Below are positions 1 to 64,000 of a stretch of DNA of 64,000 nucleotides, one piece after another. Positions within the stretch are counted from its first letter, which is position 1, and each line of letters opens with the position of its first letter. The notes below the pieces were generated by a model that had not been told where the DNA came from, made no database searches, and saw nothing but the letters and a program-made list of their open reading frames with translations. This DNA is from a phage. Where the stretch lies: the sequence record PZ445536.1; one strand, written 5' to 3'. A program made the position numbers and the translations under genes.

Positions 1-12
1 TTTTCCTCAGTA

Positions 13-28
13 AGGGGCCGAAGCCCCT
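13..28. other. GC-rich stem-loop (AGGGGCCGAAGCCCCT) followed on + strand by T-rich tract; intercistronic hairpin or terminator
   Basis: Perfect 6-bp stem with CGAA loop read from sequence; T-run 31-40 on + strand; on - strand followed by GAGGAAAA SD-like motif. Confidence 0.4.
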
Positions 29-37
29 CATTTTATT

Positions 38-403
38 TTAAATATCAAATTCGTTAAGAACTACATCAAAGATTGCTTCAAGATGCTCAGGTTTAGCTCT
101 GTTACTCAGAATATGACGAATCCAAGTTTTAACTAAAAGCTTGCGATTAGCACCATTCCAGCAAGGATGAGTCCCTAAATCGCGTTGACGGAAATCATCA
201 TCTAATGCGATTTTGAAGTTGGAACCTTCCATCGTGATGGAAACTGTAATACCATTTTCAAATCGCATATAAACGTAGTTAGGAGTCATATACTGTTCAA
301 TTTCGCATACTGATCCATTTTGATGTTTCCAAAGGCAGATGGTATCAATAGAACCTGCAATACCATTAGAAACATATTTACGTTCAAAGTTGATGTAGTT
401 CAT
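38..403 (-). CDS. hypothetical protein (121 aa)
   Basis: Intact ORF in minus-strand early gene block downstream of rIII; no recognisable motif. Confidence 0.55.
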   Translation of the reverse strand: MNYINFERKYVSNGIAGSIDTICLWKHQNGSVCEIEQYMTPNYVYMRFENGITVSITMEGSNFKIALDDDFRQRDLGTHPCWNGANRKLLVKTWIRHILSNRAKPEHLEAIFDVVLNEFDI

Positions 404-471
404 TTTTATTCTCCGAGATGTTTAATTGTGGTACAGGTATATAATATCATGTCCTGTACCAAAGTAAACAA

Positions 472-804
472 TTATTTTACTACTTTCCAATGCTTCATGT
501 CAAGTTTACCAACTTTTTTCATCTTCTCAATTAAGCGTTCGGCACGTTGGCGAGCTGTAACATAATGCCATTCGCCTAATTCATTTTGTTCAATTTTTCC
601 AACGATTACTGTATTCAATTCATAAATCCAACCAGTAAAGAAATTATGAACTTGAATTGTAAAGGTGAAATCTGTTCCCATACCTTCTGTTGTTTCTACT
701 TCAATAATATCACCTTCAACTGCCATTAAGAACCACATAGTTTCATCATATTTACCATTGAAGCATTTAGTTTTAACTGCAGCGTTCAGATTAATCGTTT
801 TCAT
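472..804 (-). CDS. hypothetical protein (110 aa)
   Basis: ORF with AAGGAG SD 7 nt upstream of ATG and early promoter at 832-861. Confidence 0.6.
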   Translation of the reverse strand: MKTINLNAAVKTKCFNGKYDETMWFLMAVEGDIIEVETTEGMGTDFTFTIQVHNFFTGWIYELNTVIVGKIEQNELGEWHYVTARQRAERLIEKMKKVGKLDMKHWKVVK

Positions 805-831
805 TTTATTCTCCTTTGTTTGTGTAAGATA

Positions 832-861
832 ATACTATCACAAAGGAACTATACTGTAAAC
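832..861 (-). promoter_or_regulatory. T4-type early promoter (-35 GTTTAC, 18-bp spacer, -10 TAGTAT)
   Basis: rc of gtaaac at 856-861 and rc of atacta at 832-837; A/T-rich upstream tract. Confidence 0.5.
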
Positions 862-880
862 AACTTTATGCAATCTTTGG

Positions 881-909
881 AAAATAAAAAAGGACTCCCG
901 AAGGAGTCC
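881..909 (-). terminator. Rho-independent terminator (GGACTCC-UUCG-GGAGUCC + U-run)
   Basis: 7-bp perfect stem, UUCG tetraloop on - strand, followed by TTTTTTATTTT; identical 24-nt element recurs at 53326-53349. Confidence 0.7.
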
Positions 910-914
910 TCAAC

Positions 915-1091
915 TTATGCTTTCTGCTTACCAAAACGAGAAGCATCATCTCGAAGAACCGCACGTGCTCGACGCATGATCTTCTCAACAGTTTGATTGA
1001 TACGAGAGTTCGACACACGCTTGTAGCCAGCGCGTTTAGAATCACCAACTTTCTTTTCAACTGCTTTCTTTGCTTTAACTTGTTTTGCCAT
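915..1091 (-). CDS. small basic lysine-rich protein (about 58 aa from MAKQVKAKK)
   Basis: ORF 915..1133; likely start at internal ATG 1091 preceded by purine-rich spacer; terminator immediately downstream. Confidence 0.5.
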   Translation of the reverse strand: MAKQVKAKKAVEKKVGDSKRAGYKRVSNSRINQTVEKIMRRARAVLRDDASRFGKQKA

Positions 1092-1287
1092 TATAAATTC
1101 TCTTTTAAATGAAAATGCAGGACTTATTGACATTGCCTGCGCAAGCCCTCAAGGGGAACATAGGTTTTTGGATATTTAACGACCAGGATAACCATAAACC
1201 TCGTCAACATTCAAGAGGTACACCGTAAAACAAAGTTCGACGGCTCCTCGTTTTAACTTCACACTAAGGCAGTGACTCTCCAATAAA

Positions 1288-1536
1288 TTATTTCAGTGTT
1301 ACCACAAAGTGACGAACTGCTTTTCGTGCAGCAGAAGCCAGAGGCTTAGCATACTTAAGTTCATCTTTTTCCTGAAGCTCAGCAGCTAATGCAGTTTGAG
1401 CAGGATTCAGATGTTTGAAATAACGCAGGATTTCAAGAGCTTCGGCTTCAACATCAATAGATGCGCCATAGTTTTCGTGACCATTATTCCATGCGTTTCG
1501 TTGCAGTTCAAGAGCGTGTTGTAATTGTTTAATCAT
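1288..1536 (-). CDS. rIII: rIII lysis-inhibition accessory protein (82 aa)
   Basis: 82-aa ORF matching recalled T4 RIII in sequence, length and position next to gene 31. Confidence 0.85.
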   Translation of the reverse strand: MIKQLQHALELQRNAWNNGHENYGASIDVEAEALEILRYFKHLNPAQTALAAELQEKDELKYAKPLASAARKAVRHFVVTLK

Positions 1537-1683
1537 TTAAAAATTCTCGTTAGAGATTAAAACTCGGTAGTCACGTTCTTCTGAATTTCATCTTCTTTCG
1601 ACAGATCTCTCAGTTGTAGACTACCACATAGAATTGTTCGGTTAACTTATTATTCCGACACCCAATTCATATTATTATTTATA

Positions 1684-2019
1684 TCACTTATAAAGACACG
1701 GAATAGCTTTATAGTGACAGGTAACGAATTTTTGTTTAATTTCTTTTGGCTTCTTAAGACCCAGAGCTACAAAAGGATGCGGAACATTTCGAATTTGACC
1801 AACTGGAAGAGAAGTCAAATCACCAACTTCGCAGAAACCTTCAGGAACATCAGGACCAACAGAGTGAACTACACACAGTTCAGGAACTTCACCTTGAACA
1901 CGTTTACCGATAATAAGTCCTGATTCTGTAACTTCTTCATCACCGGCTTGTGCAGGTTCAGAAACTAAAATAACATATTCACCGACAGCACGAATTGGTA
2001 GCTGTTGTACTTCAGACAT
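1684..2019 (-). CDS. 31: gp31 co-chaperonin (GroES-like, capsid folding)
   Basis: 111-aa ORF starting [19 protein letters not shown], matches T4 gp31 length and sequence from memory. Confidence 0.9.
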
Positions 2020-2075
2020 CGTTTTTCCTTTTTGTTAACAGATGAGTTAATAATAACAAATAATTCTTAAAGCAT

Positions 2076-2384
2076 TTATTTACCAATAAATTGAAGCAAA
2101 TGCTCAACTTTCATACCATTAACGGAAATCAATTTGTCAATAGAAAAGCCTCGCCATGCACCAAGCTCAACATCAAATACTGGAATCATATCAATAGATT
2201 CTTTCCGAGTAGATTCAGTCAATTTACCGGTTTGCATAGTTGGCATAAAGTCAGCATCACGAGTGCCTTTCATAGTACGAATAGTACCATCAGACTTTTC
2301 AAAAACCACGTTTGAAATACCCATGGACAATTTAGTTTTCAAAATTTCACGAATTGCTTGCTTCTGCTTAGTTGTCAGTTTCAT
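2076..2384 (-). CDS. hypothetical protein (31.1-like, 102 aa)
   Basis: ORF between 31 and cd, synteny with T4 31.1/31.2. Confidence 0.65.
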   Translation of the reverse strand: MKLTTKQKQAIREILKTKLSMGISNVVFEKSDGTIRTMKGTRDADFMPTMQTGKLTESTRKESIDMIPVFDVELGAWRGFSIDKLISVNGMKVEHLLQFIGK

Positions 2385-2621
2385 TTATTTACCTATTACA
2401 GTTTTAATATGGGTTGTTCCACGTTCTTTAAGAGTGGAAAGCAATTTTTGGCATTTTTCTAAATCAGATTTCCAACTATATGGTCTATCAATACAAACCC
2501 ATTCTGACTTATAATACTGCTTCCATTTAGAGAAAAAATATTTCTTATACTCTACAGCAAATGAAATGTTCTCATTAGAATAAGAACTAATTGCTGTGAG
2601 TTGTACCAAACGAAATTTCAT
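2385..2621 (-). CDS. hypothetical protein (31.2-like, 78 aa)
   Basis: ORF abutting cd start; synteny. Confidence 0.6.
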   Translation of the reverse strand: MKFRLVQLTAISSYSNENISFAVEYKKYFFSKWKQYYKSEWVCIDRPYSWKSDLEKCQKLLSTLKERGTTHIKTVIGK

Positions 2622-3202
2622 TATTCACCACAGAATTCGTTGATATTTTCCCAATTTAACTTATTCAAGTTTTTCTTAGGAACATTAAACACTTCAATAC
2701 CTGCATTTCGCAGAATATCATCCCAGCCAGGTTTATTCTTATCGTATGTTTCGCAATAAACCAGCTTTTTAATTCCAGATTGAGCTATCGCTTTTGCACA
2801 ATCTGGGCAAGGAGAAAGTGTTACATACATAGTAGCACCTTCAATTGAAGAACCGTTTCGCGCAGCAAACAAAATTGCATTTAGCTCAGCATGAATTTCA
2901 TTTTTAGACGACCATTCAGAGTGAGCGCCGCGATGTTCTTTCGCCAAAACAAAACGATCAGTTGAACCAAACGATACACATTCGGGCTTATGACCTTGAA
3001 TGATAGTATGTTTAGGTTTATTCAGCAACCAACCTTGCTCAGCAGCATAATCACAACAGTTCACACCGCCTGCGGGCGAACCATTATACCCAGTAGAAAT
3101 AATACGTCCATTCTTTTCAATTACTGCTCCTACCTTCCAGGAGCAACATTTGGATTCTTGTGATACTAAATATGCAATTTGAAGTACTGTACTCGCTTTC
3201 AT
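2621..3202 (-). CDS. cd: dCMP deaminase
   Basis: 193 aa; cytidine/deoxycytidylate deaminase zinc motifs HAE...PCxxC (HAELNAI, SPCPDCAKAI); T4 Cd length. Confidence 0.9.
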   Translation of the reverse strand: MKASTVLQIAYLVSQESKCCSWKVGAVIEKNGRIISTGYNGSPAGGVNCCDYAAEQGWLLNKPKHTIIQGHKPECVSFGSTDRFVLAKEHRGAHSEWSSKNEIHAELNAILFAARNGSSIEGATMYVTLSPCPDCAKAIAQSGIKKLVYCETYDKNKPGWDDILRNAGIEVFNVPKKNLNKLNWENINEFCGE

Positions 3203-3537
3203 TTCATAATCACCAGATAAGCAGATTTAGCAGTTTCAACACGATAAATTTCATGACGAAGTTTAGTTATACTTTTAATAACAGAACTAATTATATTCTG
3301 CCCATCTTTAAAGCGGTTTTTCTTATCAATGAAAATTGCACCAGCCATCTTTTTGTGAAGCTCAACTGGATACTTCGTCACAATAATAGCATCATACACA
3401 GAAGGATGAATACTATTCACTAGAGTATCGTTCATTAAAGTTATTCTAATGAACTGTGCTGTTTCAGAATCAAGCGCTCTATGATCGCCAGTATCATTTT
3501 CAAGACAATTATCAATTATATCAGTTAAATTCATCAT
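3199..3537 (-). CDS. hypothetical protein (cd.1-like, 112 aa)
   Basis: ORF overlapping cd start by 4 nt (translational coupling). Confidence 0.6.
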   Translation of the reverse strand: MMNLTDIIDNCLENDTGDHRALDSETAQFIRITLMNDTLVNSIHPSVYDAIIVTKYPVELHKKMAGAIFIDKKNRFKDGQNIISSVIKSITKLRHEIYRVETAKSAYLVIMK

Positions 3538-3770
3538 AGTACGCCATACACCCTTTGTGCTTCAACTAATCCATCAAAATCCAATTTGAGATGTGTTATT
3601 TGGTCACCATCGCCTGGATTCACAATTACTAATACTGAACGAGGAGTTTCGGTAATAACACGAACCGATGTTTCAGGAAATCGTTCAGAAACCTTATTTA
3701 CCAATTCCTGAGCAAATAGTTTAACTTTTTCTTGGAATTCTTTAACAGTAATTGGTTTTTCACTTAGCAT
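3534..3770 (-). CDS. hypothetical protein (78 aa)
   Basis: ORF with GAGGAAA SD; early promoter at 3801-3830. Confidence 0.6.
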   Translation of the reverse strand: MLSEKPITVKEFQEKVKLFAQELVNKVSERFPETSVRVITETPRSVLVIVNPGDGDQITHLKLDFDGLVEAQRVYGVL

Positions 3771-3800
3771 TTCAATTTCCTCATTTATTTTGGTAGAGCT

Positions 3801-3830
3801 ATAATATCACAACTCTACCGTAAAGTAAAC
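3801..3830 (-). promoter_or_regulatory. T4-type early promoter (-35 GTTTAC, 18 bp, -10 TATTAT)
   Basis: rc gtaaac 3825-3830; rc ataata 3801-3806. Confidence 0.5.
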
Positions 3831-3832
3831 TA

Positions 3833-4108
3833 TTAAATTGCTTTGAATTCTGATGTCTGCGATTCAAAACGAATATCGCCTTTAATGACTAGCTCAGCAT
3901 CAAGACCGAATACGACAATGATATGCGCGGAACCTGGATACAGCGTAATGGCGATAGAATCAACCTGGTCTGGAAGCAAAGTGTTCAATACATGAGTCAC
4001 TTGAGCATGAATTCGAAGCTCAGCTGCGTTATCAAGCTTTTCAAACATATTATTAGCGATAATTTGGCTAAACACTACTTCTACGATTTTAGAATAAGTC
4101 GGAAACAT
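3833..4108 (-). CDS. hypothetical protein (91 aa)
   Basis: ORF in cd-pseT interval. Confidence 0.6.
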   Translation of the reverse strand: MFPTYSKIVEVVFSQIIANNMFEKLDNAAELRIHAQVTHVLNTLLPDQVDSIAITLYPGSAHIIVVFGLDAELVIKGDIRFESQTSEFKAI

Positions 4109-4110
4109 AT

Positions 4111-4311
4111 TTACCTCACATAATTTTCTTCAAGCCAATCAATAACATCCAACGCATTATCAAAAGTTGAACCATCTACTTTGTCTTCTGTTTCATAATC
4201 AAGAACATCTAAGCCTACTCTTCCATCAACAATAGGCCATAAACAAAATAGATATTTCTTTTCTTTTTCAATCTTATCGCAAAGACGATAAATCTTTTCT
4301 AAGTTATTCAT
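4111..4311 (-). CDS. hypothetical protein (66 aa)
   Basis: ORF in cd-pseT interval. Confidence 0.55.
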   Translation of the reverse strand: MNNLEKIYRLCDKIEKEKKYLFCLWPIVDGRVGLDVLDYETEDKVDGSTFDNALDVIDWLEENYVR

Positions 4312-4500
4312 AAGTTTTCCATGGTAAAGGCAGTTTAGTTTTCTTTACTGTTAGTTCAACATCGGGATTCTTTTCTCTTAATTTAAGACATTCCTCCCAA
4401 GCTCTGATTTCACTAGTGAAAACACAAAATTGACCATTACTAGTACCGACTAAACCACTATTTACAATAATAATAGCCCAAGTTTCATGATGCCACGCCA

Positions 4501-4501
<1 letters not shown>
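4304..4501 (-). CDS. hypothetical protein (65 aa)
   Basis: ORF abutting pseT stop. Confidence 0.55.
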
Positions 4502-5704
<1,203 letters not shown>

Positions 5705-5708
<4 letters not shown>

Positions 5709-5935
5709 TTATTTTTCTCAACCAATGATTGAATATAATCATGCAGGTCTTTAGATGCTTTACCCCACTTATTTTGGTATTCATTTTTAAGATTAGCACG
5801 TGATTGAGCTAATAAAACATCATTAGTTGGAGGTAAAGATTCTAATCGTTGAATCTGACGTCCATAAATCATTGCTGCCATCTCTGATTCATAAATCAAT
5901 CCTTTGAGATGTTCAAATTGATGCCATGAAATCAT
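5705..5935 (-). CDS. hypothetical protein (76 aa)
   Basis: ORF in pseT-alc interval. Confidence 0.55.
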
Positions 5936-6231
5936 TTACATTTATCCTCTTTTAACTCTTGACGATAATAACATATCATAGTTTTCTGGTCATGTACATA
6001 TCGTTTTACATCATTAAGCCAAATACGAAATTCCTGAGAATCTTCAAATGGCATACCGACCCAAGCTTTACCATCGATAACTTTAACTTGCCAAGATAGT
6101 TTAGCTTCGTCATATGACTTTATTTGCACAGGCCAATTAGGATGAACTGTTTCTTTCTTTACTTCTAGAGGCTTTGTCGAACAACCAACTAGAAGACCAA
6201 TAGATAATATTACTGCTGATAGTTTAATCAT
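5932..6231 (-). CDS. putative lipoprotein (99 aa)
   Basis: N-terminal signal peptide with lipobox LLVGC. Confidence 0.6.
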   Translation of the reverse strand: MIKLSAVILSIGLLVGCSTKPLEVKKETVHPNWPVQIKSYDEAKLSWQVKVIDGKAWVGMPFEDSQEFRIWLNDVKRYVHDQKTMICYYRQELKEDKCK

Positions 6232-6581
6232 TTAGAAAGGTCCTGGATGTCTTCTGCGAACTTGTTGAAGGAGTTGTTGATTTGTTTTTCAACCAATCCT
6301 GGCTTATGAGCCACCACATCCGCCTTCTTTGCGTCTTTGCGCAGCTTTTCATTTTCACGCTCAATTGCAGCAATTGATTCACGATTTTTATTATTCATTG
6401 CATCAATATAATTATATTGATTTTTTAAATCATTTAATGCTAAGGCGTTTTCATTGGCCGTTTTTGTAATTTCTACAACAGACGTTTCTAATCTTTCAAT
6501 TTTATTTTTTAAAATTAAAGAAGTTCCGCCCAATGCAATTACAATTAATAACAAGCCTGCTGTCGTATTACTTAATTGCAT
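6228..6581 (-). CDS. membrane-anchored coiled-coil protein (117 aa)
   Basis: N-terminal hydrophobic helix (LLLIVIALGG) followed by charged helical region. Confidence 0.6.
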   Translation of the reverse strand: MQLSNTTAGLLLIVIALGGTSLILKNKIERLETSVVEITKTANENALALNDLKNQYNYIDAMNNKNRESIAAIERENEKLRKDAKKADVVAHKPGLVEKQINNSFNKFAEDIQDLSK

Positions 6582-7075
6582 AAAGTTTTAATAACCTCTA
6601 TAATATCGTCTTGAGAAAGACCGTTAATTAAAATATGATGTTCCGCCGGAGATTTAGAAATTTTAAAGCATGCCGCAACATCTTCTGCCATATCTGATGC
6701 GCTACGATTTGGATTACTAATTCCAAGACGATGTTTTCCCGTTAAAGGATTAACGATAATATAGCATTTACAGCTATTGATATGAACATTAGGTTGAGTC
6801 TGATTAATGAACACTTCACAATCATACTTAGCGAGTTGATTTTCTAAAAAGACTTTCATCTCCTCAACCGCATCAGGAAGCATATCACGGGCTTGCTCAA
6901 GACGACGATTTCGATATTCTTTAATGGTCGTTTTCCGCTTGACTTGCTTAGCTAAATCTTTCTTAAGATCGGTGATATATCCAACTCGACGATTTCCTTT
7001 GAATACAGAAATCCCATCTGTAGTATCACCGTATGCTTCAACGACCATTTCAGTAGTAATAAGCTGTAAATCCAT
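6572..7075 (-). CDS. alc: Alc, inhibitor of host transcription on cytosine-containing DNA
   Basis: About 167-aa ORF at T4 alc position between pseT.x and rnlA; sequence recalled as Alc. Confidence 0.8.
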   Translation of the reverse strand: MDLQLITTEMVVEAYGDTTDGISVFKGNRRVGYITDLKKDLAKQVKRKTTIKEYRNRRLEQARDMLPDAVEEMKVFLENQLAKYDCEVFINQTQPNVHINSCKCYIIVNPLTGKHRLGISNPNRSASDMAEDVAACFKISKSPAEHHILINGLSQDDIIEVIKTLCN

Positions 7076-7106
7076 CATAAAGTCCTCATGTTATGTCAGT
7101 AAGACT

Positions 7107-7136
7107 ACTGTAACACAACATGAGGGACTTGTAAAC
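7107..7136 (-). promoter_or_regulatory. putative early promoter (-35 GTTTAC, 18 bp, weak -10 TACAGT) embedded in 17-bp imperfect inverted repeat
   Basis: rc gtaaac 7131-7136; inverted repeat 7081-7097 / 7114-7130. Confidence 0.35.
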
Positions 7137-7139
7137 AGC

Positions 7140-8727
<1,588 letters not shown>

Positions 8728-8734
8728 AATAAAA

Positions 8735-8750
8735 TGGGCCTTGCGGCCCA
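8735..8750 (-). promoter_or_regulatory. stem-loop (GGGCC-GCAA-GGCCC) between an AAGGAG Shine-Dalgarno and the denA start codon
   Basis: On - strand: TAAGGAG-hairpin-UUUUAUU-AUG; hairpin would bring SD near AUG (split-RBS architecture). Confidence 0.4.
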
Positions 8751-8754
8751 CTCC

Positions 8755-9933
8755 TTAAAAATATTTTTTAAAACTCATCATAACTTTATCATCAACATCA
8801 TTATCAATCTGTGCAACAAGGTAAGATGACAGTTCTACTTCTTGTGGCGCGGATTGAACATTATCAGAATTAAGATATTCACGAATCCAAGGATATGGAT
8901 GTTTAACCGGAGCATCGATAATTGGGCATGGAAGACCACACTGTTTCATACGAGATACAGTTAAGTAATCAATAAAGCTCCACATGCTATTTGTATTTAA
9001 TCCAGGAACATCGCCATCTTTAAATAAATGAACTGCCCAATCTTTTTCTTGGCGGTTAACTTCCATGAAAATATCAACTGCTTCTTGTTCACACTCTTGA
9101 GCAATTTTAACCCATTCATCGCCATCAGTACCAGATTGAAGTTGACGAATAATATATTGTGTACCTTTAAGATGAAGCTGCTCATCACGTGCAATGAACT
9201 TCATAATCTTTGCATTGCCTTCCATAATTTCCATGTTCTTATGGAAGTTAAAGGTACATGCGAAAGATACATAAAAACGAATAGCTTCCAATGCGTTGAT
9301 TACATGCAAACAGAGGTAAAGAGATTTCATTAGCTCACGCTTCCAATATGTCTCATGCTCAATAGCATCTTCAATAACATCTTCGTCTGCATTAATTTCT
9401 TTTTGGTATTCGATATCAGCTTTAGCGTTTTCCCAATAACGAGTTTTAGTCAGAACATCATCATAATAACGTCCAATGGATTCAGCACGTTTCATAATAG
9501 CTTCATCTAATACAATCTCATCAAATACCTTCGATGGATCAGTATAAAGATTTCGCATGATATGTGTATATGAACGAGAGTGAATAGTTTCACTAAAAGT
9601 CCACGTAGCAACCCATGTATCAAGGCTTGGGTCTGAAATTAATGACATAAGTACAGCAGACGGCGCACGACCCTGAATGCTATCCAAAAGTGATTGATAC
9701 TTCAGATTATTAGTAAAAATATTTTGCTGATACTGAGGAAGCTTATTAAACTGTGCAGCATCCATCATTAAGTTTACTTCTTCAGGACGCCAGAAAAATG
9801 ATAATTGCTTTTCGGTTAAATCTTCAAAAACTTTATGGCGTTGAATATCATAACGCGCAATACCAAGACCTGAACCAAAAAACATAGGTTCTTTTAAAAC
9901 ATCAACTGGATTTGTATTAAAAACTGTGCTCAT
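8755..9933 (-). CDS. nrdB: ribonucleotide reductase small subunit
   Basis: 392-aa uninterrupted ORF; class Ia R2 ferritin-like features; T4 NrdB synteny; no intron. Confidence 0.9.
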   Translation of the reverse strand: MSTVFNTNPVDVLKEPMFFGSGLGIARYDIQRHKVFEDLTEKQLSFFWRPEEVNLMMDAAQFNKLPQYQQNIFTNNLKYQSLLDSIQGRAPSAVLMSLISDPSLDTWVATWTFSETIHSRSYTHIMRNLYTDPSKVFDEIVLDEAIMKRAESIGRYYDDVLTKTRYWENAKADIEYQKEINADEDVIEDAIEHETYWKRELMKSLYLCLHVINALEAIRFYVSFACTFNFHKNMEIMEGNAKIMKFIARDEQLHLKGTQYIIRQLQSGTDGDEWVKIAQECEQEAVDIFMEVNRQEKDWAVHLFKDGDVPGLNTNSMWSFIDYLTVSRMKQCGLPCPIIDAPVKHPYPWIREYLNSDNVQSAPQEVELSSYLVAQIDNDVDDKVMMSFKKYF

Positions 9934-9984
9934 AAATTTTCCGCTTAGTTAATAGTTGGTGACTCGTCCGTGAGTCAAATTATA

Positions 9985-12249
9985 TCATAATTTACAGGAT
10001 GAACAATCTTCAGCTTTTGGAGTTTCTATTTCATAATCATCAGTACCAGAACCATCACGGGTATTATGATAATAGAAATTTTTTCCGCCAAAATACCAAA
10101 AATACAAAAGGTCATCAATCATTATTGACATTGGAACCTTTCCTTTTGGAAAAATCTGTGGGTCATAATATGTATTCGCTGAAGCTGATTGACATACCCA
10201 TTTCAGCATAATAGCTACCTGCGTAAGATAAGGTTTATTACCTTTCTTAGCTAATTTCCATGTATAATCATAGAGGTCTATGTTATGCTCAATATTGGGC
10301 ACGACTTGATTAAAGGAGCCCTCTTTTGATTCTTTAACAGAGACTGGTCCACGTGGAGGCTCGATACCGTTTGTACTGTTAGAAACTTGGGAAGATGACT
10401 CACATGGCATAAGTGCTGATAATGTGCTATTACGGATGCCAAAGAGCTTAAGGTCTTCCCGCAGCGACGACCAGTCACAAACGTATTTTGGAGCTGCGAT
10501 TTGGTCAATCTTTTTATTGTACCAGTCGATAGGTAATTCGCCTCGAGACCAACGAGTGTCTGAATAATATTCACAAGGTCCTTTTTCTTTGGCGAGCTTA
10601 ATGGATGCTTTAATGAGTCCATACTGTAATCTCTCAAATAGTTCATGTGTTAAATCGTTAGCATCTTCATAAGAAGCAAAGTTACTTGCCAGCCAAGCTG
10701 CATAGTTAGTAACACCTACACCAAGGTTTCGACGCTTTTTAGCTTTTTCTGCTTCAGGAACTGGATATCCTTGGTAATCCAAAAGATTATCAAGAGCACG
10801 AACTTGAACTTCTGCTAATTCATTAATTTTATCTTGGTCTTGCCAATCGAAGTTATCCAACACAAATGCAGATAACGTGCACAATCCAATTTCAGCATCA
10901 GGGCTATTCACATCATTTGTTGGAATAGCAATTTCACAGCACAAGTTACTCTGACGAATAGGTGCCTTTTCACGAATAAACGGAGTATAGTTATTCGTAT
11001 TATCAATGAACTGCACATAAATCCTTGCTGTTCCTGAGCGTTCAGTCATGAGCAATTCAAATAGTTCACGGGCTTTAATGCGCTTTTTACGAATATTAGG
11101 GTCTTTTTCTGCTGCTTCGTATAATTCACGGAAACGGTCTTGGTCTTTAAAATAAGAATAATAAAGCTCTCCACCCATTTCATGTGGACTGAACAAAGTA
11201 ATGTAATCGTTCTTTCCAAAACGTTCCATCATTAGATCATTCAGTTGAACACCATAATCCATATGACGAATGCGGTTTTCTTCTACACCTTTGTTATTTT
11301 TCAAAACGAGAAGATTTTCAACTTCCAAATGCCAAATAGGATAATAAGCAGTAGCAGCGCCGCCACGAATTCCACCCTGTGAGCATGATTTAACAGCAGT
11401 CTGAAAATGTTTCCAAAAAGGAATAACACCGGTATGGCGTACTTCACCCATGCCAATCTTAGAACCTTCAGCACGAATCATACCAACGTTAATACCAATT
11501 CCAGCGCGTTTAGAGATATATTCAACAATTGAAGCGGAAGCCTTATTGATAGACTTTAATGAATCACCTGCCTCAATAACAACACATGAACTAAACTGTC
11601 GAGTCGGAGTACGGCAACCAGCCATAATAGGAGTTGGCAATGAAATCTGTCGAGTAGATACTGCTTCATAAAAACGGATAACGTGTTTTAATCTATCAAC
11701 AGGTTCATCTTGATGCAATGCCATTCCAATAGTCATAAATGCAAACTGTGGAGTTTCATAAATTTGACCAGTGGTTTTATCTTTAACTAGATATTTTTCT
11801 TTTAATTGCATCGCCCCGGAATAAGTAAATTCCATATCCCGCTCGTGCTTAATTTTTGATTCTAAAAATGTAATTTCTTCTGCTGAATATTTTGACAATA
11901 ATTCAGGGTCGTATTTACCTTCATTTACACAGTAAGAAATATGGTCAATAAATGAACGTGGTTCATACTGCCCATAAACATGCTTACGAAGAGCGAACAT
12001 TAGACAACGTGCAGCTACATATTGATAATCAGGCTCTTCAACCGAAATAGAATTCGCAGCGGCCTTAATGACAATAGTCTGAATATCATCAGTTGTCATT
12101 CCATCACGGAGATAAGATTTAATATTTTCATATAATTCATAAGGATCTACCGATGTTCCTTCAGCTGCCCAAGATAAAACTTTAATAATTTTTTGTGGGT
12201 CAAAGCTCTGAGAAACACCACTACTTTTGATAACATTAATTAATTGCAT
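9985..12249 (-). CDS. nrdA: ribonucleotide reductase large subunit
   Basis: 754 aa (T4 NrdA length); ATP-cone N-terminus, catalytic Cys/Glu/Asn residues (SNLCCEIA). Confidence 0.92.
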   Translation of the reverse strand: MQLINVIKSSGVSQSFDPQKIIKVLSWAAEGTSVDPYELYENIKSYLRDGMTTDDIQTIVIKAAANSISVEEPDYQYVAARCLMFALRKHVYGQYEPRSFIDHISYCVNEGKYDPELLSKYSAEEITFLESKIKHERDMEFTYSGAMQLKEKYLVKDKTTGQIYETPQFAFMTIGMALHQDEPVDRLKHVIRFYEAVSTRQISLPTPIMAGCRTPTRQFSSCVVIEAGDSLKSINKASASIVEYISKRAGIGINVGMIRAEGSKIGMGEVRHTGVIPFWKHFQTAVKSCSQGGIRGGAATAYYPIWHLEVENLLVLKNNKGVEENRIRHMDYGVQLNDLMMERFGKNDYITLFSPHEMGGELYYSYFKDQDRFRELYEAAEKDPNIRKKRIKARELFELLMTERSGTARIYVQFIDNTNNYTPFIREKAPIRQSNLCCEIAIPTNDVNSPDAEIGLCTLSAFVLDNFDWQDQDKINELAEVQVRALDNLLDYQGYPVPEAEKAKKRRNLGVGVTNYAAWLASNFASYEDANDLTHELFERLQYGLIKASIKLAKEKGPCEYYSDTRWSRGELPIDWYNKKIDQIAAPKYVCDWSSLREDLKLFGIRNSTLSALMPCESSSQVSNSTNGIEPPRGPVSVKESKEGSFNQVVPNIEHNIDLYDYTWKLAKKGNKPYLTQVAIMLKWVCQSASANTYYDPQIFPKGKVPMSIMIDDLLYFWYFGGKNFYYHNTRDGSGTDDYEIETPKAEDCSSCKL

Positions 12250-12566
12250 AAGTCCTCAACTTGAAAATCGTCTTTAAACAATCGGTTAACTATATGAGCT
12301 ATTATATCACCATGACACGGCTTTGGTTTACATGTGCATCCTAGCCTCATTCCACGTAAAGGCTCTAAATGTGCTTTAGTTATTTCTCCGGATTTAATTC
12401 GACGTATAAAATCTTTTTTGAATAATTCAATGGCAGCCTCCCGGCTGCCAGCATCTTTACCGACGTAATTTCCCCAAAATGTACCGCGGTGAATATTAAC
12501 ATCAAAGTCGGATTTGTATTTATTCACTACCCGGCATAGACGGCCCGGTTGGTAATAATTCTTCAT
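12240..12566 (-). CDS. hypothetical protein (108 aa)
   Basis: ORF between td and nrdA. Confidence 0.6.
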
Positions 12567-12795
12567 ATTGTTTTTCCGTTAAAACAGTAATATCGTAGTA
12601 ACAGTCAGAAGAAGTTTTAACTGTGGAAATTTTATTGTCAAAATACTCACGAGTCATTTTATGAGTATAGTATTTTTTACCATAAATGGTAATAGGCTGT
12701 TCTGGTCCTGGAACTTCTAACTCGCTTGGATTAGGAAGTGTAAAAAGAACGACACCAGAAGTATCTTTAAATCGTAAAATCATATATCCTCTCAA
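12520..12795 (-). CDS. hypothetical protein (91 aa)
   Basis: ORF between td and nrdA, overlaps previous ORF by 47 nt. Confidence 0.5.
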
Positions 12796-12806
12796 TTAAA
12801 TTAAAA

Positions 12807-13667
12807 TTATACCGCCATTTTTCCTTTAATTGGCAGATGAGATACATAGTTGTTAAGAACAAAATTATGAGGCTTTGCAAATTGACTCAACCAAAATACC
12901 TGCGATTCTGTGTCCCATTCATCAAATTCATCTGGAAATTTTAATTGTAATTCGCATAAATCCATAGGTTCACGACGCAAAATTTCTTTACATTGTTCTA
13001 CGTGATTCATATAGATATGAGTATTACCACCAGAAAATATCAAATCTCCCGGAATAAGATTACACATCTTAGCTACAATATGAACTAACGTAGCATATGA
13101 TGCAATATTAAATGGAAGACCGAGGAAAACATCTACCGAACGTTGATACCACTGCAAATCTAAATAGCCATTACGCACATTAAACTGATAGAACATATGA
13201 CAAGGAGGTAATGCCATATATTTAAGTTCAGCTGGATTCCACGCAGAAACAATTTGACGCCTATCATTTGGCAGTTTTTTAATACGATCAACAACTTCTA
13301 TAATTTGGTCTACACCGCCAAAATCACGCCACTGTTTTCCATAAATTGGACCAAGTTCACCGCTATGGTATCCTAAATCTTTTGCCTGATTTTCGTAATT
13401 TTCATCCCAAACTGTTTTGCCTTGGATTAACGAATCGTGTTGAATTAATCGTAAATCATTAACATTTGTGCTTCCTGATAAAAACCATATTAGCTCAGCA
13501 ATGCATGCATTCCAGGCGAGCTTCTTAGTTGTTACTGCAGGAAAACCTTTGGTTAAATCCCAACGCAATTTAGTACCGAACAGAGCAATTGTTCCTGTGC
13601 CCGTTCGGTCATCGGTTTCATAGCCATTTTCAAAAATGTCTTTAATTAAATCTTGGTATTGTTTCAT
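12807..13667 (-). CDS. td: thymidylate synthase (intron-less)
   Basis: 286 aa (T4 Td length) as one continuous ORF; catalytic LPPCH motif. Confidence 0.92.
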   Translation of the reverse strand: MKQYQDLIKDIFENGYETDDRTGTGTIALFGTKLRWDLTKGFPAVTTKKLAWNACIAELIWFLSGSTNVNDLRLIQHDSLIQGKTVWDENYENQAKDLGYHSGELGPIYGKQWRDFGGVDQIIEVVDRIKKLPNDRRQIVSAWNPAELKYMALPPCHMFYQFNVRNGYLDLQWYQRSVDVFLGLPFNIASYATLVHIVAKMCNLIPGDLIFSGGNTHIYMNHVEQCKEILRREPMDLCELQLKFPDEFDEWDTESQVFWLSQFAKPHNFVLNNYVSHLPIKGKMAV

Positions 13668-13712
13668 TTAGTACCTTATATAAATTATAATACATTTTAT
13701 GAAGCTAAATAA

Positions 13713-14060
13713 TCAATACGGTTTAGCATCAAATTTTCTCTCAATTTCAGGTGTGAAATATAATTCTTTACCGCGTTTGGAAAAACGACCAATAATATGA
13801 TAATTATTCTCATCAAACGTGATATTACCAATATCCATAGCTTTCAACCAAATATCAATATTTCTATCCAGCTTTATGTCAAAATTCCAATACGGAGAAC
13901 TATTACCGAAAATACTGCAAGCGGATTCAGTGAAACAACTACTATAAATCTTGTCTTTAGGAACTACTAATTGATAAACGCCTTTAATAAACTGAGGACC
14001 CTGCCACTTTGGCTGTTTCTCATCTTTTTCTAATAGAATAGGGTAATAATTAAAATTCAT
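13713..14060 (-). CDS. hypothetical protein (115 aa) between frd and td
   Basis: Intact ORF; I do not recall a T4 counterpart at this position. Confidence 0.6.
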   Translation of the reverse strand: MNFNYYPILLEKDEKQPKWQGPQFIKGVYQLVVPKDKIYSSCFTESACSIFGNSSPYWNFDIKLDRNIDIWLKAMDIGNITFDENNYHIIGRFSKRGKELYFTPEIERKFDAKPY

Positions 14061-14079
14061 ATTTCCGCCACGCGTTATT

Positions 14080-14906
<827 letters not shown>

Positions 14907-14916
14907 ATTATTTTCC

Positions 14917-15159
14917 TTAAACAGACTTTTTCACAATTTTCCAATCGGCTTTAAACTGCTCGACGTCAGAATGGTAAATCCAAAATCCTGCGCTTTCACC
15001 GTCTTCATAAAGCGGACACCCATCACATTCATCTTCCCATCCCATGCCACGTAAAAGGTGTTCAGCTTTTTCAACAAGTTCAGAATCTTTACCGATGATA
15101 TTAAAATACCATTTACCTCTAACTTCCGAATCTTTGATGCTCTGACGTTGTAATCTCAT
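14917..15159 (-). CDS. hypothetical protein (about 80 aa from MRLQRQ)
   Basis: ORF 14917..15216; start moved to internal ATG because early promoter 15185-15214 and AAGGAGAATAAAATG SD lie upstream of it. Confidence 0.55.
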   Translation of the reverse strand: MRLQRQSIKDSEVRGKWYFNIIGKDSELVEKAEHLLRGMGWEDECDGCPLYEDGESAGFWIYHSDVEQFKADWKIVKKSV

Positions 15160-15184
15160 TTTATTCTCCTTAGTTGATAAGGCT

Positions 15185-15214
15185 ATAGTATCATTACCAT
15201 AGCCCGTTGTAAAC
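15185..15214 (-). promoter_or_regulatory. T4-type early promoter (GTTTAC, 18 bp, TACTAT)
   Basis: rc gtaaac 15209-15214; rc atagta 15185-15190. Confidence 0.55.
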
Positions 15215-15216
15215 AA

Positions 15217-15477
15217 TTATTTTTGAATTTTATCGAGCCACTTACCAAGCTTAATCATTTCTTTAGTAGCCTTTTCCATACTTCTGAACTTGACCAATAG
15301 AGGATAGGTATCGACACCCATAACTAAACCGGTTACAAGACTGTGTTCACCCACAAGCCATAACGAATACGTTTGAATATCGAGCCCGTAATTTCTGTCT
15401 TTATGGACCCGTACACCCATCACTTCAAATTTCTCACTAGCTTTTTCTACCGCATCCAGGAAATCATCTTTAGTCAT
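15217..15477 (-). CDS. hypothetical protein (about 86 aa)
   Basis: ORF 15217..15519; internal start chosen to avoid a 41-nt overlap with the upstream ORF. Confidence 0.5.
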   Translation of the reverse strand: MTKDDFLDAVEKASEKFEVMGVRVHKDRNYGLDIQTYSLWLVGEHSLVTGLVMGVDTYPLLVKFRSMEKATKEMIKLGKWLDKIQK

Positions 15478-15478
15478 A

Positions 15479-15859
15479 TTAGGCCTTAAAAGTTTTTCGC
15501 AAAAGTTCAATGATTTCATCTACATTGTTTTCATCTACAATGCAGTGAATTTTTGTTACGCCAGAAACCTTGTCTTTGACTTCATCTTCTTCAGAAGTCG
15601 GTTCTTTATACTCACGAAAACAATGAAATTCATCTTCGCAAATTTCTAAAAGTCTATCTTTGAGGTAAAAATGCTTTCCATTTGCGCATTCAATGTGTTT
15701 TACTGCTTTATATCCATTAGCGACGGAAACTTCTTTAACTTCAAACCATCCGCCATTATCTCGAATAGCTTTAACGATTGATGAATTAGAACGTGGGCTA
15801 TAATTAATAAATGTATCAATAAGTCTTGGAACAAGTTCATACTTTTTACCGGTATACAT
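15479..15859 (-). CDS. hypothetical protein (126 aa)
   Basis: ORF in frd-32 interval. Confidence 0.6.
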   Translation of the reverse strand: MYTGKKYELVPRLIDTFINYSPRSNSSIVKAIRDNGGWFEVKEVSVANGYKAVKHIECANGKHFYLKDRLLEICEDEFHCFREYKEPTSEEDEVKDKVSGVTKIHCIVDENNVDEIIELLRKTFKA

Positions 15860-15880
15860 TACGGTTTCCTCATTTTAATA

Positions 15881-15896
15881 GGGGCTTGATAGCCCC
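15881..15896 (-). other. intercistronic stem-loop GGGGCUAUCAAGCCCC
   Basis: 5-bp G/C stem read from sequence between two ORFs. Confidence 0.4.
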
Positions 15897-15903
15897 TTGA
15901 TAA

Positions 15904-16134
15904 TTATTGTTCAATCAGTCCCATGTAAAATTCTGCGTCTTCAGAATCCATGCCATCACAATATTCATTAGCCATAAAGCGGGTGAGGTCTTCAAGAGGA
16001 CCTTCAATGACAATAGAAAAATTGCAATAATTGGGATCATCGTGAATACTTGTGATACTAAGTTCAGGATAACGATTACGAATAATTTCTTCGATATATT
16101 CAAAATCAACGATGTCAATATCAACTTTAGCCAT
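15904..16134 (-). CDS. hypothetical acidic protein (about 76 aa from MAKVDIDIV)
   Basis: ORF 15904..16197; start set at internal ATG downstream of early promoter and AGAGGAAAATAATATG SD. Confidence 0.55.
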
Positions 16135-16177
16135 ATTATTTTCCTCTTTAATCATCAGCAGTATTGCCGATAGTTGT

Positions 16178-16207
16178 ATAGTACCATGGAAGGACAAGGA
16201 TGTAAAC
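16178..16207 (-). promoter_or_regulatory. T4-type early promoter cassette (GTTTAC, 18 bp, TGGTACTATA)
   Basis: rc gtaaac 16202-16207; rc atagta 16178-16183; member of conserved 55-bp cassette family. Confidence 0.6.
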
Positions 16208-16232
16208 TGTTTTGTGAAAAAAATTTTTGAAA

Positions 16233-16260
16233 TAAAAAAAGGGGACCTCTAGGGTCCCCC
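16233..16260 (-). terminator. Rho-independent terminator downstream of gene 32
   Basis: GGGGGACCCUAGAGGUCCCC hairpin followed by U7 on - strand. Confidence 0.75.
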
Positions 16261-16282
16261 AATTAATTAATAATATAATCTA

Positions 16283-17191
16283 TTAAAGGTCATTCAAAAG
16301 GTCATCCAGGTCCGTGTCATCAGCACTAGATGAACTGCCAGAGCTTGAGCTCATAAAATCATCTTCAGTTTTTGTATTGAAGTCATCAACATTGAATGCA
16401 TCCAAATCATCAGCAACTTTATCAGCTTTCTTAGCAGCAGTCGCTGCGGCACCGCCCATCACAGCAGTTCCCATAACTTGACCGAATTTAGTATTCAGTT
16501 CTTCAAATGATTTGAATTTATCTTTAGAAGTCATTTCAGAAAGGTCAACCATTTGTTCGAACAGTTCTTTCTGGAAAGATTCATCATCAATGTTTGGAAT
16601 CGCAGATTGATTCAGGAATTTAGATTCGTCGTAGTTACTAAATCCAGAAACTTGTTTAACTTTCAGTACAAAGTTAGCACCTTCCCACGGACAAGTTACA
16701 TCAACTGGAGTTTCACCCATTTCAACATCAACCGCAATCATTGCATTGATTTTATCCCAGATTTTCTTACCGAAACGGTATTTAAATACTTTACCTTCGT
16801 TTTCTGGAGCAGCTGGGTCTTTTACTACAAGAATGTTAGCCCAGTAAGAAGTTTTACGTTTAACAAGACTGTACTCTTTATTGTCAGTGTTGTACAGATC
16901 ATTTTTACTAATGTATTGACATACTGGGCAAGAATCGTAATCACCGTGGGTAGATGAACAGTTTTCAATATACCATTTACCATTTTTCTTGAAACCGTGA
17001 TTTACAAGAATTGCGAATGGTGCTTGTTCATCATTTTTAGACGGAAGAAAACGAATTACTGCTTGACCGTTACCCGCATTGTCGAGTTTCAGTTTCCACT
17101 CGCCTTTATCTTCAGAAGAAAAACCACCTTTATTTCCAGCCAGTTTAGCCATTTGTGCAGCGAGTTCAGCAGTAGATTTACGTTTAAACAT
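16283..17191 (-). CDS. 32: gp32 single-stranded DNA-binding protein
   Basis: 302 aa, [17 protein letters not shown], acidic C-terminal tail; T4 gp32. Confidence 0.93.
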
Positions 17192-17262
17192 TTTTATTTC
17201 CTTTTTAATTTAATTAACAGTTGGTGCTATGACGATGTATGACCTCATAGCTGGTCAGTGAG
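17192..17262 (-). promoter_or_regulatory. gene 32 5' leader: AU-rich translational operator with upstream stem (autogenous repression site)
   Basis: UUAAUUAAAUUAAAAAGGAAAUAAAAAUG upstream of the 32 start plus GCUAUGA...UCAUAGC stem; known gp32 autoregulation architecture. Confidence 0.55.
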
Positions 17263-17274
17263 ATAATTATAATC

Positions 17275-17282
17275 TATTTATA
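17275..17282 (-). promoter_or_regulatory. late promoter TATAAATA upstream of gene 32
   Basis: rc of tatttata on + strand. Confidence 0.5.
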
Positions 17283-17290
17283 ATAAGCAA

Positions 17291-17944
17291 TTAATACTTA
17301 CAAGATTTCACAGTTTCAATGAAAACACTTTTAGCTTTCTGTGAATCAATATTTAAAATTTTTCTATAAGCCTTTAACTTTATAGAATAATTATTCCAGA
17401 CTAAATTATCAGTCTGTTCATCATGTTTATCAATTATATTTAAAAATGAATCAAGCAAGATAAACGTCTCAAACGAAATTATGTTCGACTGAAGCAGTTT
17501 AAAAATATAACTTGATTGAACTTTTGGATTATATTCAAAAATTTCTTTAAAAGCAGAAACTTCAACTTTTTTACTAAAATAATAAATGTTGCGAATATCT
17601 TCTTCAAACTTAAATTTAATTTGCTTTAAGCGTCCGATATATTCACGATAAAACACAAGTGCATCAGCGTCAGAGATGTCACCAATCCAAGCATCTTGGT
17701 TAGCAACCAAATTACTTATAAAGATTAAAGCAAGTTCCTTTAATTTATATTTTTCTGATAACTTCTGGAAAAAATACTTATCCCTTCGCTTTTGATAAGC
17801 GGCATCAGACACCCGCATGCACCAATTATACTTAATTACATCATACTTTCCATTCATATGTTGTTTTATCATTAAGTATAATTTATAAACTGATTTACCA
17901 TCAATGTATCTTTCACCACCAGCAGGCATGCGGAGTTTAATCAT
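17291..17944 (-). CDS. 59: gp59 helicase loader
   Basis: 217 aa, MIKLRMPAGGERYIDGKSVYKLY; T4 gp59. Confidence 0.9.
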   Translation of the reverse strand: MIKLRMPAGGERYIDGKSVYKLYLMIKQHMNGKYDVIKYNWCMRVSDAAYQKRRDKYFFQKLSEKYKLKELALIFISNLVANQDAWIGDISDADALVFYREYIGRLKQIKFKFEEDIRNIYYFSKKVEVSAFKEIFEYNPKVQSSYIFKLLQSNIISFETFILLDSFLNIIDKHDEQTDNLVWNNYSIKLKAYRKILNIDSQKAKSVFIETVKSCKY

Positions 17945-18279
17945 AGTAGAAAATCTAATGTATTAGTTTTTTCACAACGAACAACAGAAGGACGTAAAAG
18001 ATTTTCGTCAATAGCTTCTGACTGAATTTTTTCAATTATACCCGAAGGAATAAATTTAGCAAATTGAGTTTCAGGAATAGAATTTTCTTCCAAGAATGCT
18101 GTCGTAGCTTCAAGATAACTCATTCCAAACTCTTCTACCATTTTTTCAATAATAAATCCATTTTCTTGACGATCAAGAAGCTTTGCTATTTCATCCTTTT
18201 CTTTCTTAATTGAAAGTTCTTTTTCTGAAAGACCGGTCTCATCGACCGGACGAATATCATTTAGAGAAAACTGTGTCAT
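17941..18279 (-). CDS. 33: gp33 late transcription co-activator
   Basis: 112 aa from MTQFSLNDIRPVDE; T4 gp33. Confidence 0.85.
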   Translation of the reverse strand: MTQFSLNDIRPVDETGLSEKELSIKKEKDEIAKLLDRQENGFIIEKMVEEFGMSYLEATTAFLEENSIPETQFAKFIPSGIIEKIQSEAIDENLLRPSVVRCEKTNTLDFLL

Positions 18280-18526
18280 AAAGTTCAACTACCTCTTCAG
18301 TTTCAGCTTCAAACACATCACGGTTATCTTTATGATACAAAGCTAATAGACGATTAAACATCTTACCATCAACGCCAAGTTCATCTTTGGCACGAATTCG
18401 AATATCTTTAATCAGTTCATTATAACCGGAAATTTTCAGTTTATGATCAGATGCTTCTTTAATAAATTTAGCCAAGTCTTCGCCATGGATAGCTTCATCA
18501 AATTCAACCATTTCTTTTTTAGCCAT
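18257..18526 (-). CDS. dsbA: DsbA double-stranded DNA-binding protein
   Basis: 89 aa; T4 DsbA length and position between rnh and 33. Confidence 0.85.
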   Translation of the reverse strand: MAKKEMVEFDEAIHGEDLAKFIKEASDHKLKISGYNELIKDIRIRAKDELGVDGKMFNRLLALYHKDNRDVFEAETEEVVELYDTVFSK

Positions 18527-18534
18527 TATTCACC

Positions 18535-19452
18535 TCAAAATTCATTAATGCTATTAGTTAATTTAGAAAGACCCGCTTTTACAAAATATGAATAAATTTT
18601 GCCACGCGGTGGTAATTTATATGAATTATAGTAATTCACAATGTTTGAAGCAATATTATCAGGAATATAATCAAAATCAATTAGAACTAAATTTTCTTTA
18701 TAACGATTATATTCAGATTCTGTGAGAAGCACCTTAGCTTGCTCACGGTCATTAGCAATAGCTTCAACGATTGAAGTTTTCATTGAAGGAGTTCGTTCAC
18801 CTTCAACTCTGGTAAACCAAAAGTCAGATCGTACTTTAACTGAAGCAACGTTATCCTTTTTGTCGCCTTTAAGGATTTTAGTCATGCAATCAATTTCAGC
18901 AGAACCGCTTTTAATTTTAACCCATTTCTTATGCATCGGTGACCATTGCTTAACATTTGGATATTTGTGAAGCTGTGTAAAGTCACCATCCGATGAAATG
19001 ATTAAAATCTTGTGTCCTTCTAAAGAGAACTTTTTAACAAGAACAGCAATGTGGTCATCCGCTTCATACTTATCAATATCCATAACAATGTATGGCATAT
19101 AAGCTTTCAATTCATCTATAACTTTATGGCTGGATTCAAAATAACCTTCCCAGTCCCAAGTAGATTCTTCTCGTGCTTTTCCACGGTTTTTCTTATAATA
19201 ATAAGCGAAATCACGACGCCAGTATCCAGATTTCGCGTTATCAATACACAGTACAATTTTAGTGTATCCAAGCGTTTTTGCTTTTTTGACATTAAACTTA
19301 ATTGAGTTCAATATCAAATGACGAACCATTGATAAATTAATTTTTTCTTTATCTGGGAAGTTTACTAAAGCAGTTGAAAGCGCAATTTGACTAAAGTCAA
19401 TAAAGCAAATTCCTTCTTTGTAATCTTCATCCAACATCATTTCTAAATCCAT
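18535..19452 (-). CDS. rnh: RNase H (FEN-1-like 5'-3' exonuclease)
   Basis: 305 aa from MDLEMMLDEDYKEG; T4 RNase H. Confidence 0.9.
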   Translation of the reverse strand: MDLEMMLDEDYKEGICFIDFSQIALSTALVNFPDKEKINLSMVRHLILNSIKFNVKKAKTLGYTKIVLCIDNAKSGYWRRDFAYYYKKNRGKAREESTWDWEGYFESSHKVIDELKAYMPYIVMDIDKYEADDHIAVLVKKFSLEGHKILIISSDGDFTQLHKYPNVKQWSPMHKKWVKIKSGSAEIDCMTKILKGDKKDNVASVKVRSDFWFTRVEGERTPSMKTSIVEAIANDREQAKVLLTESEYNRYKENLVLIDFDYIPDNIASNIVNYYNSYKLPPRGKIYSYFVKAGLSKLTNSINEF

Positions 19453-19481
19453 ATGAACCTCGTTCAATTAGTGAGATTTCT

Positions 19482-19511
19482 ATTATATACCATCCAAATC
19501 TTAAAGTAAAC
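19482..19511 (-). promoter_or_regulatory. T4-type early promoter for rnh (GTTTAC, 18 bp, TATAAT)
   Basis: rc gtaaac 19506-19511; rc attata 19482-19487; divergent from late P34. Confidence 0.55.
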
Positions 19512-19514
19512 AAG

Positions 19515-19522
19515 TATAAATA
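19515..19522 (+). promoter_or_regulatory. late promoter TATAAATA for gene 34
   Basis: Exact T4 late -10 consensus about 35 nt upstream of the gene 34 ATG, followed by GGAG SD. Confidence 0.7.
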
Positions 19523-19556
19523 CTTATTATTGAAAACACAATAGGAGCCCGGGAGA

Positions 19557-22500
19557 ATGGCCGAGATTAAAAGAAAGTTCAGAGCAGAAGATGGTCTGGA
19601 CGCAGGTGGCGATAAAATAATCAACGTAGCTTTAGCTGATCGTACCGTAGGAACTGACGGTGTTAACGTTGATTACTTAATTCAAGAAAACACAGTTCAA
19701 CAATACGATCCAACTCGTGGATATTTAAAAGATTTTGTAATCATTTATGATAACCGCTTTTGGGCTGCTATAAATGATATTCCAAAACCGGCAGGAGCTT
19801 TTAATAGCGGACGCTGGAGAGCATTACGTACCGATGCTAACTGGATTACAGTCTCATCTGGTTCATATCAATTAAAATCCGGTGAAGCTATTTCGGTTAA
19901 CACCGCAGCTGGTAATGATATTACATTTACTTTACCATCTTCTCCAATTGATGGTGATACTATCGTTCTCCAAGATATTGGAGGAAAACCTGGAGTTAAC
20001 CAAGTTTTAATTGTAGCTCCGGTGCAAAGTATTGTAAACTTCAGAGGTCAACAAGTACGTTCAGTACTAATGACTCATCCAAAGTCACAGCTAGTTTTAA
20101 TTTTTAGTAATCGTCTGTGGCAAATGTATGTTGCTGATTATAGTAGAGAAGCTGTAGTTATAACACCAGCAAGTCTCTATCAGGCGCAATCTAATGATTT
20201 TATCGTACGTAGATTTACTTCTGCTGCACCAATTAATGTTAAACTTCCAAGATTTGCTAATCATGGCGATATTATTAATTTCGTTGATTTAGATAAACTG
20301 AATCCACTTTATCATACAATTGTTACTACATACGATGAAACGACTTCAGTACAAGAAGTTGGAACTCATTCCATTGAAGGCCGTACATCGATTGACGGTT
20401 TCTTGATGTTTGATGATAATGAGAAATTGTGGAGATTGTTTGACGGTGACAGTAAAGCGCGTTTACGCATTATAACGACTAATTCTAATATTCGTCCAAA
20501 TGAAGAAGTCATGGTATTTGGTGCGAATAACGGAACAACTCAAACAATTGAGCTTCAGCTTCCAACTAATATTTCTGTTGGTGATACTGTTAAAATTTCC
20601 ATGAATTACATGAGAAAAGGACAAACAGTTAAAATCAAAGCTGCCGGTGAAGATAAAATTGCTTCTTCAGTTCAATTGCTGCAATTCCCAAAACGTTCAG
20701 AATATCCGCCTGAAGCTGAATGGGTAACTGTTCAAGAATTAGTTTTTAACGGTGAAACTAATTATGTTCCAGTTTTACAACTTGCTTATATAGAAGATTC
20801 TGATGGAAAATACTGGGTTGTACAACAAAACGTTCCAACCGTAGAAAGAGTAGACTCTTTGAATGATTCTACTAGAGCAAGATTAGGCGTAATTGCTTTA
20901 GCTACACAAGCTCAAGCTAATGTCGATTTAGAAAATTCTCCACAAAAAGAATTAGCAATTACTCCAGAAACATTAGCTAACCGTACTGCTACAGAAACTC
21001 GCAGAGGTATTGCAAGAATAGCAACTACTGCTCAAGTGAATCAGAACACCACATTCTCTTTTGCAGATGACCTTATCATTACTCCTAAAAAGCTGAATGA
21101 AAGAACTGCTACAGAAACTCGCAGAGGTGTTGCTGAAATTGCTACGCAGCAAGAAACTAATGCAGGAACCGATGATACTACAATCATCACTCCTAAAAAG
21201 CTTCAAGCTCGTCAAGGTTCTGAATCATTATCTGGTATTGTAACTTTTGTATCTACCACAGGCGCTACTCCAGCTTCTAGTCGTGAATTAAATGGTACAA
21301 ACGTTTATAATAAAAACACTAATAATTTAGTTGTTTCACCTAAAGCTTTGGATCAGTATAAAGCTACTCCAACGCAGCAAGGTGCAGTAATTTTAGCAGT
21401 TGAAAGTGAAGTAATTGCTGGACAAAGTCAGGAAGGATGGGCAAATGCTGTTGTAACACCAGAAACGTTACATAAAAAGACATCAACTGATGGAAGAATT
21501 GGTTTAATTGAAATTGCTACTCAAAGCGAAGTTAATACAGGAACTGATTATACTCGTGCAGTCACTCCTAAAACTTTAAATGACCGTAGAGCAACTGAAA
21601 GTTTAAGTGGTATAGCTGAAATTGCTACACAAGTTGAATTCGACGCAGGCGTCGACGATACTCGTATCTCTACACCATTAAAAATTAAAACTAGATTTAA
21701 TAGTACTGATCGTACTTCTGTTGTTGCTCTATCTGGATTAGTTGAATCAGGAACTCTCTGGGACCATTATACCCTTAATATTCTTGAAGCAAATGAGACA
21801 CAGCGTGGTACACTTCGTGTAGCTACACAGGTCGAAGCTGCTGCAGGAACATTAGATAATGTTTTAATAACTCCTAAAAAGCTTTTAGGTACTAAATCTA
21901 CCGAATCACAGGAAGGTGTTATTAAAGTTGCAACCCAGTCTGAAACTGTTACTGGAACGTCAGCAAATACTGCTGTATCTCCAAAAAATTTAAAATGGAT
22001 TGTGCAGAGTGAACCTACTTGGGCAGCTACTACTGCGATAAGAGGTTTTGTTAAAACTTCATCTGGTTCAATTACATTCGTTGGTAATGATACAGTTGGT
22101 TCTACACAGAGCTTAGAGCTATACGAGAAAAATAGCTATGCAGTATCACCATATGAATTAAACCGTGTATTAGCAAATTATTTGCCGTTAAAAGCAAAAG
22201 CTGCTGATACAAATTTATTAGATGGTCTAGATTCATCTCAGTTCATTCGTAGGGATATTGCACAGACGGTTAATGGTTCACTAACCTTAACCCAACAAAC
22301 GAATCTGAGTGCCCCTCTTGTATCATCTAGTACTGCTACGTTTGGTGGATCAGTTTCGGCAAATAGTACATTAACTATTTCTAATACTGGAACGGCAACT
22401 CGTCTGATATTTGAGAAAGGACCTCAAACTGGAACGAACCCAGCGCAGACGATGACTATCAGAGTTTGGGGAAATCAGTTTGGTGGTGGATCAGATACAA

Positions 22501-23426
22501 CACGTTCTACTGTATTTGAAGTTGGTGATGAAACATCTAATCACTTTTATTCTCAACGTAATAAAGCTGGTAATATTACGTTTAGCATTAATGGTACTGT
22601 GATGCCAATAAATGTTAACGCTTCCGGTTCATTGAATGCGAATGGCGTTGCAACATTTGGTAGTTCAGTTACTGCTAATGGCGAATTCATCAGCAAGTCT
22701 GCAAATGCTTTTAGAGCAATTAGTGGTGATTACGGATTCTTTATTCGCAATGATGCTGCTACCACATATTTTATGCTCACTGCATCCGGTGATCAGACTG
22801 GCGGATTTAATGGATTACGTCCTTTAGCTATTAATAATGCATCTGGCCAAGTAACGATTGGTGAAAGCTTAATCATTGCCAAAGGTGCTACTATAAATTC
22901 AGATGGTTTGACTGTTAACTCGAGAATTCGTTCTCAGGGTACTAAAACATCTGATTTATATACCCGTGCGCCAACATCTGATACTGTAGGATTCTGGTCA
23001 ATCGATATTAACGATTCAGCCACTTATAACCAGTTCCCGGGTTATTTTAAAATGGTTGAAAAAACTAATGAAGTGACTGGACTTCCATACTTAGAACGTG
23101 GCGAAGAAGTTAAATCTCCTGGTACACTGACACAGTTTGGTAACACACTTGATTCGCTTTACCAAGATTGGATTACTTATCCAACGACACCAGAAGCGCG
23201 TACCACTCGCTGGACACGTACATGGCAGAAAACCAAAAACTCTTGGTCAAGTTTTGTTCAGGTATTTGACGGAGGTAACCCTCCTCAACCATCTGATATC
23301 GGTGCTTTACCATCTGATAATGCTACAATGGGGAATCTTACTATTCGTGATTTCTTACGAATTGGTAATGTTCGCATTATTCCTGACCCAGTGAATAAAA
23401 CGGTTAAATTTGAATGGGTTGAATAA
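19557..23426 (+). CDS. 34: gp34 long tail fiber proximal subunit
   Basis: 1289 aa (T4 gp34 length); internal ~40-aa repeats (TETRRG..IAT..TPKKL); late promoter. Confidence 0.93.
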   Translation: MAEIKRKFRAEDGLDAGGDKIINVALADRTVGTDGVNVDYLIQENTVQQYDPTRGYLKDFVIIYDNRFWAAINDIPKPAGAFNSGRWRALRTDANWITVSSGSYQLKSGEAISVNTAAGNDITFTLPSSPIDGDTIVLQDIGGKPGVNQVLIVAPVQSIVNFRGQQVRSVLMTHPKSQLVLIFSNRLWQMYVADYSREAVVITPASLYQAQSNDFIVRRFTSAAPINVKLPRFANHGDIINFVDLDKLNPLYHTIVTTYDETTSVQEVGTHSIEGRTSIDGFLMFDDNEKLWRLFDGDSKARLRIITTNSNIRPNEEVMVFGANNGTTQTIELQLPTNISVGDTVKISMNYMRKGQTVKIKAAGEDKIASSVQLLQFPKRSEYPPEAEWVTVQELVFNGETNYVPVLQLAYIEDSDGKYWVVQQNVPTVERVDSLNDSTRARLGVIALATQAQANVDLENSPQKELAITPETLANRTATETRRGIARIATTAQVNQNTTFSFADDLIITPKKLNERTATETRRGVAEIATQQETNAGTDDTTIITPKKLQARQGSESLSGIVTFVSTTGATPASSRELNGTNVYNKNTNNLVVSPKALDQYKATPTQQGAVILAVESEVIAGQSQEGWANAVVTPETLHKKTSTDGRIGLIEIATQSEVNTGTDYTRAVTPKTLNDRRATESLSGIAEIATQVEFDAGVDDTRISTPLKIKTRFNSTDRTSVVALSGLVESGTLWDHYTLNILEANETQRGTLRVATQVEAAAGTLDNVLITPKKLLGTKSTESQEGVIKVATQSETVTGTSANTAVSPKNLKWIVQSEPTWAATTAIRGFVKTSSGSITFVGNDTVGSTQSLELYEKNSYAVSPYELNRVLANYLPLKAKAADTNLLDGLDSSQFIRRDIAQTVNGSLTLTQQTNLSAPLVSSSTATFGGSVSANSTLTISNTGTATRLIFEKGPQTGTNPAQTMTIRVWGNQFGGGSDTTRSTVFEVGDETSNHFYSQRNKAGNITFSINGTVMPINVNASGSLNANGVATFGSSVTANGEFISKSANAFRAISGDYGFFIRNDAATTYFMLTASGDQTGGFNGLRPLAINNASGQVTIGESLIIAKGATINSDGLTVNSRIRSQGTKTSDLYTRAPTSDTVGFWSIDINDSATYNQFPGYFKMVEKTNEVTGLPYLERGEEVKSPGTLTQFGNTLDSLYQDWITYPTTPEARTTRWTRTWQKTKNSWSSFVQVFDGGNPPQPSDIGALPSDNATMGNLTIRDFLRIGNVRIIPDPVNKTVKFEWVE

Positions 23427-23434
23427 GAGGTATT

Positions 23435-24550
23435 ATGGAAAAATTTATGGCAGAGTTTGGACAAGGATATGTCCAAACGCCATTTTTATCGGAAAGCAAT
23501 TCAGTAAGATACAAAATAAGTATAGCGGGTTCTTGCCCGCTTTCTACTGCAGGGCCATACGTTAAATTTCAAGATAATCCTGTAGGAAGTCAAACATTTA
23601 GCGCAGGTCTTCATTTAAGAGTTTTTGACCCTTCCACAGGAGCATTAGTTGATAGTAAGTCATATGCTTTTTCGACTTCAAATGATACTACATCAGCTGC
23701 TTTTGTTAGTTTCATGAATTCTTTGACGAATAATCGAATTGTTGCTATATTAACTAGTGGAAAGGTTAATTTTCCTCCTGAAGTAGTATCTTGGTTAAGA
23801 ACCGCCGGAACGTCTGCTTTTCCATCTGATTCTATATTGTCAAGATTCGACGTATCATATGCTGCTTTTTATACTTCTTCTAAAAGAGCTATCGCATTAG
23901 AGCATGTTAAATTAAGTAATAGAAAAAGCACAGATGATTATCAAACTATTTTAGATGTTGTATTTGACAGTTTAGAAGACGTCGGAGCTACCGGGTTTCC
24001 AAGAAGAACGTATGAAAGCGTTGAGCAATTCATGTCAGCGGTTGGTGGAACTAATAACGAAATTGCGCGTCTACCAACTTCAGCTACTATAAGTAAATTA
24101 TCTGATTATAATTTAATTCCTGGCGATGTTCTTTATCTTAAAGCCCAGTTATATGCTGATGCCGATTTACTTGCTCTTGGAACTACGAATATATCCATTC
24201 GATTTTATAATGCATCGAACGGATATATTTCCTCGACACAAGCTGAGTTTACTGGACGGGCTGGGTCTTGGGAATTAAAAGAAGACTATGTAGTTGTTCC
24301 AGAAAACGCTGTAGGATTTACGATATACGCACAAAGAACTGCACAAGCTGGCCAAGGTGGCATGAGGAATTTAAGCTTTTCTGAGGTATCAAGAAATGGC
24401 GGTATTTCAAAACCTGCTGAATTTGGCGTCAATGGTATTCGTGTTAATTATATCTGTGAATCTGCTTCACCTCCGGATATAATGGTACTTCCTACGCAAG
24501 CATCGTCTAAAACTGGTAAAGTGTTTGGGCAAGAATTTAGAGAAGTTTAA
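23435..24550 (+). CDS. 35: gp35 long tail fiber hinge connector
   Basis: 371 aa, position between 34 and 36. Confidence 0.9.
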   Translation: MEKFMAEFGQGYVQTPFLSESNSVRYKISIAGSCPLSTAGPYVKFQDNPVGSQTFSAGLHLRVFDPSTGALVDSKSYAFSTSNDTTSAAFVSFMNSLTNNRIVAILTSGKVNFPPEVVSWLRTAGTSAFPSDSILSRFDVSYAAFYTSSKRAIALEHVKLSNRKSTDDYQTILDVVFDSLEDVGATGFPRRTYESVEQFMSAVGGTNNEIARLPTSATISKLSDYNLIPGDVLYLKAQLYADADLLALGTTNISIRFYNASNGYISSTQAEFTGRAGSWELKEDYVVVPENAVGFTIYAQRTAQAGQGGMRNLSFSEVSRNGGISKPAEFGVNGIRVNYICESASPPDIMVLPTQASSKTGKVFGQEFREV

Positions 24551-24555
24551 ATTGA

Positions 24556-24580
24556 GGGAGCCTTCGGGTTCCCTTTTTCT
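24556..24580 (+). terminator. Rho-independent terminator after gene 35 (UUCG tetraloop)
   Basis: GGGAGCC-UUCG-GGUUCCC hairpin then UUUUUCUUU. Confidence 0.65.
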
Positions 24581-24581
24581 T

Positions 24582-24589
24582 TATAAATA
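24582..24589 (+). promoter_or_regulatory. late promoter TATAAATA for gene 36
   Basis: Exact consensus about 24 nt upstream of the gene 36 ATG. Confidence 0.7.
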
Positions 24590-24612
24590 CTATTAAAATA
24601 AAGGGGCATACA

Positions 24613-25278
24613 ATGGCTGATTTAAAAGTAGGTTCAACAACTGGAGGCTCTGTCATTTGGCATCAAGGAAATTTTCCATTGAATCCAGCCGGTGACGATG
24701 TACTCTATAAATCATTTAAAATATATTCAGAATATAACAAACCACAAGCTGCAGATAACGATTTCGTTTCTAAAGCTAACGGTGGTACTTATGCATCAAA
24801 GGTAACATTTAATGCTGGTGTTCAAGTACCATATGCTATAAACAATACAAACCAAAGTGGTATTTATCCTGGTAATGGAGATGCAGCTACTTTTGTTACA
24901 GCAAATATTGATATTGTTTCATGGTATGGTATTGGTTTTAAATCATCACAGGGTTCAGCAGCCAGAACTGTAGTAATCAATACACGTAATGGTGATATTA
25001 GTACAAAAGGCGTTGTATCCGCTGCAGGTCAAGTAAGAAGTGATGCAGCTGCTCCTATAGCAGCGAATGACCTTACTAGAAAGGACTATGTTGATGGAGC
25101 AATAAATACTGTTACAGCAAATGCAAACTCTAGAGTGTTACGATCTGGTGACACTATGACGGGAAACTTAACCGCACCAAACTTTTTCTCGCAGAATCCT
25201 GCATCTCAACCTTCACATGTTCCACGATTTGACCAAATCGTAATTAAGGATTCTGTTCAAGATTTCGGCTATTATTAA
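24613..25278 (+). CDS. 36: gp36 long tail fiber distal connector
   Basis: 221 aa (T4 gp36 length). Confidence 0.9.
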
Positions 25279-25286
25279 GAGGACTT

Positions 25287-28200
25287 ATGGCTACTTTAAA
25301 ACAAATACAATTTAAAAGAAGCAAAACCGCAGGTGCACGTCCTGCTGCTTCAGTATTAGCCGAAGGTGAATTGGCTATAAACTTAAAAGATAGAACAATT
25401 TTTACTAAAGATGATTCAGGAAATATCATTGATTTAAGCATTTCCGCTGGCGGTAATATCAGTGGAAATGTAACTATTGATGGAACTTTACGCGTCAATG
25501 GACCAATAAACAATTTTGGAAATTTTTCCACAAGTGGCCAGATTACCGCTGGTAGTAGTATTTCAGCTCAAGTTTTTAGAGCATTGCAAGGTTCGTTTTA
25601 TACAAGAGCATCAAATGATGTCTCAAATGCCCATTTATGGTTTGAAAATGCCGATGGCACTGAACGAGGTGTTATATATGCTCGTCCTCAAACTACAACT
25701 GACGGTGAAATACGCCTTAGGGTTAGACAAGGAACAGGAAGCACCATTAATAGCGAATTCTATTTCCGTTCTATAAACGGCGGTGAATTTCAAGCCAATC
25801 GTATTTTAGCATCAGATTCGTTAGTAACAAAACGCATTGCAGCTGATACAGTTATTCACGGTGGCAAAGCCTTTGGTGTATATGATACGGATTCATTAGT
25901 TAACTACGTATACCCAGGCACCGGTGAAACTAACGGAGTAAACTATCTTCGTAAAGTTCGCGCTAAATCAGGCGGTACCATATGGCATGAGCTTTGTACT
26001 GCTCAATCAGGCCAAGCTGATGAAATGTCTTGGTGGACCGGTTCTACTCCTATTTCAAAACAATTTGGTATTCGTCATGACGGTCGGATGATTGTCCGCA
26101 ATAGTCTTGCATTAGGCACTATGACTACTGATTTTCCATCGAGCGATTATGGTAATGGTGGCGCATTAGGATTCGGTGCTTATTTGGCTCTAGGTGATAA
26201 CGGAACTGGTTTACGCTATCAAAAAACCGGTGTTTATGATTTAGTTGGTTCCGGATTGTCTGTTGCATCTATTACTCCAGATAGTTTCCGTAGTACTCGT
26301 AAAGCATTATTTGGACGTTCAGAAGACCAAGGCACCACATGGATTATGCCTGGAACGAACGCTGCATTTTTATCAGTTCAAACACAGGCTGATGAAAACA
26401 CTGCTGGAGACGGCCAGACGCATATTGGCTATAACTCAGGCGGAAAAATGAACCACTATTTCCGTGGTAAAGGCAAAACTAATATTAATACTCAGGAAGG
26501 TATGGAAGTTAATCCGGGTATTTTGAAATTGGTAACTGGCTCTAATAATGTAATGTTTTATGCTGATGGCGGTATTACATCTGTTAAGCAGCTTTCAATA
26601 TATAATGGCATATATTTAGCAGCTAATAATTCTACTGCTGGGCTAACATTCGCTCCAACTACTACAGTTGATGGTACTAAGCAAATTTTGTGGGAAGGCG
26701 GTACTCGTGCTGGGCAGAATAAAAGCTATGTAACTGTTAAAGCGTGGGGTAATTCATTTAACGCATCTGGCGATCGTTCCCGTGAAACAGTTTTTGAGGT
26801 AGGTGATGGGCAAGGTTACCATTTTTATTCTCAACGTGTAGCTCCTGCGCCTGGTTCGACTGTCGGGCCTATTCAACTCCGAGTTGATGGTGGTTTATTA
26901 ACTTCAGGTAGTATTGTTGCTTCTGGTTCTATTACAACCGAATCTTCTTTGAGTGTTAATAATGGCATGTCAGTAAACGGACAAGCTAAATTCGGTGGAA
27001 CTGCTGATGCATTAAGAATTTGGAATGCCGAATACGGTGCTATTTTCCGTCGCTCAGAAACAGCATTACATATTATCCCGACTCCCAAAGATGCCGGTGA
27101 AAGTGGTGGAATAAGTAATCTCCGCCCACTTAGTATTAGTCTTAATAATGGTATGGTACAAATGCGCCATTCTGTTACGTTAGGCGATGATGGCGCTGGC
27201 GGTAATATGATTACTGTGGACAACGATACCAAACTTGTTGTTGTTACTAGTAATAGTCGCATTTCTCCTAATTACCGTATGCAGGTAGGACAAGCAGCTT
27301 ATATTGATGCTGAATGTACTGACACAGTTCGCCCGGCTGGTGCAGGGTCTTTTGCTTCACAAAATAATGAAAACGTTCGTGCTCCATTCTATATGAATAT
27401 TAATCGCACAGATACAAGTACTTACGTTCCTATTTTGAAACAGCGATATGTCCAAGGAAACAGTTGTTATTCTCTGGGAACTCTAATTAACGGCGGTAAC
27501 TTCAGAGTTCATTATCATGAAGGCGGCGATGGCGGTTCGACTGGCGCTATTATAAAGGATTTAGGTTGGGAATTTACCAAAAATGGTGATTTTATATCTC
27601 CTAAGCGTGTTTCTGCTGGGGGTTCAGTTTATTTAGGTACAGACGGCAATATTACAGGTGGTTCTGGCAATTTTGCTAATTTAAACAGTACAATTGAATC
27701 ACTTAAAACCGATATTGTATCGAGTTACCCAATCGGTGCTCCTATTCCATGGCCAACGGATACTCCTCCTGACGGTTACGCTATTATGGAAGGCCAGACT
27801 TTTGATAAGTCTGCATACCCAAAATTGGCTATGGCTTACCCATCTGGCGTAATTCCAGATATGCGCGGGCAAACTATTAAAGGTAAACCAAGTGGTCGAG
27901 CTGTATTAAGCGCAGAAGCCGATGGTGTTAAGGCTCATAGCCATAGTGCATCGGCTTCAAGTACTGACTTGGGTACTAAAACTACGTCGAGTTTTGATTA
28001 TGGTACTAAGACGACAAGTAGCTTTGACTATGGCACTAAGACTAGCAATACCACAGGTAACCACTCTCATACTGTAAGCGGTACTACGAGTTCTGCTGGT
28101 GCACACCAACATGCGCGCTCAGGTCCTCAGTTACAAGCCGGCATACCCAATAACATATTCTATGACGGATATAATAGTGTAGGTGCAAACGCCAACGCTA

Positions 28201-28481
28201 AAATCACCGGATCTGTGAGCGGTGCTACTGCAGGGTCGAATATAGCCAAAACTTCTTCAGACGGTGCTCATACCCATACTTGGTCTGGTACTACAAGCAC
28301 TACAGGTAACCATGCTCACACAGTAGGTATTGGTGCTCATACCCATACTGTAGGTATCGGTGCTCATACCCACACGGTAGCAATTGGCTCGCATGGTCAT
28401 ACTATCACTGTAAATAGTACAGGTAATACAGAAAACACGGTTAAAAACATCGCTTTTAACTATATCGTTCGTTTAGCATAA
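25287..28481 (+). CDS. 37: gp37 long tail fiber distal subunit (receptor-binding tip with His-box)
   Basis: 1064 aa; C-terminal HxH repeats ([36 protein letters not shown]) typical of the T4-type gp37 needle; shares VFEVGD..HFYSQR box with gp34. Confidence 0.9.
27972..28031 (+). repeat. tandem 30-nt coding repeat ([10 protein letters not shown] x2, partial third) in gp37
   Basis: Direct repeat read from sequence with synonymous differences. Confidence 0.75.
28323..28403 (+). repeat. tandem 27-nt coding repeat x3 (VGIGAHTHT His-box units) in gp37
   Basis: gtaggtattggtgctcatacccatact repeated with 2-3 substitutions. Confidence 0.8.
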
Positions 28482-28486
28482 GGAGA

Positions 28487-28500
28487 GGGGCTTCGGCCCC
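28487..28500 (+). other. stem-loop GGGGC-UUCG-GCCCC between genes 37 and 38
   Basis: 5-bp G/C stem with UUCG loop; weak U-tail, likely a processing/stability hairpin rather than a strong terminator. Confidence 0.45.
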
Positions 28501-28508
28501 TTCTGAAT

Positions 28509-29060
28509 ATGAAAATATATCATTATTATTTTGACACTAAAGAATTTTACAAAGAAGAAAATTACAAACCGGTTAAAGGACTCGGTCTTCCTGCTCATTC
28601 AACAATTAAAAAACCTTTAGAACCTAAAGAAGGATACGCAGTTGTATTTGATGAACGTACTCAAGATTGGATTTATGAAGAAGACCATCGCGGCAAACGA
28701 GCATGGACTTTTAATAAAGAAGAAATTTTTATAAGTGACATTGGAAGCCCGGTTGGTATAACCTTTGATGAGCCCGGCGAATTTGATATATGGACTGATG
28801 ACGGTTGGAAAGAAGACGAAACATATAAACGCGTTTTAATTCGCAATAGAAAAATTGAAGAATTATACAAAGAATTCCAAGTTTTAAATAATATGATTGA
28901 AGCTTCTGTCGCGAATAAAAAGGAAAAATTCTATTATAAAAACCTTAAGCGGTTCTTTGCTCTTTTAGAAAAGCATGAGCATTTAGGTGGTGAATTCCCT
29001 TCATGGCCTGAAAAAGAACGGAAACCTTGGTATAAGCGTTTATTCAAGCATTACGTATAA
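28509..29060 (+). CDS. 38: gp38 tail fiber assembly chaperone (T4-type)
   Basis: 183 aa (T4 gp38 length), immediately downstream of 37. Confidence 0.88.
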   Translation: MKIYHYYFDTKEFYKEENYKPVKGLGLPAHSTIKKPLEPKEGYAVVFDERTQDWIYEEDHRGKRAWTFNKEEIFISDIGSPVGITFDEPGEFDIWTDDGWKEDETYKRVLIRNRKIEELYKEFQVLNNMIEASVANKKEKFYYKNLKRFFALLEKHEHLGGEFPSWPEKERKPWYKRLFKHYV

Positions 29061-29063
29061 ATA
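29056..29063 (+). promoter_or_regulatory. late promoter TATAAATA for holin t (overlaps gene 38 stop)
   Basis: Exact consensus 18 nt upstream of the t ATG, followed by AAGGAGG SD. Confidence 0.65.
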
Positions 29064-29080
29064 TCTTAAAAGGAGGGTCT

Positions 29081-29737
29081 ATGGCAGCACCTAGAATATC
29101 ATTTTCGCCCTCTGATATTCTATTTGGTGTTCTAGATCGCTTGTTCAAAGATAACGCTACTGGGAAAGTTCTTGCTTCCCGGGTAGCTGTCGTAATTCTT
29201 TTATTTATGATGGCGATTGTTTGGTATAGGGGAGATAGTTTCTTTGAGTACTATAAGCAATCAAAGTATGAAACATACAGTGAAATTATTGAAAAGGAAA
29301 GAAATGCACGCTTTGAATCTGTCGCCCTGGAACAACTCCAGATAGTTCATATATCATCTGAGGCAGACTTTAGTGCGGTGTATTCTTTCCGCCCTAAAAA
29401 CTTAAACTATTTTGTTGATATTATAGCATACGAAGGAAGATTACCTTCAACAATAACTGAAAAATCACTTGGAGGATATCCTGTTGATAAAACTATGGAT
29501 GAATATATAGTTCATTTAAATGGACGTCATTATTATTCTGACTCAAAATTTGCTTTTTTACCAACTAAAAAGCCTACTCCCGAAATAAACTACATGTACA
29601 GTTGTCCATATTTTAATTTGGATAATATCTATGCTGGAACGATAACCATGTACTGGTATAGAAATGATCATATAAGTAATGACCACCTTGAATCAATATG
29701 CGCTCAGGCGGCCAGAATATTAGGAAGGGCTAAATAA
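29081..29737 (+). CDS. t: holin T (lysis timing, lysis-inhibition sensor)
   Basis: 218 aa (T4 T length); single N-terminal TMD (VAVVILLFMMAIVWY) and large periplasmic domain. Confidence 0.9.
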   Translation: MAAPRISFSPSDILFGVLDRLFKDNATGKVLASRVAVVILLFMMAIVWYRGDSFFEYYKQSKYETYSEIIEKERNARFESVALEQLQIVHISSEADFSAVYSFRPKNLNYFVDIIAYEGRLPSTITEKSLGGYPVDKTMDEYIVHLNGRHYYSDSKFAFLPTKKPTPEINYMYSCPYFNLDNIYAGTITMYWYRNDHISNDHLESICAQAARILGRAK

Positions 29738-30010
29738 TTATTTGTTCGTATACATCTCTAGATATCGATATACACCCTCAAAACCCTCGTTGAATTCGTC
29801 GATGAGGGTTTTCTTATCTTCTTGAGTTAATTCAGAAACAATTTTACGGAATGAATTCTGATTTAATTTTCTACCTTCATGCGTTACTCCAATCTCATTC
29901 AGAAATGCAATAAAATTAGCACGATTCTCAACAATATCTTCTCTGGAAAATTTAATCAAAATAGACGCAACAGTAATAATTTCACGAACTGTATCAATGT
30001 TTTTATTCAT
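29738..30010 (-). CDS. asiA: AsiA anti-sigma70 factor
   Basis: 90 aa, MNKNIDTVREIITVASILIKF; T4 AsiA. Confidence 0.9.
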   Translation of the reverse strand: MNKNIDTVREIITVASILIKFSREDIVENRANFIAFLNEIGVTHEGRKLNQNSFRKIVSELTQEDKKTLIDEFNEGFEGVYRYLEMYTNK

Positions 30011-30019
30011 TAACTATAC

Positions 30020-30175
30020 CACTCAATTAGTTGACTTTGTTATAATATCATCAGACGCTTGATTTGTAAACTGGTCTGTGTTATTTTCTTCAAAAATTTT
30101 TTCTACGAATTCCTTGAACGACTTACGTTCCTGAGCTACATTATGCTCGATTACTTTTTCAAGATTATGACTCAT
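30020..30175 (-). CDS. small hypothetical protein (51 aa)
   Basis: Hand-translated ORF (MSHNLEKVIEHNVAQERKSF...) with ATGA overlap to the arn stop; below ORF-track size cutoff. Confidence 0.4.
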
Positions 30176-30450
30176 TCGAAATAATCTTCAATTTCATAAT
30201 CATGGACGTAAATCATTATAGTTTTTAATACATCATCAATACTTTTTCCTGGAGCTGGAATTACGTAGAAATATCCTGCTTTTGAGAGGTCTTTATAAGT
30301 TCCAATCAAGAAATCATTATTCTCAAGATGTAGTTCTTCAACTAATTCATTAACAATTGAATGGTATAGGTTTGGTAGAAACTTATATAGCTTTTCTAGA
30401 ATATCAATTTTGATTGTGTATTGAACCACGGATTGAGAATCAATAATCAT
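30172..30450 (-). CDS. arn: Arn anti-restriction protein (inhibitor of McrBC)
   Basis: 92 aa (T4 Arn length), highly acidic, position next to asiA. Confidence 0.75.
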   Translation of the reverse strand: MIIDSQSVVQYTIKIDILEKLYKFLPNLYHSIVNELVEELHLENNDFLIGTYKDLSKAGYFYVIPAPGKSIDDVLKTIMIYVHDYEIEDYFE

Positions 30451-30533
30451 AGACCTTCCCCTTATGTTTCTGTTTGCGATTAGATTCTTTAAACGCTTTC
30501 TTCTTATCCTTATGAACAGAAGCTTTATTAAAA

Positions 30534-30752
30534 TTATGTTTTGCGACTAAATTGTTCATAGTGCTGAATTACCTCTCTCAAACATTTGCATGTGAATGAA
30601 AACTTTTTAGCTACACCACATTCAAATATATGTTCTCTTAAATCGCGTGTATCGGTATATCCCATCTCAACAATAAAATGCCGTATTAGATTTTTATCTT
30701 TATCATTGAGAGAATTAAAATAGTCAGATTTTGAATTAATTTCCCTGGCCAA
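30534..30752 (-). CDS. hypothetical protein (72 aa)
   Basis: ORF in arn-motA interval. Confidence 0.55.
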   Translation of the reverse strand: MAREINSKSDYFNSLNDKDKNLIRHFIVEMGYTDTRDLREHIFECGVAKKFSFTCKCLREVIQHYEQFSRKT

Positions 30753-31032
30753 ATTGAATCACCTTCAGTTGACGTTTTAACTCTTTTATCATTTCTTCGT
30801 TCATCGCAATATAAAGATCGCGCAAAGCAGGTTTTAGCGTTCCATTTACTGGAGAACTAAATGGACATATATAATCTTTTCCTACAAGCTTTTTAGTGAA
30901 TTCCATATCACAGAACTTAAATCCAGGCTCATTGGTATAAATTCCCCAATTGGTTGACATCATTTTATTGGCATATTCTAGTGCCTGGATTTGATTCATA
31001 ATTCCATCAATTTGAAACTTTTTAATATTCAT
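30736..31032 (-). CDS. hypothetical protein (98 aa)
   Basis: ORF in arn-motA interval. Confidence 0.55.
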   Translation of the reverse strand: MNIKKFQIDGIMNQIQALEYANKMMSTNWGIYTNEPGFKFCDMEFTKKLVGKDYICPFSSPVNGTLKPALRDLYIAMNEEMIKELKRQLKVIQFGQGN

Positions 31033-31493
31033 TAGTAAAGGTCCTCAGAGTAAAGTTCTTTTTCACTACCACCACGTTCAATACGTACTTGTCCAGCGTA
31101 AGTTGCAATAATCATTGCTTCTTCACGTGTCCAATAATTACTATATTGGTCAATAAACCCTTGGTCATCATCACAAACTTGTTGAGTAACTAATTGAGGT
31201 TTAACTACATCTAAAACTTCTGCCATATCTTTAGAATAATGACGAGCACCTGGAATAATAAGAGTTCGTCCATCTTTTAATTTAAAACGGTTGGCTGCAC
31301 AGACAATTCGTCGTTGATACTTTTGGTTTTCATCCCAATACGCAGTCTGCCAACAGATTTCAGGAACTTCTTTCAGAATATCTTCTTCTGTGCATTTATA
31401 ACCATGCGCTTTAAATTTTTCAACAAGACTTTCTGGAGTTTCACGAGATAAAGGAACATTCAGCATTTTTAAACGATTAATAAATGGGTTCAT
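31032..31493 (-). CDS. hypothetical protein (153 aa)
   Basis: ORF in arn-motA interval. Confidence 0.6.
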
Positions 31494-31819
31494 TTAAACC
31501 ATCCTTTAATACGTTGCCACAAAGTTTTCTGCTGAGCTTTGTTAACACCAATTGAACGAATAACCGGTTGAGATTCCTGGAATTCTTTATAATCAGCAAG
31601 GTAAATTTCGTAAGCTGCATCTGTAAATGAACTTATTGCTGCCATAAAATTATTGCGAATACCTACTGGAGCATCTTTACTTTCACGAATAATCATGTAT
31701 TTACCAGTCTTAATCTTTACGATAGTTCCAAGATAAGCTCCATGGTACCAAATATCCCAACCCTCTTGAGTAGGTTCTGCGCAACGACGAAGTTCATTAA
31801 CGATTTCTAACTTGTTCAT
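31490..31819 (-). CDS. hypothetical protein (109 aa)
   Basis: ORF immediately downstream of motA. Confidence 0.6.
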
Positions 31820-31829
31820 TATTTATTCC

Positions 31830-32465
31830 TCACAGTTCAGATGCTACAGTGATTACAGCTTCAATGTTTTCTACCGAGCGTTTAATGTCAAGATACACAT
31901 TACCGTTTTTAGCGATTTTACATGACATTCCGATATCAGTAAATTTCTGAATATGATGTTCCATCATTTTGTATCCAAAAATTCGCATATTTCCATTGTT
32001 GTTAATTTCAAAATTGCGAATTCCGTGAGTGCGTTTTTCTAAAATAGCGAGATAGTTACTGCGATAAGTTTCAACCTTTTTAAGAACAAATCCATTTTCA
32101 TCCAAAAGTTTTAACATGAGGTCTTTATCTTCTTCCATATCAGAAGTAATCTCGCGAGCTTTACGAGTTGCTCGTTTTTTCAGCAGTTCCGGAGCATTTT
32201 CCTGTGCGTATAAAGTTGCTGCGTTTGAAATAATATCCTGAGCTTCACCTGTAATGATTAATCCATCACCAGATTTCTCTACCAGGCCTTTTTTAATCAA
32301 TACCCCAATATTACTATTAACTACTGCGTTACCTAAATCTGGATGCACCTCACGAACTTCTGCAGCTGTAATGAAATCTTTCTTAGCAATAGTAATTAAA
32401 ATCGCAGCAGTTTTTTCATTCAGAACATCGTTAGAAGCTTTGATGATGTAAGTTACTTTAGACAT
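31830..32465 (-). CDS. motA: MotA middle-transcription activator
   Basis: 211 aa, MSKVTYIIKASNDVLNEKTAAIL; T4 MotA. Confidence 0.9.
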   Translation of the reverse strand: MSKVTYIIKASNDVLNEKTAAILITIAKKDFITAAEVREVHPDLGNAVVNSNIGVLIKKGLVEKSGDGLIITGEAQDIISNAATLYAQENAPELLKKRATRKAREITSDMEEDKDLMLKLLDENGFVLKKVETYRSNYLAILEKRTHGIRNFEINNNGNMRIFGYKMMEHHIQKFTDIGMSCKIAKNGNVYLDIKRSVENIEAVITVASEL

Positions 32466-32506
32466 TTTCTAATCTCCGTAATTCTGTATCAGTAGTTGAT
32501 AGTTGT

Positions 32507-32536
32507 ATAGTACCACAGTATGCTTTGGTTGTAAAC
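32507..32536 (-). promoter_or_regulatory. T4-type early promoter cassette for motA
   Basis: rc gtaaac 32531-32536; rc atagta 32507-32512; conserved cassette. Confidence 0.6.
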
Positions 32537-32555
32537 CGTTTTGTGAAAAAATTTT

Positions 32556-32585
32556 AAAATAAAAAGGGAGAGCCTCGGCTCTCCC
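32556..32585 (-). terminator. Rho-independent terminator downstream of gene 52 region
   Basis: GGGAGAGCC-GA-GGCUCUCCC hairpin followed by UUUUUAUUUU on - strand. Confidence 0.7.
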
Positions 32586-32736
32586 TAAAATTACTGCATG
32601 ACAGTTATCACAGTCATGATAACACGTTGAATTCCGAACGCAAGAAGACCTCCTGCTATGGCTGGAACAACGCCTAAACCCGCCAGTAAAATGCCGCCAG
32701 ATACTAATGCTGCGCTTGTAATACCTATAAATGGAC

Positions 32737-34065
32737 TCATTTGATTTCCTCTAAATCTTTAGTGTATTCTGTAACTACATCAGTAGTTTTCCAATATTCG
32801 TTTTCTTCTTTCTTAGCTTTAGCTTCTTCAGCAAGTTTCTTTGCTTCGTCGGAAGTCATATGAAAAATATTCATTCCGACTAGTTTATCAACATAAGAAG
32901 AATACATATCAATTTTAGAAAGTTCTTCGGTCAGTTCTTTGCGAGTTTTACCCTGTACAACGATTTCACCTGAAATTACTTTCTTAATGAAATGTGCCTT
33001 GGCAAAGGCTAAACGAAATGCTGATTCAGTTTCTTTGATTTTGTTATCAATTCGTTTTTGGACATAAGTTTTACGAACTTCAACGAAGTCTTTGATTAAA
33101 TCAACTACGTTATCGTAAACTTGTAGCTTTCCTTTCTCATTAATAACGGTAATATTTTGGGAACGACGCTCAATCAACCCGAAGTCTTTCATAATTTTCG
33201 CGTGACGTTCTTCTTCGTTATCGCTCAAAGCGTATTCTTTGCGGAATTTAACTTTAAAGCCAAAACCATGCTCACCACAAGCATCATCCCATGTAATGAA
33301 GCCTTTATCTTCAAGTGGGTCTAAGATTTTACTCACATAAGTTTCACGATCATACTTATACGGAATCTCAGTGATGTGCATTTGAGTTCGTGAAGTAAAC
33401 TTATATGTTCCACGAATTTCATATTGTCCATCAATTTCAACGACTTCACCACGAAATTCTGGGAATTCTACCTTCGGTTTAGTTACTTTCTTTCCTTGAA
33501 GAGCTTGTAGTACAGCTTTCTTGACAGAAGAAACACTATGAGGAAGAATGTAAGTTGCATAACCAGTTGCAATACCGGAAACGCCATTAAGAAGAACAGT
33601 AGGAATAATAGGCAAATAGAAAGCAGGCGGAATGTGTTCTTTATCTTGATGTACCGGAGCATATTCAGTATCTTTATATACGTTATAGAAATTTTTACTT
33701 ACACGAGCAAAAATATAACGACTTGCTGCTGCCTTTTGGACAGTACGAGAACCGAAGTTTCCTTGACCATCTAACAAAGGAAAGTTATTATTCCAAGTAT
33801 TAGCCATCAAAGCGCCTGCGTCTTGTGCAGAGTTTTCGCCATGATGATATCCAAGGTCCGCTACACCACCTGCAATAGAAGCGAGTTTGTGAAACTTATC
33901 TTTATTTCCTCGTGCCAAATCAAGAGCTCGAGCAATAACAAATCGTTGAACTGGCTTAAATCCATCAATCATATTTGGGATAGCACGATTTTCAACCGTG
34001 TACATAGCATAAGCCAATGCTTCATTATCAATGATACTTTTTAAATCGCGATTATTCAGTTGCAT
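32737..34065 (-). CDS. 52: gp52 topoisomerase II medium subunit (GyrA-like)
   Basis: 442 aa (T4 gp52 length); DNA breakage-reunion domain. Confidence 0.92.
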   Translation of the reverse strand: MQLNNRDLKSIIDNEALAYAMYTVENRAIPNMIDGFKPVQRFVIARALDLARGNKDKFHKLASIAGGVADLGYHHGENSAQDAGALMANTWNNNFPLLDGQGNFGSRTVQKAAASRYIFARVSKNFYNVYKDTEYAPVHQDKEHIPPAFYLPIIPTVLLNGVSGIATGYATYILPHSVSSVKKAVLQALQGKKVTKPKVEFPEFRGEVVEIDGQYEIRGTYKFTSRTQMHITEIPYKYDRETYVSKILDPLEDKGFITWDDACGEHGFGFKVKFRKEYALSDNEEERHAKIMKDFGLIERRSQNITVINEKGKLQVYDNVVDLIKDFVEVRKTYVQKRIDNKIKETESAFRLAFAKAHFIKKVISGEIVVQGKTRKELTEELSKIDMYSSYVDKLVGMNIFHMTSDEAKKLAEEAKAKKEENEYWKTTDVVTEYTKDLEEIK

Positions 34066-34069
34066 AAAT

Positions 34070-34210
34070 TTACCATACTAGTGAATGTAGTGCCATAATA
34101 ACATCAGAAATGAAAAGCACGACTTGAATTAATCCGAACATTATTCCGTAATATAACGCTATCAATAAAATAGCAAGGGCTAATGAATAGCCCAAGATTT
34201 TCTTAATCAT
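34070..34210 (-). CDS. small hydrophobic membrane peptide (46 aa)
   Basis: Hand-translated ORF MIKKILGYSLALAILLIALYYG...; below ORF-track cutoff. Confidence 0.4.
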   Translation of the reverse strand: MIKKILGYSLALAILLIALYYGIMFGLIQVVLFISDVIMALHSLVW

Positions 34211-34361
34211 TAGTAGATAACAACACAAATGTTAAATATGCACACATACCCTGAGCTAAAGCTTGCGAAAACACACTGCTGGCATCAATACAGATAGTTA
34301 AAACACATGCTACTATCCAACAAATAAATGAAATAACTCCTAATAATTTTGCAATATTCAT
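34203..34361 (-). CDS. ac: small membrane protein, probable Ac (acridine sensitivity)
   Basis: 52-aa hydrophobic ORF (MNIAKLLGVISFICWIVACVL...) at the T4 ac position between 52 and stp. Confidence 0.5.
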   Translation of the reverse strand: MNIAKLLGVISFICWIVACVLTICIDASSVFSQALAQGMCAYLTFVLLSTND

Positions 34362-34368
34362 ATTTTCC

Positions 34369-34449
34369 TCACTGGCGTCCGAAGACGCCTTTGGTTTTAA
34401 GATTGTTACGATAGAACTGCATCACGTGTTCGTTGTGGAAATTACTCAT
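34369..34449 (-). CDS. stp: Stp peptide (26 aa; activator of host PrrC anticodon nuclease)
   Basis: Hand translation [26 protein letters not shown] matches recalled T4 Stp; start overlaps ndd stop (TAATG). Confidence 0.75.
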
Positions 34450-34907
34450 TAATATGCCTGCAAAACGAATTTAAAGTTATCAGCCAACATACGATTCATT
34501 TCTTCAAGTGTTTGATACTCAGAATGATGATTACGAGTAAACGCCAAAGCTAACTGACCTTTACCAAATCCCGTCGTCAGAGGTTTCATCTTAGAAGCAG
34601 GCAGATAAAATACTGTGTATGGAACATTGTTATTTGCAATAGTACGCGCAAGCTGAGACCGACGTTGACGAATATGACTTAGAACTGCGCTGAATCCTTG
34701 CTTAGAACGTTGATTACCTACATAAAATCGTGCAGACACACATGGATTACTAAATGGACGACCATCTAATTTACTTACTAAAAAGTAAAATCCAGGTTTA
34801 GATAAAATATCTTTATGTGGAACTCCCAAAAACCATTCACCGTTCTTGATTGTACCAATAACGGTAGCGCCTGCATTGTTCAGATCAGTAACAGTCATAT
34901 ATTTCAT
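34449..34907 (-). CDS. ndd: Ndd nucleoid disruption protein
   Basis: About 152 aa from [18 protein letters not shown]; T4 Ndd. Confidence 0.88.
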
Positions 34908-34967
34908 ATTAATTTCCTCTAAATTATTTTCTACTCCAAGGCCGCATGAATACACACGGCCATTAAA

Positions 34968-35183
34968 TTAATCGTCGCAGTCGACGCTCAATTCCCAGAA
35001 CTCTTCTACAGTATAAGTTTCAGTATCATTTTCAATACAGAAACGTTCATTACTATTATTTGCTAAAGTAGCATTAACTGTCGGTTTCTCGCTAGTGCTC
35101 TTAAGAGGTGAAATACGAATTAACTGATCACCGTTATCTAAACAAAAAATTTCACCAACTTTTACATCTTTAAAGCTTTTCAT
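34968..35183 (-). CDS. hypothetical protein (71 aa)
   Basis: ORF in ndd-denB interval. Confidence 0.55.
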   Translation of the reverse strand: MKSFKDVKVGEIFCLDNGDQLIRISPLKSTSEKPTVNATLANNSNERFCIENDTETYTVEEFWELSVDCDD

Positions 35184-35298
35184 AATTCACCTCAAGGAGT
35201 ATAAAATCCAAATGCAGTTGTTGACCATCCCATCCAATATGGGAAATTTGCACCAATGTAAAACATAAGAATATAAAACCAAATGTTTAGTAAATTCA

Positions 35299-35496
35299 TC
35301 ATTTTACACCATTCCAAATTGTTTCAACTACGGATTTTAAACCATTTTGATGAATATCAATTCCGACTACTGTCATCAAATAGATTCCAACTACAACTGA
35401 ACCTAAGGCAAAAATCAGCATGAAAATGAATAAAGCCGGAAAAATATTATCGAAAAACCATTCAATAAATGTAAAAGCACTGCGTTTACGCTTCAT
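35299..35496 (-). CDS. small membrane protein (about 65 aa from MKRKRSAF)
   Basis: ORF 35299..35517; start set at ATG following GAGGAAAATATG SD; two predicted TM helices. Confidence 0.5.
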   Translation of the reverse strand: MKRKRSAFTFIEWFFDNIFPALFIFMLIFALGSVVVGIYLMTVVGIDIHQNGLKSVVETIWNGVK

Positions 35497-35645
35497 ATTT
35501 TCCTCACATAAATCCAAAGTAAACGTTTAATACATCAATCATTAAAACGATTGGGAATATACTCAAAACTATTAGTATTATAACTACATTCCATATAGCT
35601 TTAACAATCTTTTTCATTTTCTGTTCCTCCGTAGTTGATAGGGTA

Positions 35646-35675
35646 ATAGTACCACGGAAGAACAGTCTTGTAAAC
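35646..35675 (-). promoter_or_regulatory. T4-type early promoter (GTTTAC, 18 bp, TACTAT)
   Basis: rc gtaaac 35670-35675; rc atagta 35646-35651. Confidence 0.55.
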
Positions 35676-35861
35676 AACTTTTTTTAAAAATATTCGTAAT
35701 AAATGTGAATACCAACTACTACCGCTGAAACTTGCACAGCCCACCACGCACAAGCAATAAGTACAGAATTCAAAATTTTCATAATAACCTCATCACAAAA
35801 GTAAATGTTAAACAAATTACTGGAATACTAATTAACCAAACAAAACACCACCATAATGAAC

Positions 35862-36125
35862 TCATAGCTCAATCTCAGCGATTTTCATTTCATTACTATT
35901 AATAGCCGCTTTAAGACTATCTGAAAGAATTACATTCCAGTGGTCATTCATATGACCATTAACTAAGCGTGTAATTTCTTCAGGAGTTGAAAAATAAGGC
36001 TGATCAGACTCCCAATGCGATAATCCTAAGCGAGTATAAATCATGCCTTCATCATCGCTAGAATATTCAACTGACACAAACTCATCAGTTATTTTATGTT
36101 TAGCGTAATAAAATTTAAATTTCAT
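35862..36125 (-). CDS. hypothetical protein (about 87 aa from MKFKFYYAKHK)
   Basis: ORF 35862..36224; start set downstream of early promoter 36160-36189 and GGAGAATAAAATG SD. Confidence 0.55.
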   Translation of the reverse strand: MKFKFYYAKHKITDEFVSVEYSSDDEGMIYTRLGLSHWESDQPYFSTPEEITRLVNGHMNDHWNVILSDSLKAAINSNEMKIAEIEL

Positions 36126-36159
36126 TTTATTCTCCAAATCCGTATCAGTTGATAGTTGT

Positions 36160-36189
36160 ATAGTACCACGGTCCTTGTGGTATGTAAAC
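36160..36189 (-). promoter_or_regulatory. T4-type early promoter cassette
   Basis: rc gtaaac 36184-36189; rc atagta 36160-36165. Confidence 0.6.
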
Positions 36190-36205
36190 CGTTTTGTGAA
36201 AATTT

Positions 36206-36763
36206 TTAAATGGAAAGATACCATCCGTTGTAGTTGCTTTTTCTTACAACCTTACGAAGGTCTTCTCTATCACCGATGAACTTTGGAGTGTACTGGATGA
36301 CACCTGGATGAATTTCTTTAGTGTTGAATATAATTATACAGTCAGCGACCTGATGATTCAGAATGGGCCCTAGATTTATTCCAGAACCATATGGATACTC
36401 TCCGCTGCATCCCGTTGTTACCGAAATCCATCGTGAGTCAGTTTGATGGGTCTTAACTTCTACACGAAGCCCACAGTATTTTGGATGCGCCAATACATCC
36501 CATGCATATGTGTACGGATCATCGACATCTTCTTGACCTTTGTTAACATACCCGCTCAGCCAATCTGCCACAAAAAACTCTGCGTACACAGCGATACGAC
36601 ATCTTTCAATAACTTCTGCCTTATTCTGATTTGGGTTTTGTTTTAAAGAGTATCTTGCAGTATCAGCAATTTTGACCTTCATTTCACTAGTCAAGTCACC
36701 GTTCGATAGAGTAAATGTCGGAATCTGAAATAGTCTCTGTAACCCAGGATTCGTTTTCTGCAT
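36206..36763 (-). CDS. denB: endonuclease IV (DenB)
   Basis: 185 aa (T4 DenB length) at conserved position between ndd cluster and rIIB. Confidence 0.75.
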   Translation of the reverse strand: MQKTNPGLQRLFQIPTFTLSNGDLTSEMKVKIADTARYSLKQNPNQNKAEVIERCRIAVYAEFFVADWLSGYVNKGQEDVDDPYTYAWDVLAHPKYCGLRVEVKTHQTDSRWISVTTGCSGEYPYGSGINLGPILNHQVADCIIIFNTKEIHPGVIQYTPKFIGDREDLRKVVRKSNYNGWYLSI

Positions 36764-36820
36764 TTAAACTTTCCTTTATGTCGGAATCACTGATATTCAT
36801 ATAATAAATCATAATTTCTC

Positions 36821-36843
36821 TTAAAACAAAAGGGCCGAAGCCC
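36821..36843 (-). terminator. putative terminator (GGGC-UUCG-GCCC + UUUUGUUUU)
   Basis: Hairpin and U-tract on - strand downstream of ORF 36850..37044. Confidence 0.5.
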
Positions 36844-36849
36844 TTTATT

Positions 36850-37044
36850 TTACTTGAATTGTGCAATTCTTTTCTCTAGACATTCAGCGTAAGATTTCAT
36901 TGAGATGAACTGTGAAAGTAGCAGTTCTTGCTCAACTGCGTTAACTGTTAGAAACTTTGCGCTTTCTAAAAATTTGCTCAGTGCATTAATTTTGAGCATT
37001 AATTGATCGTATTCTTCTTTTACTCGTGCTTGATAACCTAACAT
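36850..37044 (-). CDS. hypothetical protein (64 aa)
   Basis: ORF between rIIB and denB with AAGGAAAATTATG RBS. Confidence 0.55.
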   Translation of the reverse strand: MLGYQARVKEEYDQLMLKINALSKFLESAKFLTVNAVEQELLLSQFISMKSYAECLEKRIAQFK

Positions 37045-37060
37045 AATTTTCCTTAGTTAA

Positions 37061-37072
37061 GGGCCGAAGCCC
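37061..37072 (-). other. stem-loop GGGC-UUCG-GCCC immediately after rIIB stop
   Basis: Read from sequence; followed by SD of the next ORF. Confidence 0.4.
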
Positions 37073-38010
37073 TTATTTAAATTGTTCAGTAACGTCTTCA
37101 ACTACTTCGTATTGGCAGGTACGCATTTTAGCATCGTTGTAATCAATCGGAATTGATACTACATCACGCGGATGTACTTTAACTTTTACGACTCGGCTGG
37201 TTGAACTGCCAAAGTGACGAATATAAGATTTAGAACACACATGCAGACCACGAGAACAAGTTTGTGTATCATCGTCATTCACACGAGTACGTGGCATTTT
37301 AACTACTTTACCCGGACTGTTATCAAAGGTGTTTGAGTGACAGTCAAAGTAATTGCTGCGAACTACTTTCCAAGCATAGAAGTAACCATCTTCTGTAATT
37401 TCAATATCGTTTGCTACCAAGAAATCAAAGAGTCGAGATACCGCTTTTTGGCTTGGGTTTTCCAGCAGATTTTCCAAGAACGGAAAATAAAATTCAAAGT
37501 TTTCGCCTTTTTCCATCGAATCAAGAATACGATCAACTAAACCAGACCGCAATTCAATATTTTGATAGAACAAGCTTCCACCTTCAATTCGAACATCGCC
37601 GGAAATATATTTTTCAACAGCGCGACGAACATTAATTTTTGTGCAGCTTCTTCCAGCTTATCTGTTACAAGCAGATTAAGAATTTCCTGGAAGTTTGAAT
37701 GAGTATTAGGAGTTGCGTTATAAGTTACACCCTCAACAGTAATTGAAATGAATTTTTTAGATGCATTCCAAATAATGTCAGATTTAGCAACTGGAGCAAT
37801 AACTGCATCGCTATTAACTTTAACTGTAATATCACCACTAATAGTAACTTTAGGGCGTTTAGCTTCTTCAGCATTTTTCAAAACACGACGGATTGTGTCA
37901 ACCGATACATCCTTCCAATAAGCTAATTCCTGCTGAGTGTAATTACCACTTGAATACAGTTTAACAATTTCAGCTTGTTCGTTTTTGGTCAGGCATTTAA
38001 TATTGTACAT
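37073..38010 (-). pseudogene. rIIB: rIIB, split by an apparent -1 frameshift in an A5 run (two ORFs 37537..38010 and 37073..37573)
   Basis: N-terminal ORF begins MYNIKCLTKNEQAEIVKLYSSGNYTQQELA (rIIB); reading frame shifts after ...LEEAAQK at coding-strand CAAAAATTAATG (+ strand T-run 37636-37640); restoring one A gives a continuous ~312-aa protein (...AAQKINVRRAVEKYISGDVRIEGGSLFYQNIELRSGLV...). Confidence 0.8.
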
Positions 38011-38021
38011 AATTTTCCTTA

Positions 38022-40199
38022 TTAGGCCGCAAGGGCCTTCATAGTTTTAGCGATTTGGGAAACTTCATCATCACTTAAAGAGTTGCGATAACCGATGAAG
38101 TCGGAAACAATACGGAATTTCTTGGTAAACTCAGCAACCATTTTATCACTATTTTTTGAAGCATTACGTGATAATTCATCAAAAAGATTAGTTACCGTCC
38201 AGATGTCATGACCGATGGTATCTTTTCCACCATTAAAATATACACCGCGCAATGAACTAACTATATTAGCGAGTCGTGTATATTCTTCAGAAACTTCATC
38301 TGTACTGAAGTACTTCATCATAAAATCTAGTTCAGGATACTTGATAATTTTATCAATATATCGTTGAGCTGAACTTGAATAACCTACATACTTATCATAA
38401 TCTACATCATCAAAAGCATCTACATATAAATCACGCAAAGCTTCAAAAATACATTGGCACTGACCGAGTTCTTTTACCTTTTTCTGTAAAAGCGGACGAA
38501 TAACATAAAATTCATTAATGCCAATAAGATTAGCCATACGAATCAAAATATTCATAGATGGATGACAAAGTGATGTAGTACCATCCATAGAGAAAATATC
38601 AGAACGATGCATATACGCTACATAACCAGTAATTTCATCTGCTTCTGACGTAAGTGTAAATAATTCCTCTTTTTCCCAACGCCCATCTTTAATTTCAAAC
38701 TTAAATGCTGTAGCAGCTTTAGGACGAGGAGCTTTACTTTTAACTACCTTTGGAATATAGCTTTTAACTAAAGCTTCAATTTCTGACAAATAATGAATGT
38801 TAACTTCATCACTTTCAAACATTGCCATAATATCAGGTAGTAAATCAATCTGCGATTCTACTTCCGGATTAATAAACAGAAGACGCTCATTGTGATGAAT
38901 ATTTAAAGTGTTATTAAATTCACTATCATCTAGCGCATGTGCTAATCCACGGACAATATTAACACGATTTTTAATATTATCAATAACGATATTAATTTTT
39001 GTTGTATTAATACCAAACAGACGATAACTTGACGCAACGACTGATGTTTCATGACTTTGCTTAATGCGCTTCAGTCGAGGGTCAAGATTTACTTCATACA
39101 CAACTCCTGCATTACATAACTTACTGTCAGGTTCAAACATGCTCTGCATTTTCTTATATGACAGATTTTTAGTCGTGAATTTGACTGAATTACTAATCAT
39201 ATAATCTCGAGCAGAATACCCCATCTTCATCAATTCACGATATGTGTGACGAGGAGATGTAGATTCTTTAAATCGTTTTACATCTTCATTAAATGCTTTC
39301 TCACTAAGCTCTTTAACTCGTTCAATAATATTTTTACGAGTGCGATCATCTAATGAAAGAGCTTCACGTGATGGAGCAATATCAAGTGAACCCATTGGAA
39401 ATTTAATGTAATTCACTTCATTACGAATGCTTAGCCAGTTACGGTCTCTAATAACACCATCGATAGGATAAACAATACCACCATAGATAGCATATAATCC
39501 ACCACGATCAGGCCAGTATCTTTCTGGATTTACACCGTAATAGTCATCAAAATCCGGAAAATAATCAATTTCGCGGTCAAGACCATTAATGATAGCCAAA
39601 TCTTTGAACGGTCGCATGATATAAGAAACTTCATAAGCAAAGTTTCTAAAGTCTTTTTCTTCAACTGGAACTACGATTTCAATACCAGTTTTATCATCTG
39701 GACCCATTTCTTTCACGAATGTAGGTTTAATTTGTGGACCATCGCCATCCATGTAAGCTACATAACCACGAATTTCACCTTTATGATACGAAGTAATACT
39801 AAACGTATCAGTATAACTAAACGGAGATTTAGAACCTAAACCAAATCCGCCAATAAAGTCATTAGATTCAGCCTTAGATAAACTGAAGTATGAATTATAC
39901 AAACCAGGAGAATTATCATCACCCTGAATATCAAAATCACTCATACCCGGACCAAAATCTCGGCAAACAAATCGTGGATCTAAACGTCCAGGAACTTGAA
40001 TGATAAATTTTTCAGGATTTCCATTGAGAGCATGGGCATCAATCATGTTGGTAATCAATTCACGGACTACTGCGCGAATTTTGTTTGTATACAAATCAGA
40101 TGACAGAATTTTAAATACTTTAGGATTTGCTGCGATGCTAAATGCTTTTGATTTAGAACCATTGCCAAGAATAGTTTCTTTTTCAGTGGTGATAATCAT
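38022..40199 (-). CDS. rIIA: rIIA (membrane-associated GHKL-type ATPase-like protein)
   Basis: 725 aa (T4 RIIA length); N-terminal ATPase-like motifs; rIIA-rIIB junction TAATAAGGAAAATTATG. Confidence 0.92.
38024..38038 (-). other. stem-loop AGGCC-GCAAG-GGCCU at 3' end of rIIA coding sequence, just upstream of rIIB RBS
   Basis: Read from sequence. Confidence 0.35.
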
Positions 40200-40209
40200 A
40201 ATTTCCTCA

Positions 40210-40413
40210 TTAATTCATATTGCGTTTAATAACTTCAGCAACTTCTAGTAGTTCATCTTTAGTTGCAGTGTCGGATTGAATTTTATCTCTAATATCTTTA
40301 AAGCGGTTTTTAAATTCTTCGGCTTCTCCCATATCGAAAAAGCGTTGAATGATTCTATATTCTCGATGAACTGCTTTATCAAAAAGTTCTAAATTTACTC
40401 TATATGATTTCAT
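40210..40413 (-). CDS. hypothetical protein (rIIA.1-like, 67 aa)
   Basis: ORF immediately upstream of rIIA; early promoter at 40439-40468. Confidence 0.6.
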
Positions 40414-40438
40414 TTCAATATCCTCATTTGCCCAATTA

Positions 40439-40468
40439 ATTATACCACATCCTTGTGGTAAAGTAAAC
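40439..40468 (-). promoter_or_regulatory. T4-type early promoter (GTTTAC, 18 bp, TATAAT)
   Basis: rc gtaaac 40463-40468 overlapping gene 39 stop; rc attata 40439-40444. Confidence 0.6.
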
Positions 40469-42285
40469 TACTGGCTCATCCATTCTTTACGAAGGTCAGC
40501 ATTATCTCCCATGAGCATTTCAAAAAGCTCTTTCCAATTCTCAGGAAGTTTAACAACATCATATACTGGATTTTGAATCATCTCACGATATTCAGATTTT
40601 TCCAAAGAGCCAAGTCCTTTAATATAACGGATGCTATGTTTAGGTAGAGCATCTTTGGCACTCTCATATTCAGCGACTGTATAAAACCATTCTTGTTTTT
40701 TACCGACCTGAGCGATGATTACAGGAGTTTTGACGAAGCGAATTCGTCCTTGCTCAAACAATTCTGGCCAATTACTAAAAAATCCGAGCAGAGAAGGATA
40801 AATGCTTCCTAGACCATCATGGTCAGCATCAGTCATAATAGCAATATTGCGATAATTCAAGTTTTCAGCTTTTTCACCAAGAACTAATCCAGTGATTGCG
40901 CAAATATCAAATAGCTCTTTGTTTTTAAGCATATCTGCATAAGACATACCCCAACTGTTGAGAACTTTACCGCGCAATGGATAACCACCATGAAGTTCTT
41001 TATCACGAACATCAATAAGATATCCGATAGCCGAATCACCCTCAGTCAAGAAAAGAGTAGTATCAGCATCTTTACCACAAAGATTCGCTTTGATATGTTT
41101 ATGAACCTTAGCTTTAGAAGCCTTTTTAGCTGCTTTAGTTTCTGCTGCTTTTTCTGCCGCCAATTTACGAGCCAAAGCAGCTTCGATAATCGGCATTAGA
41201 ATTGCTTCATTATTTAGAATAGCGCGTGAAATCTTTTTAGCATCAAGCTGAATATGACTACGAATTTCGCCAAATGGAGAAGTCAAACGCTCTTTAGTTT
41301 GAGAATCAAATCGCATGTTTTTCATATCACGGACAAACATAACGATAGTCAAACATTCTTTAACGCGTGCTTTAGTCACATCAATTTTGAACTTACGTTT
41401 GATTTGTGGAATAAGGTCTTCACAAATATCATCCATAACACAGTCAATGTGATGGCCACCATTCTTAGTATGAATGTTATTGACGTATGTTAATTGACGA
41501 AAACCATCCGGTGAACGACCAACCGCAATAGAACAATTTTCTTGTTCTTGAACGATAGCATGCTCATCATATTGGCGTGCATATTTCTTAAAATTGCCCT
41601 GAACCTTTTTACCATTAAAGGTAAATTGAATATCAGGATAAACTACTGCAAGTGTCTGGAGACGATCTAGTGTAATGTCAAGATAAACCTGAGATAGCTC
41701 ATTAGTTTCAAATGACATAAAATCAGGAATGAAAGTAACACTGGTTCCTTTCCATTTTCCAGGAATAGTTTCCCAGGATTTATTTTCCATGCCATTTGAA
41801 CAACGAACTACAATATTATTTTGACCATCGCCAGTTTCACCGACAAACATCACAGAAAAAATGTTAGTTAAACTAGAACCAACACCATTCATACCACCGG
41901 TGACGCGTTCTTTATCATCACCAAAGTTACCACCTGCTTTTGGAATAGTCCATGCAGCAACAGGACCAGGAATTTCTTCACCGGTAGGTGTTTTAACCAT
42001 CGCTTGTGGAATACCGCGACCGTTATCTTCAACTGTTACTTGATTGTTTTTAATAGTAACATTAATTTTATTTGCGAATTTAAACTTAGTACGAATACCT
42101 TCATCTACTGAGTTATCGATAATTTCATCAATAAGCTTAACAAGACCAGGTACATACTGAACACTTTCCCATTTACCAAACAGAAAGCGCTCATGCATTT
42201 CATTAGCTGAAGAGCCAATGTACATGCCGCTACGCTTTTTGATATGTTCAATATCGCTCAGAATTTTAATTTCATTCTTAATCAT
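40468..42285 (-). CDS. 39: gp39 topoisomerase II large subunit (GyrB-like), uninterrupted 39+60-type ORF
   Basis: 605 aa from ATG at 42285; GHKL ATPase and Toprim features; no split into genes 39 and 60. Confidence 0.9.
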   Translation of the reverse strand: MIKNEIKILSDIEHIKKRSGMYIGSSANEMHERFLFGKWESVQYVPGLVKLIDEIIDNSVDEGIRTKFKFANKINVTIKNNQVTVEDNGRGIPQAMVKTPTGEEIPGPVAAWTIPKAGGNFGDDKERVTGGMNGVGSSLTNIFSVMFVGETGDGQNNIVVRCSNGMENKSWETIPGKWKGTSVTFIPDFMSFETNELSQVYLDITLDRLQTLAVVYPDIQFTFNGKKVQGNFKKYARQYDEHAIVQEQENCSIAVGRSPDGFRQLTYVNNIHTKNGGHHIDCVMDDICEDLIPQIKRKFKIDVTKARVKECLTIVMFVRDMKNMRFDSQTKERLTSPFGEIRSHIQLDAKKISRAILNNEAILMPIIEAALARKLAAEKAAETKAAKKASKAKVHKHIKANLCGKDADTTLFLTEGDSAIGYLIDVRDKELHGGYPLRGKVLNSWGMSYADMLKNKELFDICAITGLVLGEKAENLNYRNIAIMTDADHDGLGSIYPSLLGFFSNWPELFEQGRIRFVKTPVIIAQVGKKQEWFYTVAEYESAKDALPKHSIRYIKGLGSLEKSEYREMIQNPVYDVVKLPENWKELFEMLMGDNADLRKEWMSQ

Positions 42286-42312
42286 CACTTATCCTCGTTT
42301 GGTTTCGGGAAT

Positions 42313-42337
42313 ATTATACTCCAGTAATCATAAAGCT
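42313..42337 (-). promoter_or_regulatory. putative MotA-dependent middle promoter for gene 39 (AGCTTTA-12-TATAAT)
   Basis: rc taaagct 42331-42337 and rc attata 42313-42318 with 12-bp spacer. Confidence 0.45.
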
Positions 42338-42340
42338 AAA

Positions 42341-42352
42341 GGCCCGAAGGCC
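42341..42352 (-). other. stem-loop GGCC-UUCG-GGCC downstream of ORF 42355..42624
   Basis: Read from sequence; moderate U-rich tail. Confidence 0.4.
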
Positions 42353-42354
42353 TT

Positions 42355-42624
42355 TTATTTAAAACGAATAGTTGAATCCTTAAAGAACAGCCCAGAACAT
42401 ACTGTTCCTTCTACTTTCTGCCCGGTAGGTCCAATAGCACGAAATCCAGTATGTTGGAAATCATTTTCAGAGCAACCGAACCAGTTATATCCAGTGATTT
42501 CAATATTAGTAAAACCGCTTGAAGATAAAACTTTGGTTGCATTATCAGCATCAGTACATCCTACTAAAGATACTGCTAATACTAATGCTGCAATAGAACG
42601 ATTAATATATTTCATAATTTTCAC
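42355..42624 (-). CDS. putative lipoprotein (89 aa)
   Basis: Signal peptide with lipobox LVGC. Confidence 0.6.
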   Translation of the reverse strand: MKIMKYINRSIAALVLAVSLVGCTDADNATKVLSSSGFTNIEITGYNWFGCSENDFQHTGFRAIGPTGQKVEGTVCSGLFFKDSTIRFK

Positions 42625-42992
42625 TTAAATTTAATGGCTTGAAGAAGACTAATAATTCTCAAACGGCTTCTTTCATCTTTAACTGTAAAAGAAAGAGGGT
42701 CACCAGATTTCATAGTAATAGTACATTCAAAATCAAAATCTTCGGGAACTTCTTCGAATAGGTCAAATTCTTCATCATAAATTAGAACATTACTCTGAAA
42801 ACTGTGAAGAATTTTTCCATCATTTCCAGATGCTGTACTAATCATTGTAACATTATTACCTTTCATATCTTCAACGATAAATTCGCTTGTAGATATTACA
42901 TTACTAATAGAACCATTCCTATAAATAGCAGAAAATAGATATTTCTTTTCTTCGCCTTCGCGAATACGATACTTCTTACCGATTTTAAACAT
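42621..42992 (-). CDS. hypothetical protein (123 aa)
   Basis: ORF in 39-dexA variable region. Confidence 0.6.
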   Translation of the reverse strand: MFKIGKKYRIREGEEKKYLFSAIYRNGSISNVISTSEFIVEDMKGNNVTMISTASGNDGKILHSFQSNVLIYDEEFDLFEEVPEDFDFECTITMKSGDPLSFTVKDERSRLRIISLLQAIKFK

Positions 42993-42994
42993 AA

Positions 42995-43171
42995 TTACCC
43001 TTTAAGTAAGTCGTAAAAACCGCCATTCACATGCTTAGGAGCAGAAGGCCGACGAGTAGACAGACGATGACATTTAGGGCAAACATCATTTTCTCGTTCA
43101 GAAATCTTTTTAATTTTTTCATATTCATGCCCGCAATCTTCGGATTGGCATTTATAATCATACATTGGCAT
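42995..43171 (-). CDS. small zinc-ribbon protein (FmdB-like, 58 aa)
   Basis: Hand translation MPMYDYKCQSEDCGHEYEKI...CPKCH: two CxxC pairs and MPxYxYxC N-terminus typical of FmdB-family zinc ribbons. Confidence 0.5.
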   Translation of the reverse strand: MPMYDYKCQSEDCGHEYEKIKKISERENDVCPKCHRLSTRRPSAPKHVNGGFYDLLKG

Positions 43172-43173
43172 AA

Positions 43174-43593
43174 TTATTCCTTAAAATGTGCTTTCAACAT
43201 CTGATACAAGGACCATGCGTGTTCATTATTTTCAATAGTAACTTTCATTACCGGGAATTCTGTGAAATCTTCTATCTGTTCTTGCTCTTCCTGCTTTTGC
43301 TCTTCGGACGCTTGATATGGATTTCCAACTTCGTCAAAGAACTCTGCTTCATTCGTAGAGAGCCAGATAAAGTTTTCGTCAAGGATATCAGCGCCGGCAC
43401 AACGTTTGAGTACACCCGTGGATGTCACAATTTTAGTAGGACGACTGAGATGGTCAACATCTAAAATTTTAAAAGGTTCCATACCTAAACGTCGTGCATA
43501 GATTCCGTTATCAGTATGGTCTTTAATAAAAGCTTCCTGAGCTTGTTTATTTTTAAATTGATACCATTTATTAACTTCAAATCTAATAGCCAT
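43174..43593 (-). CDS. hypothetical protein (139 aa)
   Basis: ORF with acidic [10 protein letters not shown] tract. Confidence 0.6.
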
Positions 43594-43808
43594 TAATAAA
43601 TTTCCTTCCAGTAAGTTGTACCGTCTTCAGTGATTTCACGGAATACACCATAAATCGGTTGTTTATCACCAACCTTTTCATACACATAAACCGAAGTCAA
43701 GTGAGTAAACTTGATGGTGTGTTCCTTTTGAACTACTACCAAATCTGGATCGAATAATACATCTTCAAATTCGTCATTAGTACAATTCTGAACAATTTTA
43801 CGTTTCAT
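43593..43808 (-). CDS. hypothetical protein (71 aa)
   Basis: ORF, start overlaps upstream gene stop. Confidence 0.55.
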
Positions 43809-43821
43809 TACAATTTCCTCA

Positions 43822-44091
43822 TTAATTAAACAGTGGAGCGATGCGTTTCAGAAGAGTAGCAGCACCTTTGGCGAATTTTACATCATGAAAAACAGTTTCT
43901 TCTTCCGTTACAACACGAGCTTTAATGTTTTCACAATCCCAATTTTTACGAACAATCTTCAAAAGCTGCAGTAAATCTTTACATTCAGCAATATCGATAA
44001 CACATCCACGAGAATCTTCCATTATCGCACGATAACCGTAAGCCATACCATAATCGTTGAAAGATTGCTCGATGATAATTAAGTTTTCCAT
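43822..44091 (-). CDS. hypothetical protein (about 89 aa from MENLIII)
   Basis: ORF 43822..44103; GGAGAATAAAATG SD supports second ATG. Confidence 0.55.
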   Translation of the reverse strand: MENLIIIEQSFNDYGMAYGYRAIMEDSRGCVIDIAECKDLLQLLKIVRKNWDCENIKARVVTEEETVFHDVKFAKGAATLLKRIAPLFN

Positions 44092-44117
44092 TTTATTCTC
44101 CAAGTTGTTTTCTGTAT

Positions 44118-44156
44118 CAGTAGTTGATATTGATATAGTACCATAATCAACTACTG
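44118..44156 (-). promoter_or_regulatory. early-promoter-like -10 (TGGTACTATA) embedded in a perfect 11-bp inverted repeat; -35 degenerate
   Basis: cagtagttgat (44118-44128) and atcaactactg (44146-44156) flank rc atagta 44135-44140. Confidence 0.4.
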
Positions 44157-44198
44157 ATGTATATAGTTTTATGAAAAAATTTTAAACTTTATGCAAAT

Positions 44199-44618
44199 TT
44201 ATGCTAAAGCTGCTTCGCACCATTTTTTAATTTGGAATTCAGGAACTACCATGAACTGGCCTGCAAAAACAATATTGTAGAGCTTGACACCATCTTCTAC
44301 CCAACGGTCCGAAATAAAACCAGCGACTTGATTCGTTGTCCATGGAGTTCCATCTGTTGCCGCCGCAATTGTGAATTTATGGTCTTTTACAACTAAAACT
44401 GAAGAACAAAGTTTCCATTTAAATGCGCTTTCTTCTGGCTCAATGAACTGACTTGAGACATAACCAATGTTACCATCAGCGTCACGAACTTTAACCTCGT
44501 TACGACCAAAAACTGGATCACTTACAGAAAGAACTTCAACCAGCTTTCCTGCAACTTTAGAACGAGAAGCAACGGATACATATACGTAATCACCAGTAGA
44601 GAGATTTACAATATTCAT
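44199..44618 (-). CDS. hypothetical protein, tandem paralog A (139 aa)
   Basis: Shares N-terminal SVASRSKVAGKLVEV and C-terminal GFISDRWVEDGVKLYNIVFAGQF motifs with the next two ORFs. Confidence 0.6.
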   Translation of the reverse strand: MNIVNLSTGDYVYVSVASRSKVAGKLVEVLSVSDPVFGRNEVKVRDADGNIGYVSSQFIEPEESAFKWKLCSSVLVVKDHKFTIAAATDGTPWTTNQVAGFISDRWVEDGVKLYNIVFAGQFMVVPEFQIKKWCEAALA

Positions 44619-44627
44619 AATAATTCC

Positions 44628-45101
44628 TTAAGCTTTACGAGGAGAAGCATAACGAGTGATTTCAGATTCTTCAACAACCCGGAAGTCACCTAAGAATACG
44701 ATATTGTAGAGCTTTTCACCATCTTCAACCCATTGGTCTGTGATGAAGCCACACATCCTATCAGTTTTACTTGGACCAGCGAAATCATCAATATAATCGA
44801 ATTCTTCATCAGTTACAAATTCAACGCCTTTACACAACGCCCATTTAAATTGTGCATTAGACTCAGTGGATTCAACTTCTTCAACAGAAGCAAAATGAGA
44901 GCTAACACGAGTTTCCAGAAATTTAGGACTTACGTAAGCGTACTGAGTTTCAGTTTTTCCAGAACTAGGAATGATTCGAACTTTAACTTCTATAACACGA
45001 CCAGTACCATTAGTACGAAGTCCTACCACTTCAACTAGACGACCTGCAGCTTTAGAACGAGATGCAGACGATACACGCTTAATTTCACCGATAGTAATCA
45101 T
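44628..45101 (-). CDS. hypothetical protein, tandem paralog B (157 aa)
   Basis: SSASRSKAAGRLVEV ... GFITDQWVEDGEKLYNIVFLGDF. Confidence 0.6.
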   Translation of the reverse strand: MITIGEIKRVSSASRSKAAGRLVEVVGLRTNGTGRVIEVKVRIIPSSGKTETQYAYVSPKFLETRVSSHFASVEEVESTESNAQFKWALCKGVEFVTDEEFDYIDDFAGPSKTDRMCGFITDQWVEDGEKLYNIVFLGDFRVVEESEITRYASPRKA

Positions 45102-45173
45102 AATTTTTCTCTCTTTGTTGTTAAGATTTATTCTCCATGAGAGCCATTATAACAGGCTCTCTATAAAGTAAAC

Positions 45174-45668
45174 TTAATTAAGGATATTAATTACTGCACT
45201 GCGTGGAACTACACTAAAATCACCTGCATGAACAACGTTCAGAAGTTCAACACCATCTTCAAGCCACTGGTCAGTTACCCAACCACTTACTGGACCAGCA
45301 AATGGTCGACGAATTGAAACAGCTTTACACAACAAGTCAGTAGGCTCGATAGGCTTAACCAGAGTACCGTACATACAAGCGATATCCATATCAATACAGA
45401 TGTCTTTAACGGGTTCTACTTCTTCAATCAACAGTTCAAAGTCGGTGCTTGGAAGGGCGGTAGTAGAAATTGTACCGTATGAATTTTTAATTTCTAAGAA
45501 TAACCAAGGGCCTTCAGCTTGTTTGATGAAGTTAACAATAGTGAAACTATTACCTTGAGTGGCGCCTAAAATTTCACAAAACTTTTCATAAGCTCGCACT
45601 GAAGCACCATACCAGTTGATTTGTTTTTCGTCTTTCAGGATGTAAGTAGCTGTAGTACTGATATTCAT
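45174..45668 (-). CDS. hypothetical protein, tandem paralog C (164 aa)
   Basis: Divergent N-terminus but shared C-terminal GWVTDQWLEDGVELLNVVHAGDF motif. Confidence 0.6.
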   Translation of the reverse strand: MNISTTATYILKDEKQINWYGASVRAYEKFCEILGATQGNSFTIVNFIKQAEGPWLFLEIKNSYGTISTTALPSTDFELLIEEVEPVKDICIDMDIACMYGTLVKPIEPTDLLCKAVSIRRPFAGPVSGWVTDQWLEDGVELLNVVHAGDFSVVPRSAVINILN

Positions 45669-45680
45669 GATGTTTTCCCC

Positions 45681-46184
45681 TTAATCTAAGGTAATAAAGC
45701 CTTTTAATTCGGCATGTGACTTGCGGAACATTACTTGATGACCGCCAATGATAACTTGGTCATCAGGTACTTCGTATACAGCGAGATAAAATCCTTTAGA
45801 AGCTAATTCTTCACGCTCTTCTCGTGTGAACCATCTCATCATATCATATTCGCTAGCGAAAGCAAAATGATAAAGAGCTATAAACCATCCTGGAATATAG
45901 TGATCTACGCCTACATATTCTTCTTTCTCAAAATTAGTATTAATTGCTATATTAGCATTTTTAACTAATAATTTGTCTTCATGCGGCACAGGAATTCTTT
46001 TATTATCATTACTATGATGCATAAAATTGGGTCTGTCATAACCTACGCGTAATAACCACTCTTCACTCCATGAATCTATTATACTCCTGTACGGAGTTAT
46101 TTGAACACAAAGATCTCGACGTATTGTTATAGCATCTTCATAATTAAGAATACTAAATGATGATTCAACACGATAAATTTTCAT
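45681..46184 (-). CDS. hypothetical protein (about 167 aa from MKIYRVESSF)
   Basis: ORF 45681..46223; start set downstream of early promoter 46212-46241 and GAGGATAATAAAATG SD. Confidence 0.55.
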   Translation of the reverse strand: MKIYRVESSFSILNYEDAITIRRDLCVQITPYRSIIDSWSEEWLLRVGYDRPNFMHHSNDNKRIPVPHEDKLLVKNANIAINTNFEKEEYVGVDHYIPGWFIALYHFAFASEYDMMRWFTREEREELASKGFYLAVYEVPDDQVIIGGHQVMFRKSHAELKGFITLD

Positions 46185-46211
46185 TTTATTATCCTCAGTA
46201 GCTATGGTGTT

Positions 46212-46241
46212 ATAATACCACAACTAACCGAGGAAGTAAAC
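46212..46241 (-). promoter_or_regulatory. T4-type early promoter (GTTTAC, 18 bp, TATTAT)
   Basis: rc gtaaac 46236-46241; rc ataata 46212-46217. Confidence 0.5.
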
Positions 46242-46247
46242 AACTTT

Positions 46248-46931
46248 TTATCGTTTTGTTGGAAGAGATAGAGGATCGCAATCTTCCTCTGATGGAGCAT
46301 CTTCAAGACCCATAGCATATCGCAAAGCGTACTTCATCATCAGGATGTCTTTCGCACAGTCATGAATAGAATCATGTGCAACGAATCCATCTAAAGTTCC
46401 CTTTGGAAGAGGACATGTGGTCATATCACGAACAAGCAGAAGTGCTTCAATTCTGGTACGAATATCACGCTGATTCCAGAATTTACATGGTTCTAACTTA
46501 AATGTGTCAAGCTCATTCTCGGAAACACCATTAAGACGTTGAATATCGCGAATGAGATCGACTAAAATTGGAAAATCAAACGACATTCCACGGCACCAAC
46601 CTTGAGATTTCCAAGGATCGATGTTATGTGCATTGATGTAATCATTAAATTTTGCAATACCATCGATAGTGCTTACATCTTCATCTGATGGTGCAATATT
46701 TTTTCGAGCTTCAGGAGACTGATTTTTCCACCATTCGATAGTGCTTTTAGTAAAAAGACGATGTCCTTTTTGGCTTTTTAAATCAAATTTGATTTTAATG
46801 CCGCGTGAAACTAATTCATCAAATGTTTCAACTACTTCTGGATTAGGGTCAAAAGCAATTACAGCCAAATCAATAACAGCTGCTTTTTCACCACTTCCCA
46901 TTGTTTCAAAATCTATAATAAAATCAAACAT
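46248..46931 (-). CDS. dexA: exonuclease A (DEDDh 3'-5' exonuclease)
   Basis: 227 aa (T4 DexA length); DFETMG and HD motifs. Confidence 0.88.
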   Translation of the reverse strand: MFDFIIDFETMGSGEKAAVIDLAVIAFDPNPEVVETFDELVSRGIKIKFDLKSQKGHRLFTKSTIEWWKNQSPEARKNIAPSDEDVSTIDGIAKFNDYINAHNIDPWKSQGWCRGMSFDFPILVDLIRDIQRLNGVSENELDTFKLEPCKFWNQRDIRTRIEALLLVRDMTTCPLPKGTLDGFVAHDSIHDCAKDILMMKYALRYAMGLEDAPSEEDCDPLSLPTKR

Positions 46932-47173
46932 TAAATTTTCCTTGCTAAATCGCGAATTTGACCTACAGTATAATCTTGAATATAAACTTTATTAATAGGT
47001 TCATCAATAAATTTTGCCATAGATTCAATATCTTTTTGTATTTCTTCAAGACTGTATACTATCTTTAAAGCTTTTTCGCGAATAGTAATATTTTCAGGAC
47101 CCTGATTTTCTTCAATGACAGCTTTAACATTTGTCATAAGAGATTTAAACTGGTACCAACTCAATTCAATCAT
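46931..47173 (-). CDS. hypothetical protein (dexA.1-like, 80 aa)
   Basis: ORF; paralogous to next ORF (LEEIQKDI...DYTVGQIRDLARKI vs LEEIERDL...DYILGEISYLYKAI). Confidence 0.55.
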   Translation of the reverse strand: MIELSWYQFKSLMTNVKAVIEENQGPENITIREKALKIVYSLEEIQKDIESMAKFIDEPINKVYIQDYTVGQIRDLARKI

Positions 47174-47426
47174 TAATAATCGCCTTATAAAGATAGCTAA
47201 TTTCGCCTAAAATATAATCATTGATTGTAACAGTTTTTACTTCACCACAAAAGAATTCTAACGCAATCAAATCTCGTTCAATTTCTTCTAATTGAAGCCT
47301 CAACTTACTAGATTCTATTTTTACAGTTTCACGATTTTTGCTATAAGCAATTTCATAAATTTCGCTTACTTTATCTTGAAGAAGATAAAACTGATCTTTA
47401 GTTATTTCCACGAATAGCTTCCTCAA
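47166..47426 (-). CDS. hypothetical protein (dexA.2-like, 86 aa)
   Basis: ORF, paralog of previous. Confidence 0.55.
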   Translation of the reverse strand: MRKLFVEITKDQFYLLQDKVSEIYEIAYSKNRETVKIESSKLRLQLEEIERDLIALEFFCGEVKTVTINDYILGEISYLYKAIIND

Positions 47427-47432
47427 ATTTAA

Positions 47433-48752
47433 TCATACATAAAACACATCATAACGACCACGGGTAACACCAACATAAAGAAGCTGCTGAGCTAATTCAG
47501 CATCTGCATAATGAATACAAGGCGTATAGATGAAAGCACGGTCTACAGACATACCCTGAGCTTTATGGAATGTTGACGCAGGAAGTGCTTTCACTTTACT
47601 AAACTGTGATTTAGCATCCCAAAAATCACTCCACGGAGCTTTTCCACCTTTATTCCAATTTTTGTAAGTTTCTGCCGTTTTACCTAAAAATAAGTTAAAC
47701 TTATACAGCTCTTCATCAGATGAAATTATTTTAATCTTTTCACGATAATATTCATCATCGCCGTAAGTTTCTACTGTTAAATCCCAATGACGAATTAGAT
47801 ATTCTCCAGAAACACCACGAGCTTTAACAAAGGTTGATGTATACTCTGCTTCTATAATACGAACTAATTGTCCGTTATTAAAAATAATTTCTGACACAGG
47901 CTTTCCATCAATTTTATATGTTTTAATTAATGGTTCCTGCATTACAATAATTTCACCGACAATAAAATCTTTATCAGTTTCAAAAATCTTTTTACGAATG
48001 ATGCTATTTAACTTATCAACAGATTTATTCGTAAATGCTATTACGCGATTTTCAAACAAATCATCTAGTGATTTGACGATTGAAAAATAATTTACCATAA
48101 AATCGCGTAAAGCGGTATCACCGGTAAATCCACGTACTCCATGACCGTCAACAACTTTATCATAAATCCACTTACCGTTACGAACGTCAGTAGCTACATC
48201 AATAATAGGAGCATTACTGCGTTTAACTTCAGTGAGTTCACACTGATAAAAGTCTTTGTGTGTAAAGAATGGACTGATATAAGCAGTGTTTTCTCCTGGG
48301 TCAACAGGTCTAATTTGCTTATTATCGCCTATTCCAATTATAGTACACCACGGCGGGATAGTTGAAAGCAGAATTTTAAATAGCTTTCTATCATACATTG
48401 ATACTTCATCGCAGATTAATACCCTGCATTTAGCTAAATCCGGTACTTCTTTTTGTTCAAAAAGAACGTTTTCTTCATATGTTACTGGGTTAATTTTGAG
48501 AATACTGTGAATAGTACTTGCTTCTTTCCCAGATAGTTTTGAAAGAATCTTTTTAGCTGCATGAGTAGGAGCTGCTAAAATAATACCAGTTTCACCTGTA
48601 GATATTAGGGCTTCAATAATGAACTTAGTAAGAGTAGTCTTACCAGTACCAGCAGGTCCATTAATAGTTACATGATGTTTCTTTTCTTTGATAGCCCTCA
48701 TAACGATGTTAAAGGCATTTTTCTGGCCTTCGGTCAAATCATCAAATGTCAT
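47433..48752 (-). CDS. dda: Dda DNA helicase (SF1B)
   Basis: 439 aa (T4 Dda length); Walker A GPAGTGKTT, DEVSM motif. Confidence 0.93.
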   Translation of the reverse strand: MTFDDLTEGQKNAFNIVMRAIKEKKHHVTINGPAGTGKTTLTKFIIEALISTGETGIILAAPTHAAKKILSKLSGKEASTIHSILKINPVTYEENVLFEQKEVPDLAKCRVLICDEVSMYDRKLFKILLSTIPPWCTIIGIGDNKQIRPVDPGENTAYISPFFTHKDFYQCELTEVKRSNAPIIDVATDVRNGKWIYDKVVDGHGVRGFTGDTALRDFMVNYFSIVKSLDDLFENRVIAFTNKSVDKLNSIIRKKIFETDKDFIVGEIIVMQEPLIKTYKIDGKPVSEIIFNNGQLVRIIEAEYTSTFVKARGVSGEYLIRHWDLTVETYGDDEYYREKIKIISSDEELYKFNLFLGKTAETYKNWNKGGKAPWSDFWDAKSQFSKVKALPASTFHKAQGMSVDRAFIYTPCIHYADAELAQQLLYVGVTRGRYDVFYV

Positions 48753-49060
48753 CGGAAAGTCCCTGCAATTGGAATACTAACAATACGCCCAGTATCTAAA
48801 ATTCGCTGATATAATCTTTGTGTGTCTACGTCAGGCTTAACGTGTTTAACTTCTATTTTATTAAACCAAAATTTACGTGGAGTCTCAACTAATCTTGGAA
48901 TTCCCTTACCTAAAGCTAGTCGATACTGCTCTTTAAGAGTGGTAAATACTTTATCAGCAATCTTCCATTCAAAAAACACAGCAGGACGATGTTCATCAAG
49001 CGGAACTGGCGCCGTAAATCCGTCTTTATCTCGGTAAACTATCGCGTATACATAAACCAT
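48749..49060 (-). CDS. hypothetical protein (dda.1-like, 103 aa)
   Basis: ORF overlapping dda start by 4 nt. Confidence 0.6.
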   Translation of the reverse strand: MVYVYAIVYRDKDGFTAPVPLDEHRPAVFFEWKIADKVFTTLKEQYRLALGKGIPRLVETPRKFWFNKIEVKHVKPDVDTQRLYQRILDTGRIVSIPIAGTFR

Positions 49061-49061
49061 A

Positions 49062-49808
49062 TTATCCTCGGATAAGTTTAAAAATTGAACAATTTAGCGG
49101 GTATCCTCTTTTCAGTTTAAGTTTATCAATAAAAGACAAGTTTTGATACCGCTCTACACCTTGAATAATTTTATCACACATATCATATTGCATTTCTGCT
49201 TCTGACAACTTTTTCACGGTTTTCCAATCCGAGCCTTTAAGAAGAACGTTCAATTTAACAACTTCAGCGCCTTCTGCTATACGAGAACCATCAATACGAG
49301 CTTTAAGTGCTATAATCGTTAGCTTAACGTCAGAAGTTTGTTTTGATTTAGAAAGCTGAGAAATGTGCTCAATTCGGTTTTCACGTTTTTTCTGTATAGC
49401 TTTAATTTGATTATAAGTCTTTTTGATTTTAGCCCATTTCTTTTCATCTAAATTTAGTTTATGAACTTTTTTCGCAGATGAACGACCAATTCGCAAAGCA
49501 AATAAATCACGCTTTTCAATCAACTCTTCTAAAGTATAATCAGAACGAAATGTATTATACTTTTTCTTTACTGCAATAACATTCCCTTTAATGTATCCAA
49601 CGTTATTATCAAAACGTTCTAATGATAATTTCTCTCCTTCAATACGATTATCAAAAGGTTCTCCCGAATAAGCACAAACTTTTTGATCTAAAATGTTCTT
49701 AATGTAATTGAAGTCTAAGTTAAAATCTTTAGAACGTCTTTTTGCAGATGCCTGAGTATGCTCTAGACGACGTTTAATTTTACGAATTTGATTATTAGAC
49801 AGCTTCAT
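49062..49808 (-). CDS. srd: probable Srd (sigma-related decoy protein), 248 aa
   Basis: Size and position downstream of dda.1 as in T4; basic helical protein; identity by synteny only. Confidence 0.5.
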   Translation of the reverse strand: MKLSNNQIRKIKRRLEHTQASAKRRSKDFNLDFNYIKNILDQKVCAYSGEPFDNRIEGEKLSLERFDNNVGYIKGNVIAVKKKYNTFRSDYTLEELIEKRDLFALRIGRSSAKKVHKLNLDEKKWAKIKKTYNQIKAIQKKRENRIEHISQLSKSKQTSDVKLTIIALKARIDGSRIAEGAEVVKLNVLLKGSDWKTVKKLSEAEMQYDMCDKIIQGVERYQNLSFIDKLKLKRGYPLNCSIFKLIRG

Positions 49809-49844
49809 ATTTTTCTCACATCTTACGGACGGTTAACTACTTAT

Positions 49845-49874
49845 ACTATAACATTTTTACTTTAGCTTGTAAAC
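49845..49874 (-). promoter_or_regulatory. T4-type early promoter (GTTTAC, 18 bp, TATAGT) upstream of srd
   Basis: rc gtaaac 49869-49874; rc actata 49845-49850. Confidence 0.5.
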
Positions 49875-49889
49875 AACTTTATGTAAAAA

Positions 49890-49914
49890 TGCTTTAAAAA
49901 TTTCATGGTATAAT
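49890..49914 (+). promoter_or_regulatory. consensus MotA-box middle promoter on + strand (TGCTTTA-12-TATAAT), antisense to modA
   Basis: tgcttta 49890-49896, 12-bp spacer, tataat 49909-49914 with upstream TGG; no + strand ORF downstream. Confidence 0.35.
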
Positions 49915-49932
49915 GAATCTAAGTCCTTCCCA

Positions 49933-50535
49933 TTATAGATTAAATCCTTCAAAATCAAGAGTATAGATAGTATATGTTGAATACTTTTTATACTCATATC
50001 TATCTGCAATTCTAAATACACTTCCAGCTGGTATCATTACTTCTTGTTCATCTGAAACTAATTCCATATTACGATAACGATGGCTATCCGGAAACTTAAA
50101 GTTTGGATTGTATTCTTTACAGCGTAGAGCTTTTATAGCATACTCCTGGAAATTGAATACCATAGGAGCTTTGAATTCAAAAATAACCTGTGTGTTATAC
50201 TCTAAACCGGAAGCAAAATGTAGAGCTATATTTTTATCATATGAAGCTGATACTACTTTATCAAATGTAATAATATCAATTCCTTGATTTAATATTTGTT
50301 TAGTCTCGACTGGAACACCTCTCCAAAGAGGTTTATCGTTTGGAACCAAACGAGATTTGATTATTTCATTTAACCAAGTATGGTCATCTGGCTTATTAGT
50401 AATACAATGAATTAAAAGTTCAATTTCAGATAAATTAAACCCTTCAGAAAGTAATTCTTCACGAATAGAAGCACGCACCGATGCATCCATTGATTTTATT
50501 TTAAAATCTTTTAGTTGCATTACTGAGTATTTCAT
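49933..50535 (-). CDS. modA: ModA ADP-ribosyltransferase
   Basis: 200 aa (T4 ModA length); R-S-E ART motifs (LWRG, VVSAS, EQEVMIP). Confidence 0.8.
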   Translation of the reverse strand: MKYSVMQLKDFKIKSMDASVRASIREELLSEGFNLSEIELLIHCITNKPDDHTWLNEIIKSRLVPNDKPLWRGVPVETKQILNQGIDIITFDKVVSASYDKNIALHFASGLEYNTQVIFEFKAPMVFNFQEYAIKALRCKEYNPNFKFPDSHRYRNMELVSDEQEVMIPAGSVFRIADRYEYKKYSTYTIYTLDFEGFNL

Positions 50536-51157
50536 TCAACTACCTCAATATCATAAACTTTAAATGTTCCAAATGAATCGTGTAATTTTTCTTTTGAAAT
50601 AGAAGTTATTCTATACTTTCCAATTGGAATCATCCATTCTTGTTCACGCACAATCATCATTAAGTTATCAGTACGCTCTGAATCTAGCCCATCAGTATCT
50701 TCATACGTGTACTTGAACTCAGTATTAGGAGAAGAAAGTATAATATCGCTGATATGGTCAGAATAATTAAAAGCTTTATCAGTTTTTAAGCGAAGTATTA
50801 TTTTAGTAAAATATTCAGCATAAGAAAAAGAACATGCTGTGAGTAAACTAGTAGTAAATGAATCTACTCTGTTCGTTGAAAACACTTCTCCAACTTGTAA
50901 ATCTTTTTAATAAGTTCTTCTGTTGATTTTGATATACCACGATATAGCTGATAAGGTGATTTAGTTAAATGCTTTTTAATGATTTTATTCAATTGCCGAT
51001 GAAGAGCTTCATTCTTTTTAGCTTCCATACATTGCCAAAGAACAGACTGCTCAAAATCAGTAAATTTTTCACAGACCTTTTTATACATATCATATTGAAA
51101 ATCGACGCTTTCAGCTTTTATAGATAACTGTTCAACATCTGCAAGATTAATAATCAT
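50532..51157 (-). pseudogene. modB: ModB ADP-ribosyltransferase, split by an apparent -1 frameshift in an A5 run (ORFs 50864..51157 and 50532..50885)
   Basis: N-terminal ORF carries the R motif (QLYRGISKS) and ends at 50864; overlapping ORF carries STS-like (VFSTN) and catalytic EQEWMIP motifs; coding-strand run ATTAAAAAGATT (+ strand T5 50904-50908); one extra A would give a continuous ~207-aa protein. Confidence 0.6.
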
Positions 51158-51183
51158 GATAGCCTCCGTATACTTCAGAAGCT

Positions 51184-51213
51184 ATCATATCATCGTTAGA
51201 AAGGAAAGTAAAC
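51184..51213 (-). promoter_or_regulatory. T4-type early promoter (GTTTAC, 18 bp, TATGAT) upstream of modB
   Basis: rc gtaaac 51208-51213; rc atcata 51184-51189; GGAGG SD before the ATG. Confidence 0.5.
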
Positions 51214-51224
51214 AACTTTTTGAA

Positions 51225-51407
51225 TTATTTTGCCCAGGGAGCCCAGGGCGGAGGGTCAAGATGGTATGAAGCTAGTTCTTCTAGAAGAGCATCTGGGGCT
51301 TCAATTCCATAATTCTGTAATACTATACGGTACTCTTTCTTATAATCACTAGAATCATTCTGGATATTCGTAGAATGATTATCTTCTAACATCTCAAATA
51401 AATCCAT
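51225..51407 (-). CDS. hypothetical protein (60 aa)
   Basis: ORF in modB-soc interval. Confidence 0.5.
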   Translation of the reverse strand: MDLFEMLEDNHSTNIQNDSSDYKKEYRIVLQNYGIEAPDALLEELASYHLDPPPWAPWAK

Positions 51408-51415
51408 ATTAATTC

Positions 51416-51886
51416 CTAGCGATAAAAACCAAATTGACGATTAGCTTCAATAATCTTTCTTTCTTCTTCGGACATTCTCCAGCGTAGTCCAACATCAAAA
51501 TGGGCCCAGACCATCTTAACAAATGCGTGTATGTCTTTAATATCCTCAATAATGAATGTTTTACTTTTAGAAGGTTGACTCGCTAATTTAACCTTATCAT
51601 CTTCAAACAGGTCAAAAAGACCATATTCATGAGCTCTTTTATAGCCTTTAATAGTTAAAGCTTCGGAAGAAGAAAACGGTGAATCAGTATTCTGCAAAAT
51701 ATCTTCAGTATGCTTTATAATTAGAATAACATTTTCTGGATATTTTCTTTCTTTTATATCTTTAATTAAAATATCCGGATTTTCTGCTAAAGGAATAATT
51801 AATGAGCACTTTTTGTCAAGTGTATTTACTGATTTACCTTCTTTAGACATAAATTCTATTGAATAATGTTTTGCTACTTCAATCAT
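51416..51886 (-). CDS. hypothetical protein (156 aa)
   Basis: ORF in modB-soc interval. Confidence 0.6.
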
Positions 51887-52039
51887 GTGATTTCCTCTTG
51901 CCTACTAATGGGCCGTCAGGAATTTTGTTTTCCTGGATATATTTCTCATTTTCTTCCATCATTTTACTGCCAATTTTAAGAAGCAAATCCAATGCTTCAT
52001 TTGCTTTAGCCTTGGCCTCTTCTAGCGTCATATCTCTGT

Positions 52040-52243
52040 TCACGATTTATCCCCATAGATGTCTCTCATCAATTTAAGCGCTGAGCGTTCTAATTTCTTT
52101 TCTTTCTCAGCACTAATCATTGATTTCATCCATTCTTCTGATTCGTTCTGCATTTCTTTATTTGCTTGTTCAACCCAACCATCATCAATGTACATTGAGT
52201 TTGGTCTACTGAACCATTCAAGCATTTTCTTCAGAACTTTCAT
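52040..52243 (-). CDS. hypothetical protein (67 aa)
   Basis: ORF in modB-soc interval. Confidence 0.5.
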
Positions 52244-52715
52244 TTGTTTTACCTAAAACAACAGTAGGAGCATCATCAAATTCATGAATTTTTAGCAAAT
52301 TTGGATGTAAACTATTCCATACAGAAGAAATAAAGTATGATAAAGCATCTTCACTCACAATTATAAATTTATTTCCTTTATCTATTTTCCAGCTATATAC
52401 TGAATCATACGAATAGAAAGATAAAGGTTTATCATTATATTGTTCTGCGCTAACATTGATGTATTCGGATTTAGTAAATGCTTCAATTGCTCTAAACGGA
52501 ATATTTGGTACAGTTTCAATAATTCCGATCTTTTTAAGTTTTATTTCAGCATCTTCTGGAACTGGCATTGAAACAAAATTTTCTACGAGATACATTGGGT
52601 CACAATAACCCTTATCAATCATTACTGCTACGGTAATTGGAACGTCTTTAGCAAACGACATACTATTACTGCTAATATACATTTCAAACAAAATCGCTTC
52701 CATAATTTTCCTCAA
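52218..52715 (-). CDS. hypothetical protein (165 aa)
   Basis: ORF in modB-soc interval. Confidence 0.6.
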
Positions 52716-53053
52716 TCACAAGATGTAGATGAACAACTAGAATCACAAGAATTTCCACATGAATCGCCCGTCCATACATGAACAGGAACATTAGTGTCAT
52801 ATGAATCAGAACTAGACTGTGTATTCTGCGTATTAGATGATGTAGTAGGTGTTGACCAGCGCCAAGGATTTTTATAATATTCTTGGGCTTCTTCATAAGT
52901 CATAGTAACTGCTTCTACTGTTCCATCTCCCATATAAACATATTCAACTACAGTTAAAGGAAGGTAGTCATTTGAAATAGGAACTACACCTTCTCCAGGA
53001 GTCGTAGAGAAAAAATCTGTAAAGAAACTTTTAAACCAATTAAAGATAAACAT
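52712..53053 (-). CDS. hypothetical protein with Cys/Ser-rich C-terminal tail (113 aa)
   Basis: C-terminus [19 protein letters not shown]. Confidence 0.55.
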
Positions 53054-53259
53054 TACAAAAAGCCTCTCTTAAATTCGACTTGCTTCTCGCCATAATCATA
53101 TCGAATCTCTGCATTAAATTCGACAGAACCATCTGCGTACATCATAAATGAATGCACAACAACTTCTGTAGACCATGGCTGTAGTTCATATTTCTTCATT
53201 ACATGTCGTGAAATGATAATATCTAAATCTTCATTTGGTTTAATCCAGCGATTTAACAT
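53053..53259 (-). CDS. hypothetical protein (68 aa)
   Basis: ORF downstream of promoter 53286-53315. Confidence 0.5.
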   Translation of the reverse strand: MLNRWIKPNEDLDIIISRHVMKKYELQPWSTEVVVHSFMMYADGSVEFNAEIRYDYGEKQVEFKRGFL

Positions 53260-53285
53260 AGTGCTCTCCTCTATAAGATAATTCT

Positions 53286-53315
53286 ATTATACCATACTCA
53301 TTTTGGAAAGTAAAC
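53286..53315 (-). promoter_or_regulatory. T4-type early promoter (GTTTAC, 18 bp, TATAAT)
   Basis: rc gtaaac 53310-53315; rc attata 53286-53291. Confidence 0.45.
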
Positions 53316-53323
53316 CATTTAAA

Positions 53324-53349
53324 TGAAAAAAGGACTCCCGAAGGAGTCC
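53324..53349 (-). terminator. Rho-independent terminator after soc (identical to element at 886-909)
   Basis: GGACUCC-UUCG-GGAGUCC then UUUUUUCAUUU on - strand. Confidence 0.7.
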
Positions 53350-53355
53350 TTGAAT

Positions 53356-53601
53356 TTATTCACCAGTTACTTTCCACAAATCTTCATTTGCAGCAATCCA
53401 TTCAGTACGTTGATTTTCTTCATATACTGTAGAATATGCTGCTTTTTCTGAAGGGAATGTCTGATAATGAGCACCAGAAATTTTGTGAACGTCAGAATAA
53501 AGAGGGAAAGCTACAGAAATTTCCTTTCCTTCAATTTTCTTATTTCCATCTAATTTCTGCTCAAATGTTTTGATATTAACATAACCGCGAGTACTAGCCA
53601 T
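53356..53601 (-). CDS. soc: Soc small outer capsid protein
   Basis: 81-codon ORF MASTRGYVNIKTFEQKLDG...; matches recalled T4 Soc; late promoter upstream. Confidence 0.85.
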   Translation of the reverse strand: MASTRGYVNIKTFEQKLDGNKKIEGKEISVAFPLYSDVHKISGAHYQTFPSEKAAYSTVYEENQRTEWIAANEDLWKVTGE

Positions 53602-53618
53602 GTAATTCTCCTTTTATT

Positions 53619-53828
53619 TTAAATTACATGATTATTTATAATAAATTCTCGCGGAACGTTAAAATACCCAATTTTAGTTAATATAACAATATCGCCGTTA
53701 ATAATTACCGGAGAATAATCGGCTAGAGCATTAAATTTCCAATGGGCTCTAATATTATATCCATCAGAACCAAATGCTCGACTAGCCGGTCTCCCGGCTT
53801 TTTGCCATGCATAAAAATCAAATTTCAT
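53619..53828 (-). CDS. hypothetical protein (69 aa)
   Basis: ORF between soc and 56. Confidence 0.5.
   Translation of the reverse strand: MKFDFYAWQKAGRPASRAFGSDGYNIRAHWKFNALADYSPVIINGDIVILTKIGYFNVPREFIINNHVI
53633..53640 (-). promoter_or_regulatory. late promoter TATAAATA for soc
   Basis: rc of tatttata about 30 nt upstream of the soc ATG. Confidence 0.6.
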
Positions 53829-54028
53829 TTTGAATGCTCTATAATTAATTTTAAGGCTTCTTCACGCACCAACTTGTCTAATGGTATATGCCCAGTTTTA
53901 ATTGTGTAAGCTTTGTGGAGCTGATTAGATAAGAGCTCGTATGTGAGCTCTTTGTCATAATCTTTAAATAGCTGGTCAATACGTTTCTTGCAGGCTTTCT
54001 TAAGCTGGCGTTTATTTAAACGAGCCAT
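53825..54028 (-). CDS. hypothetical basic protein (67 aa)
   Basis: ORF between soc and 56. Confidence 0.5.
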   Translation of the reverse strand: MARLNKRQLKKACKKRIDQLFKDYDKELTYELLSNQLHKAYTIKTGHIPLDKLVREEALKLIIEHSK

Positions 54029-54546
54029 TAATAGCCTCTGTCTTGACGAGCGAAGTTTTCAGCATTTTTCAGATAATAAAGTTTAAATATTTCTTCAGCT
54101 GACATTCCAAGAGCAATAAATTTATTCATGAAAAAGTGAAATTGATCAATCAGTTCAAATTTAATTTCAAGTTGATCTTCAGGAGATAAATCTTGAATTT
54201 TCTTGGATTGCATTTCAGAATAACGTTTCTTCCAAGGTTTCCATACAGCAGAAGCTTCTTTTTCACCATTACTCATACCACCAAGAGAAGTATATAGTTC
54301 GCGAGTTTCATCTGCGATATAATCGTCTTGGTTTCGCAACCAAGCAAGAACTTCTCCTGCGGTTTCAAGTGAATCAGGATGACGATTTGTTTCTGGTTTA
54401 TCATTAGCCAAACGAATCTGTAAATGCCGCTGCATATCAAGCATAACCTGCAGTGGGTCAATATTGTGCATAATATTCTCAGCATATGCACGATTTGCTT
54501 TATCAACACCTTCGATCAAATGAGCACATTCATTAAAGTAAGCCAT
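54028..54546 (-). CDS. 56: gp56 dCTPase/dUTPase (MazG-like NTP pyrophosphatase)
   Basis: About 172 aa from MAYFNECAHLIEG; C-terminus ...FKLYYLKNAENFARQDRGY as recalled for T4 gp56; AAAGGAAAAATAATG RBS. Confidence 0.8.
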   Translation of the reverse strand: MAYFNECAHLIEGVDKANRAYAENIMHNIDPLQVMLDMQRHLQIRLANDKPETNRHPDSLETAGEVLAWLRNQDDYIADETRELYTSLGGMSNGEKEASAVWKPWKKRYSEMQSKKIQDLSPEDQLEIKFELIDQFHFFMNKFIALGMSAEEIFKLYYLKNAENFARQDRGY

Positions 54547-54580
54547 TATTTTTCCTTTCAATTCATGGGTTAGTAGATTA

Positions 54581-54604
54581 ATTATACAATAAATATATAA
54601 AGCA
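54581..54604 (-). promoter_or_regulatory. putative MotA-dependent middle promoter for gene 56 (TGCTTTA-11-TATAAT)
   Basis: rc taaagca 54598-54604; rc attata 54581-54586. Confidence 0.45.
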
Positions 54605-54617
54605 ATAAGGAGGACAT

Positions 54618-54818
54618 ATGGTACAAAAATTAATGGCACTTGTTAATGCCATAAAAGGTAATAAAAAACGTATAGCTTTTACTATTTCTGCTATGGTAGG
54701 AATTTTACTCTGGAACTTTATTCTATCACCTGTTGCAATTGCGCATGGTATTAATATTCCAGTAGTTACTCTTGATACATTTGTAGATTTAGCATTTGCT
54801 TTAGTTGGGTTGATTTAA
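54618..54818 (+). CDS. small hydrophobic protein on + strand (66 aa), uncertain
   Basis: ORF with strong AAGGAGG SD 5 nt upstream; two predicted TM segments; lies opposite to all neighbouring genes. Confidence 0.35.
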   Translation: MVQKLMALVNAIKGNKKRIAFTISAMVGILLWNFILSPVAIAHGINIPVVTLDTFVDLAFALVGLI

Positions 54819-55843
54819 ATCTTAGCATATTTAGATAGCCGCATTTTAGCCATCAACCCCTGGGCAATATTATTTTTCATATATTCCATAATTTGTTCAG
54901 GGGTTGCACCTTCCTTTCTAATCATATCATTGACATCTTTTGATTTCCAGGGAGATTTATCCCAAAACATAACCCTTTCTCCTGCATCAACTAATTTAGT
55001 CATTCGTTTGATAGTGTCAGGGTGACGAGGTTCATTATCTAAAACCCACACTCGTCTATCTTTAAATGGAACAACTTCTAGGTCTAATTGACCACCTGTA
55101 ATAGCTATACCATTTTCAATAAAAAGTGAATCTATAGGTCCTTCTAGGACATATACATCACCATCTTTAACTCGTTCAACACCGTAAATTTTTGTTGCCT
55201 CAGGATAAGCTTTAATGGTGATATATTTTTGAGGAGCATCTTTCTTTAATGCACGTCCTTGAAAAGACTCAGCTTTTCCATTAGCATTATAAATTGGAAT
55301 AACAAGACGAGGCTCAGAAATTTCCTTTTTGTATGTTCCCGGTGCTATGCTATTAACTAATTTAGGCCATTCGGTTGTAAACCAAAGATATTTCCATTTA
55401 TCCTTTGGAATACAACGAGCTTTTACATATTTTATAATTGGATGGTCTTCCGCCAGTTTATCTAATCTAACACATGACGGAAGAGATTTAATTATTTTCT
55501 TCTCAGGTTGCTTAGGAAGTTCTTTAGGTTTTTCTACTGGACGACTTTTACCTTTTTCTTTTCTTATTTCAAAGATATACTCACGATATAAATCAGGTTC
55601 AAACTCCTTTAAATATATTCCGATTGGTGCATGATAATTACAGTTATAACAATGAATATTTCCTTCATTATTATCACCATAATACCATCCACGAGCTTTA
55701 TTCTGGTCGGTTTTTGAATCTCCACAAACAGGACATCTAAACCGCAATTTAAAAGTTGAACTATTATTTACTTGTGTGAATTTAGGTAAATGAGCCAATG
55801 CACGATACGCAAACTCATTATCAATCCAAGGTATTGATGACAT
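54815..55843 (-). CDS. 61: gp61 DNA primase
   Basis: 342 aa (T4 gp61 length); N-terminal zinc ribbon CPVC...CYNC and Toprim domain. Confidence 0.9.
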   Translation of the reverse strand: MSSIPWIDNEFAYRALAHLPKFTQVNNSSTFKLRFRCPVCGDSKTDQNKARGWYYGDNNEGNIHCYNCNYHAPIGIYLKEFEPDLYREYIFEIRKEKGKSRPVEKPKELPKQPEKKIIKSLPSCVRLDKLAEDHPIIKYVKARCIPKDKWKYLWFTTEWPKLVNSIAPGTYKKEISEPRLVIPIYNANGKAESFQGRALKKDAPQKYITIKAYPEATKIYGVERVKDGDVYVLEGPIDSLFIENGIAITGGQLDLEVVPFKDRRVWVLDNEPRHPDTIKRMTKLVDAGERVMFWDKSPWKSKDVNDMIRKEGATPEQIMEYMKNNIAQGLMAKMRLSKYAKI

Positions 55844-55845
55844 TT

Positions 55846-56010
55846 TTACTCTTCTTTTTCTTTAGATTCCTCTTTTTTCTTTTTAGGAATCTGTTCAGGA
55901 CCTTTATTTACTACAGCGCCTGATGTTGTTCCAGTAGAGATATTTTCAGGACTACCACCTGAATCTCCAGCGACCATATCTTCTTTGATAAATTCTTTAT
56001 ATGTTTTCAT
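55846..56010 (-). CDS. small hypothetical protein (54 aa, K/E-rich C-terminus)
   Basis: Hand-translated ORF MKTYKEFIKEDMVAGDSGG...; below ORF-track cutoff. Confidence 0.4.
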   Translation of the reverse strand: MKTYKEFIKEDMVAGDSGGSPENISTGTTSGAVVNKGPEQIPKKKKEESKEKEE

Positions 56011-56059
56011 ATTAACCTCTATTCATAAAAGCATTAAAAATTTGGTCATCAATAGATGG
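56008..56059 (-). repeat. 52-nt duplicated gene-end cassette (copy 1)
   Basis: About 90 percent identical to 56366-56417; spans stop codon and last ~12 codons. Confidence 0.7.
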
Positions 56060-56368
56060 CGCAGTAATATTTTCTGCATCATTTAGCAAATCATTAATTT
56101 CATCAGATAGCATAACACATGTACCTTTATTTCCCGTAATTGTTACTGCGCAATTACGAACGTTTTCTTTATTAAATTTTAAGTTAATATTTTCGTAATG
56201 AAAATCCTTTAATGCTGAATATATTTTTAAAATAAAACTGTCTTTTACTACAATAAACCCAACCTCACTATTAAAACGTGGTTCATGGAAACTGTAATAA
56301 ACCTTTTCATCTATAAAATCGTATGAAATTTTTTCCATTTTTAAATATGAAAATTCAGAACTATACAT
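56012..56368 (-). CDS. hypothetical protein, 61-41 interval paralog 1 (118 aa)
   Basis: C-terminus SIDDQIFNAFMNRG shared with next ORF; GFIVVKD core. Confidence 0.6.
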   Translation of the reverse strand: MYSSEFSYLKMEKISYDFIDEKVYYSFHEPRFNSEVGFIVVKDSFILKIYSALKDFHYENINLKFNKENVRNCAVTITGNKGTCVMLSDEINDLLNDAENITAPSIDDQIFNAFMNRG

Positions 56369-56417
56369 ATTAACCTTTATTCATAAAAGCATTAAAAATT
56401 TGATCGTCAATAGAAAC
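56366..56417 (-). repeat. 52-nt duplicated gene-end cassette (copy 2)
   Basis: See 56008-56059. Confidence 0.7.
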
Positions 56418-56786
56418 TTTTACTTTAGGCTGTTCTTCAAACGGTAATTCATATCCACATATTACAATTTTGTGATCGATACCAAAATACACAGAAGCAA
56501 TATGATTAATGATGTTTTCAGTAAAGTCTAAATTAACATCAATATCTTTTTGACCACAGCCCAAAGGATAAATAATGCGAGTAATTCGATTATCTTTAAC
56601 AAATATTCCACCGACATACTCTGTGCTGCGTTTAAAGTTTACACGTTTCCTAAATGAAAAATATTCAGGTTCTTTATGGGCTCGACTCATAGGGCTTAAA
56701 GTGTATTCCGAATATGAAATATCAAATCCTACACCTTCAATATGAGCCAAAGTGTCATGATTAAACCAATTATAATCGTATGCCAA
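56370..56786 (-). CDS. hypothetical protein, paralog 2 (138 aa)
   Basis: GGIFVKDNRITRIIYP core and SIDDQIFNAFMNKG C-terminus. Confidence 0.6.
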   Translation of the reverse strand: MAYDYNWFNHDTLAHIEGVGFDISYSEYTLSPMSRAHKEPEYFSFRKRVNFKRSTEYVGGIFVKDNRITRIIYPLGCGQKDIDVNLDFTENIINHIASVYFGIDHKIVICGYELPFEEQPKVKVSIDDQIFNAFMNKG

Positions 56787-57004
56787 ATATCCATTAAATT
56801 GTAATATGTGAAAGGCACCGGATTAACATCATATGTTGTACCTTTAAAATCTGCCCAGGCAACGATTTCGTTATCTTTAACAATTACAAAAATTGTGCCA
56901 ATAAGATATCCACGGTTATTTTCATCAGGCGTTATATTATAACATTGTGCATCAGGAAATTTACCGTATTTAAACGGTGGATTTTTGTGCATATAATAAA
57001 TCAT
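56729..57004 (-). CDS. hypothetical protein, truncated paralog 3 (91 aa)
   Basis: GTIFVIVKDNEIVA core similar to paralogs 1-2 but lacks the shared C-terminus; overlaps next ORF by 58 nt. Confidence 0.45.
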   Translation of the reverse strand: MIYYMHKNPPFKYGKFPDAQCYNITPDENNRGYLIGTIFVIVKDNEIVAWADFKGTTYDVNPVPFTYYNLMDIWHTIIIGLIMTLWLILKV

Positions 57005-57005
57005 A

Positions 57006-57299
57006 TTATTCGCCTGTGATTTCGGTTACGATATTTTTGTTATTAAAGTTTTTATCGCAATACAGAACATAATTATACTGCATTACACCACCAGACTTAA
57101 GTTGTTTTTGCACTTCAGCTTTCATTTCAGGACGATCGCGCTCAACGATATTCATAATATCCGCTTCAATTTGAGTTTCAACTTCAGTCTGATCTGCAGT
57201 CATAGACCATTCACACAAATCTTTATCATATCCTGCCATAGCAGGCTGAGCAGCACAAGAAGCCAAAGTAAAAATTGTAGCAAAAATAAATTTTTTCAT
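57006..57299 (-). CDS. putative lipoprotein (97 aa)
   Basis: Signal peptide with lipobox LASC. Confidence 0.6.
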   Translation of the reverse strand: MKKFIFATIFTLASCAAQPAMAGYDKDLCEWSMTADQTEVETQIEADIMNIVERDRPEMKAEVQKQLKSGGVMQYNYVLYCDKNFNNKNIVTEITGE

Positions 57300-57359
57300 G
57301 ATAATCTCCTCAGTAGTTTATGTTTATATAGTATCTCAATTTCCAACAAAAGTAAACAG

Positions 57360-57617
57360 CTATTTTAAAACTTCTGCGTAATCACATGTTACAAACTGTT
57401 TCTCTAGCTTAACGATTTTACGAAAATACCTTTTATACTGACGAATCTGCCTCTTCGTAGGACGTACAGCAAACTTAATAAATTCCACTCGACCAAATGG
57501 AGGACTTTCTTCTGCTGGAATATCTAACACCAATTCCCACGTATCTGCAATAAGTGCTTTGAATTGAGTATTTTTCCTGACGTTATACGGAGTAGGTTTA
57601 AATAAAACAATATGCAT
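57360..57617 (-). CDS. hypothetical protein (about 85 aa)
   Basis: ORF 57360..57671; internal start chosen to avoid overlap with dmd. Confidence 0.5.
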   Translation of the reverse strand: MHIVLFKPTPYNVRKNTQFKALIADTWELVLDIPAEESPPFGRVEFIKFAVRPTKRQIRQYKRYFRKIVKLEKQFVTCDYAEVLK

Positions 57618-57618
57618 A

Positions 57619-57801
57619 TTATCCTCGGCAATCCACTTCGCACACTTTCTTGTCATCAATGAAAGCTTCAACTAATGCTTTATTAACTTCAGCATATTGA
57701 GTAGTAGCCCATTGAACGTCATCTTTCATCATTGTGATTTCTTTAGTAAACATGCTTTCATTCTTAAACCACCCCATAAAAACTACCTTTACCAATTCCA
57801 T
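57619..57801 (-). CDS. dmd: Dmd (antitoxin against host RnlA/LsoA mRNA endoribonucleases)
   Basis: 60-aa ORF at T4 61.5/dmd position adjacent to gene 41; identity by size and synteny and partial recall. Confidence 0.65.
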   Translation of the reverse strand: MELVKVVFMGWFKNESMFTKEITMMKDDVQWATTQYAEVNKALVEAFIDDKKVCEVDCRG

Positions 57802-57830
57802 AACAATCTCCTCATTTAACCAACAAGACT

Positions 57831-57860
57831 ACTATACCATAGTCTTGTCAGCTTGTAAAC
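57831..57860 (-). promoter_or_regulatory. T4-type early promoter (GTTTAC, 18 bp, TATAGT) with 8-bp inverted repeat around the -10
   Basis: rc gtaaac 57855-57860; rc actata 57831-57836; IR caagacta/tagtcttg at 57824-57831 and 57840-57847. Confidence 0.5.
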
Positions 57861-59287
57861 TAAAATTTTAATTCATTTGCCAAAGCATCTAACTGAGCTC
57901 GAGCTGATTCGTTTCTTTGATAGCGATTCTGTTCAGCCTGAATCTGTTGTGAACCTGCTACTTCACTCACTTCAGTTGGAGTAGAATCTTGTTCAATTTC
58001 TACCCATTTCTGATTTCCCTTTTGAACACCCATTAAAAACTTATTCCACTTATTCTTATCGCCATATCGTGATTTGATTTGCTTAATGAGTTGTTGTTCA
58101 GCAGCTGCTAGCTCCTCGGTTTCAATGACCGCAAGCATAAAATCAGCTGTTGCTGGAAGACCAGCAGATTCTGCAATATCGCTCATGTTAACATCGGAAG
58201 AGTCCCAAGCTTGTTTACCGACCTGTGCTGCAGTCCAAAGAACAGTTTCGGTTTCAACAGCCAGAGCACGCAATTCCTCTGCAATAGCTTTAACAGTTGT
58301 GTAACTATTTTCTGAATAAACTCTGATGCGGCAAGATTTACAAATACCTAGATAGTCGACAATAATGATTGTTGGAACAAAATTCTTCTTGAGCTTCAAT
58401 TCATTCAAGAGAGACCTGAATGTGTTAGCGTCTGCTCCACCAGTAGGATACTGTTTAACGATTAAACGACCAAGGGTAGATTTCTCACGCCATTTTTCCA
58501 TTTTTCCTTTATATTCAGCGTAAGAAATATGCCCATCATCAATGTCATCAAGAGAAACATCAAGCATGTTAGCGTCAATACGCTTAGCACAGACTTCTTC
58601 TGCCATTTCCATGGAAATGTAAAGAACATTATGTCCGAGCTGCAAATAATCTGCTGCCAATGAACACAATCCTAATGACTTACCAACGTTAACGCCAGCC
58701 ATTAAAACGTTCAGTGTTCCAGTCTCAGCTCCGCCTTTAGTAATTTTGTTCAGAATTCTGAGTTTAAATGGAACCTTACGAGCTTTATTCATATAAGATA
58801 GCCAACGTGCTTCGTAGTCATCCATCCAATCATGACCAACGTAACTATCAAATGAAATTGATAATGCTTGACGCATGATGTCAGGAATAGCACCAACATC
58901 CGGCATTTTCTTATTTCGTTTTTCCGGAGGAAGTTCAGCATTAGTTTGAATTTCGATTATTTTAGACGTAGCATTAAACATCGCCCTTTGCTGAACATAT
59001 TTTTCTGTTTCTTTTATTAACCAACTGTGGTCTTCCGGAGAATCAGCCAGTTTTGAAATAAGTGTTTTTACACCAGAATATTCTGTTTCAGTAAATGAAC
59101 TATTTTCTAATGCAACATTTAACGCATTAATAGATGGAACGCTATGATACTCATTGACATGAGATTTAATTAATTTGAATGTATTTTTAGCTGGACCACT
59201 TTCAAAATATTCTGAATCCATATATGGCCAAACTTTTGAAAAATAAGCTTGATCAAATATGAGATGAGAAAGAATAATTTCTACCAC
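57860..59287 (-). CDS. 41: gp41 replicative DNA helicase (DnaB-like)
   Basis: 475 aa (T4 gp41 length); Walker A GAGVNVGKS. Confidence 0.93.
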   Translation of the reverse strand: MVEIILSHLIFDQAYFSKVWPYMDSEYFESGPAKNTFKLIKSHVNEYHSVPSINALNVALENSSFTETEYSGVKTLISKLADSPEDHSWLIKETEKYVQQRAMFNATSKIIEIQTNAELPPEKRNKKMPDVGAIPDIMRQALSISFDSYVGHDWMDDYEARWLSYMNKARKVPFKLRILNKITKGGAETGTLNVLMAGVNVGKSLGLCSLAADYLQLGHNVLYISMEMAEEVCAKRIDANMLDVSLDDIDDGHISYAEYKGKMEKWREKSTLGRLIVKQYPTGGADANTFRSLLNELKLKKNFVPTIIIVDYLGICKSCRIRVYSENSYTTVKAIAEELRALAVETETVLWTAAQVGKQAWDSSDVNMSDIAESAGLPATADFMLAVIETEELAAAEQQLIKQIKSRYGDKNKWNKFLMGVQKGNQKWVEIEQDSTPTEVSEVAGSQQIQAEQNRYQRNESARAQLDALANELKF

Positions 59288-59296
59288 ACTTACTCC

Positions 59297-59659
59297 TTAA
59301 AAGAATTTAAATTTTTTCTTTGACCTTTTATTAAATGCATCTTGCAGTTGCATTGTAATACATTTTTCTACATGAGGAGCTAACTCAGCTTTTCTTTCTT
59401 GGTCAAGAACAGCAAAGTCCATTACAACCTTTCCATCAACCCAATCCAGTTTAGTTACATACACTATATGCGTAGAACCATCTTCTAGTTTAATGACAAT
59501 CTCCTGGATAACATTTTCCATAGCAGATTTAATTATCTTAAGAGACTCATTAAAAAGACGTTCTTTTCTTTCTTCTTCCCCCTCCGAAGAGGGGGATTCA
59601 TCGATAATTTCTAGATCTAAATCTAAATCATCTTTATTCATTAAATTCTTCCATATCAC
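59297..59659 (-). CDS. 40: gp40 head vertex assembly chaperone (probable)
   Basis: About 115-120 aa ORF between 41 and uvsX as in T4; start uncertain. Confidence 0.6.
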   Translation of the reverse strand: MIWKNLMNKDDLDLDLEIIDESPSSEGEEERKERLFNESLKIIKSAMENVIQEIVIKLEDGSTHIVYVTKLDWVDGKVVMDFAVLDQERKAELAPHVEKCITMQLQDAFNKRSKKKFKFF

Positions 59660-60815
59660 TTAACTGTTCGAGGTCAGTTTCTAAATCAGCAGCTGATTTA
59701 CTTTTACTTTCTGGAGATTTAAATTTTTCAACCTTTGAGTTAATCAATTCATCAACTTCAGCTTCAACAATTTCATTACTATCAATAGCACCTAATTGAT
59801 AAGCACGTTTAATAGCATCTCTGAATGGTTGATGCTTAAATAAAGGACCCCAGAATGTAGTGCAGTTGGTATCTTTTGCACGCCAAGATTTTTCTTCGCG
59901 AATCATCTCGCCGGTTTCTTCGTCAAGAAATTCACGAGCATACCAGCCATTTTTAGGTTTTACCACGAATCCTAATTCTAGAGCCATATCTAACAATCCA
60001 GAATAAGGATCGATACCACCGTCAAATTTAACATCAATAAAGAATTTACTTTTTTCTTTAACGGTACGAGATTTTTCTACATTTAGAACAAATTGATACC
60101 CCTGAAGATCAGAACCATCTTTAATCTGACGCTTACCGATAATGAATACAGTATCAGCCGAATACATTACGCCTGTACCACCTGTCATCACGGTTTTACT
60201 AAACATTTCAATTGTTTCAATTGTATGGTTAACCGCAACACATGGAATATTTTTAATGCTAAAATAAGGAGTAACAATACGGAATAATGACTTCAGTGAT
60301 TTAGCACGAGTCATATCTGCCACAGATTTTTCATTCAAGGCATCTTCCGTTTCTTTCTTAGAAGCCATATTACCGATTGAGTCGATGAATACAATAACCT
60401 TTTCACCACGCTCAATAGCTTCAAGCTGGTTCACCATATCAATTTTCAGTTGTTCAACTGACTGAATCGGCGTATGAATTACTCGTTCCGGGTCAACTCC
60501 CATGGATCGCAAATAAGCTGGAGTAATACCAAATTCGCTATCATAGAATAGACAAACCGCGTCAGGATATTTGTTCAAATATGCCGCAACCATAGTCAAA
60601 GACATATTTGATTTAAAGTGTTTAGAAGGCCCTGCGAAAATAGTTAAACCAGACTGCATACCGCCATCAATCGCACCAGAAATAGCAATATTAAGCATTG
60701 GAATTTTTGTACGAATTACATCCTTTTCATTAAAGAATTTAGATGTAGTCAGTTCAGCAGTCATTTTAGAAGTGGAAGCTTTAATCAAACGGGATTTTAA
60801 ATCTGCAATAGACAT
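59634..60815 (-). CDS. uvsX: UvsX recombinase (RecA-like)
   Basis: 393 aa; Walker A GPSKHFKS; T4 UvsX. Confidence 0.93.
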   Translation of the reverse strand: MSIADLKSRLIKASTSKMTAELTTSKFFNEKDVIRTKIPMLNIAISGAIDGGMQSGLTIFAGPSKHFKSNMSLTMVAAYLNKYPDAVCLFYDSEFGITPAYLRSMGVDPERVIHTPIQSVEQLKIDMVNQLEAIERGEKVIVFIDSIGNMASKKETEDALNEKSVADMTRAKSLKSLFRIVTPYFSIKNIPCVAVNHTIETIEMFSKTVMTGGTGVMYSADTVFIIGKRQIKDGSDLQGYQFVLNVEKSRTVKEKSKFFIDVKFDGGIDPYSGLLDMALELGFVVKPKNGWYAREFLDEETGEMIREEKSWRAKDTNCTTFWGPLFKHQPFRDAIKRAYQLGAIDSNEIVEAEVDELINSKVEKFKSPESKSKSAADLETDLEQLSDMEEFNE

Positions 60816-60868
60816 TCATTTTTTCCATAGGCATCATTATATTTTCCTCACTGGTTAAAGATAGAGTA

Positions 60869-60894
60869 ATTATAACACAATAAATTTAGGCATT
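60869..60894 (-). promoter_or_regulatory. putative MotA-dependent middle promoter for uvsX (TGCCTAA-11-TATAAT)
   Basis: rc ttaggcatt 60886-60894; rc attata 60869-60874. Confidence 0.4.
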
Positions 60895-61741
60895 AATCAA
60901 CTGCTATTGGATGAATAGCATTAAACTTATGAAATGCTTCTGATTTTTCTTTACGAGAAACACACATGCGAAGAACCTTTAATGGCTCGTCTTCTTCACC
61001 CAACGATTTTCGTTTTTCAATATTAGAAGTTTTCCAACGAGCTTGCTCTGGAAACTCTCTATTGATTTGCTCAAGCGCTCTATTATGTTTAGAATTACTA
61101 CGAATTGAACTACACCCACCAGGAGCTTGCGCTTTACCTGATACAACCAGATATTTGAACAAGGCCAAATGCGGATAACCTTGATTAATTAAATTGAGAA
61201 ATGCATACATATCTTCGCACAAATCAATTTTTCCATACCCAATTTGTTCTGTCGTAAGTTTTCCAAGGTCATACCATGTATTCGTGAATCCATATGAATT
61301 TTCACGATAATTACCCCAAGATGAAGTAATTTTAAAAATTGGTAGACGAGCATGGTCATGATAATACCCACAATCCATGGCATCCTCAACATATTGAATC
61401 AATTCATAGAACTGTTCACGAGTCAATTGATTGACTTTATCTACACAGCGTCGATCATCTCTCTTTCGCATTGAACTCATACGAATAGTAGTATCATCAT
61501 CAATCATCCAAATTCGTTGACCTGCATACATATCAGTAATTGCTTTACGAGTACCAGCAATTCCGTTTACATCATCAGGAATAGTTATAATTTTAGCTCT
61601 AGACCCATAAGCATCATAATAAGCTTTTTCTTCGTGTTCACGCACTACAATATGCGGTTCATAATCAGTCGGAAACATATCAAGGGCAGAAACTGCCCCG
61701 ACACGTTGATAACTTGGAATTACGAATTGAATCATTTCCAC
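60893..61741 (-). CDS. putative GT-A-type glycosyltransferase at the beta-gt locus (possibly beta-glucosyl-HMC alpha-glucosyltransferase as in T2/T6)
   Basis: 282 aa with DxD-like IWMIDDDTTIR; shorter than T4 beta-gt (351 aa); located between uvsX and 42. Confidence 0.5.
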   Translation of the reverse strand: MEMIQFVIPSYQRVGAVSALDMFPTDYEPHIVVREHEEKAYYDAYGSRAKIITIPDDVNGIAGTRKAITDMYAGQRIWMIDDDTTIRMSSMRKRDDRRCVDKVNQLTREQFYELIQYVEDAMDCGYYHDHARLPIFKITSSWGNYRENSYGFTNTWYDLGKLTTEQIGYGKIDLCEDMYAFLNLINQGYPHLALFKYLVVSGKAQAPGGCSSIRSNSKHNRALEQINREFPEQARWKTSNIEKRKSLGEEDEPLKVLRMCVSRKEKSEAFHKFNAIHPIAVD

Positions 61742-62472
61742 TCACCGTTATAATCTTTTTTCACAATATGAGTTTCGCCAGTATTCCACCAATGATCAAC
61801 CAAGTAAAAATGACGAGAATATACATGAAGACTTCCGACATTCCATATAATAGAACCTGCTTTATACTGACGAGTTGAATCGCCTGCATTCAAATCAGAT
61901 ACTAATTTATCTAATACGTATTTTTGCCATGCATAATCATTACGGAATCCGAAGACCACGTCATTTGAGCGCATGCTTACTACCGCATTGACTTTCTTAT
62001 CACGAATCAGGTACTGTACTGTATTAGTACACATGAAATCTGACATACCATCTTTATTGTAGTCAAATTGCATGGATGGACGAGTATAAATCATGATACC
62101 ACGCCGAGAATCAGGATTTTGACCAAGTTCAGCTAAACACATATCATACTGGGCATAGTTATCTTCTGACCAAATAGCCCAACCATAATTCGAGTTAATT
62201 TCGCCTTTAGAAGATGCTACCTGCTGCCAAATCTTTGGTGTTTCACCTGGAATATCTTTAACAAACAAACTCTTAGATTTATACCATTCAAGTTCACGCT
62301 GAATGTATTCATCATTAAGAGCGCCAAAAATAAACGGTTCATCTGCTACAAATGATGCGCCAATAATTTCAATAGTTTTAACACCAGTTTTATCAACTAC
62401 GAAATCTTTTTCTTTTAATGCAAGCCCCAAATGAAGACGGATTTCTTCAACTGTCATAGAGTCACTAATCAT
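61732..62472 (-). CDS. 42: gp42 dCMP hydroxymethylase
   Basis: 246 aa (T4 gp42 length); thymidylate-synthase-like fold. Confidence 0.9.
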   Translation of the reverse strand: MISDSMTVEEIRLHLGLALKEKDFVVDKTGVKTIEIIGASFVADEPFIFGALNDEYIQRELEWYKSKSLFVKDIPGETPKIWQQVASSKGEINSNYGWAIWSEDNYAQYDMCLAELGQNPDSRRGIMIYTRPSMQFDYNKDGMSDFMCTNTVQYLIRDKKVNAVVSMRSNDVVFGFRNDYAWQKYVLDKLVSDLNAGDSTRQYKAGSIIWNVGSLHVYSRHFYLVDHWWNTGETHIVKKDYNGEWK

Positions 62473-62479
62473 TTAAACC

Positions 62480-62629
62480 TCAATTGATACATTCATATTT
62501 AACTTGTAACAGTAATAAACTCCAACCTAAAATAATAGTTGGAATCATAAGAGGAACCGTTACACTATAGTATATACTTATTATAATCATCAAGATTAAA
62601 AGCAACACTGCTATAATTTTGCTTTTCAT
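62480..62629 (-). CDS. small hydrophobic membrane peptide (49 aa)
   Basis: Hand-translated ORF MKSKIIAVLLLILMIII... with ATGA overlap to imm stop. Confidence 0.4.
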   Translation of the reverse strand: MKSKIIAVLLLILMIIISIYYSVTVPLMIPTIILGWSLLLLQVKYECIN

Positions 62630-62877
62630 TCCTTCTCTCTGATGATAATTACCTGATTTGGTTGTGCAGACTTTTTAGTTTCACCCGCAATTGACCAAAT
62701 AAATGTAATAAACCAACCAATAATTGACCAGTTAAACAGTAAAGATGTGAAAAAGATTCCTACTGTCGATTTTGACCCACGCATCAAAGCAATAAACCAT
62801 GGAAGCATGTATATAATAATAGCCAACACGCCTGAAACTAAAACCATAAAAATTGAACCTGCTACTAAAGTTTCCAT
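62626..62877 (-). CDS. imm: Imm superinfection immunity membrane protein
   Basis: 83 aa, two TM helices; T4 Imm. Confidence 0.85.
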   Translation of the reverse strand: METLVAGSIFMVLVSGVLAIIIYMLPWFIALMRGSKSTVGIFFTSLLFNWSIIGWFITFIWSIAGETKKSAQPNQVIIIREKE

Positions 62878-62884
62878 GTTTTCC

Positions 62885-63265
62885 TCACTTAGTCAAATTT
62901 TTTACGCATGAATTATAAGAATTCACTACATACTCCATCGGAGCATTTTTACCAGTACGCCATTGGTAATTATTAGCCCAATTAGCCCAAATTTCGGCGC
63001 AGTAGTTTTCAATTTTTTCTTCGCGTGTAATTACATCAGAATTACGATATGCTTGAGCAGATTCATCTGGACGAATAGCTTCGTCAAAATTCGCCTGCAT
63101 TTGTTCGACTGTTTGCTTTGGAGCTTCTTTATAACACTTGACATTAGGATTATAAAATTTGCTTGAACAGTTTACAATTTTTCCTACATCAGACTGATTT
63201 ACTACCGGTCCTTGAGCTACACAACCAGTAAGACCTAATGCAATAACCAAAATAGCGATTTTCAT
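62885..63265 (-). CDS. putative lipoprotein (imm.1-like, 126 aa)
   Basis: Signal peptide with lipobox LTGC. Confidence 0.6.
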   Translation of the reverse strand: MKIAILVIALGLTGCVAQGPVVNQSDVGKIVNCSSKFYNPNVKCYKEAPKQTVEQMQANFDEAIRPDESAQAYRNSDVITREEKIENYCAEIWANWANNYQWRTGKNAPMEYVVNSYNSCVKNLTK

Positions 63266-63275
63266 AATAATTTCC

Positions 63276-63512
63276 TCAAATGCAAGTAGTAATTACTCCA
63301 GTAGTGCTTATGCAGGTATTACCCATTTGCACACCTAAAGATCCATTTGTATTCACATGAAGATTATCATCAATTTTAACTGATATTTTACCATTAGTGT
63401 GAATAACGGTGCTAGATTCAATCACAGGTTGAGTATCATTTTCAACACTAACAAATGGAACTGCTGCTAATGCAACTAAACAAACTGCTAAGCATCCCAT
63501 AACAATTTTCAT
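63276..63512 (-). CDS. small secreted/membrane protein (about 78 aa from MKIVMGCLAV)
   Basis: ORF 63276..63524; GGAGAATAAAATG SD supports ATG at 63512; signal-peptide-like N-terminus. Confidence 0.55.
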   Translation of the reverse strand: MKIVMGCLAVCLVALAAVPFVSVENDTQPVIESSTVIHTNGKISVKIDDNLHVNTNGSLGVQMGNTCISTTGVITTCI

Positions 63513-63546
63513 TTTATTCTCCAAATCCGTATTAGTTGACAGTTGT

Positions 63547-63576
63547 ATAGTACCATGGAAGAACAGTCTTGTAAAC
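63547..63576 (-). promoter_or_regulatory. T4-type early promoter cassette
   Basis: rc gtaaac 63571-63576; rc atagta 63547-63552. Confidence 0.6.
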
Positions 63577-63654
63577 AGTTTTGTGAAAATTTTTTAGGGA
63601 ATTCTAAAGGTCCAGAATCATCTGTTTTTCATAAGTATAGATTTATATTACTTG

Positions 63655-63679
63655 TATGAAAAAGGGACCCGGAGGTCCC
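63655..63679 (-). terminator. Rho-independent terminator after gene 43
   Basis: GGGACC-UCCG-GGUCCC hairpin followed by UUUUUC on - strand. Confidence 0.7.
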
Positions 63680-63692
63680 TAGATTTATTCTA

Positions 63693-64000
63693 TCAGCCAA
63701 ACAGGAAGTCTAACGAAGCTTTTTCTTCATAGTCCATACCAGCCGATTCACACATGCCTGCAAGCGGTTTAACAAACGATTTTTGGAACAAAGTTGAGTA
63801 GTCAATCCAAGACAGTACGTCAGAACGAATTTCTTTTGGAAGTTCTGTACCCGACGGCCAAGCAATGCATTTGTCACCAAATGGATTTCCTTCACGCAAT
63901 GGAAGAACCATTACTTTATTTCCATCCAAAATTGGAGCTACACCTAAACCGCTAACAGCTCGACGATAAGTTAGCACCCCACGAATATGGAATGGACATT
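63693..64000 (-). CDS. 43: gp43 DNA polymerase, C-terminal fragment (gene continues beyond window)
   Basis: C-terminus ...EEKASLDFLFG, the clamp-binding tail of T4-type DNA polymerase; ORF open to window edge. Confidence 0.85.
   Translation of the reverse strand, partial: CPFHIRGVLTYRRAVSGLGVAPILDGNKVMVLPLREGNPFGDKCIAWPSGTELPKEIRSDVLSWIDYSTLFQKSFVKPLAGMCESAGMDYEEKASLDFLFG

What the first reader, a model, noticed from the sequence alone, without database searches (positions are those of the whole stretch)
44199..45668. Tandem triplet of paralogous ORFs with a shared C-terminal motif
Three consecutive minus-strand ORFs (139, 157, 164 aa) share a conserved C-terminal block G(F/W)(I/V)(S/T)D(R/Q)W(V/L)EDG(V/E)(K/E)L(Y/L)N(I/V)V(F/H)(A/L)G(Q/D)F.VV; the first two also share an N-terminal S(V/S)ASRSK(V/A)AG(K/R)LVEV block. 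I cannot assign a function. Locally expanded, diverging paralog arrays in the hyperplastic region between gene 39 and dexA are typical of phage accessory genes under diversifying selection, for example host-takeover or anti-defence proteins with variable specificity modules on a common scaffold.
Basis: seen in the sequence. Interest (0 to 1): 0.55.

Follow-up and report, generated by a model that had tools for sequence, protein, structure and literature searches.

The report
MotB.1–MotB–MotB-like early gene cassette
The three neighbouring genes are the known T4-type early genes motB.1, motB and a second motB copy, which share a C-terminal domain; the family is already described, so this is an ordinary, correctly spotted paralog set, not a new system.

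Summary
Three consecutive minus-strand ORFs (44199-44618, 44628-45101, 45174-45668) share a C-terminal block, and the first two also share an N-terminal block.

The function is not unknown. All three pass Pfam PF17613 (motB). ORF2 is the MotB ortholog, ORF1 a second MotB-type paralog, and ORF3 a full-length MotB.1. The shared C-terminal domain, the duplication and the variable copy number were published in 2021 (PMC7827196). T4 MotB is a characterised non-specific DNA-binding, H-NS-perturbing early protein.

What I add:
- The trio is a discrete cassette, with DNA breakpoints at about 44194 and about 45680. It is Mosigvirus/RB69-type and sits in a T4-type backbone.
- ORF1 and ORF2 types co-occur in about 200 phage records.
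- The genes evolve under purifying selection (dN/dS 0.1-0.3), not diversifying selection.
- The conserved C-terminal module occurs with at least four N-terminal arrangements, so domains are shuffled.

In passing, the T4 reference motB.1 is split by one extra G.

Verdict: already known, low interest.

The parts
45174..45668 (-). ORF3 = motB.1, full-length form (164 aa)
   Evidence: 37% identity to T4 MotB.1, E=6e-28. PHROG 2333 E=4.6e-82. Pfam motB 34.1 bits against a cut-off of 25, C-terminal part only. RB51 annotates the equivalent gene as motB.1.
45417..45668 (-). ORF3 N-terminal domain (aa 1-84), the LSm-like/SH3-like beta domain of the GoF/MotB.1/Frd.2 type
45351..45392 (-). Conserved 14-aa peptide DMDIACMYGTLVKP in the disordered linker of ORF3
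   Evidence: Conserved across MotB.1-type proteins, but it lies before the N-terminal domain, between the two domains, or is absent. It is also present in the hybrid proteins. AF2 pLDDT is below 50 here. It occurs only once in the window.
45177..45344 (-). ORF3 shared C-terminal module (aa 109-164)
   Evidence: C-terminal-module HMM E=4e-26. AF2 pLDDT 82-90: five strands with a short helical turn before the last strand.
45102..45173 (-). motB.1-motB intergenic region, with a GTTTAC...TATAAT promoter-like motif and a stem-loop (stem at 45139-45161)
   Evidence: Sequence read. RNA fold -18.5 kcal/mol, z -3.9. T4 has a stem-loop at the same place with a different stem sequence, z -3.7. The -35/-10 spacing is 15 nt here against 17 in T4, so the consensus scan did not list it. 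Promoter function is inferred only.
44628..45101 (-). ORF2 = motB ortholog (157 aa), RB69/Mosigvirus-type allele
   Evidence: Pfam motB E=6e-41, full length. 46% identity to T4 MotB, E=1e-47. 74-85% to Mosigvirus-type loci. RB51 annotates it as motB.
44913..45101 (-). ORF2 N-terminal KOW-like domain (aa 1-63), basic (net +6, pI 10.4)
44631..44849 (-). ORF2 shared C-terminal module (aa 85-157), acidic (net -7)
   Evidence: C-terminal-module HMM E=6e-34. AF2 pLDDT 86-95. Charge.
44199..44618 (-). ORF1 = second MotB-type paralog (139 aa); starts 9 nt after the ORF2 stop codon
   Evidence: Pfam motB E=6e-20 and PHROG 1671 E=1e-50. 40% identity to ORF2 and 37% to T4 MotB. Orthologs at 80% identity or more in about 208 of 778 phage records, none at 60-80%. 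dN/dS 0.12-0.17.
44194..45680 (.). Extent of the exchanged three-gene cassette
   Evidence: blastn gives 82.5-84.6% identity to the Mosigvirus-type loci L003-L005 over exactly this span. T4-type backbones match at 92-97% up to about 44195 and again from about 45654-45708. The protein identity pattern agrees.
44104..44198 (-). Intergenic region downstream of ORF1, with a 13-bp perfect inverted repeat (44116-44158)
   Evidence: Sequence read. RNA fold -20.7 kcal/mol, z -4.6, with 0 of 200 shuffles folding as well. Function unknown.

Best explanation
The three ORFs are a co-inherited early-gene cassette of a T4-like phage (Tequatrovirus backbone). In transcription order they are motB.1 (ORF3), motB (ORF2) and a second MotB-type paralog (ORF1).

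Each protein has two small beta-barrel domains joined by a disordered linker. The N-terminal domain varies: KOW-like in ORF1 and ORF2, LSm-like in ORF3. The C-terminal domain is the conserved module of Pfam PF17613.

By homology with T4 MotB, ORF2 most likely acts as an abundant early nucleoid-associated protein. It would coat DNA without sequence specificity, probably through its basic KOW-like domain. That would change how host H-NS/StpA sit on DNA, de-repress some host genes and modestly raise phage yield.

The shared C-terminal module is acidic and aromatic, and it is the most conserved part. I infer that it supplies a function common to all three proteins, either self- or hetero-association or binding of one common partner, and is not the DNA-contact surface. 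The N-terminal domains would then set the nucleic-acid target: DNA for the MotB type, possibly RNA for MotB.1.

What is shown: identity, paralogy, domain layout, cassette exchange and purifying selection. What is inferred: DNA binding, the H-NS effects and the division of labour between the domains.
For: - Family assignment: Pfam PF17613 at 72.1, 140.4 and 34.1 bits against a cut-off of 25; PHROGs 1671 and 2333.
- Orthology to T4 MotB and MotB.1, and the annotations of near-identical phages.
- Same position and order in all 19 related loci.
- Two-domain models with confident domains and a linker below pLDDT 50.
- T4 MotB biochemistry: tight non-specific DNA binding, co-purification with H-NS/StpA only when DNA is present, toxicity, a two-fold burst effect, an altered H-NS footprint and about 75 host genes up-regulated (PMC6070864, PMC7827196).
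- The ORF2 N-terminal domain is basic (+6) while its C-terminal module is -7.
- The C-terminal module is under the strongest constraint (dN/dS 0.06-0.17). It is kept while N-terminal domains are swapped, including within ORF3 between this phage and RB51, where the module has dN=dS=0 and the N-terminal domain has dN 0.29.
- ORF1 and ORF2 types co-occur (about 208 and about 202 records), and the cassette moves as a unit.
Against: - No experiment exists for this allele. ORF2 is only 46% identical to T4 MotB.
- T4 MotB is basic overall (pI 9.2), but all three proteins here are acidic overall (pI 4.5-5.4), and the ORF1 N-terminal domain is not basic (net -1). Tight DNA coating may therefore not carry over, least of all to ORF1 and ORF3.
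- Which MotB domain binds DNA has not been determined in the papers I could read. The 2021 authors consider either domain possible.
- T4 motB.1 deletion has no phenotype in standard conditions, and MotB.1 showed no RNA effect in the reporter assay (PMC12152347).
- The partner-binding or oligomerisation role of the C-terminal module is pure inference. I could not run multimer predictions.
Confidence: 0.8

Rival explanations
1. One reading: a locally expanding paralog array under diversifying selection that encodes anti-defence or host-takeover effectors with variable specificity modules.
For: The region is mosaic and the N-terminal modules do vary on a constant C-terminal scaffold. MotB alleles differ strongly between otherwise near-identical phages: 46% against 97-100% for the flanking genes. 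Linkers evolve faster, with dN/dS up to 0.69.
Against: Ortholog dN/dS is 0.11-0.28 overall and 0.02-0.32 in the N-terminal domains, similar to the neighbouring accessory genes goF and motB.2. Copy number is only 2 or 3 and the order is fixed. The paralogs are ancient (pS 0.61). Variation arises from block exchange and domain swapping, not from local duplication. There is no match to defence-related models and no published anti-defence phenotype.
Confidence: 0.1
2. The shared C-terminal module is itself the nucleic-acid-binding domain, an OB-fold as predicted in 2021. On this view all three proteins are DNA or RNA binders through the module, and the N-terminal domains recruit partners.
Confidence: 0.25
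3. ORF1 is a redundant, decaying duplicate of motB with no function of its own.
For: It is shorter, having lost most of the linker and part of a hairpin. Its N-terminal domain has lost the net positive charge. T4 and about 70% of its relatives do without it.
Against: The reading frame is intact, with a ribosome-binding site 9 nt after the ORF2 stop. Orthologs are conserved at 84-100% in about 208 records across two genera. dN/dS is 0.12-0.17. All family-invariant residues of both blocks are kept.
Confidence: 0.05

Closest known systems
Phage T4 MotB (Pfam PF17613; PHROG 1671)
   Same: ORF2 aligns over its full length (46% identity, E=1e-47) and ORF1 at 37%. They share the KOW-like N-terminal block, the linker, the C-terminal module, the genomic position downstream of motB.1, and the cef and dexA neighbourhood.
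   Different: It is a divergent allele of the RB69/Mosigvirus type. It is acidic overall (pI 5.2 against 9.2 for T4 MotB) and comes with a tightly linked second copy (ORF1) that T4 lacks.
Phage T4 MotB.1 (PHROG 2333; LSm-like family with GoF and Frd.2, PMC12152347)
   Same: ORF3 shares the N-terminal domain and the C-terminal module, and sits immediately upstream of motB.
   Different: ORF3 has an extra linker segment that carries the 14-aa peptide DMDIACMYGTLVKP, which T4-type MotB.1 lacks. The 119-aa T4 reference protein is truncated by an extra G; intact T4 MotB.1 is 143 aa.
RB69 / Mosigvirus motB.1-motB-motB cassette (PMC7827196 reports two motB copies plus motB.1 in RB69)
   Same: Same three genes in the same order. 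DNA identity is 82-85% over exactly the three ORFs, and protein identity is 84-90%, 74-85% and 92-95%.
   Different: Here the cassette sits in a Tequatrovirus backbone, between motB.2 and a 93-aa ORF. In Mosigvirus it directly follows dexA, and a motB.2-like gene follows it.
KOW domains of NusG/Spt5/uL24 and Tudor/chromo/PWWP 'royal family' barrels (SH3-like small beta-barrels)
   Different: The window proteins show no significant sequence similarity to them. This is fold-level resemblance only, and small barrels recur widely. There is no evidence for RNA polymerase, ribosome or methyl-lysine binding.
H-NS counter-silencers that act through DNA (Ler, VirB, ToxT) rather than by binding H-NS directly (T7 gp5.5, T4 Arn)
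   Same: This is the proposed mode of action of T4 MotB: it remodels H-NS-DNA complexes and needs DNA for the association (PMC7827196 discussion).
   Different: These proteins are unrelated in sequence and fold. MotB shows no site specificity. Nothing has been tested for the proteins of this window.

Membership tests
MotB family (Pfam PF17613) | Whole-protein score above the curated Pfam gathering threshold (25 bits) | tested here: met
   ORF1 72.1, ORF2 140.4 and ORF3 34.1 bits. ORF3 matches only the C-terminal part of the model (positions 78-153).
MotB family (Pfam PF17613) | C-terminal core G-[FWY]-[IV]-[ST]-D-[QR]-W-[VLI]-E-D-G ... L-x-N-[IV]-V ... V-V | tested here: met
   Present in all three ORFs. 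The C-terminal-module HMM gives E=5e-33, 6e-34 and 4e-26.
MotB proper (T4 MotB orthologs/paralogs, PHROG 1671) | N-terminal KOW-like domain with the V-S-x-x-S-R-S-K-x-A-G block | tested here: met
   Met for ORF1 and ORF2. Not met for ORF3, which is therefore filed under MotB.1 and not under MotB.
MotB proper (T4 MotB orthologs/paralogs, PHROG 1671) | Non-specific DNA binding, toxicity, and co-purification with H-NS/StpA on DNA | not testable with these tools
   Known only for T4 MotB (PMC6070864, PMC7827196). The charge profile differs here.
MotB proper (T4 MotB orthologs/paralogs, PHROG 1671) | Position in the dexA-to-cef early region, immediately downstream of motB.1 | tested here: met
   Early timing of expression was not testable.
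MotB.1 / GoF / Frd.2 LSm-like fold family (PMC12152347) | N-terminal domain homologous to that of T4 MotB.1, with five antiparallel strands | tested here: met
OB-fold (cold-shock-like), as predicted for the MotB C-terminal domain in 2021 | Five-stranded barrel with a helix between strands 3 and 4; OB-fold proteins as structural neighbours | tested here: not met
Anti-defence proteins | Similarity to a known anti-defence family, or a protection phenotype | not testable with these tools
   PADLOC models defence proteins, not anti-defence proteins; it gave no hit. No anti-defence library or assay was available.

The most novel reading that the evidence does not exclude
The conserved C-terminal barrel is a Tudor/SH3-like protein-interaction module, not a DNA binder. 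It brings different nucleic-acid-binding heads (KOW for DNA, LSm-like for RNA) to one common host or phage partner, or it assembles the cassette's proteins into hetero-oligomers on the nucleoid. The movable 14-aa peptide DxDIA(C/S)MYGTL(V/I)KP is a short linear motif that regulates or extends this interaction. Co-transfer of the three genes as one block would then reflect co-adapted partners.
Probability: 0.2. Interest if true: 0.5.

Novelty: already known. Interest (0 to 1): 0.2.

Why it matters
The finding itself adds little. The family, its shared C-terminal domain and its variable copy number are published, and near-identical genes are already annotated as MotB-like in GenBank.

The by-products may help people working on T4 early genes:
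- The motB locus behaves as an exchangeable two- or three-gene cassette with sharp boundaries.
- Domain swapping happens on a constant C-terminal module.
- That module looks SH3/Tudor-like, not OB-like, and in this allele it is acidic. This points experiments towards protein-protein interaction.
- The T4 reference motB.1 ORF, which recent work used, appears to be truncated by a single-base discrepancy.

Tried and rejected
- **Compositional similarity only:** rejected by composition-adjusted BLASTP E-values and by the absence of any other hit in the window.
- **Solved structures by sequence:** none for ORF2 or for the C-terminal-module profile. The N-terminal-domain profile gives only sub-significant KOW/SH3 hits.
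- **Relatives outside phages:** a profile search of 1.84 billion representatives found only 23 clusters at E<=1e-10. All those I inspected were small MotB-like proteins.
- **Long tail-fibre proteins in that search:** seven of them scored through repeats of the type 'GYATEQWV', at under 8 bits per repeat. I rejected these as spurious.
- **The two MotB domains as an internal duplication:** hhalign probability 1.4%, rejected.
- **Defence and curated bacterial families:** no PADLOC hit and no meaningful NCBIfam hit.
- **ORF1 as a pseudogene:** rejected on conservation and dN/dS.
- **Core-motif codon comparison:** the ORF2 core was one codon out of register, so I use only the whole-gene ORF1-ORF2 value and the ORF1-ORF3 core value from that call.
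- **Son et al. 2021 (NAR, PMC8450097):** not held in the library. Its claim is cited only through its title as listed in PMC13096335.

Full report
**1. Observation**

The ORF listing gives three consecutive minus-strand ORFs at exactly the reported coordinates:
- ORF1: 44199-44618, 139 aa
- ORF2: 44628-45101, 157 aa
- ORF3: 45174-45668, 164 aa

ORF1 and ORF2 align over their full length at 40% identity, E=4e-29. ORF3 matches them only in the C-terminal 29-42 residues, at E=1e-10 and 2e-11. A tblastn of the three proteins and their C-terminal parts against all six frames of the window finds only these three places.

**2. Identity**

The window is a T4-like phage. The 2.5-kb region is 99% identical to Escherichia phage Ge15 and Shigella phage Sf23, and 96% to RB51.

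All three ORFs exceed the gathering threshold of Pfam PF17613 'motB', at 72.1, 140.4 and 34.1 bits against a cut-off of 25. ORF1 and ORF2 fall in PHROG 1671 (MotB-like) and ORF3 in PHROG 2333. RB51 annotates the equivalents as 'similar to motB', motB and motB.1.

Compared with the T4 reference:
- ORF2 is the MotB ortholog (46% identity, E=1e-47).
- ORF1 is a second MotB-type paralog (37% to T4 MotB). T4 has no counterpart.
- ORF3 is MotB.1 (37% identity, E=6e-28).

The gene order here is dda, dexA.2, dexA.1, dexA, motB.2, motB.1, motB, motB-like, a 93-aa ORF, cef, goF.

**3. Prior knowledge**

PMC7827196 (2021) already reports several of these points:
- MotB and MotB.1 share a conserved C-terminal domain and differ in their N-terminal domains.
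- One gene probably arose by duplication of the other.
- Homologs fall into four categories.
- Forty other genomes have both genes.
- Some phages carry extra copies; RB69 has two motB, one motB.1 and a 29-aa remnant.

PMC6070864 (2018) shows that T4 MotB is toxic when expressed alone and binds DNA tightly without sequence specificity, including glucosyl-hmC DNA. It co-purifies with H-NS and StpA and doubles burst size. The 2021 paper adds altered H-NS footprints and about 75 up-regulated host genes, a third of them in the H-NS regulon. The association with H-NS is seen only when DNA is present.

PMC12152347 (2025) assigns the MotB.1 N-terminal domain to an LSm-like fold family together with GoF and Frd.2. 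It found no phenotype for a motB.1 deletion.

**4. Evolutionary anatomy (my additions)**

(a) The order motB.1 followed by motB holds in all 19 related loci examined. A third copy is present only in this window, RB51 and three Mosigvirus-type loci.

(b) ORF1 orthologs at 80% identity or more occur in about 208 of 778 phage records with any MotB match, and none falls between 60 and 80%. ORF2-type alleles at 60% or more occur in about 202 records. The two therefore travel together.

(c) The locus is mosaic.
- Against T4, the flanking proteins are 92-100% identical (dexA 100, dda 98, cef 97, motB.2 92), but MotB is 46% and MotB.1 37%.
- Against the Mosigvirus-type loci L003-L005, the flanks are 65-79% identical, but the three ORFs are 84-90%, 74-85% and 92-95%.
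- At the DNA level, window 44194-45680 matches those loci at 82.5-84.6%. T4-type backbones match at 92-97% up to about 44195 and again from about 45654-45708.
- Synonymous divergence of the cassette from Mosigvirus (0.2-0.9) is far below that of dexA and dda (above 2).
- SHSML-52-1, a classified Mosigvirus, has dexA, motB.1, motB, motB-like in that order.

The trio is thus a block exchanged between genera, not a local expansion.

(d) Selection is purifying.
- Whole genes: dN/dS is 0.12-0.17 for ORF1, 0.21-0.28 for ORF2 and 0.11-0.12 for ORF3.
- Shared module: 0.06-0.17.
- Neighbouring accessory genes goF and motB.2: 0.09-0.28.
- Linkers are the fastest parts, at up to 0.69.

(e) Domains are shuffled. 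The C-terminal module occurs with four N-terminal arrangements:
- a KOW-like domain (MotB type);
- an LSm-like domain, with or without a linker peptide (ORF3 type and T4 type);
- a roughly 180-aa form with the peptide in front, plus roughly 248-aa forms with an extra domain;
- hybrids that join a MotB-type N-terminal domain to the peptide and a MotB.1-type C-terminal module (P0164, P0239, P0242, P0243).

Between this window and RB51, the ORF3 C-terminal module is identical even at synonymous sites, while the N-terminal domain has dN 0.29. That implies a recombination junction inside the gene.

(f) The family is small. Only 23 clusters reach E<=1e-10 among 1.84 billion representatives. BFVD shows the same two-domain layout in other Straboviridae, including Potts1, phiR1-RT, CC31 and PS2.

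**5. Structure**

AlphaFold2 models give two confident beta domains joined by a linker below pLDDT 50. Mean pLDDT is 82 for ORF2 and 78 for ORF3.

In both proteins the shared module is predicted at pLDDT of about 82-95. It has five strands, tight hairpins between strands 2-3 and 3-4, and a short helical turn before strand 5.

The KOW assignment of the MotB N-terminal domain is supported. Distant members P0244 and P0254 pass the Pfam KOW threshold. The N-terminal-domain profile also recalls uL24, NusG and Spt5 at weak E-values. The two domains are not detectably related in sequence.

**6. Mechanism**

The shown steps are family membership, domain layout, co-inheritance and constraint. What follows is inferred.

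ORF2 keeps a basic KOW-like domain (net +6, pI 10.4) next to an acidic C-terminal module (net -7). The invariant residues of the module are D, W, E, G, L, N and V, and none is basic.

I therefore propose that the N-terminal domain contacts nucleic acid. The shared module would provide a common protein-level function, either oligomerisation on DNA or binding of one partner. For ORF2, the outcome would be the one described for T4 MotB, namely remodelling of H-NS-DNA complexes early in infection.

A caution applies. T4 MotB is basic overall (pI 9.2), whereas all three proteins here are acidic (pI 4.5-5.4), and the ORF1 N-terminal domain is not basic. Tight DNA coating may not carry over unchanged.

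**7. Verdict**

The feature is already known, as MotB, MotB.1 and an extra MotB copy. Interest is low, with a few useful side results listed under 'noticed in passing'.

Noticed in passing
L002 (NC_000866.4) 3222-3320; the extra G is at record position about 7304-7305: The T4 reference motB.1 (119 aa) stops in the middle of the shared motif because of one extra G (ATTGGAAG against ATTGAAG). The remaining 29 aa, LEDGVELLNVVHAGEYSVVPRSAVVAILN, are intact in the next frame. Two independent T4 genome records (MT984581.1 and MZ375356.1) lack the extra base and encode a 143-aa MotB.1. PMC12152347 worked from NC_000866.4 and quotes 13.8 kDa, which is the truncated size.
   Followed up: yes
window 45351-45392 (-), ORF3 aa 93-106: A conserved 14-aa peptide, D-[MIF]-D-[IV]-A-[CS]-M-Y-G-T-L-[VI]-K-P, changes position among MotB.1-type proteins. 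It lies between the two domains here, at the extreme N-terminus in the roughly 180-aa class, and is absent in T4-type MotB.1. It is also present in the KOW-type hybrids. It sits in a linker of low pLDDT and looks like a short linear motif of unknown partner.
   Followed up: partly
proteins P0164, P0239, P0242, P0243 (metagenomic or phage relatives): These hybrids combine a MotB-type KOW-like N-terminal domain with the movable peptide and a MotB.1-type C-terminal module (PTDLLC...ELLNVVH). They are direct evidence of domain shuffling between the two paralog lines.
   Followed up: partly
protein P0245 (43 aa): A remnant ORF whose first roughly 15 residues match the start of motB.2 (MKIYRVESSFSIL.YED) and whose last 28 residues are the MotB.1 C-terminal tail. 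It looks like a deletion that joined the two genes at a short YED/EDG overlap. It is probably the kind of short peptide listed as category 3 in PMC7827196.
   Followed up: no
window 45139-45161 (-) and L002 about 3175-3208 (-): A stable stem-loop lies between motB.1 and motB, and its loop holds a TATAAT box. The stem sequence differs between this phage (GAGAGCC/GGCUCUC) and T4 (GGGACC/GGUCCC) while pairing is kept. The z-scores are -3.9 and -3.7. A GTTTAC motif sits upstream, with 15-nt spacing here and 17 in T4.
   Followed up: partly
window 44116-44158 (-): A perfect 13-bp inverted repeat (AUCAGUAGUUGAU ... AUCAACUACUGAU) lies in the 95-nt gap between ORF1 and the 93-aa ORF. The fold is -20.7 kcal/mol, z -4.6, and there is no T-run after it.
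   Followed up: no
window 42621-42992 (-), 123-aa ORF: This ORF is absent from T4 and is annotated RB32ORF005c in RB51. It belongs to the same PHROG as GoF (phrog_622, E=2e-28). It also weakly matches the N-terminal part of the MotB.1 PHROG (E=5.5e-4) and P0140 (E=2e-4). The window therefore has at least three members of the GoF/MotB.1 LSm-like family within 3 kb.
   Followed up: partly
window 45174-45668 against L001 (RB51) 2875-3384: Between this phage and RB51, ORF1 and ORF2 are 99-100% identical, and the ORF3 C-terminal module is identical even at synonymous sites. The ORF3 N-terminal domain and linker are strongly diverged (dN about 0.28, dS 0.7-0.9). This indicates a recombination junction inside motB.1 near the domain boundary.
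   Followed up: partly
window 46164-46247 and L005 5105-5186 / L022 about 3920-3980: The sequence just upstream of motB.2 in this window is about 75% identical to the sequence just downstream of the cassette in Mosigvirus-type loci, where a motB.2-like gene (35% identity) follows the cassette instead of preceding it. The cassette and motB.2 therefore have swapped order between the genera.
   Followed up: no
window 43822-44103 (-), 93-aa ORF: This small ORF lies between the cassette and cef. Among the loci examined it is present only in RB51 and L014, and it is absent from T4 and from the Mosigvirus-type loci. It belongs to PHROG 3720, of unknown function.
   Followed up: no

Follow-up and report, generated by a model that had tools for sequence, protein, structure and literature searches.

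A conserved, probable middle promoter facing the transferase gene next to srd: a candidate antisense element of T4-like phages

Phage T4 serves as the reference system for phage gene regulation. Its middle promoters, of which 58 have been mapped experimentally, follow the consensus (a/t)(a/t)(a/t)TGCTTtA, 12+/-1 bp, TAtaaT, and about half of them carry a TGn (Hinton 2010, PMC2988021). The replication origins oriF and oriG are composed of such a middle promoter and an A+T-rich unwinding element, and a minimal origin of this type extends over about 100 bp, middle-mode promoter included (PMC3016281). For oriG, the T4 record states that the 'primer RNA is opposite direction of adjacent gene 34'.

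A different layout is common to lambda OOP/cII, P22 sar and the T4 gene 32 antisense transcripts, i.e. a convergent promoter beyond the stop codon of the target gene. In lambda, the OOP promoter lies just beyond the stop codon of cII, a dosage-sensitive regulatory gene, and the OOP RNA is antisense to the end of the cII message, on its 3' side. According to PMC3014915, which credits the antisense transcripts of T4 gene 32 to Belin et al. 1987, T4 has no regulatory RNA of established function; a T4 dRNA-seq preprint gives 150 phage start sites, 22 of them antisense (bioRxiv 10.1101/2024.04.04.588121). Two statements of the middle-transcription review are relevant for the genes discussed here: ModA synthesis is highly toxic, and the shut-off of early genes, whose cause is unknown, proceeds without ModA or AsiA (PMC2988021).

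Our analysis focused on a stretch of 64,000 nucleotides from the phage record PZ445536.1 (hereafter the window). By its sequence, the source phage is a T4-like Tequatrovirus; the 1 kb around the element of interest shares 98.2% identity with T4 and up to 98.7% with other Tequatrovirus members, and window position 49890 corresponds to position 11866 of T4 AF158101. A first-pass annotation had described a middle promoter match on the plus strand with TGG before the -10, placed among minus-strand genes. The sequence reads exactly so: aaaTGCTTTA-N12-TGgTATAAT occupies 49887-49914 of the plus strand and satisfies the consensus at all positions, namely in the box, the 12-bp gap, the -10 and the TGn. 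The element is located in the 124-bp spacer that separates srd from modA, both of which are encoded on the minus strand. An ORF for the activator is also present in the window (31830-32465), with 99-100% identity to proteins annotated as MotA. The features of the locus, read from the sequence, the published consensus, the ORF list and the T4 record, are as follows.

49887..49896, plus strand: MotA box (-30 element), aaaTGCTTTA
49897..49908, plus strand: 12-nt gap, aaaatttcaTGG, whose last bases TGG (49906-49908) form an extended -10 (TGn)
49909..49914, plus strand: sigma-70 -10 hexamer, TATAAT
49915..49923, plus strand: discriminator and predicted start, gaatctAAg, with +1 expected at the A of 49921 or 49922, the usual 6-7 nt from the -10
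49933..50535, minus strand: modA, RNA polymerase ADP-ribosyltransferase of 200 aa, the gene faced by the promoter; its stop codon is 18 nt from the -10
50532..51157, minus strand: modB, next in the antisense path; frameshifted, since one A-run is 2 nt longer than in T4, which truncates the product at 97 aa
49062..49808, minus strand: srd, on the opposite side of the spacer
49845..49873, minus strand: srd early promoter, TTTACA-N17-TATAGT with TG, back-to-back with the MotA box

Because the modA stop codon lies only 18 nt beyond the -10, an RNA starting at about 49921-49922 would enter modA in antisense orientation. The modB gene is split into ORFs of 97 aa and 117 aa, the A-run being ATTAAAAAGATT here and ATTAAAGATT in T4; given this 2-nt insertion, modB would be either a pseudogene in PZ445536.1 or the victim of a homopolymer error in the assembly. 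We dismissed as a candidate gene a short ORF that spans the element on the minus strand (window translation MKFLKHFYIKLFTS): in T4 it is reduced to 8 aa, and in T2 its ATG is lost. On the srd side, the record of Yersinia phage fPS-2 carries a predicted early promoter at the site homologous to that upstream of srd. The srd ribosome-binding site is, in addition, closely preceded by a hairpin-forming motif CGTCCGTAAGA(C/T)G (window 49819-49833, minus-strand reading CCGTCCGTAAGATG). This leader motif is also found in the loci L017-L024, L026 and L027, and of the six genera compared, five have conserved it; the word TCTTAC occurs in 6 of 15 lineage spacers. It may represent a translational or processing signal.

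Perfect matches of this kind are rare in the window. The pattern TGCTTTA-N11-13-TATAAT occurs twice in the 64 kb, both strands considered, versus 0.04 occurrences expected from shuffles, and none of 100 shuffled sequences contained two or more. The second perfect match (54604..54581, minus strand) immediately precedes gene 56 and corresponds to the known middle promoter P56/oriA. When the box is relaxed to TGCTTYA-N11-13, only three matches in the window possess a perfect TATAAT: P56/oriA, P34i/oriG and the srd-modA element. The P34i/oriG promoter, tttGCTTCA-N13-TATAAT at 21794..21766 of the minus strand, is embedded in the tail-fibre gene 34 (19557-23426, plus strand) and oriented against it. 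As for the surroundings of P56, window coordinates are 53356-53601 for soc, ~54545 (start) to ~54028 (end) for gene 56 and 54815-55843 for gene 61; compared with T4, the homing endonuclease gene segF (soc-56 interval) and the methylase gene dam (56-61 interval) are apparently missing from window 53356-55843. A mapped middle promoter of T4, Pdda.1, is located inside srd (T4 start site 11138, minus strand) and has a poor MotA box, AAATGCAAT. The corresponding boxes of Gaprivervirus and Mosigvirus (L017 and L019: AACGCTTTT and ATCGCTTTT) are nearer to the consensus; in T4, Gaprivervirus and Mosigvirus alike, the Pdda.1 box is weaker than that of the antisense element.

The element is widespread among T4-like phages. 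Between a Mod-family ADP-ribosyltransferase gene and srd, the pattern GCTTNN-N12/13-TATAAT is found at 51 of 56 srd loci, and at every one of these 51 it is oriented into the transferase gene. The 51 loci represent 33 distinct sequences from at least 13 lineages and six named genera (Tequatro-, Gapriver-, Mosig-, Dhaka-, Gelderland- and Jiaodavirus); since the lineages share kinship, the locus counts exceed the number of independent observations. In each of the srd/mod loci fetched from the six genera, the sole GCTTNN-N11-13-TATAAT match is the one in the transferase-srd interval, aimed at the transferase. A wider survey of IMG/VR via Srd alignment, in which loci were assigned to lineages by sequence similarity alone, recovers the element in 35 of 39 T4-like loci. 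Of the 33 distinct sequences, 16 have a box-to-TATAAT gap of 12 bp and 17 one of 13 bp, with free sequence in between; position 6 of the box is T or C, and TGn is present in roughly half of the versions, as in T4 middle promoters generally.

GCTT and TATAAT are imposed by the search pattern, and the bases outside of it are informative in their own right. Among the 33 distinct sequences, a T precedes GCTT in 88% and follows it in 94%, while the start region is characterized by G at -6 (100%), T at -3 (100%), A at +1 (85%) and G at +3 (94%). Only a motif-free tally of 6-mers, for which the strand is not assignable, escapes the bias of the pattern. In the spacers of 15 lineage representatives, two without the element included, the most widely common words of this tally are TATAAT/ATAATG (13/15) and TGCTTT (11/15); the word GTTTAC of the srd early -35 reaches 7/15. 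Conservation inside Tequatrovirus says little, because the entire spacer is conserved there, with few differences, located in the gap or at the permitted T/C of the MotA box. Between genera, the flanks are unalignable: blastn similarity to Mosigvirus and Gaprivervirus ends near the srd 5' end, and ModA proteins share only ~25-39% identity. We read the resulting pattern, two fixed blocks separated by a gap of fixed length and free sequence, as that of a promoter. The first-pass annotation had proposed conservation in related phages as a check and had left room for a fortuitous match in AT-rich DNA. The element proves to be the most widely common feature of the spacer, in at least 13 lineages, and its rarity in the window together with its conservation between genera leads us to reject a chance match.

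Several loci in which the surroundings have changed are instructive. Spacers of the Gelderland- and Jiaodavirus type, with a length of 77-87 nt, have no srd early promoter, and the element is still present. In Tequatrovirus, the MotA box overlaps the zone expected for an UP element of the srd early promoter (-38 to -59). A by-product of that UP element is nevertheless not what we see, because the element is kept in spacers without the early promoter; furthermore, TATAAT lies outside any UP element. In Jiaodavirus, the srd-leader hairpin motif (CTTACGGACGG) forms the gap between MotA box and TATAAT (13 bp), whereas in Tequatrovirus the same motif is found beyond the MotA box, at a distance of ~75 bp. 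The MotA box has thus shifted relative to the leader motif while its distance of 12-13 bp to TATAAT was kept, which indicates that the promoter is re-made and not merely inherited. In one lineage of IMG/VR contigs (L050, L051 and L064), an ORF of 63 aa is inserted between the transferase gene and srd (locus positions ~1351-1542); the element still adjoins the transferase stop codon. In 43 of 45 loci, a minus-strand ORF of 200 aa or more has its stop codon 3-46 nt from the -10.

The element does not systematically accompany srd. It is absent from Proteus phage Pm5461-like phages, which have no mod gene beside srd, and from Serratia PS2/Muldoon-like phages, whose upstream ORF is barely Mod-like. 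Serratia phage 92A1 possesses a Mod-like gene beside srd, yet lacks the element. A missing activator does not explain these absences, since Muldoon-like and Providencia phage lineages without the element encode MotA homologues (Providencia is one host among the Pm5461 relatives found). With regard to the target, the earlier claim of an antisense aim at modA/modB is borne out in its geometry and has to be refined in its gene names: outside Tequatrovirus, the faced transferase resembles ModB and ModA of T4 to about the same degree. A strict linkage to ModA orthologues is accordingly softened, as it also is by the transferase without promoter of phage 92A1, and 'Mod-family gene next to srd' seems the safer name for the faced gene.

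Downstream of the element, two features of the plus strand come into consideration.

49921..50535, plus strand: predicted non-coding antisense transcript over at least the modA coding region, maybe into modB
50317..50353, plus strand: tandem weak terminator-like hairpins with weak T-runs, ~400-430 nt further on; they may provide a 3' end in Tequatrovirus alone

As the first-pass annotation had noted, no credible plus-strand ORF follows: over the next 700 nt, none has a Shine-Dalgarno sequence and none recurs from one genus to another, which argues against a promoter for a small plus-strand protein. A search of window 49000-51500 against Rfam returned no match at E up to 1, so that membership of a known RNA family was discarded as well. 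We found no conserved intrinsic terminator downstream. The hairpins at 50317-50353, located in the modA coding region, consist of ACCTCT-CCAA-AGAGGT and TCGTTTGG-AA-CCAAACGA; they fold on either strand, over codons of the conserved PLWRG region, and are present in T4 but not in other genera. The fold of the predicted RNA from +1 to +440 has a z of -1.6 (not significant), and the first 100 nt of 14 representative loci have no common 5' hairpin (z from -3.2 to +1.8), hence a structured RNA was also rejected. Because no ORF, Rfam family, terminator or fold is shared downstream, the predicted product is best described as a non-coding transcript, whose sole conserved property is its complementarity to the transferase message. 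Such a product fits a role exerted via complementarity or via the act of transcription.

We propose that the element is a middle promoter of the MotA/AsiA (sigma appropriation) type, aided in PZ445536.1 by its extended -10, which would fire towards modA from ~1-2 minutes after infection. The non-coding RNA, initiated at ~49921-49922, which corresponds to ~11,897-11,898 of T4 NC_000866.4, would be complementary to the 3' end of the modA message, probably to the whole of modA, and possibly to modB. The early, toxic Mod ADP-ribosyltransferase genes, whose enzymes are active during the first minutes, would then be turned down once middle transcription starts. This could happen through head-on collision of polymerases with transcription from the early promoters upstream of modB-modA, through pairing of the RNA with the mod message, the duplex then hindering translation or serving as a substrate of RNase III, or through both routes together. 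We infer transcription of the element, its dependence on MotA and its effect on the mod genes from the sequence comparisons described above. Some good consensus matches in T4 reportedly yield a transcript neither in vivo nor in vitro, and mainly for this reason caution is advisable regarding promoter activity. We nonetheless consider it highly probable that the element is an active promoter; that it is a MotA/AsiA-dependent promoter whose role is to oppose mod expression appears to us about evenly balanced.

Other interpretations of the same data deserve attention. The promoter could be real and its product or occupancy serve a purpose unrelated to mod, be it a trans-acting small RNA with a C/U-rich 5' end that pairs with ribosome-binding sites, or a polymerase/MotA complex that blocks srd read-through or occludes the srd UP element. 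In most lineages, the first 15 nt of the predicted RNA are indeed rich in pyrimidines, and the surroundings of the start site are conserved; the MotA box of four genera lies within the zone where an UP element of the srd early promoter would be expected, at 16-17 bp from the -35. Moreover, Uzan and Miller 2010 point out that T4 has so far yielded no characterised trans-acting RNA and that candidates might come to light through comparative genomics (PMC3014915). From a discrete small RNA, however, one would expect a shared fold, a terminator or an Rfam family, none of which emerged from the comparison, and occlusion is at odds with the persistence of the element where no srd early promoter exists to be occluded. 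After the ORF insertion mentioned above, the element stays with the transferase gene and not with srd, and altogether we regard a purpose unrelated to mod as unlikely. Alternatively, an untranscribed element might be conserved for a reason residing on the minus strand, either as a signal for 3'-end formation or processing of the mod mRNA or as a protein-binding site. Such a reading is compatible with the absence of the element from the list of mapped promoters (PMC2988021) and with the 6-mer tally, which cannot assign the strand; primers used in an NAD-cap preprint, mapped by eye, also imply a modB-modA RNA with a 3' end near the end of modA. A minus-strand signal would leave unexpected the MotA box and TATAAT blocks, their gap of 12-13 bp, the G at -6 and the A at the start, though, and an alignment reading revealed no conserved hairpin or U-run on the minus strand at the element. 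The MotA box has also moved relative to the neighbouring conserved sequence with its distance to TATAAT kept, and we consider a minus-strand cause very improbable.

The most interesting of the alternatives is an origin-type primer promoter as in oriF and oriG, because the element converges on P56 and because oriA has been placed only 'near soc'. The RNA would then form a persistent R-loop just downstream that primes leading-strand synthesis or makes a recombination hot spot, and the antisense orientation would be incidental. Precedents are at hand: oriG, in the same window, is a MotA promoter (P34i) antisense in gene 34 with a non-coding primer RNA, oriF and oriG both combine a middle promoter with an A+T-rich unwinding element (PMC3016281), and the other two matches with a perfect TATAAT belong to oriA and oriG. 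Between the element and P56, 4.65 kb away, lies soc, near which oriA is loosely located (PMC3016281). The 150 bp downstream of the element are among the least stable 2-5% of blocks in the window, with an instability at least equal to that of the oriG region. This instability is not conserved, however: in T4, 41% of locus blocks are as unstable, in the other five genera 7-41%, and a conserved unwinding element was accordingly dropped as a candidate, being seen in the window alone. The T4 record furthermore puts oriA at 16763, assigned to the P56 transcript and 4.9 kb from the element; it annotates oriG at 152947 and contains no rep_origin feature within 8877-14875. Neither this record nor the origin review (PMC3016281) has a mapped origin at T4 11.9 kb. 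The tight link to the transferase stop codon, retained after the ORF insertion, would not be expected of an origin either, and an origin-type function seems to us distinctly improbable. Comparably doubtful is the more far-reaching pair of claims that the element is a third MotA-driven R-loop/primer promoter, with the 'oriA near soc' zone bracketed by two convergent origin promoters (the element clockwise, P56 counter-clockwise), or else the first dedicated activator-timed antisense off-switch for a toxin-like phage enzyme, as part of early shut-off.

The preferred interpretation, a middle promoter that would oppose mod expression, concerns an element that has received little attention. It does not figure among the 58 T4 middle promoters mapped by experiment (Hinton 2010, Table 1, PMC2988021), and it is mentioned neither in the reviews by Kreuzer and Brister 2010 and Uzan and Miller 2010 nor in a 2018 DksA paper or a 2022 omics paper. 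The T4 records AF158101.6, NC_000866.4, MT984581 and M30001 have no promoter annotation at the element. The kinds of element involved, a middle promoter and a cis-antisense transcript, are already known, and so is a computational listing for RB69 from 2006. What is new is the candidate status of a conserved antisense middle promoter behind modA, possibly the source of the first regulatory RNA of T4-like phages. A conserved antisense promoter at the Mod genes offers a concrete candidate for two gaps at once, i.e. regulatory RNA and early-gene shut-off. Its -10 is placed in non-coding DNA and can be mutated without touching any protein. For annotation, too, the element is of value, having been flagged computationally in RB69 in 2006, yet left unannotated in the genome records examined.

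Among the described systems, the RB69 entry Pm:12081 (+) is the orthologous element itself: it covers 12081-12122 of the plus strand in the srd-modA interval (Nolan et al. 2006, PMC1524935, Additional file 4). It is an HMM match with a score of 7.9 in a computational list, given without comment, cross-phage comparison or test in the accessible part of the text. The T4 middle promoters P56, PuvsX and PrIIB2 resemble the srd-modA element in box, 12-bp gap, TGn and TATAAT, and the phage encodes MotA. The variation among relatives (T/C at box position 6, a gap of 12-13 bp, TGn in about half) remains within the limits of middle promoters. The promoters of Hinton's Table 1 take their names from the genes that they drive, with the oriG promoter P34i as the internal exception, whereas the srd-modA element faces the 3' end of an early gene and has no ORF to serve. 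Of the origin promoters (P34i at oriG, PuvsY at oriF), P34i is similar in being of the MotA type, oriented against the resident gene and productive of an RNA with a non-coding job. The oriG RNA differs in its action, as it primes replication from an R-loop within an unwinding element located downstream; at srd-modA, an unwinding element is not conserved. Compared with lambda OOP, a 77-nt RNA with its own terminator made by the unmodified host polymerase, the srd-modA element has no conserved terminator. A discrete short RNA of the OOP type is not apparent, as only the weak Tequatrovirus hairpins at ~+400-430 and no shared fold are found, and the timing would follow the phage's MotA. The placement, by contrast, is that of OOP, P22 sar and the gene 32 antisense transcripts: a convergent promoter with its -10 just beyond the stop codon of the gene that it faces.

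Follow-up and report, generated by a model that had tools for sequence, protein, structure and literature searches.

A 2-base tandem insertion interrupts the modB gene of a T4-like phage, lengthening an AAA run on the coding strand to AAAAA (A3 to A5) after codon 84 and shifting the reading frame by a net −1. We recommend annotating the locus as a modB pseudogene that carries a frameshift and has A3 as its ancestral state. The window, by which we mean the whole 64,000-nucleotide stretch of phage DNA analysed here, is, judged from its sequence, a segment of a Tequatrovirus (T4-like) genome. The 901 bases round modB matched 503 phage records, nearly all of them Tequatrovirus, at 90–99% identity. 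Over its final 24 kb, the window is ~96–97% identical to phages such as GiZh and Aplg8, and the phage collection searched held no near-identical record for these 24 kb. The surroundings of modB follow the T4 order (srd, modA, modB, modA.2, modA.3, all on the minus strand), and the neighbours modA.2, modB, modA and srd are common to the window, T4, GiZh and slur03. Elsewhere, GiZh gives a poor alignment or none for positions 25475–28311 and 45347–45673, of which one corresponds to the distal tail-fibre gp37/gp38 region and the other is close to motB. Mosaic replacement of this kind is typical of T-even phages.

The modB locus is occupied by two minus-strand ORFs that overlap by 22 nt (Table 1), as the original prediction had described. 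They match consecutive parts of a single profile, phrog_832 ('RNA polymerase ADP-ribosylase'), with the N-terminal ORF covering profile positions 1248–1332 (E = 3e-15) and the C-terminal ORF positions 1331–1438 (E = 8e-20); the full-length homology reaches E = 2.6e-41. The ADP-ribosyltransferase motifs run across the two ORFs in the order that had been claimed, LYRG in the first and FSTN and EQEWMIP in the second, so that the R-S-EXE residues R73, S93 and E171-x-E173 are all encoded in the modB DNA but are divided between two reading frames. Homologs show one 207-aa gene, in agreement with the proposed combined length of ~207 aa, the size of T4 ModB, and the reported T5 on the plus strand at 50904–50908 and the intact 200-aa modA beside the split gene were both confirmed. 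All modB homologs found carry PF26816 (Mod_ADP_RT). Neither our local Pfam copy nor NCBIfam gave a match for modB, intact ModA being likewise unmatched, and a PDB sequence search returned chance matches only. An uninterrupted ORF of ~207 aa able to give active enzyme is absent from the modB of the window. By descent and position the locus is modB, a member of the Mod_ADP_RT family, and as written it reads as a pseudogene.

Table 1. Features of the modB region and other frame-split genes in the window
Feature	Position	Strand	Remarks
modB, disrupted	50532..51157	-	626 nt here, 624 nt in relatives
N-terminal ORF of modB, 97 aa	50864..51157	-	84 native ModB residues and 13 out-of-frame residues, KIYKLEKCFQRTE
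C-terminal ORF of modB, 117 aa	50532..50885	-	FSTN (S93), EQEWMIP (E171-x-E173)
A5 run on the coding strand (T5 on the plus strand) with private 2-base insertion	50904..50908	-	A3 in relatives
modA, intact, 200 aa	49933..50535	-	Own GAGG 7 nt upstream
Promoter-like site TTTACT-17-TATGAT with TG, upstream of modB	51184..51212	-	From a consensus scan
Inverted repeat pairing the -10 region with the modB Shine-Dalgarno sequence and ATG	51155..51189	-	Identical in T4
rIIB ORF, 157 aa	37537..38010	-	
rIIB ORF, 166 aa	37073..37573	-	
Gene 61.2 (adfA), split	56370..57004	-	91-aa and 138-aa ORFs

Alignment with related phages identified the nature of the lesion. At the junction the window reads ATTAAAAAGAT (A5), whereas every relative examined reads ATT AAA GAT (A3); viewed by codons, CTT ATT AAA GAT in relatives corresponds to CTTATTAAAAAGAT in the window. 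In the DNA alignment (mean column identity 99%, with one 2-base gap only), slur03 and 303Ecol101PP read CTTATTAAAGAT with A3 at this point. The A3 state also occurs in the eight relatives whose modB was located by our junction script (L001, L002, L005, L006, L008, L009, L012 and L013), GiZh shows the same 2-base gap against the window, and T4 ModB has ELIKDLQ at the junction in the protein alignment. Because all aligned relatives read A3, the change is a 2-base insertion and not the loss of one base from an A6 run that had been proposed; the window has two A's more than its relatives, not one fewer. The suggested alignment to ModB of related phages thus upheld the idea of one gene split by a frameshift and moved its ancestral state from A6 to A3.

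The choice of repair follows the same distinction. Adding one A, the correction first put forward, does restore a frame, but the product has 208 aa and an extra Lys (ELIKKDLQ) found in no relative, and we rejected it. Deleting two A's instead gives a 207-aa protein that is identical to slur03 ModB at 207/207 positions and 96% identical to T4 ModB. No second, compensating indel was present in the alignment of modB with slur03 and 303Ecol101PP. Since the six DNA differences from slur03 are all synonymous, modB was under purifying selection until very recently; the 207/207 identity after repair means in turn that the lesion is either very recent or an assembly error.

The modB lesion is private to the window genome. 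A 49-mer spanning the A5 junction gave zero megablast matches among the 50,697 phage records of INPHARED, and its best full-length blastn matches (47/49) carry the A3 state, with no A4, A5 or A6 variant ranking higher among 498. In IMG/VR, we found neither the A5 junction by exact pattern nor any 1–3 base insertion at this junction by gapped pattern; the A3 version, our positive control, was recovered from the same collection. Pattern scans of metagenome contigs and GTDB genome contigs did not find the A5 junction. The exact truncated products of modB, rIIB and adfA, the latter two encoded by genes that are also split in the window, have no entry in a 153-billion-gene index.

ModB, an early arginine ADP-ribosyltransferase dependent on NAD+, also joins NAD-capped RNA to ribosomal proteins S1 and L2. 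Translation of the window from the normal modB ATG gives residues 1–84, then KIYKLEKCFQRTE, and ends at a premature TAG (50864–50866); R73 is kept, and the S-T-N and E-x-E catalytic motifs are out of frame after the insertion. Such a product would hold 84 native residues, including R73, and 13 wrong ones, and the catalytic remainder would lie in another frame behind no good start signal. No active ModB enzyme would be expected, and as written modB is a predicted null. ModB is the enzyme for which an R-S-EXE motif was named, and the R73A substitution abolishes both its ADP-ribosylation and its RNAylation activity (PMC10468400). T4 with catalytically dead ModB is viable, at a 4- to 12-fold lower yield (PMC10468400), and most genes of this early region are not essential in laboratory hosts (PMC2988021).

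Full-length ModB might still be made from the broken gene by a +1 or −2 ribosomal frameshift, or by transcriptional slippage on the A5 run, although we consider such recoding very improbable. A shift window does exist: the C-terminal frame is open directly after the A run (from just past a TAA at 50907–50909), and the zero-frame stop lies 42 nt downstream. Within it, a GGAG precedes UGU UUU C, at which tRNA-Phe might re-pair in +1. However, rescue calls for a shift of +1 or −2 instead of the more usual −1, an in-frame X XXY YYZ heptamer is absent, and UUU is not followed by a slow, rare or stop codon at the +1 site; no slippery motif suited to a +1 or −2 shift was found in this stretch of modB. 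An A5 run is also shorter than the runs known for efficient transcriptional slippage. Since intact modB genes natively have the GGAG..UUUC context, it was not selected for recoding. The lesion is private, and no relative examined encodes the shift; a conserved shift site or a shared split architecture was absent among them, and no A4, A5 or A6 variant occurred among ~500 phage records.

It is hardly credible, and to our minds close to negligible, that the two ORFs are naturally separate genes or encode a split enzyme whose halves reassemble. Both halves have remained open reading frames, as such a design would require, but split modB occurs in no relative examined, T4 included, and those checked have one 207-aa gene. 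The break falls between R73 and the S-T-N motif, within the catalytic domain. The second half also lacks a proper start: the one start codon listed for it, a GTG, comes only 2 nt after GGAG, a spacing that makes independent expression of the C-terminal ORF unlikely.

modB is one of several broken genes in the window. We aligned the window to GiZh, listed all indels, and then compared the 102 GiZh proteins with the window by tblastn. Exactly 3/102 shared genes are frame-split, namely rIIB (−1), modB (+2) and 61.2/adfA (+2). The break in rIIB is an A6 to A5 change on the coding strand (plus-strand T5 at about 37636–37640, with the change placed at about 37641) relative to GiZh and QOTSP, and the same A5 state occurs in the deposited phage vB_Eco_EH2 (OZ034684), in which rIIA is likewise annotated as split. 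If the rIIB break is real, the phage should be an r mutant unable to plate on lambda lysogens. The remaining split gene is 61.2, for which phage Ec_O157kw carries the annotation 'anti-DarT factor A' (adfA). Its frame is interrupted by a tandem duplication of AT at 56789–56790 (ATGGATTTGG to ATGGATATTTGG), outside any homopolymer. This duplication is the sole difference from Ec_O157kw across 671 nt, and its removal restores an identical 210-aa protein. Two further length changes relative to GiZh, at window 35684 (+2, T5 to T7) and 62897 (−2), fall at the extreme 3′ ends of an ndd.5 homolog and an imm-region ORF; they resemble ordinary end variation, with tblastn coverage of ≥93% in one frame.

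These breaks bear on the earlier suggestion that two independent A6-to-A5 lesions reflected homopolymer undercalling. Only rIIB is an A6 to A5 change, and the modB lesion, a +2 expansion of an A3 run, does not fit undercalling as its cause. The third break, in 61.2/adfA, lies outside homopolymers. Counting A/T runs in the window gave 64 of at least 6 and 336 of 5, and with so many runs more genes should be broken if undercalling were general; yet of these 400 just one run, that in rIIB, is length-discordant within genes shared with the reference. We therefore rejected general homopolymer undercalling.

A more specific artefact of sequencing, consensus building or assembly is a serious possibility, although we stop short of calling it probable. 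In the phage itself modB would then read A3 and be intact, with base calling or polishing as the source of both additional A's. Long reads of glucosyl-hydroxymethylcytosine DNA are a possible cause. The breaks in rIIB and adfA would be similar errors. Such an origin is suggested by three private frame breaks within 64 kb, each the sole protein-level defect of an otherwise conserved gene, and by the absence of all three truncated products from the gene index and of the modB lesion from every other sequence searched. The loss of ModB is, in addition, costly in T4, as the 4- to 12-fold drop in yield indicates (PMC10468400). The −1 change in the A6 run of rIIB is a textbook undercall that recurs in the vB_Eco_EH2 assembly, with its split rIIA. 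That recurrence cuts both ways, because A6 runs in rII are reportedly classic hot spots of spontaneous frameshift, as Pribnow et al. are said to have described in 1981; a review that we examined does not treat the rIIB hot spots at the level of sequence. Changes from A3 to A5 and from AT to ATAT are, by contrast, atypical of homopolymer errors, no further shared gene is broken despite the many A/T runs, and the window contains zero ambiguous bases.

On balance, we lean towards a true, very recent mutation in modB. Homopolymer length miscalls do not usually take the form of two bases gained in an A3 run. Expansion by +2 in a three-base run is, for its part, rarer than a one-base change in a long run. 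Within 5.2 kb round modB, the window has 17 private substitutions versus 2 private indels; this 17:2 ratio is an ordinary natural one, and we count it in favour of a real mutation. We also count in its favour that rIIB, modB and adfA are all dispensable in laboratory hosts. That all three lesions fall in non-essential genes is weak evidence in itself, with p ~0.3 by chance if, as a rough estimate, ~2/3 of the coding sequence is non-essential. In published work, rIIB frameshifts arise readily in T6 and are selectable (PMC10312443), and deleting adfA from T4 gives no phenotype against DarTG1 (PMC11257639).

A real lesion in modB may have arisen by strand slippage, or by misalignment on an identical copy of the 9-mer ATTAAAAAG located 69 nt upstream within modB. 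The 9-mer made by the lesion occurs 7 times in the window, counting both strands, and support for templating is therefore weak and post hoc. As a general cause, templated misalignment was rejected, since adfA and rIIB have only chance-level 7-mers and the idea does not generalize. The modB lesion would have become fixed while the phage was isolated, or propagated on a permissive laboratory host, under relaxed selection, and the same account would cover the rIIB and adfA lesions.

The ATG of the neighbouring modA overlaps the modB stop codon (ATGA, 50532–50535). modA keeps its own ribosome-binding site, a GAGG 7 nt upstream of the ATG, and is for this reason expected to be still translated. Its level could drop through lost coupling to modB translation or through transcriptional polarity. 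The exact ModA protein occurs in 61 blocks of the public gene index, and among the 10 places listed, all 10 have an intact 207-aa ModB directly upstream. At position 49931, two bases past the modA stop codon, the window has one private extra base (plus-strand C2 to C3); this insertion is intergenic, has no coding effect and is missing from 14 relatives. At the other end of the locus, the promoter-like site upstream of modB has the same sequence in T4. The RNA at the modB 5′ end (window 51145–51200) folds with −20.8 kcal/mol (z = −5.9). In transcripts that start further upstream, the predicted hairpin would occlude the modB start site; transcripts from modB's own putative promoter would miss its 5′ arm.

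In modB we see a known gene that was either knocked out very recently or miscalled, an ordinary event with nothing new in kind. If the lesion is real, this isolate would be a natural T4-like ModB null, without RIIB and AdfA as well, a possible control strain for ADP-ribosylation and RNAylation work, and a reminder that accessory early genes decay fast in culture. Were all three frameshifts real, the phage would offer a natural ModB-null background for RNAylation studies. A bolder proposal, that the rIIB, modB and adfA/61.2 frameshifts are all real and that the phage has shed three host-manipulation or counter-defence genes, possibly under selection by hosts whose defence systems sense these proteins, strikes us as improbable. 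RIIB is sensed by bacterial gasdermin/CARD defence systems. If the lesions are artefacts, three sites must be corrected in the sequence before it is annotated. The practical value in either case is a correct modB annotation, with no new biology implied.

Among known systems, the three lesions are all gains or losses of repeat units (AAA to AAAAA in modB, A6 to A5 in rIIB and AT to ATAT in adfA), and in this they resemble Streisinger slippage and the rII mutants of T-even phages. The window locus shares its length, its neighbours and its ATGA overlap with modA with the gene for T4 ModB, the R-S-EXE arginine ADP-ribosyltransferase and RNAylase (NP_049636, 207 aa, PF26816), but its frame is broken after codon 84, leaving a 97-aa fragment without the S and E-x-E motifs. 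The gene for slur03 ModB (YP_009625229), unlike that of the window, has the A3 junction and an intact ORF. The engineered T4 ModB(R73A,G74A) is a viable ModB-null phage (Wolfram-Schauerte et al., Nature 2023, PMC10468400), and its lower burst and a lysis ~20 min late are the phenotype to be expected here if the lesion is real (PMC10468400). By design, the ModB of that mutant is inactive but full-length, whereas the ModB encoded in the window is truncated.

Follow-up and report, generated by a model that had tools for sequence, protein, structure and literature searches.

The region between genes 61 and 41 of a T4-like phage (Tequatrovirus), within the 64,000-nucleotide stretch of DNA analysed here (the window), had been read as a cluster of three paralogous open reading frames (ORFs), two of which end almost identically through recent tandem duplication or gene conversion. 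This reading raises two questions: how many genes the locus really holds, and what has kept the two gene ends alike. Taken as a whole, the evidence makes it highly probable that the locus consists of a disrupted adfA gene followed by an intact short paralog, and that the C-terminal tail common to both has been kept by selection. The locus lies on the minus strand and runs from gene 61 to gene 41, with 61.1, sp (spackle), 61.4 and dmd as neighbours, and the features needed to follow the argument are these:

54815-55843, minus strand: gene 61 (primase).
55846..56010, minus strand: gene 61.1 (54 aa), from the ORF list, matching phrog_1823 at E 2e-33 and so annotated in T4 and T2.
56008..56056, minus strand: repeat copy 1, made of the last 14 codons of the short paralog (SIDDQIFNAFMNRG), TAA, one base and the 61.1 ATG (56008-56010), which sits within this copy.
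56012..56368, minus strand: short AdfA paralog, 118 aa (RB32ORF033c family, phrog_4122).
56366..56414, minus strand: repeat copy 2, made of the last 14 codons of adfA (SIDDQIFNAFMNKG), TAA, one base and the ATG of the short paralog.
56370..57004, minus strand: adfA (gp61.2, anti-DarT factor A), 633 nt plus 2 inserted bases, seen as two overlapping ORFs.
56370..56786, minus strand: C-terminal part of adfA, 138 aa from a TTG (ORF list, Pfam AdfA).
56729..57004, minus strand: ORF of the N-terminal fragment of adfA, 91 aa, in which about 72 native codons precede 18-19 out-of-frame ones and the stop.
56787..56790: site of the 2-nt insertion, after adfA codon 72, where the plus strand has CCAAATATCC against CCAAATCC in relatives.
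57006..57299, minus strand: sp (spackle), the upstream neighbour, Pfam T4_Spackle E 5.8e-45.
57860-59287, minus strand: gene 41 (helicase).

The window and Shigella phage ESh18 have 99.7% nucleotide identity over the 1,471 nt from 61.1 to sp, a region of which 80% or more is covered in 111 phage records; over the wider 20 kb, none of the phage records matches above ~97%. In the locus census, sp marked the gene slot in all relatives examined, and in the window adfA was found where it is expected, between sp and 61.1.

The upstream ORF (56729-57004) had been proposed to be a decaying or frameshifted third copy, overlapping the next ORF by 58 nt. The overlap is confirmed by the ORF list, and the ORF is indeed the product of a frameshift, but it is not a third, decaying copy: it consists of the first 72 codons of adfA. 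Comparison with other T-even phages, which had been suggested as a check, revealed one 633-nt gene in close relatives where the window shows two ORFs. ESh18, Ec_O157kw, 303Ecol101PP and GiZh all carry this single gene at the interval corresponding to 56370-57004, labelled 'anti-DarT factor A', '24.3 kDa protein' or 'gp61.2', and along the adfA stretch the window differs from ESh18 only by one substitution and the insertion of 2 nt after codon 72 (minus strand GGAT[AT]TTGG, plus-strand 56787-56790). When compared with the Pfam AdfA profile (211 positions), the two window pieces matched positions 1-74 (133 bits) and 74-211 (311 bits), one ending where the other begins, and together covered the whole profile above the gathering score, while the intact ESh18 protein scored 454 bits. 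Since the two ORFs abut on the profile, the TTG at 56786 is an artefact of ORF calling; the first in-frame ATG of the C-terminal piece is at 56690. On these comparisons, the ORFs 56729-57004 and 56370-56786 are one gene, adfA, the gp61.2 gene of T4, and the single uninterrupted frame of 208-216 codons is absent from the window adfA, being split at 56787-56790. As written, the sequence can yield only a 91-aa N-terminal fragment and not the intact 210-aa AdfA, and a C-terminal fragment would be possible only with a restart of translation. Thus, of the predicted cluster of three paralogs, the relationship between the ORFs 56012-56368 and 56370-56786 stands and the count does not: the locus is two tandem AdfA-family genes, joined stop-to-start as in translationally coupled genes. 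Separately, a perfect 15-nt inverted repeat in adfA (56456-56470 / 56796-56810), which adjoins the insertion, was considered and discarded, as 24 of 300 shuffles gave one of at least this length.

We asked whether the split might itself be functional, either through programmed frameshifting or as a deliberate separation into N-terminal and C-terminal products. The piece starting at ATG 56690 (106 aa) would have an architecture like that of the short paralog, and this ATG lies 38 nt beyond the stop of the N-terminal fragment. However, inspection of the sequence showed no ribosome-binding site before ATG 56690 or TTG 56786, and neither a slippery heptamer nor a stimulatory RNA structure was found. 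The insertion is, moreover, not conserved, and none of the other records searched has it: with a 68-nt query spanning the site, 55 phage records were retrieved, all matching at 66/68, all in frame and none with the 2 extra nt. The frameshifted 25-mer likewise had no exact match in IMG/VR viral contigs, where the intact version had 1. We therefore regard a functional split as barely credible.

A harder choice is that between a sequencing or assembly error, with adfA intact in the real phage, and a genuine loss-of-function mutation. Comparison with GiZh disclosed two further split genes in the window, each with an indel in an otherwise identical context, so that three frameshifts, unique among related records and each at a short repeat, argue for error:

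56787-56790: adfA, +2 (AT to ATAT), change present in 0/55 related records.
~50907: modB, +2 (T3 to T5), change present in 0/350 related records.
~37641: rIIB, -1 (T6 to T5), change present in 0/346 related records.

Nonetheless, rIIB and modB are dispensable genes in the laboratory, as is adfA, and among the essential genes compared no split ORF of at least 80 aa was found; essential genes left unsplit and dispensable ones hit is the pattern expected from selection on real mutations. Two of the three changes are +2, whereas the usual homopolymer error is a single base. Natural loss of adfA is also seen elsewhere, with an independent 10-bp deletion in Elenatom and no such gene in T2, and the deletion of adfA from T4, which produced no phenotype (PMC11257639), counts toward real loss as well. 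We give the error a chance somewhat below even, real loss of adfA being about as probable from the sequence. As a matter of data quality, three frameshifts unique to this record in 64 kb mean that the underlying reads need checking.

Contrary to adfA, the downstream gene is undamaged. The ORF 56012-56368 is a full-length member of phrog_4122 (E 1.6e-71), and 115 of its 118 residues are identical to a T2 protein labelled 'gp61.2' in the T2 record; the short paralog is the gene carried by T2 in place of adfA. It occupies the same position, directly upstream of 61.1, as the other phrog_4122 proteins (116-125 aa), and nothing sets it apart within the RB32ORF033c/T2 'gp61.2' family. By tblastn, the short-paralog gene was found in 333 phage records and full-length adfA in 487, and records carrying a T4-type adfA plus the short gene occur too. 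The short family is narrow, since only seven clusters among 1.84 billion proteins match its profile.

Its similarity to AdfA falls on the C-terminal half of the larger protein. BLASTP aligned residues 21-118 of the short ORF with AdfA 111-210 (35% identity, E 5e-9), Pfam AdfA scored 29.6 bits on it against a cut-off of 27, at profile positions 113-211 only, and the short-family profile in turn found AdfA residues 112-210 (E 4e-8, among 1.84 billion proteins). With the AdfA N-terminal domain (profile 1-74) there was no match, 224 of 2000 shuffles being as good. Much of the similarity signal comes from the tail: once the last 14 residues were removed, the Smith-Waterman score was 50, reached by 14 of 2000 shuffles (p ~0.007), and tail-free hhalign gave P 1e-3 to 3e-3 over 39 collinear columns. 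The short paralog thus corresponds to the C-terminal half of AdfA, and common descent of the two bodies is likely but not certain.

In AlphaFold2 models, the short paralog (pLDDT 83.9) is predicted as a single domain with five strands, a helix, a short strand plus helix and a floppy linker, ending in a low-confidence tail helix, and AdfA, in a model of low confidence (pLDDT 67.7), as two five-strands-plus-helix units with a disordered linker between them and the same tail helix. The predicted five strands and helix are common to the short paralog and to each AdfA half, and the 'GxIFV(I)VKD' motif lies on the third strand of each predicted unit. This motif, which the original prediction had placed in all three ORFs, is indeed present in all of them, but significant homology is confined to 56012-56368 and the C-terminal part of the gene; neither the N-terminal occurrence nor homology of one AdfA half to the other was significant by sequence (229 of 2000 shuffles as good), and an internal duplication of AdfA, to which the models lend themselves, is no more than plausible. 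Foldseek searches of viral models returned only relatives of this locus, including a 118-aa protein at 44% identity and further proteins of 157, 212 and 145 aa, whose lengths and source phages fit the AdfA family and a further family, X; no solved structure or known fold matched. X is a ~145-aa protein (phrog_8539) found in other T4-like lineages and absent from the window, and it has the same slot after sp and the same invariant tail as the AdfA family. Its fold match to the short paralog is weak (Foldseek E 9e-5 and 6e-4), and outside the tail no significant sequence similarity was detected (111 of 2000 shuffles; hhalign 0.07). We therefore did not retain a homology between X and AdfA, for which nothing spoke except predicted secondary structure and the weak Foldseek matches.

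We then come to the gene ends. The repeat is real: 46 of 49 bases agree between 56008-56056 and 56366-56414, whereas after shuffling 55800-57350 (100 times) the top-scoring 49-nt direct match had a mean of 29.4 and did not go beyond 34. The longer 52-nt span, given earlier as about 90% identical, matches at 46/52 (88%), and the nearly identical peptide ends were likewise found, both ORFs finishing in SIDDQIFNAFMN(R/K)G (SIDDQIFNAFMNRG and SIDDQIFNAFMNKG). The explanation offered for them, a recent tandem duplication, finds no support in its extent: only 49 nt are alike, ~35% of residues outside them are common to both genes, and we found no high nucleotide identity over a whole duplicated unit, no such unit being visible.

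There are points in favour of the two gene ends owing their likeness to recent tandem duplication or to gene conversion that is still going on, namely a block 94% identical beside bodies with ~35% of residues in common, a difference of 3 nt between paralogous tails within a lineage against 7 between orthologous tails of different lineages, and, in the metagenomic locus L020, an X-gene tail that has CAG and TTC in common with the adjacent gene, a feature not seen in the X tails of L018 and L019. Yet lineage-specific codon preference could likewise make paralogous tails similar, and selection alone explains why the tail peptide does not vary among distant lineages or among three gene families. 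Furthermore, the lysine/arginine (AAA/AGA) difference between the two tails is retained in all seven Tequatrovirus genomes with two tails (7/7), and tail differences number 2-3 within a genome and 2.2 on average between genomes, so that tails are no closer within than between. Recent duplication or ongoing conversion is, in our view, quite improbable. Of the predicted gene conversion, no ongoing sign was seen in these seven two-tail genomes; an older conversion of the tails is possible from the sequences compared, and the L020 locus looks converted.

Selection on the tail peptide accounts better for the pattern. A tail of the form S[IV]DDQIFNAFM[NK][RK][GD] ends every family protein surveyed; it is invariant in AdfA, the short paralog and X across several T4-like lineages, and it is kept even in loci that have only 67-71% identity to the window in spackle and ~61% in primase. 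No other part of these proteins is as conserved. Between lineages its third codon positions differ while the amino acids stay constant (CAA/CAG, GCT/GCC/GCA, TTT/TTC, AAT/AAC), the codons of the two tail aspartates varying as well, and since this synonymous drift has left the amino acids unchanged, selection acts on the tail peptide. An identical tail block, reckoned from the two codons ahead of the tail through its stop to the following start codon, occurs in T4, T2 and four metagenomic loci, and a degenerate DNA pattern for the tail found only this locus in IMG/VR. All this points to the repeat being the common 3' end of the family, in old paralogs whose tail peptide is strongly selected. 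On this view it is selection for the peptide, and probably for the junction signals as well, and not recent duplication, that would have preserved the likeness of the 49-nt copies; the tail itself is modelled as a terminal helix that follows a flexible linker.

Conservation might alternatively concern mainly DNA or RNA, the tail serving as a translational-coupling cassette or a recombination linker and not for its peptide. The tail block does hold a stop, a ribosome-binding site and the next start, the GAGG lying in the last two codons of the tail, with the stop, and the next start coming one base on (GAGGTTAATATG); the boundaries of presence/absence variants also coincide exactly with the block. 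But the junction is served by only the last ~10 nt of the block, and the upstream 11 tail codons keep their amino acids despite third-position variation between lineages. RNA folding at the junctions was no better than that of shuffles (z -1.6 and +0.2), with two predicted folds that differ, and a promoter and terminator scan of 55700-57900 gave 16 hits against 12.1 ± 3.8 by chance. Conservation mainly as DNA or RNA is thus unlikely, and we retain selection on the peptide. Binding of the tail to the sliding clamp (gp45) was also considered and rejected, the resemblance of SIDDQIFNAFM to the clamp motif being loose and out of register; in the same comparison, gp43 of the window ends in ASLDFLFG and gp33 in TLDFLL.

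The arrangement of these genes varies among phages. When the stretch between sp and gene 61 was surveyed in reference phages and in 19 metagenomic phage loci, the following orders were distinguished (AdfA lengths in brackets):

sp-adfA(210)-short-61.1: the window, ESh18 and metagenomic locus L007.
sp-adfA(208)-61.1: T4.
sp-short-61.1: T2 and metagenomic locus L006.
sp-adfA(216)-...: metagenomic loci L016 and L017, with a 216-aa AdfA like the RB69 protein.
sp-X-... and sp-X-short-like-...: other T4-like lineages.
sp, then a divergent short member alone: metagenomic loci L043 and L045.
No family member: metagenomic loci L022-L024.

Aligned to the window, T4 shows one clean gap of 358 nt (~56057-56414), exactly one repeat period, whose flanks are mostly at least 87% identical per 30-nt block; one tail copy is retained, which sits on an AdfA body and shows the codon variants found in the downstream copy of the window. 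A crossover within the block would produce such a tail, the direction of the event (loss or gain) not being readable from it alone. T2 and L006, which are without adfA, have a 14-nt remnant TAGAGGTTAGTATG (the tail end) between sp and the short gene. We infer that the block, recurring at successive gene ends, may act as a homology patch for recombination, T4 being the window arrangement minus one repeat period and T2 the same arrangement minus adfA. Modular shuffling at conserved gene boundaries of T4-type genomes, with promoter-plus-stem-loop cassettes between genes, was reportedly described by Arbiol and colleagues in 2010. As in this reported shuffling, short conserved junction sequences coincide here with presence/absence boundaries; unlike the cassettes said to operate there, the window block is coding sequence plus a coupling junction and has no promoter or stem-loop signal.

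The locus is, then, a known counter-defence gene together with a known, uncharacterised short relative. Published work, cited here through PMC11257639, presents AdfA as a small protein able to neutralise DarT1, a DNA ADP-ribosyltransferase toxin, apparently through binding to it. AdfA is gp61.2; the R164H variant of the RB69 protein binds DarT1 in a two-hybrid assay and neutralises it, and a histidine equivalent to RB69 position 164 is present in 10 of 13 adfA homologs in a set of 17 phages (PMC11257639). In the window, the equivalent of RB69 AdfA residue 164 is His167 (210-aa numbering, codon 56502-56504), the offset having been worked out from the RB69 primers and start given in PMC11257639 and from the compared sequences. 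The window allele would thus be of the 'active' type if intact, and the frameshift predicts no DarT1 neutralisation by adfA from the sequence as written.

T4 adfA is dispensable against the tested DarTG1, since AdfN (gp30.3) does the job, and the authors proposed that T4 AdfA targets another DarT variant (PMC11257639). In the same study T2 lacking adfN was sensitive to the tested DarTG1, and T2 was counted as having no adfA homolog (PMC11257639), whereas it does carry the short paralog. The sensitivity of T2 lacking adfN implies that the short paralog alone does not counter the tested DarTG1.

A division of labour within these proteins may be envisaged, in which the variable body would set target specificity and the tail would be a shared functional module. 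Extending this to the locus, we put forward, tentatively and with real doubt, that the slot downstream of sp is a diversifying counter-defence slot, in which different bodies (the two-domain AdfA, the one-domain short paralog, X) are combined with an invariant 14-residue helix. This helix would serve all of them for docking or as an effector motif, its counterpart being a conserved partner from host or phage or else a conserved DarT-like toxin surface, and each body would target a different toxin variant.

For annotation, the three ORFs become two genes, one of them a disrupted adfA, and the short gene, found in T2 and ~330 other phage records, is better labelled an AdfA-family relative than 'gp61.2' or 'hypothetical'. 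What is left over, of modest interest, is the invariant tail common to three gene families. If the reading of the slot as one of counter-defence were true, the short paralog would be an unrecognised anti-defence protein.

Two further genes in the window are interrupted by small indels, each leaving a pair of shorter ORFs:

37073-38010, rIIB: indel at about 37641, one T lost from a T6 run; ORFs of 157 and 166 aa.
50532-51157, modB (ADP-ribosyltransferase): indel at about 50907, a 2-nt TT insertion; ORFs of 97 and 117 aa.

Neither change recurred in related phage records, the rIIB T loss being found in none of 346 and the modB TT insertion in none of 350. Gene 61.1 of the window is intact, encoding 54 aa. 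At 55879 the related phage GiZh differs from the window by 4 nt within a T-rich run, and its record carries no 61.1 annotation.

Disruption of adfA (gene 61.2, anti-DarT factor A) was also seen in Escherichia phage Elenatom (PP925844.1, 701-1323), where a 10-bp deletion at codons 93-96 breaks the gene independently and the record labels the remnants as two hypothetical proteins. An adfA homolog has been described as absent from T2 (PMC11257639); the T2 sequence (MH751506.1, 973-1329) contains the short paralog, a 118-aa member of the AdfA family, labelled 'gp61.2' in its record.

Among the surveyed loci, two from a divergent T4-like contig (L043 and L044, 871-1491) carry an HNH endonuclease gene, with the helicase gene on one side of it and the dmd cluster on the other. 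The primase gene region of locus L012 (4331-5960) is fragmented into several short ORFs and starts with a 176-aa ORF without a match to the reference genes, which may reflect insertion of a mobile gene or poor assembly.

The gene 61.4 product of the window belongs to Pfam family DUF7279. In the ORF list, the gene (57360-57671) begins at a TTG and overlaps dmd; this longer ORF is probably an artefact, since the product annotated in relatives is 85 aa long and matches the window ATG at 57617. Nine loci from other T4-like lineages (L010-L015 and L018-L020, approximately 3729-4317) encode a 73-aa protein with 34-41% identity to gp61.4, flanked by 61.1 and by a tail-bearing gene, that is, one of the genes ending in the invariant 14-residue tail. 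Therefore, a second copy of gene 61.4 is also present at this locus.

Follow-up and report, generated by a model that had tools for sequence, protein, structure and literature searches.

A T2/T6-type ba-gt orthologue with a private G127D substitution between uvsX and gene 42 of a T4-like phage

Results

Gene arrangement and translation start

The window, the whole 64-kb stretch of phage DNA analysed here, carries between uvsX and gene 42 a minus-strand open reading frame that a six-frame scan delimits at 60893..61741, corresponding to 282 residues from a GTG codon and containing the sequence IWMIDDDTTIR. Its downstream neighbour is uvsX (RecA-like recombinase; 59634..60815, minus strand), separated from the stop codon by a 77-nt spacer, and its upstream neighbour is gene 42 (61732..62472, minus strand), encoding the dCMP hydroxymethylase that makes hm-dCMP and lies at the root of the modification pathway. 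The gene order is thus uvsX-ORF-42, as compared to uvsX-segA-b-gt-42 in T4.

The gene starts, with near certainty, at the ATG of position 61735, which lies two codons past the GTG and gives a protein of 280 rather than 282 residues. From this codon the coding sequence of ba-gt (also ggt), a T2/T6-type glucosyl-DNA beta-glucosyltransferase of the Pfam TAGT family (PF20691), spans 60893..61735 on the minus strand, with 280 codons followed by a TAA stop. The GTG start at 61741 was dropped on three grounds. First, as read from the sequence, the ATG (61735-61733) and the TGA stop of gene 42 (61734-61732) form an ATGA overlap at 61732..61735 (minus strand), an arrangement that is also present in the annotations of vB_Eco_CP and T2. 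Second, a putative Shine-Dalgarno-like hexamer, GGTGAG (61741..61746, minus strand), ends 5 nt before the ATG and overlaps the GTG. Third, the annotations of vB_Eco_CP and three T2 records give the gene as an 843-nt coding sequence from the equivalent ATG. The ATGA overlap furthermore suggests translational coupling of ba-gt with the dCMP hydroxymethylase gene. The initial annotation had described a 282-residue ORF at 60893-61741, in the place where T4 encodes its 351-residue beta-gt; the ORF and its position stand, with the T4 interval comprising segA as well as beta-gt, while the length is likely 280 residues from the ATG at 61735.

A scan for promoters and terminators returned nothing above shuffle expectation. 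We note a terminator-like hairpin, GGGGCAGTTTCTGCCCT, with a T-rich tail at 61683-61699 (minus strand), inside codons 13-18 of ba-gt; as the number of terminator-like sites equals that expected from shuffled sequence, it is probably not meaningful.

No homologue of beta-gt, segA (by tblastn) or alpha-gt is detectable anywhere in the 64-kb window, the segF homing endonuclease gene is likewise absent, and dam is missing between genes 56 and 61 (spans noted, 60816-60892 and 54640-54814). In the closest relative, vB_Eco_CP, alpha-gt is present about 13 kb on from ba-gt, which corresponds to a position past the window end, and the presence of alpha-gt in this phage is consequently deduced from synteny with relatives. 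Two further features of the region were observed. The slot beside ba-gt sometimes carries segD or GIY-YIG endonuclease genes in other phages, as seen from tblastn matches, which suggests that the locus is a hotspot for mobile endonucleases. In addition, the product of gene 56 (dCTPase; 54031-54546, minus strand) shares only about 69% identity with its T4 counterpart. The neighbouring gene 61 (primase) reaches 99%, and this jump is a sharp mosaic boundary.

Family identity and distribution

The ORF protein matches PHROG 842, 'beta-glucosyl-HMC-alpha-glucosyltransferase', over residues 1-275 (E 6.9e-89), and Pfam PF20691, the TET-associated glycosyltransferase (TAGT) family, with 38.2 bits, above the gathering cut-off of 27.5 bits, residues 3-207 being aligned to profile positions 2-205 of 205. 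NCBIfam holds no model for the protein, and a PDB sequence search returned nothing meaningful (best E 1.3). At the DNA level, hundreds of Tequatrovirus genomes share 98-99% identity with the 2.1-kb locus; 475 of the matches are full-length, and in many the gene carries the annotation ba-gt. Among 50,697 phage records, tblastn places the protein in 689. Identity is at least 95% in 472 of these, and Klebsiella, Enterobacter and Salmonella phages form another group, with about 64%. Given the strength of the PHROG match and the number of tblastn matches, the ORF is no chance feature.

In T2 and T6, ggt is likewise flanked by uvsX and gene 42. Compared to T2, 277 of 280 residues are identical (three differences; 98.9%) in each of three independent records, and compared to the T6 reading frame 275 of 280 (five differences). 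Judged by sequence, the ORF is an orthologue of T2/T6 ba-gt (ggt) within the TAGT family, and its activity is one that we take to be EC 2.4.1.28. The legacy name is misleading, since the glucose that the enzyme attaches to alpha-glucosyl-hmC is beta-linked. With some 690 sequenced T4-like phages carrying it, the gene is an ordinary one.

Fold and active-site motifs

A first AlphaFold2 model, computed from a 10-sequence alignment, reached a pLDDT of 71.7 with region 126-132 disordered, and was replaced. A HMMER search of 1.84 billion representatives returned 324 matches at E <=0.001, from which an 89-sequence alignment was derived; the model calculated with it has a pLDDT of 94.8 and a pTM of 0.92. 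The predicted structure is a single Rossmann-like alpha/beta/alpha domain that matches solved GT-A structures.

The model and 142 family representatives together delineate the active site. R11 (codon at 61703..61705, minus strand) belongs to the IPSYxR motif, which lies near the N-terminus where beta-strand 1 ends. It is present in 139 of the 142 representatives (98%), the other three being gapped, and is invariant in the 89-sequence alignment (A3). D79-D80-D81 (61493..61501, minus strand), the DxD-type motif within IWMIDDDTTIR, directly follows strand 74-78 in the model; the three residues are conserved at 99, 100 and 94%, respectively, and invariant in alignment A2, and the motif is presumed to be the site for the divalent cation and the UDP-glucose diphosphate. 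E174-D175 (61211..61216, minus strand), the 'ED' motif in LCEDMY, is conserved at 83 and 100%, respectively, with D175 invariant in A3; in an inverting GT-A enzyme, this Asp would probably act as the catalytic base. Outside these motifs R63 (94%), G186 (96%), G206 and G207 (99 and 100%) and R212 (96%) are conserved among the same representatives. R11, the DDD triplet and the ED pair make up the R...DDD...ED signature named for phage GT-A DNA glycosyltransferases and the base-J glucosyltransferase (bioRxiv 10.1101/2023.12.21.572611).

The initial annotation had called the protein GT-A-like, with a DxD-like motif in IWMIDDDTTIR, and a candidate of the T2/T6 type. The first two calls are right in view of the signature, with the modelled fold and the conserved triplet behind the core strand pointing the same way, and the third is borne out by the identities to T2 and T6 and by the shared genomic position. 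Similarly, a comparison with the T2/T6 and T4 enzymes, proposed there as a check, returns a T2/T6 orthologue, and the PHROG and Pfam matches are to glycosyltransferases.

The shared slot between uvsX and gene 42 could alternatively mean that beta-gt has been replaced at the same locus by a functional analogue that places beta-glucose straight onto hmC. In sequence, however, the protein does not resemble T4 beta-gt (the best BLASTP match has an E of 2.3), its fold is GT-A as opposed to the GT-B fold of beta-gt, and relatives with ba-gt show no beta-glucosyl-mdC by HPLC/MS (PMC13390438). On the differing fold and the mass spectrometry data of the relatives this alternative was ruled out, its probability being close to nil.

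A private substitution at position 127

Codon 127 (61355..61357, minus strand) is GAC, encoding Asp, inside beta-strand 126-130 of the model. In all relatives examined, i.e. five IMG/VR loci, vB_Eco_CP, the three T2 records, T6 and P0001-P0011, the codon is GGC, encoding Gly, rendering G127D private to the window. Among the 142 representatives the position is occupied by Gly in 66, Val in 38, Cys in 15, Ile and Ala in seven each and Thr in two, and is never charged. A degenerate DNA pattern for the Asp allele gave no matches in IMG/VR, as compared to eight for the Gly control. The exact protein, in its 280- or its 282-residue form, has no public record, and among the 50,697 phage records there is no 100% tblastn match, the best being 99.6%.

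The substitution may be neutral or attenuating, or it may reflect a sequencing error, amounting to a single G-to-A change. With Asp 127 located in a core beta-strand, enzyme activity may be reduced, and the orthologue could then be a hypomorph or null, the DNA holding mostly alpha-glucosyl-hmC and bare hmC as in T2 or T6 delta-ba-gt. Gly 127 in every close relative, the lack of any charged residue at this position in the family and the absence of the D127 protein from public records are in agreement with such a loss, as is the location of the residue in a strand that is confidently modelled (mean pLDDT of 98 for the 10-residue block containing strand 126-130 in the 89-sequence model). A possible precedent is found in T2, where R11H affects an active-site arginine conserved at 98% and gentiobiosyl-hmC is only about 5%. 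However, the ORF is otherwise intact with every catalytic motif present, the occurrence of Val, Ile and Cys at position 127 in other family members indicates that a side chain fits, single substitutions in beta-strands are often tolerated, and if the G-to-A change is a sequencing error the real protein is wild type. Overall, we consider a hypomorph or null allele rather unlikely.

A TAGT-family enzyme with a specificity other than that of T2/T6 ba-gt, using another sugar donor or glycosylating hmC directly, was also contemplated. The family is functionally diverse, with many phages encoding a solitary TAGT homologue and neither alpha- nor beta-GT (PMC13216743), and various glycans are installed by phage GT-A enzymes (bioRxiv 10.1101/2023.12.21.572611). 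Nevertheless, the identity of 98.9% to T2, and of 99.3-99.6% to the proteins of phages in which gentiobiosyl-mdC was detected by mass spectrometry, makes a different specificity very unlikely, and the sole private difference, G127D, falls outside the conserved motifs.

Discussion

Proposed modification pathway

Gene identity, synteny, fold, motif conservation and the absence of beta-gt from the window are resolved in this analysis, and we propose with high confidence that the gene encodes the second DNA glucosyltransferase of Tequatrovirus, making gentiobiosyl-hmC after the action of gp42 and alpha-gt. In this pathway gp42, encoded directly upstream, would make hm-dCMP, which replaces dCMP in the phage DNA. 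Following replication, some two-thirds to three-quarters of the hmC would receive alpha-glucose through the action of alpha-gt. With UDP-glucose as donor, ba-gt would then extend this alpha-glucose by a further glucose in beta-1,6 linkage, yielding gentiobiosyl-hmC. R11 and D79-D80-D81 likely hold UDP-glucose through a divalent cation, and D175 of the ED motif would serve as the base for inverting transfer. Since a beta linkage is formed from UDP-alpha-glucose, ba-gt inverts configuration, in keeping with a GT2-like GT-A enzyme that has a DxD metal site and uses an Asp as base. With beta-gt missing, a fraction of hmC would stay bare and no beta-glucosyl-hmC would be formed, i.e. the pattern would be T6-like rather than T4-like. 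The prediction requires alpha-gt as the maker of the acceptor, since ba-gt adds to alpha-glucosyl-hmC, and we infer the activity of this G127D allele.

The fold, the genetics and the chemical product of the T2/T6-type gene have already been published. The T6 enzyme has been modelled as GT-A, sister to GT2, and the pairing of alpha-GT with TAGT is the common state in Tequatrovirus, the alpha-GT and beta-GT combination of T4 being present in 6 of 753 genomes (PMC13216743). Mass spectrometry of phage nucleosides had been put forward in the initial annotation as a check, and a published result exists for the nearest relatives: HPLC/MS of vB_Eco_CP, Solly and NR1 DNA detected about one-third 5-hmdC, about two-thirds alpha-gentiobiosyl-mdC and no beta-glucosyl-mdC, and the authors credit the second glucose to the TAGT gene syntenic with T4 beta-gt (PMC13390438). 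As these three phages encode proteins 99.3-99.6% identical to the one described here, their chemistry supports the gentiobiosyl pattern that the annotation had suggested, and that we predict for this phage.

Whether a T-even phage has gentiobiosyl-hmC, as T6 does, or only mono-glucosyl-hmC depends on this gene, and ba-gt goes along with the absence of beta-gt, leaving a fraction of hmC bare. Such differences affect sensitivity to several host defences, Brig1 targeting alpha-glucosyl-hmC and Brig3 bare hmC, with GmrSD and BrxU cleaving all forms. T6 delta-ba-gt, containing only alpha-glucosyl-hmC, is more sensitive to the Brig1 glycosylase (PMC11078745), and the BapA deglucosylase cannot remove glucose from gentiobiosyl-hmC (PMC13160076). 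Both observations are in agreement with the altered sensitivity to host glucose-specific restriction systems anticipated by the annotation, and would apply to this phage if its DNA is modified as predicted. Taken together, that earlier reading is supported, and it concerns a gene that was already known and is ordinary apart from G127D. Since the pattern is already on record for T6 and for phages almost identical to this one, the window is no more than a further example, and G127D is the loose end.

Gentiobiosyl-hmC amounts to about 5% in T2 as compared to about 72% in T6, and natural ba-gt alleles can thus evidently differ greatly in output. A more speculative view of G127D, which we hold to be rather improbable, is that it represents a natural attenuating or tuning mutation, that point changes in ba-gt govern how much hmC is mono- as opposed to di-glucosylated in wild Tequatrovirus populations, and that the DNA of this phage is T2-like despite the gene. 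If so, sensitivity to Brig1-like glycosylases, which target alpha-glucosyl-hmC, would be traded against other pressures, and R11H, a substitution shared by the three T2 records, may have the corresponding effect in T2.

Comparison with known systems

The T2/T6 beta-glucosyl-HMC-alpha-glucosyltransferase (ba-gt, ggt or g-gt) was reportedly cloned by Winkler and Ruger in 1993. The window shares with it the slot, the length of 280 residues, the ATGA overlap and the R...DDD...ED motifs, and differs in having Asp 127 in place of Gly and in lacking R11H and P251S of T2. The latter two substitutions are present together in all three independent T2 sequences (AP018813, MH751506 and LC348380), and R11H might explain the low gentiobiosyl-hmC content of T2 relative to T6; we found no paper stating so. 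The T6 record MH550421 has an amber codon at position 10 of ggt, a stop that is missing from the window allele. In this record (MH550421.1) CAA is changed to TAG by two base changes, at about 3951-3953 of the extracted locus and about 22950 of the record, and the gene is annotated with 261 residues from Met20, without beta-strand 1 and R11, which is odd given that T6 has the highest gentiobiosyl content. The stop may have arisen in a particular stock, or it may be an error.

vB_Eco_CP, Solly and NR1, Tequatrovirus members of the Durham Collection, are closer still, with proteins one to two residues apart from that of the window and 98.4-98.9% DNA identity across the 2.1-kb locus, and they too are without dam between genes 56 and 61. 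G127D sets the window apart from them, and their DNA chemistry has been measured, whereas the window is known from sequence.

T4 b-gt, the structure of which (GT-B) is PDB 1JG7, occupies the same slot, uses UDP-glucose as donor, is inverting (beta linkage) and modifies hmC in phage DNA. In contrast to the window protein, to which it has no sequence similarity, it is GT-B rather than GT-A, has 351 rather than 280 residues and uses as acceptor hmC itself instead of alpha-glucosyl-hmC. It is also adjoined by the segA homing endonuclease gene, which the window is without.

At a wider distance, the R...DDD...ED signature and the GT-A fold are common to the window protein and the TAGT family (PF20691) of phage GT-A DNA glycosyltransferases, kin to the kinetoplastid base-J glucosyltransferase. 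Compared to this family, the window enzyme is paired with a thymidylate-synthase-like dCMP hydroxymethylase and not with a TET/5mYOX dioxygenase, and ba-gt acts on a DNA-attached sugar rather than on the base (PMC11078745, PMC13216743).
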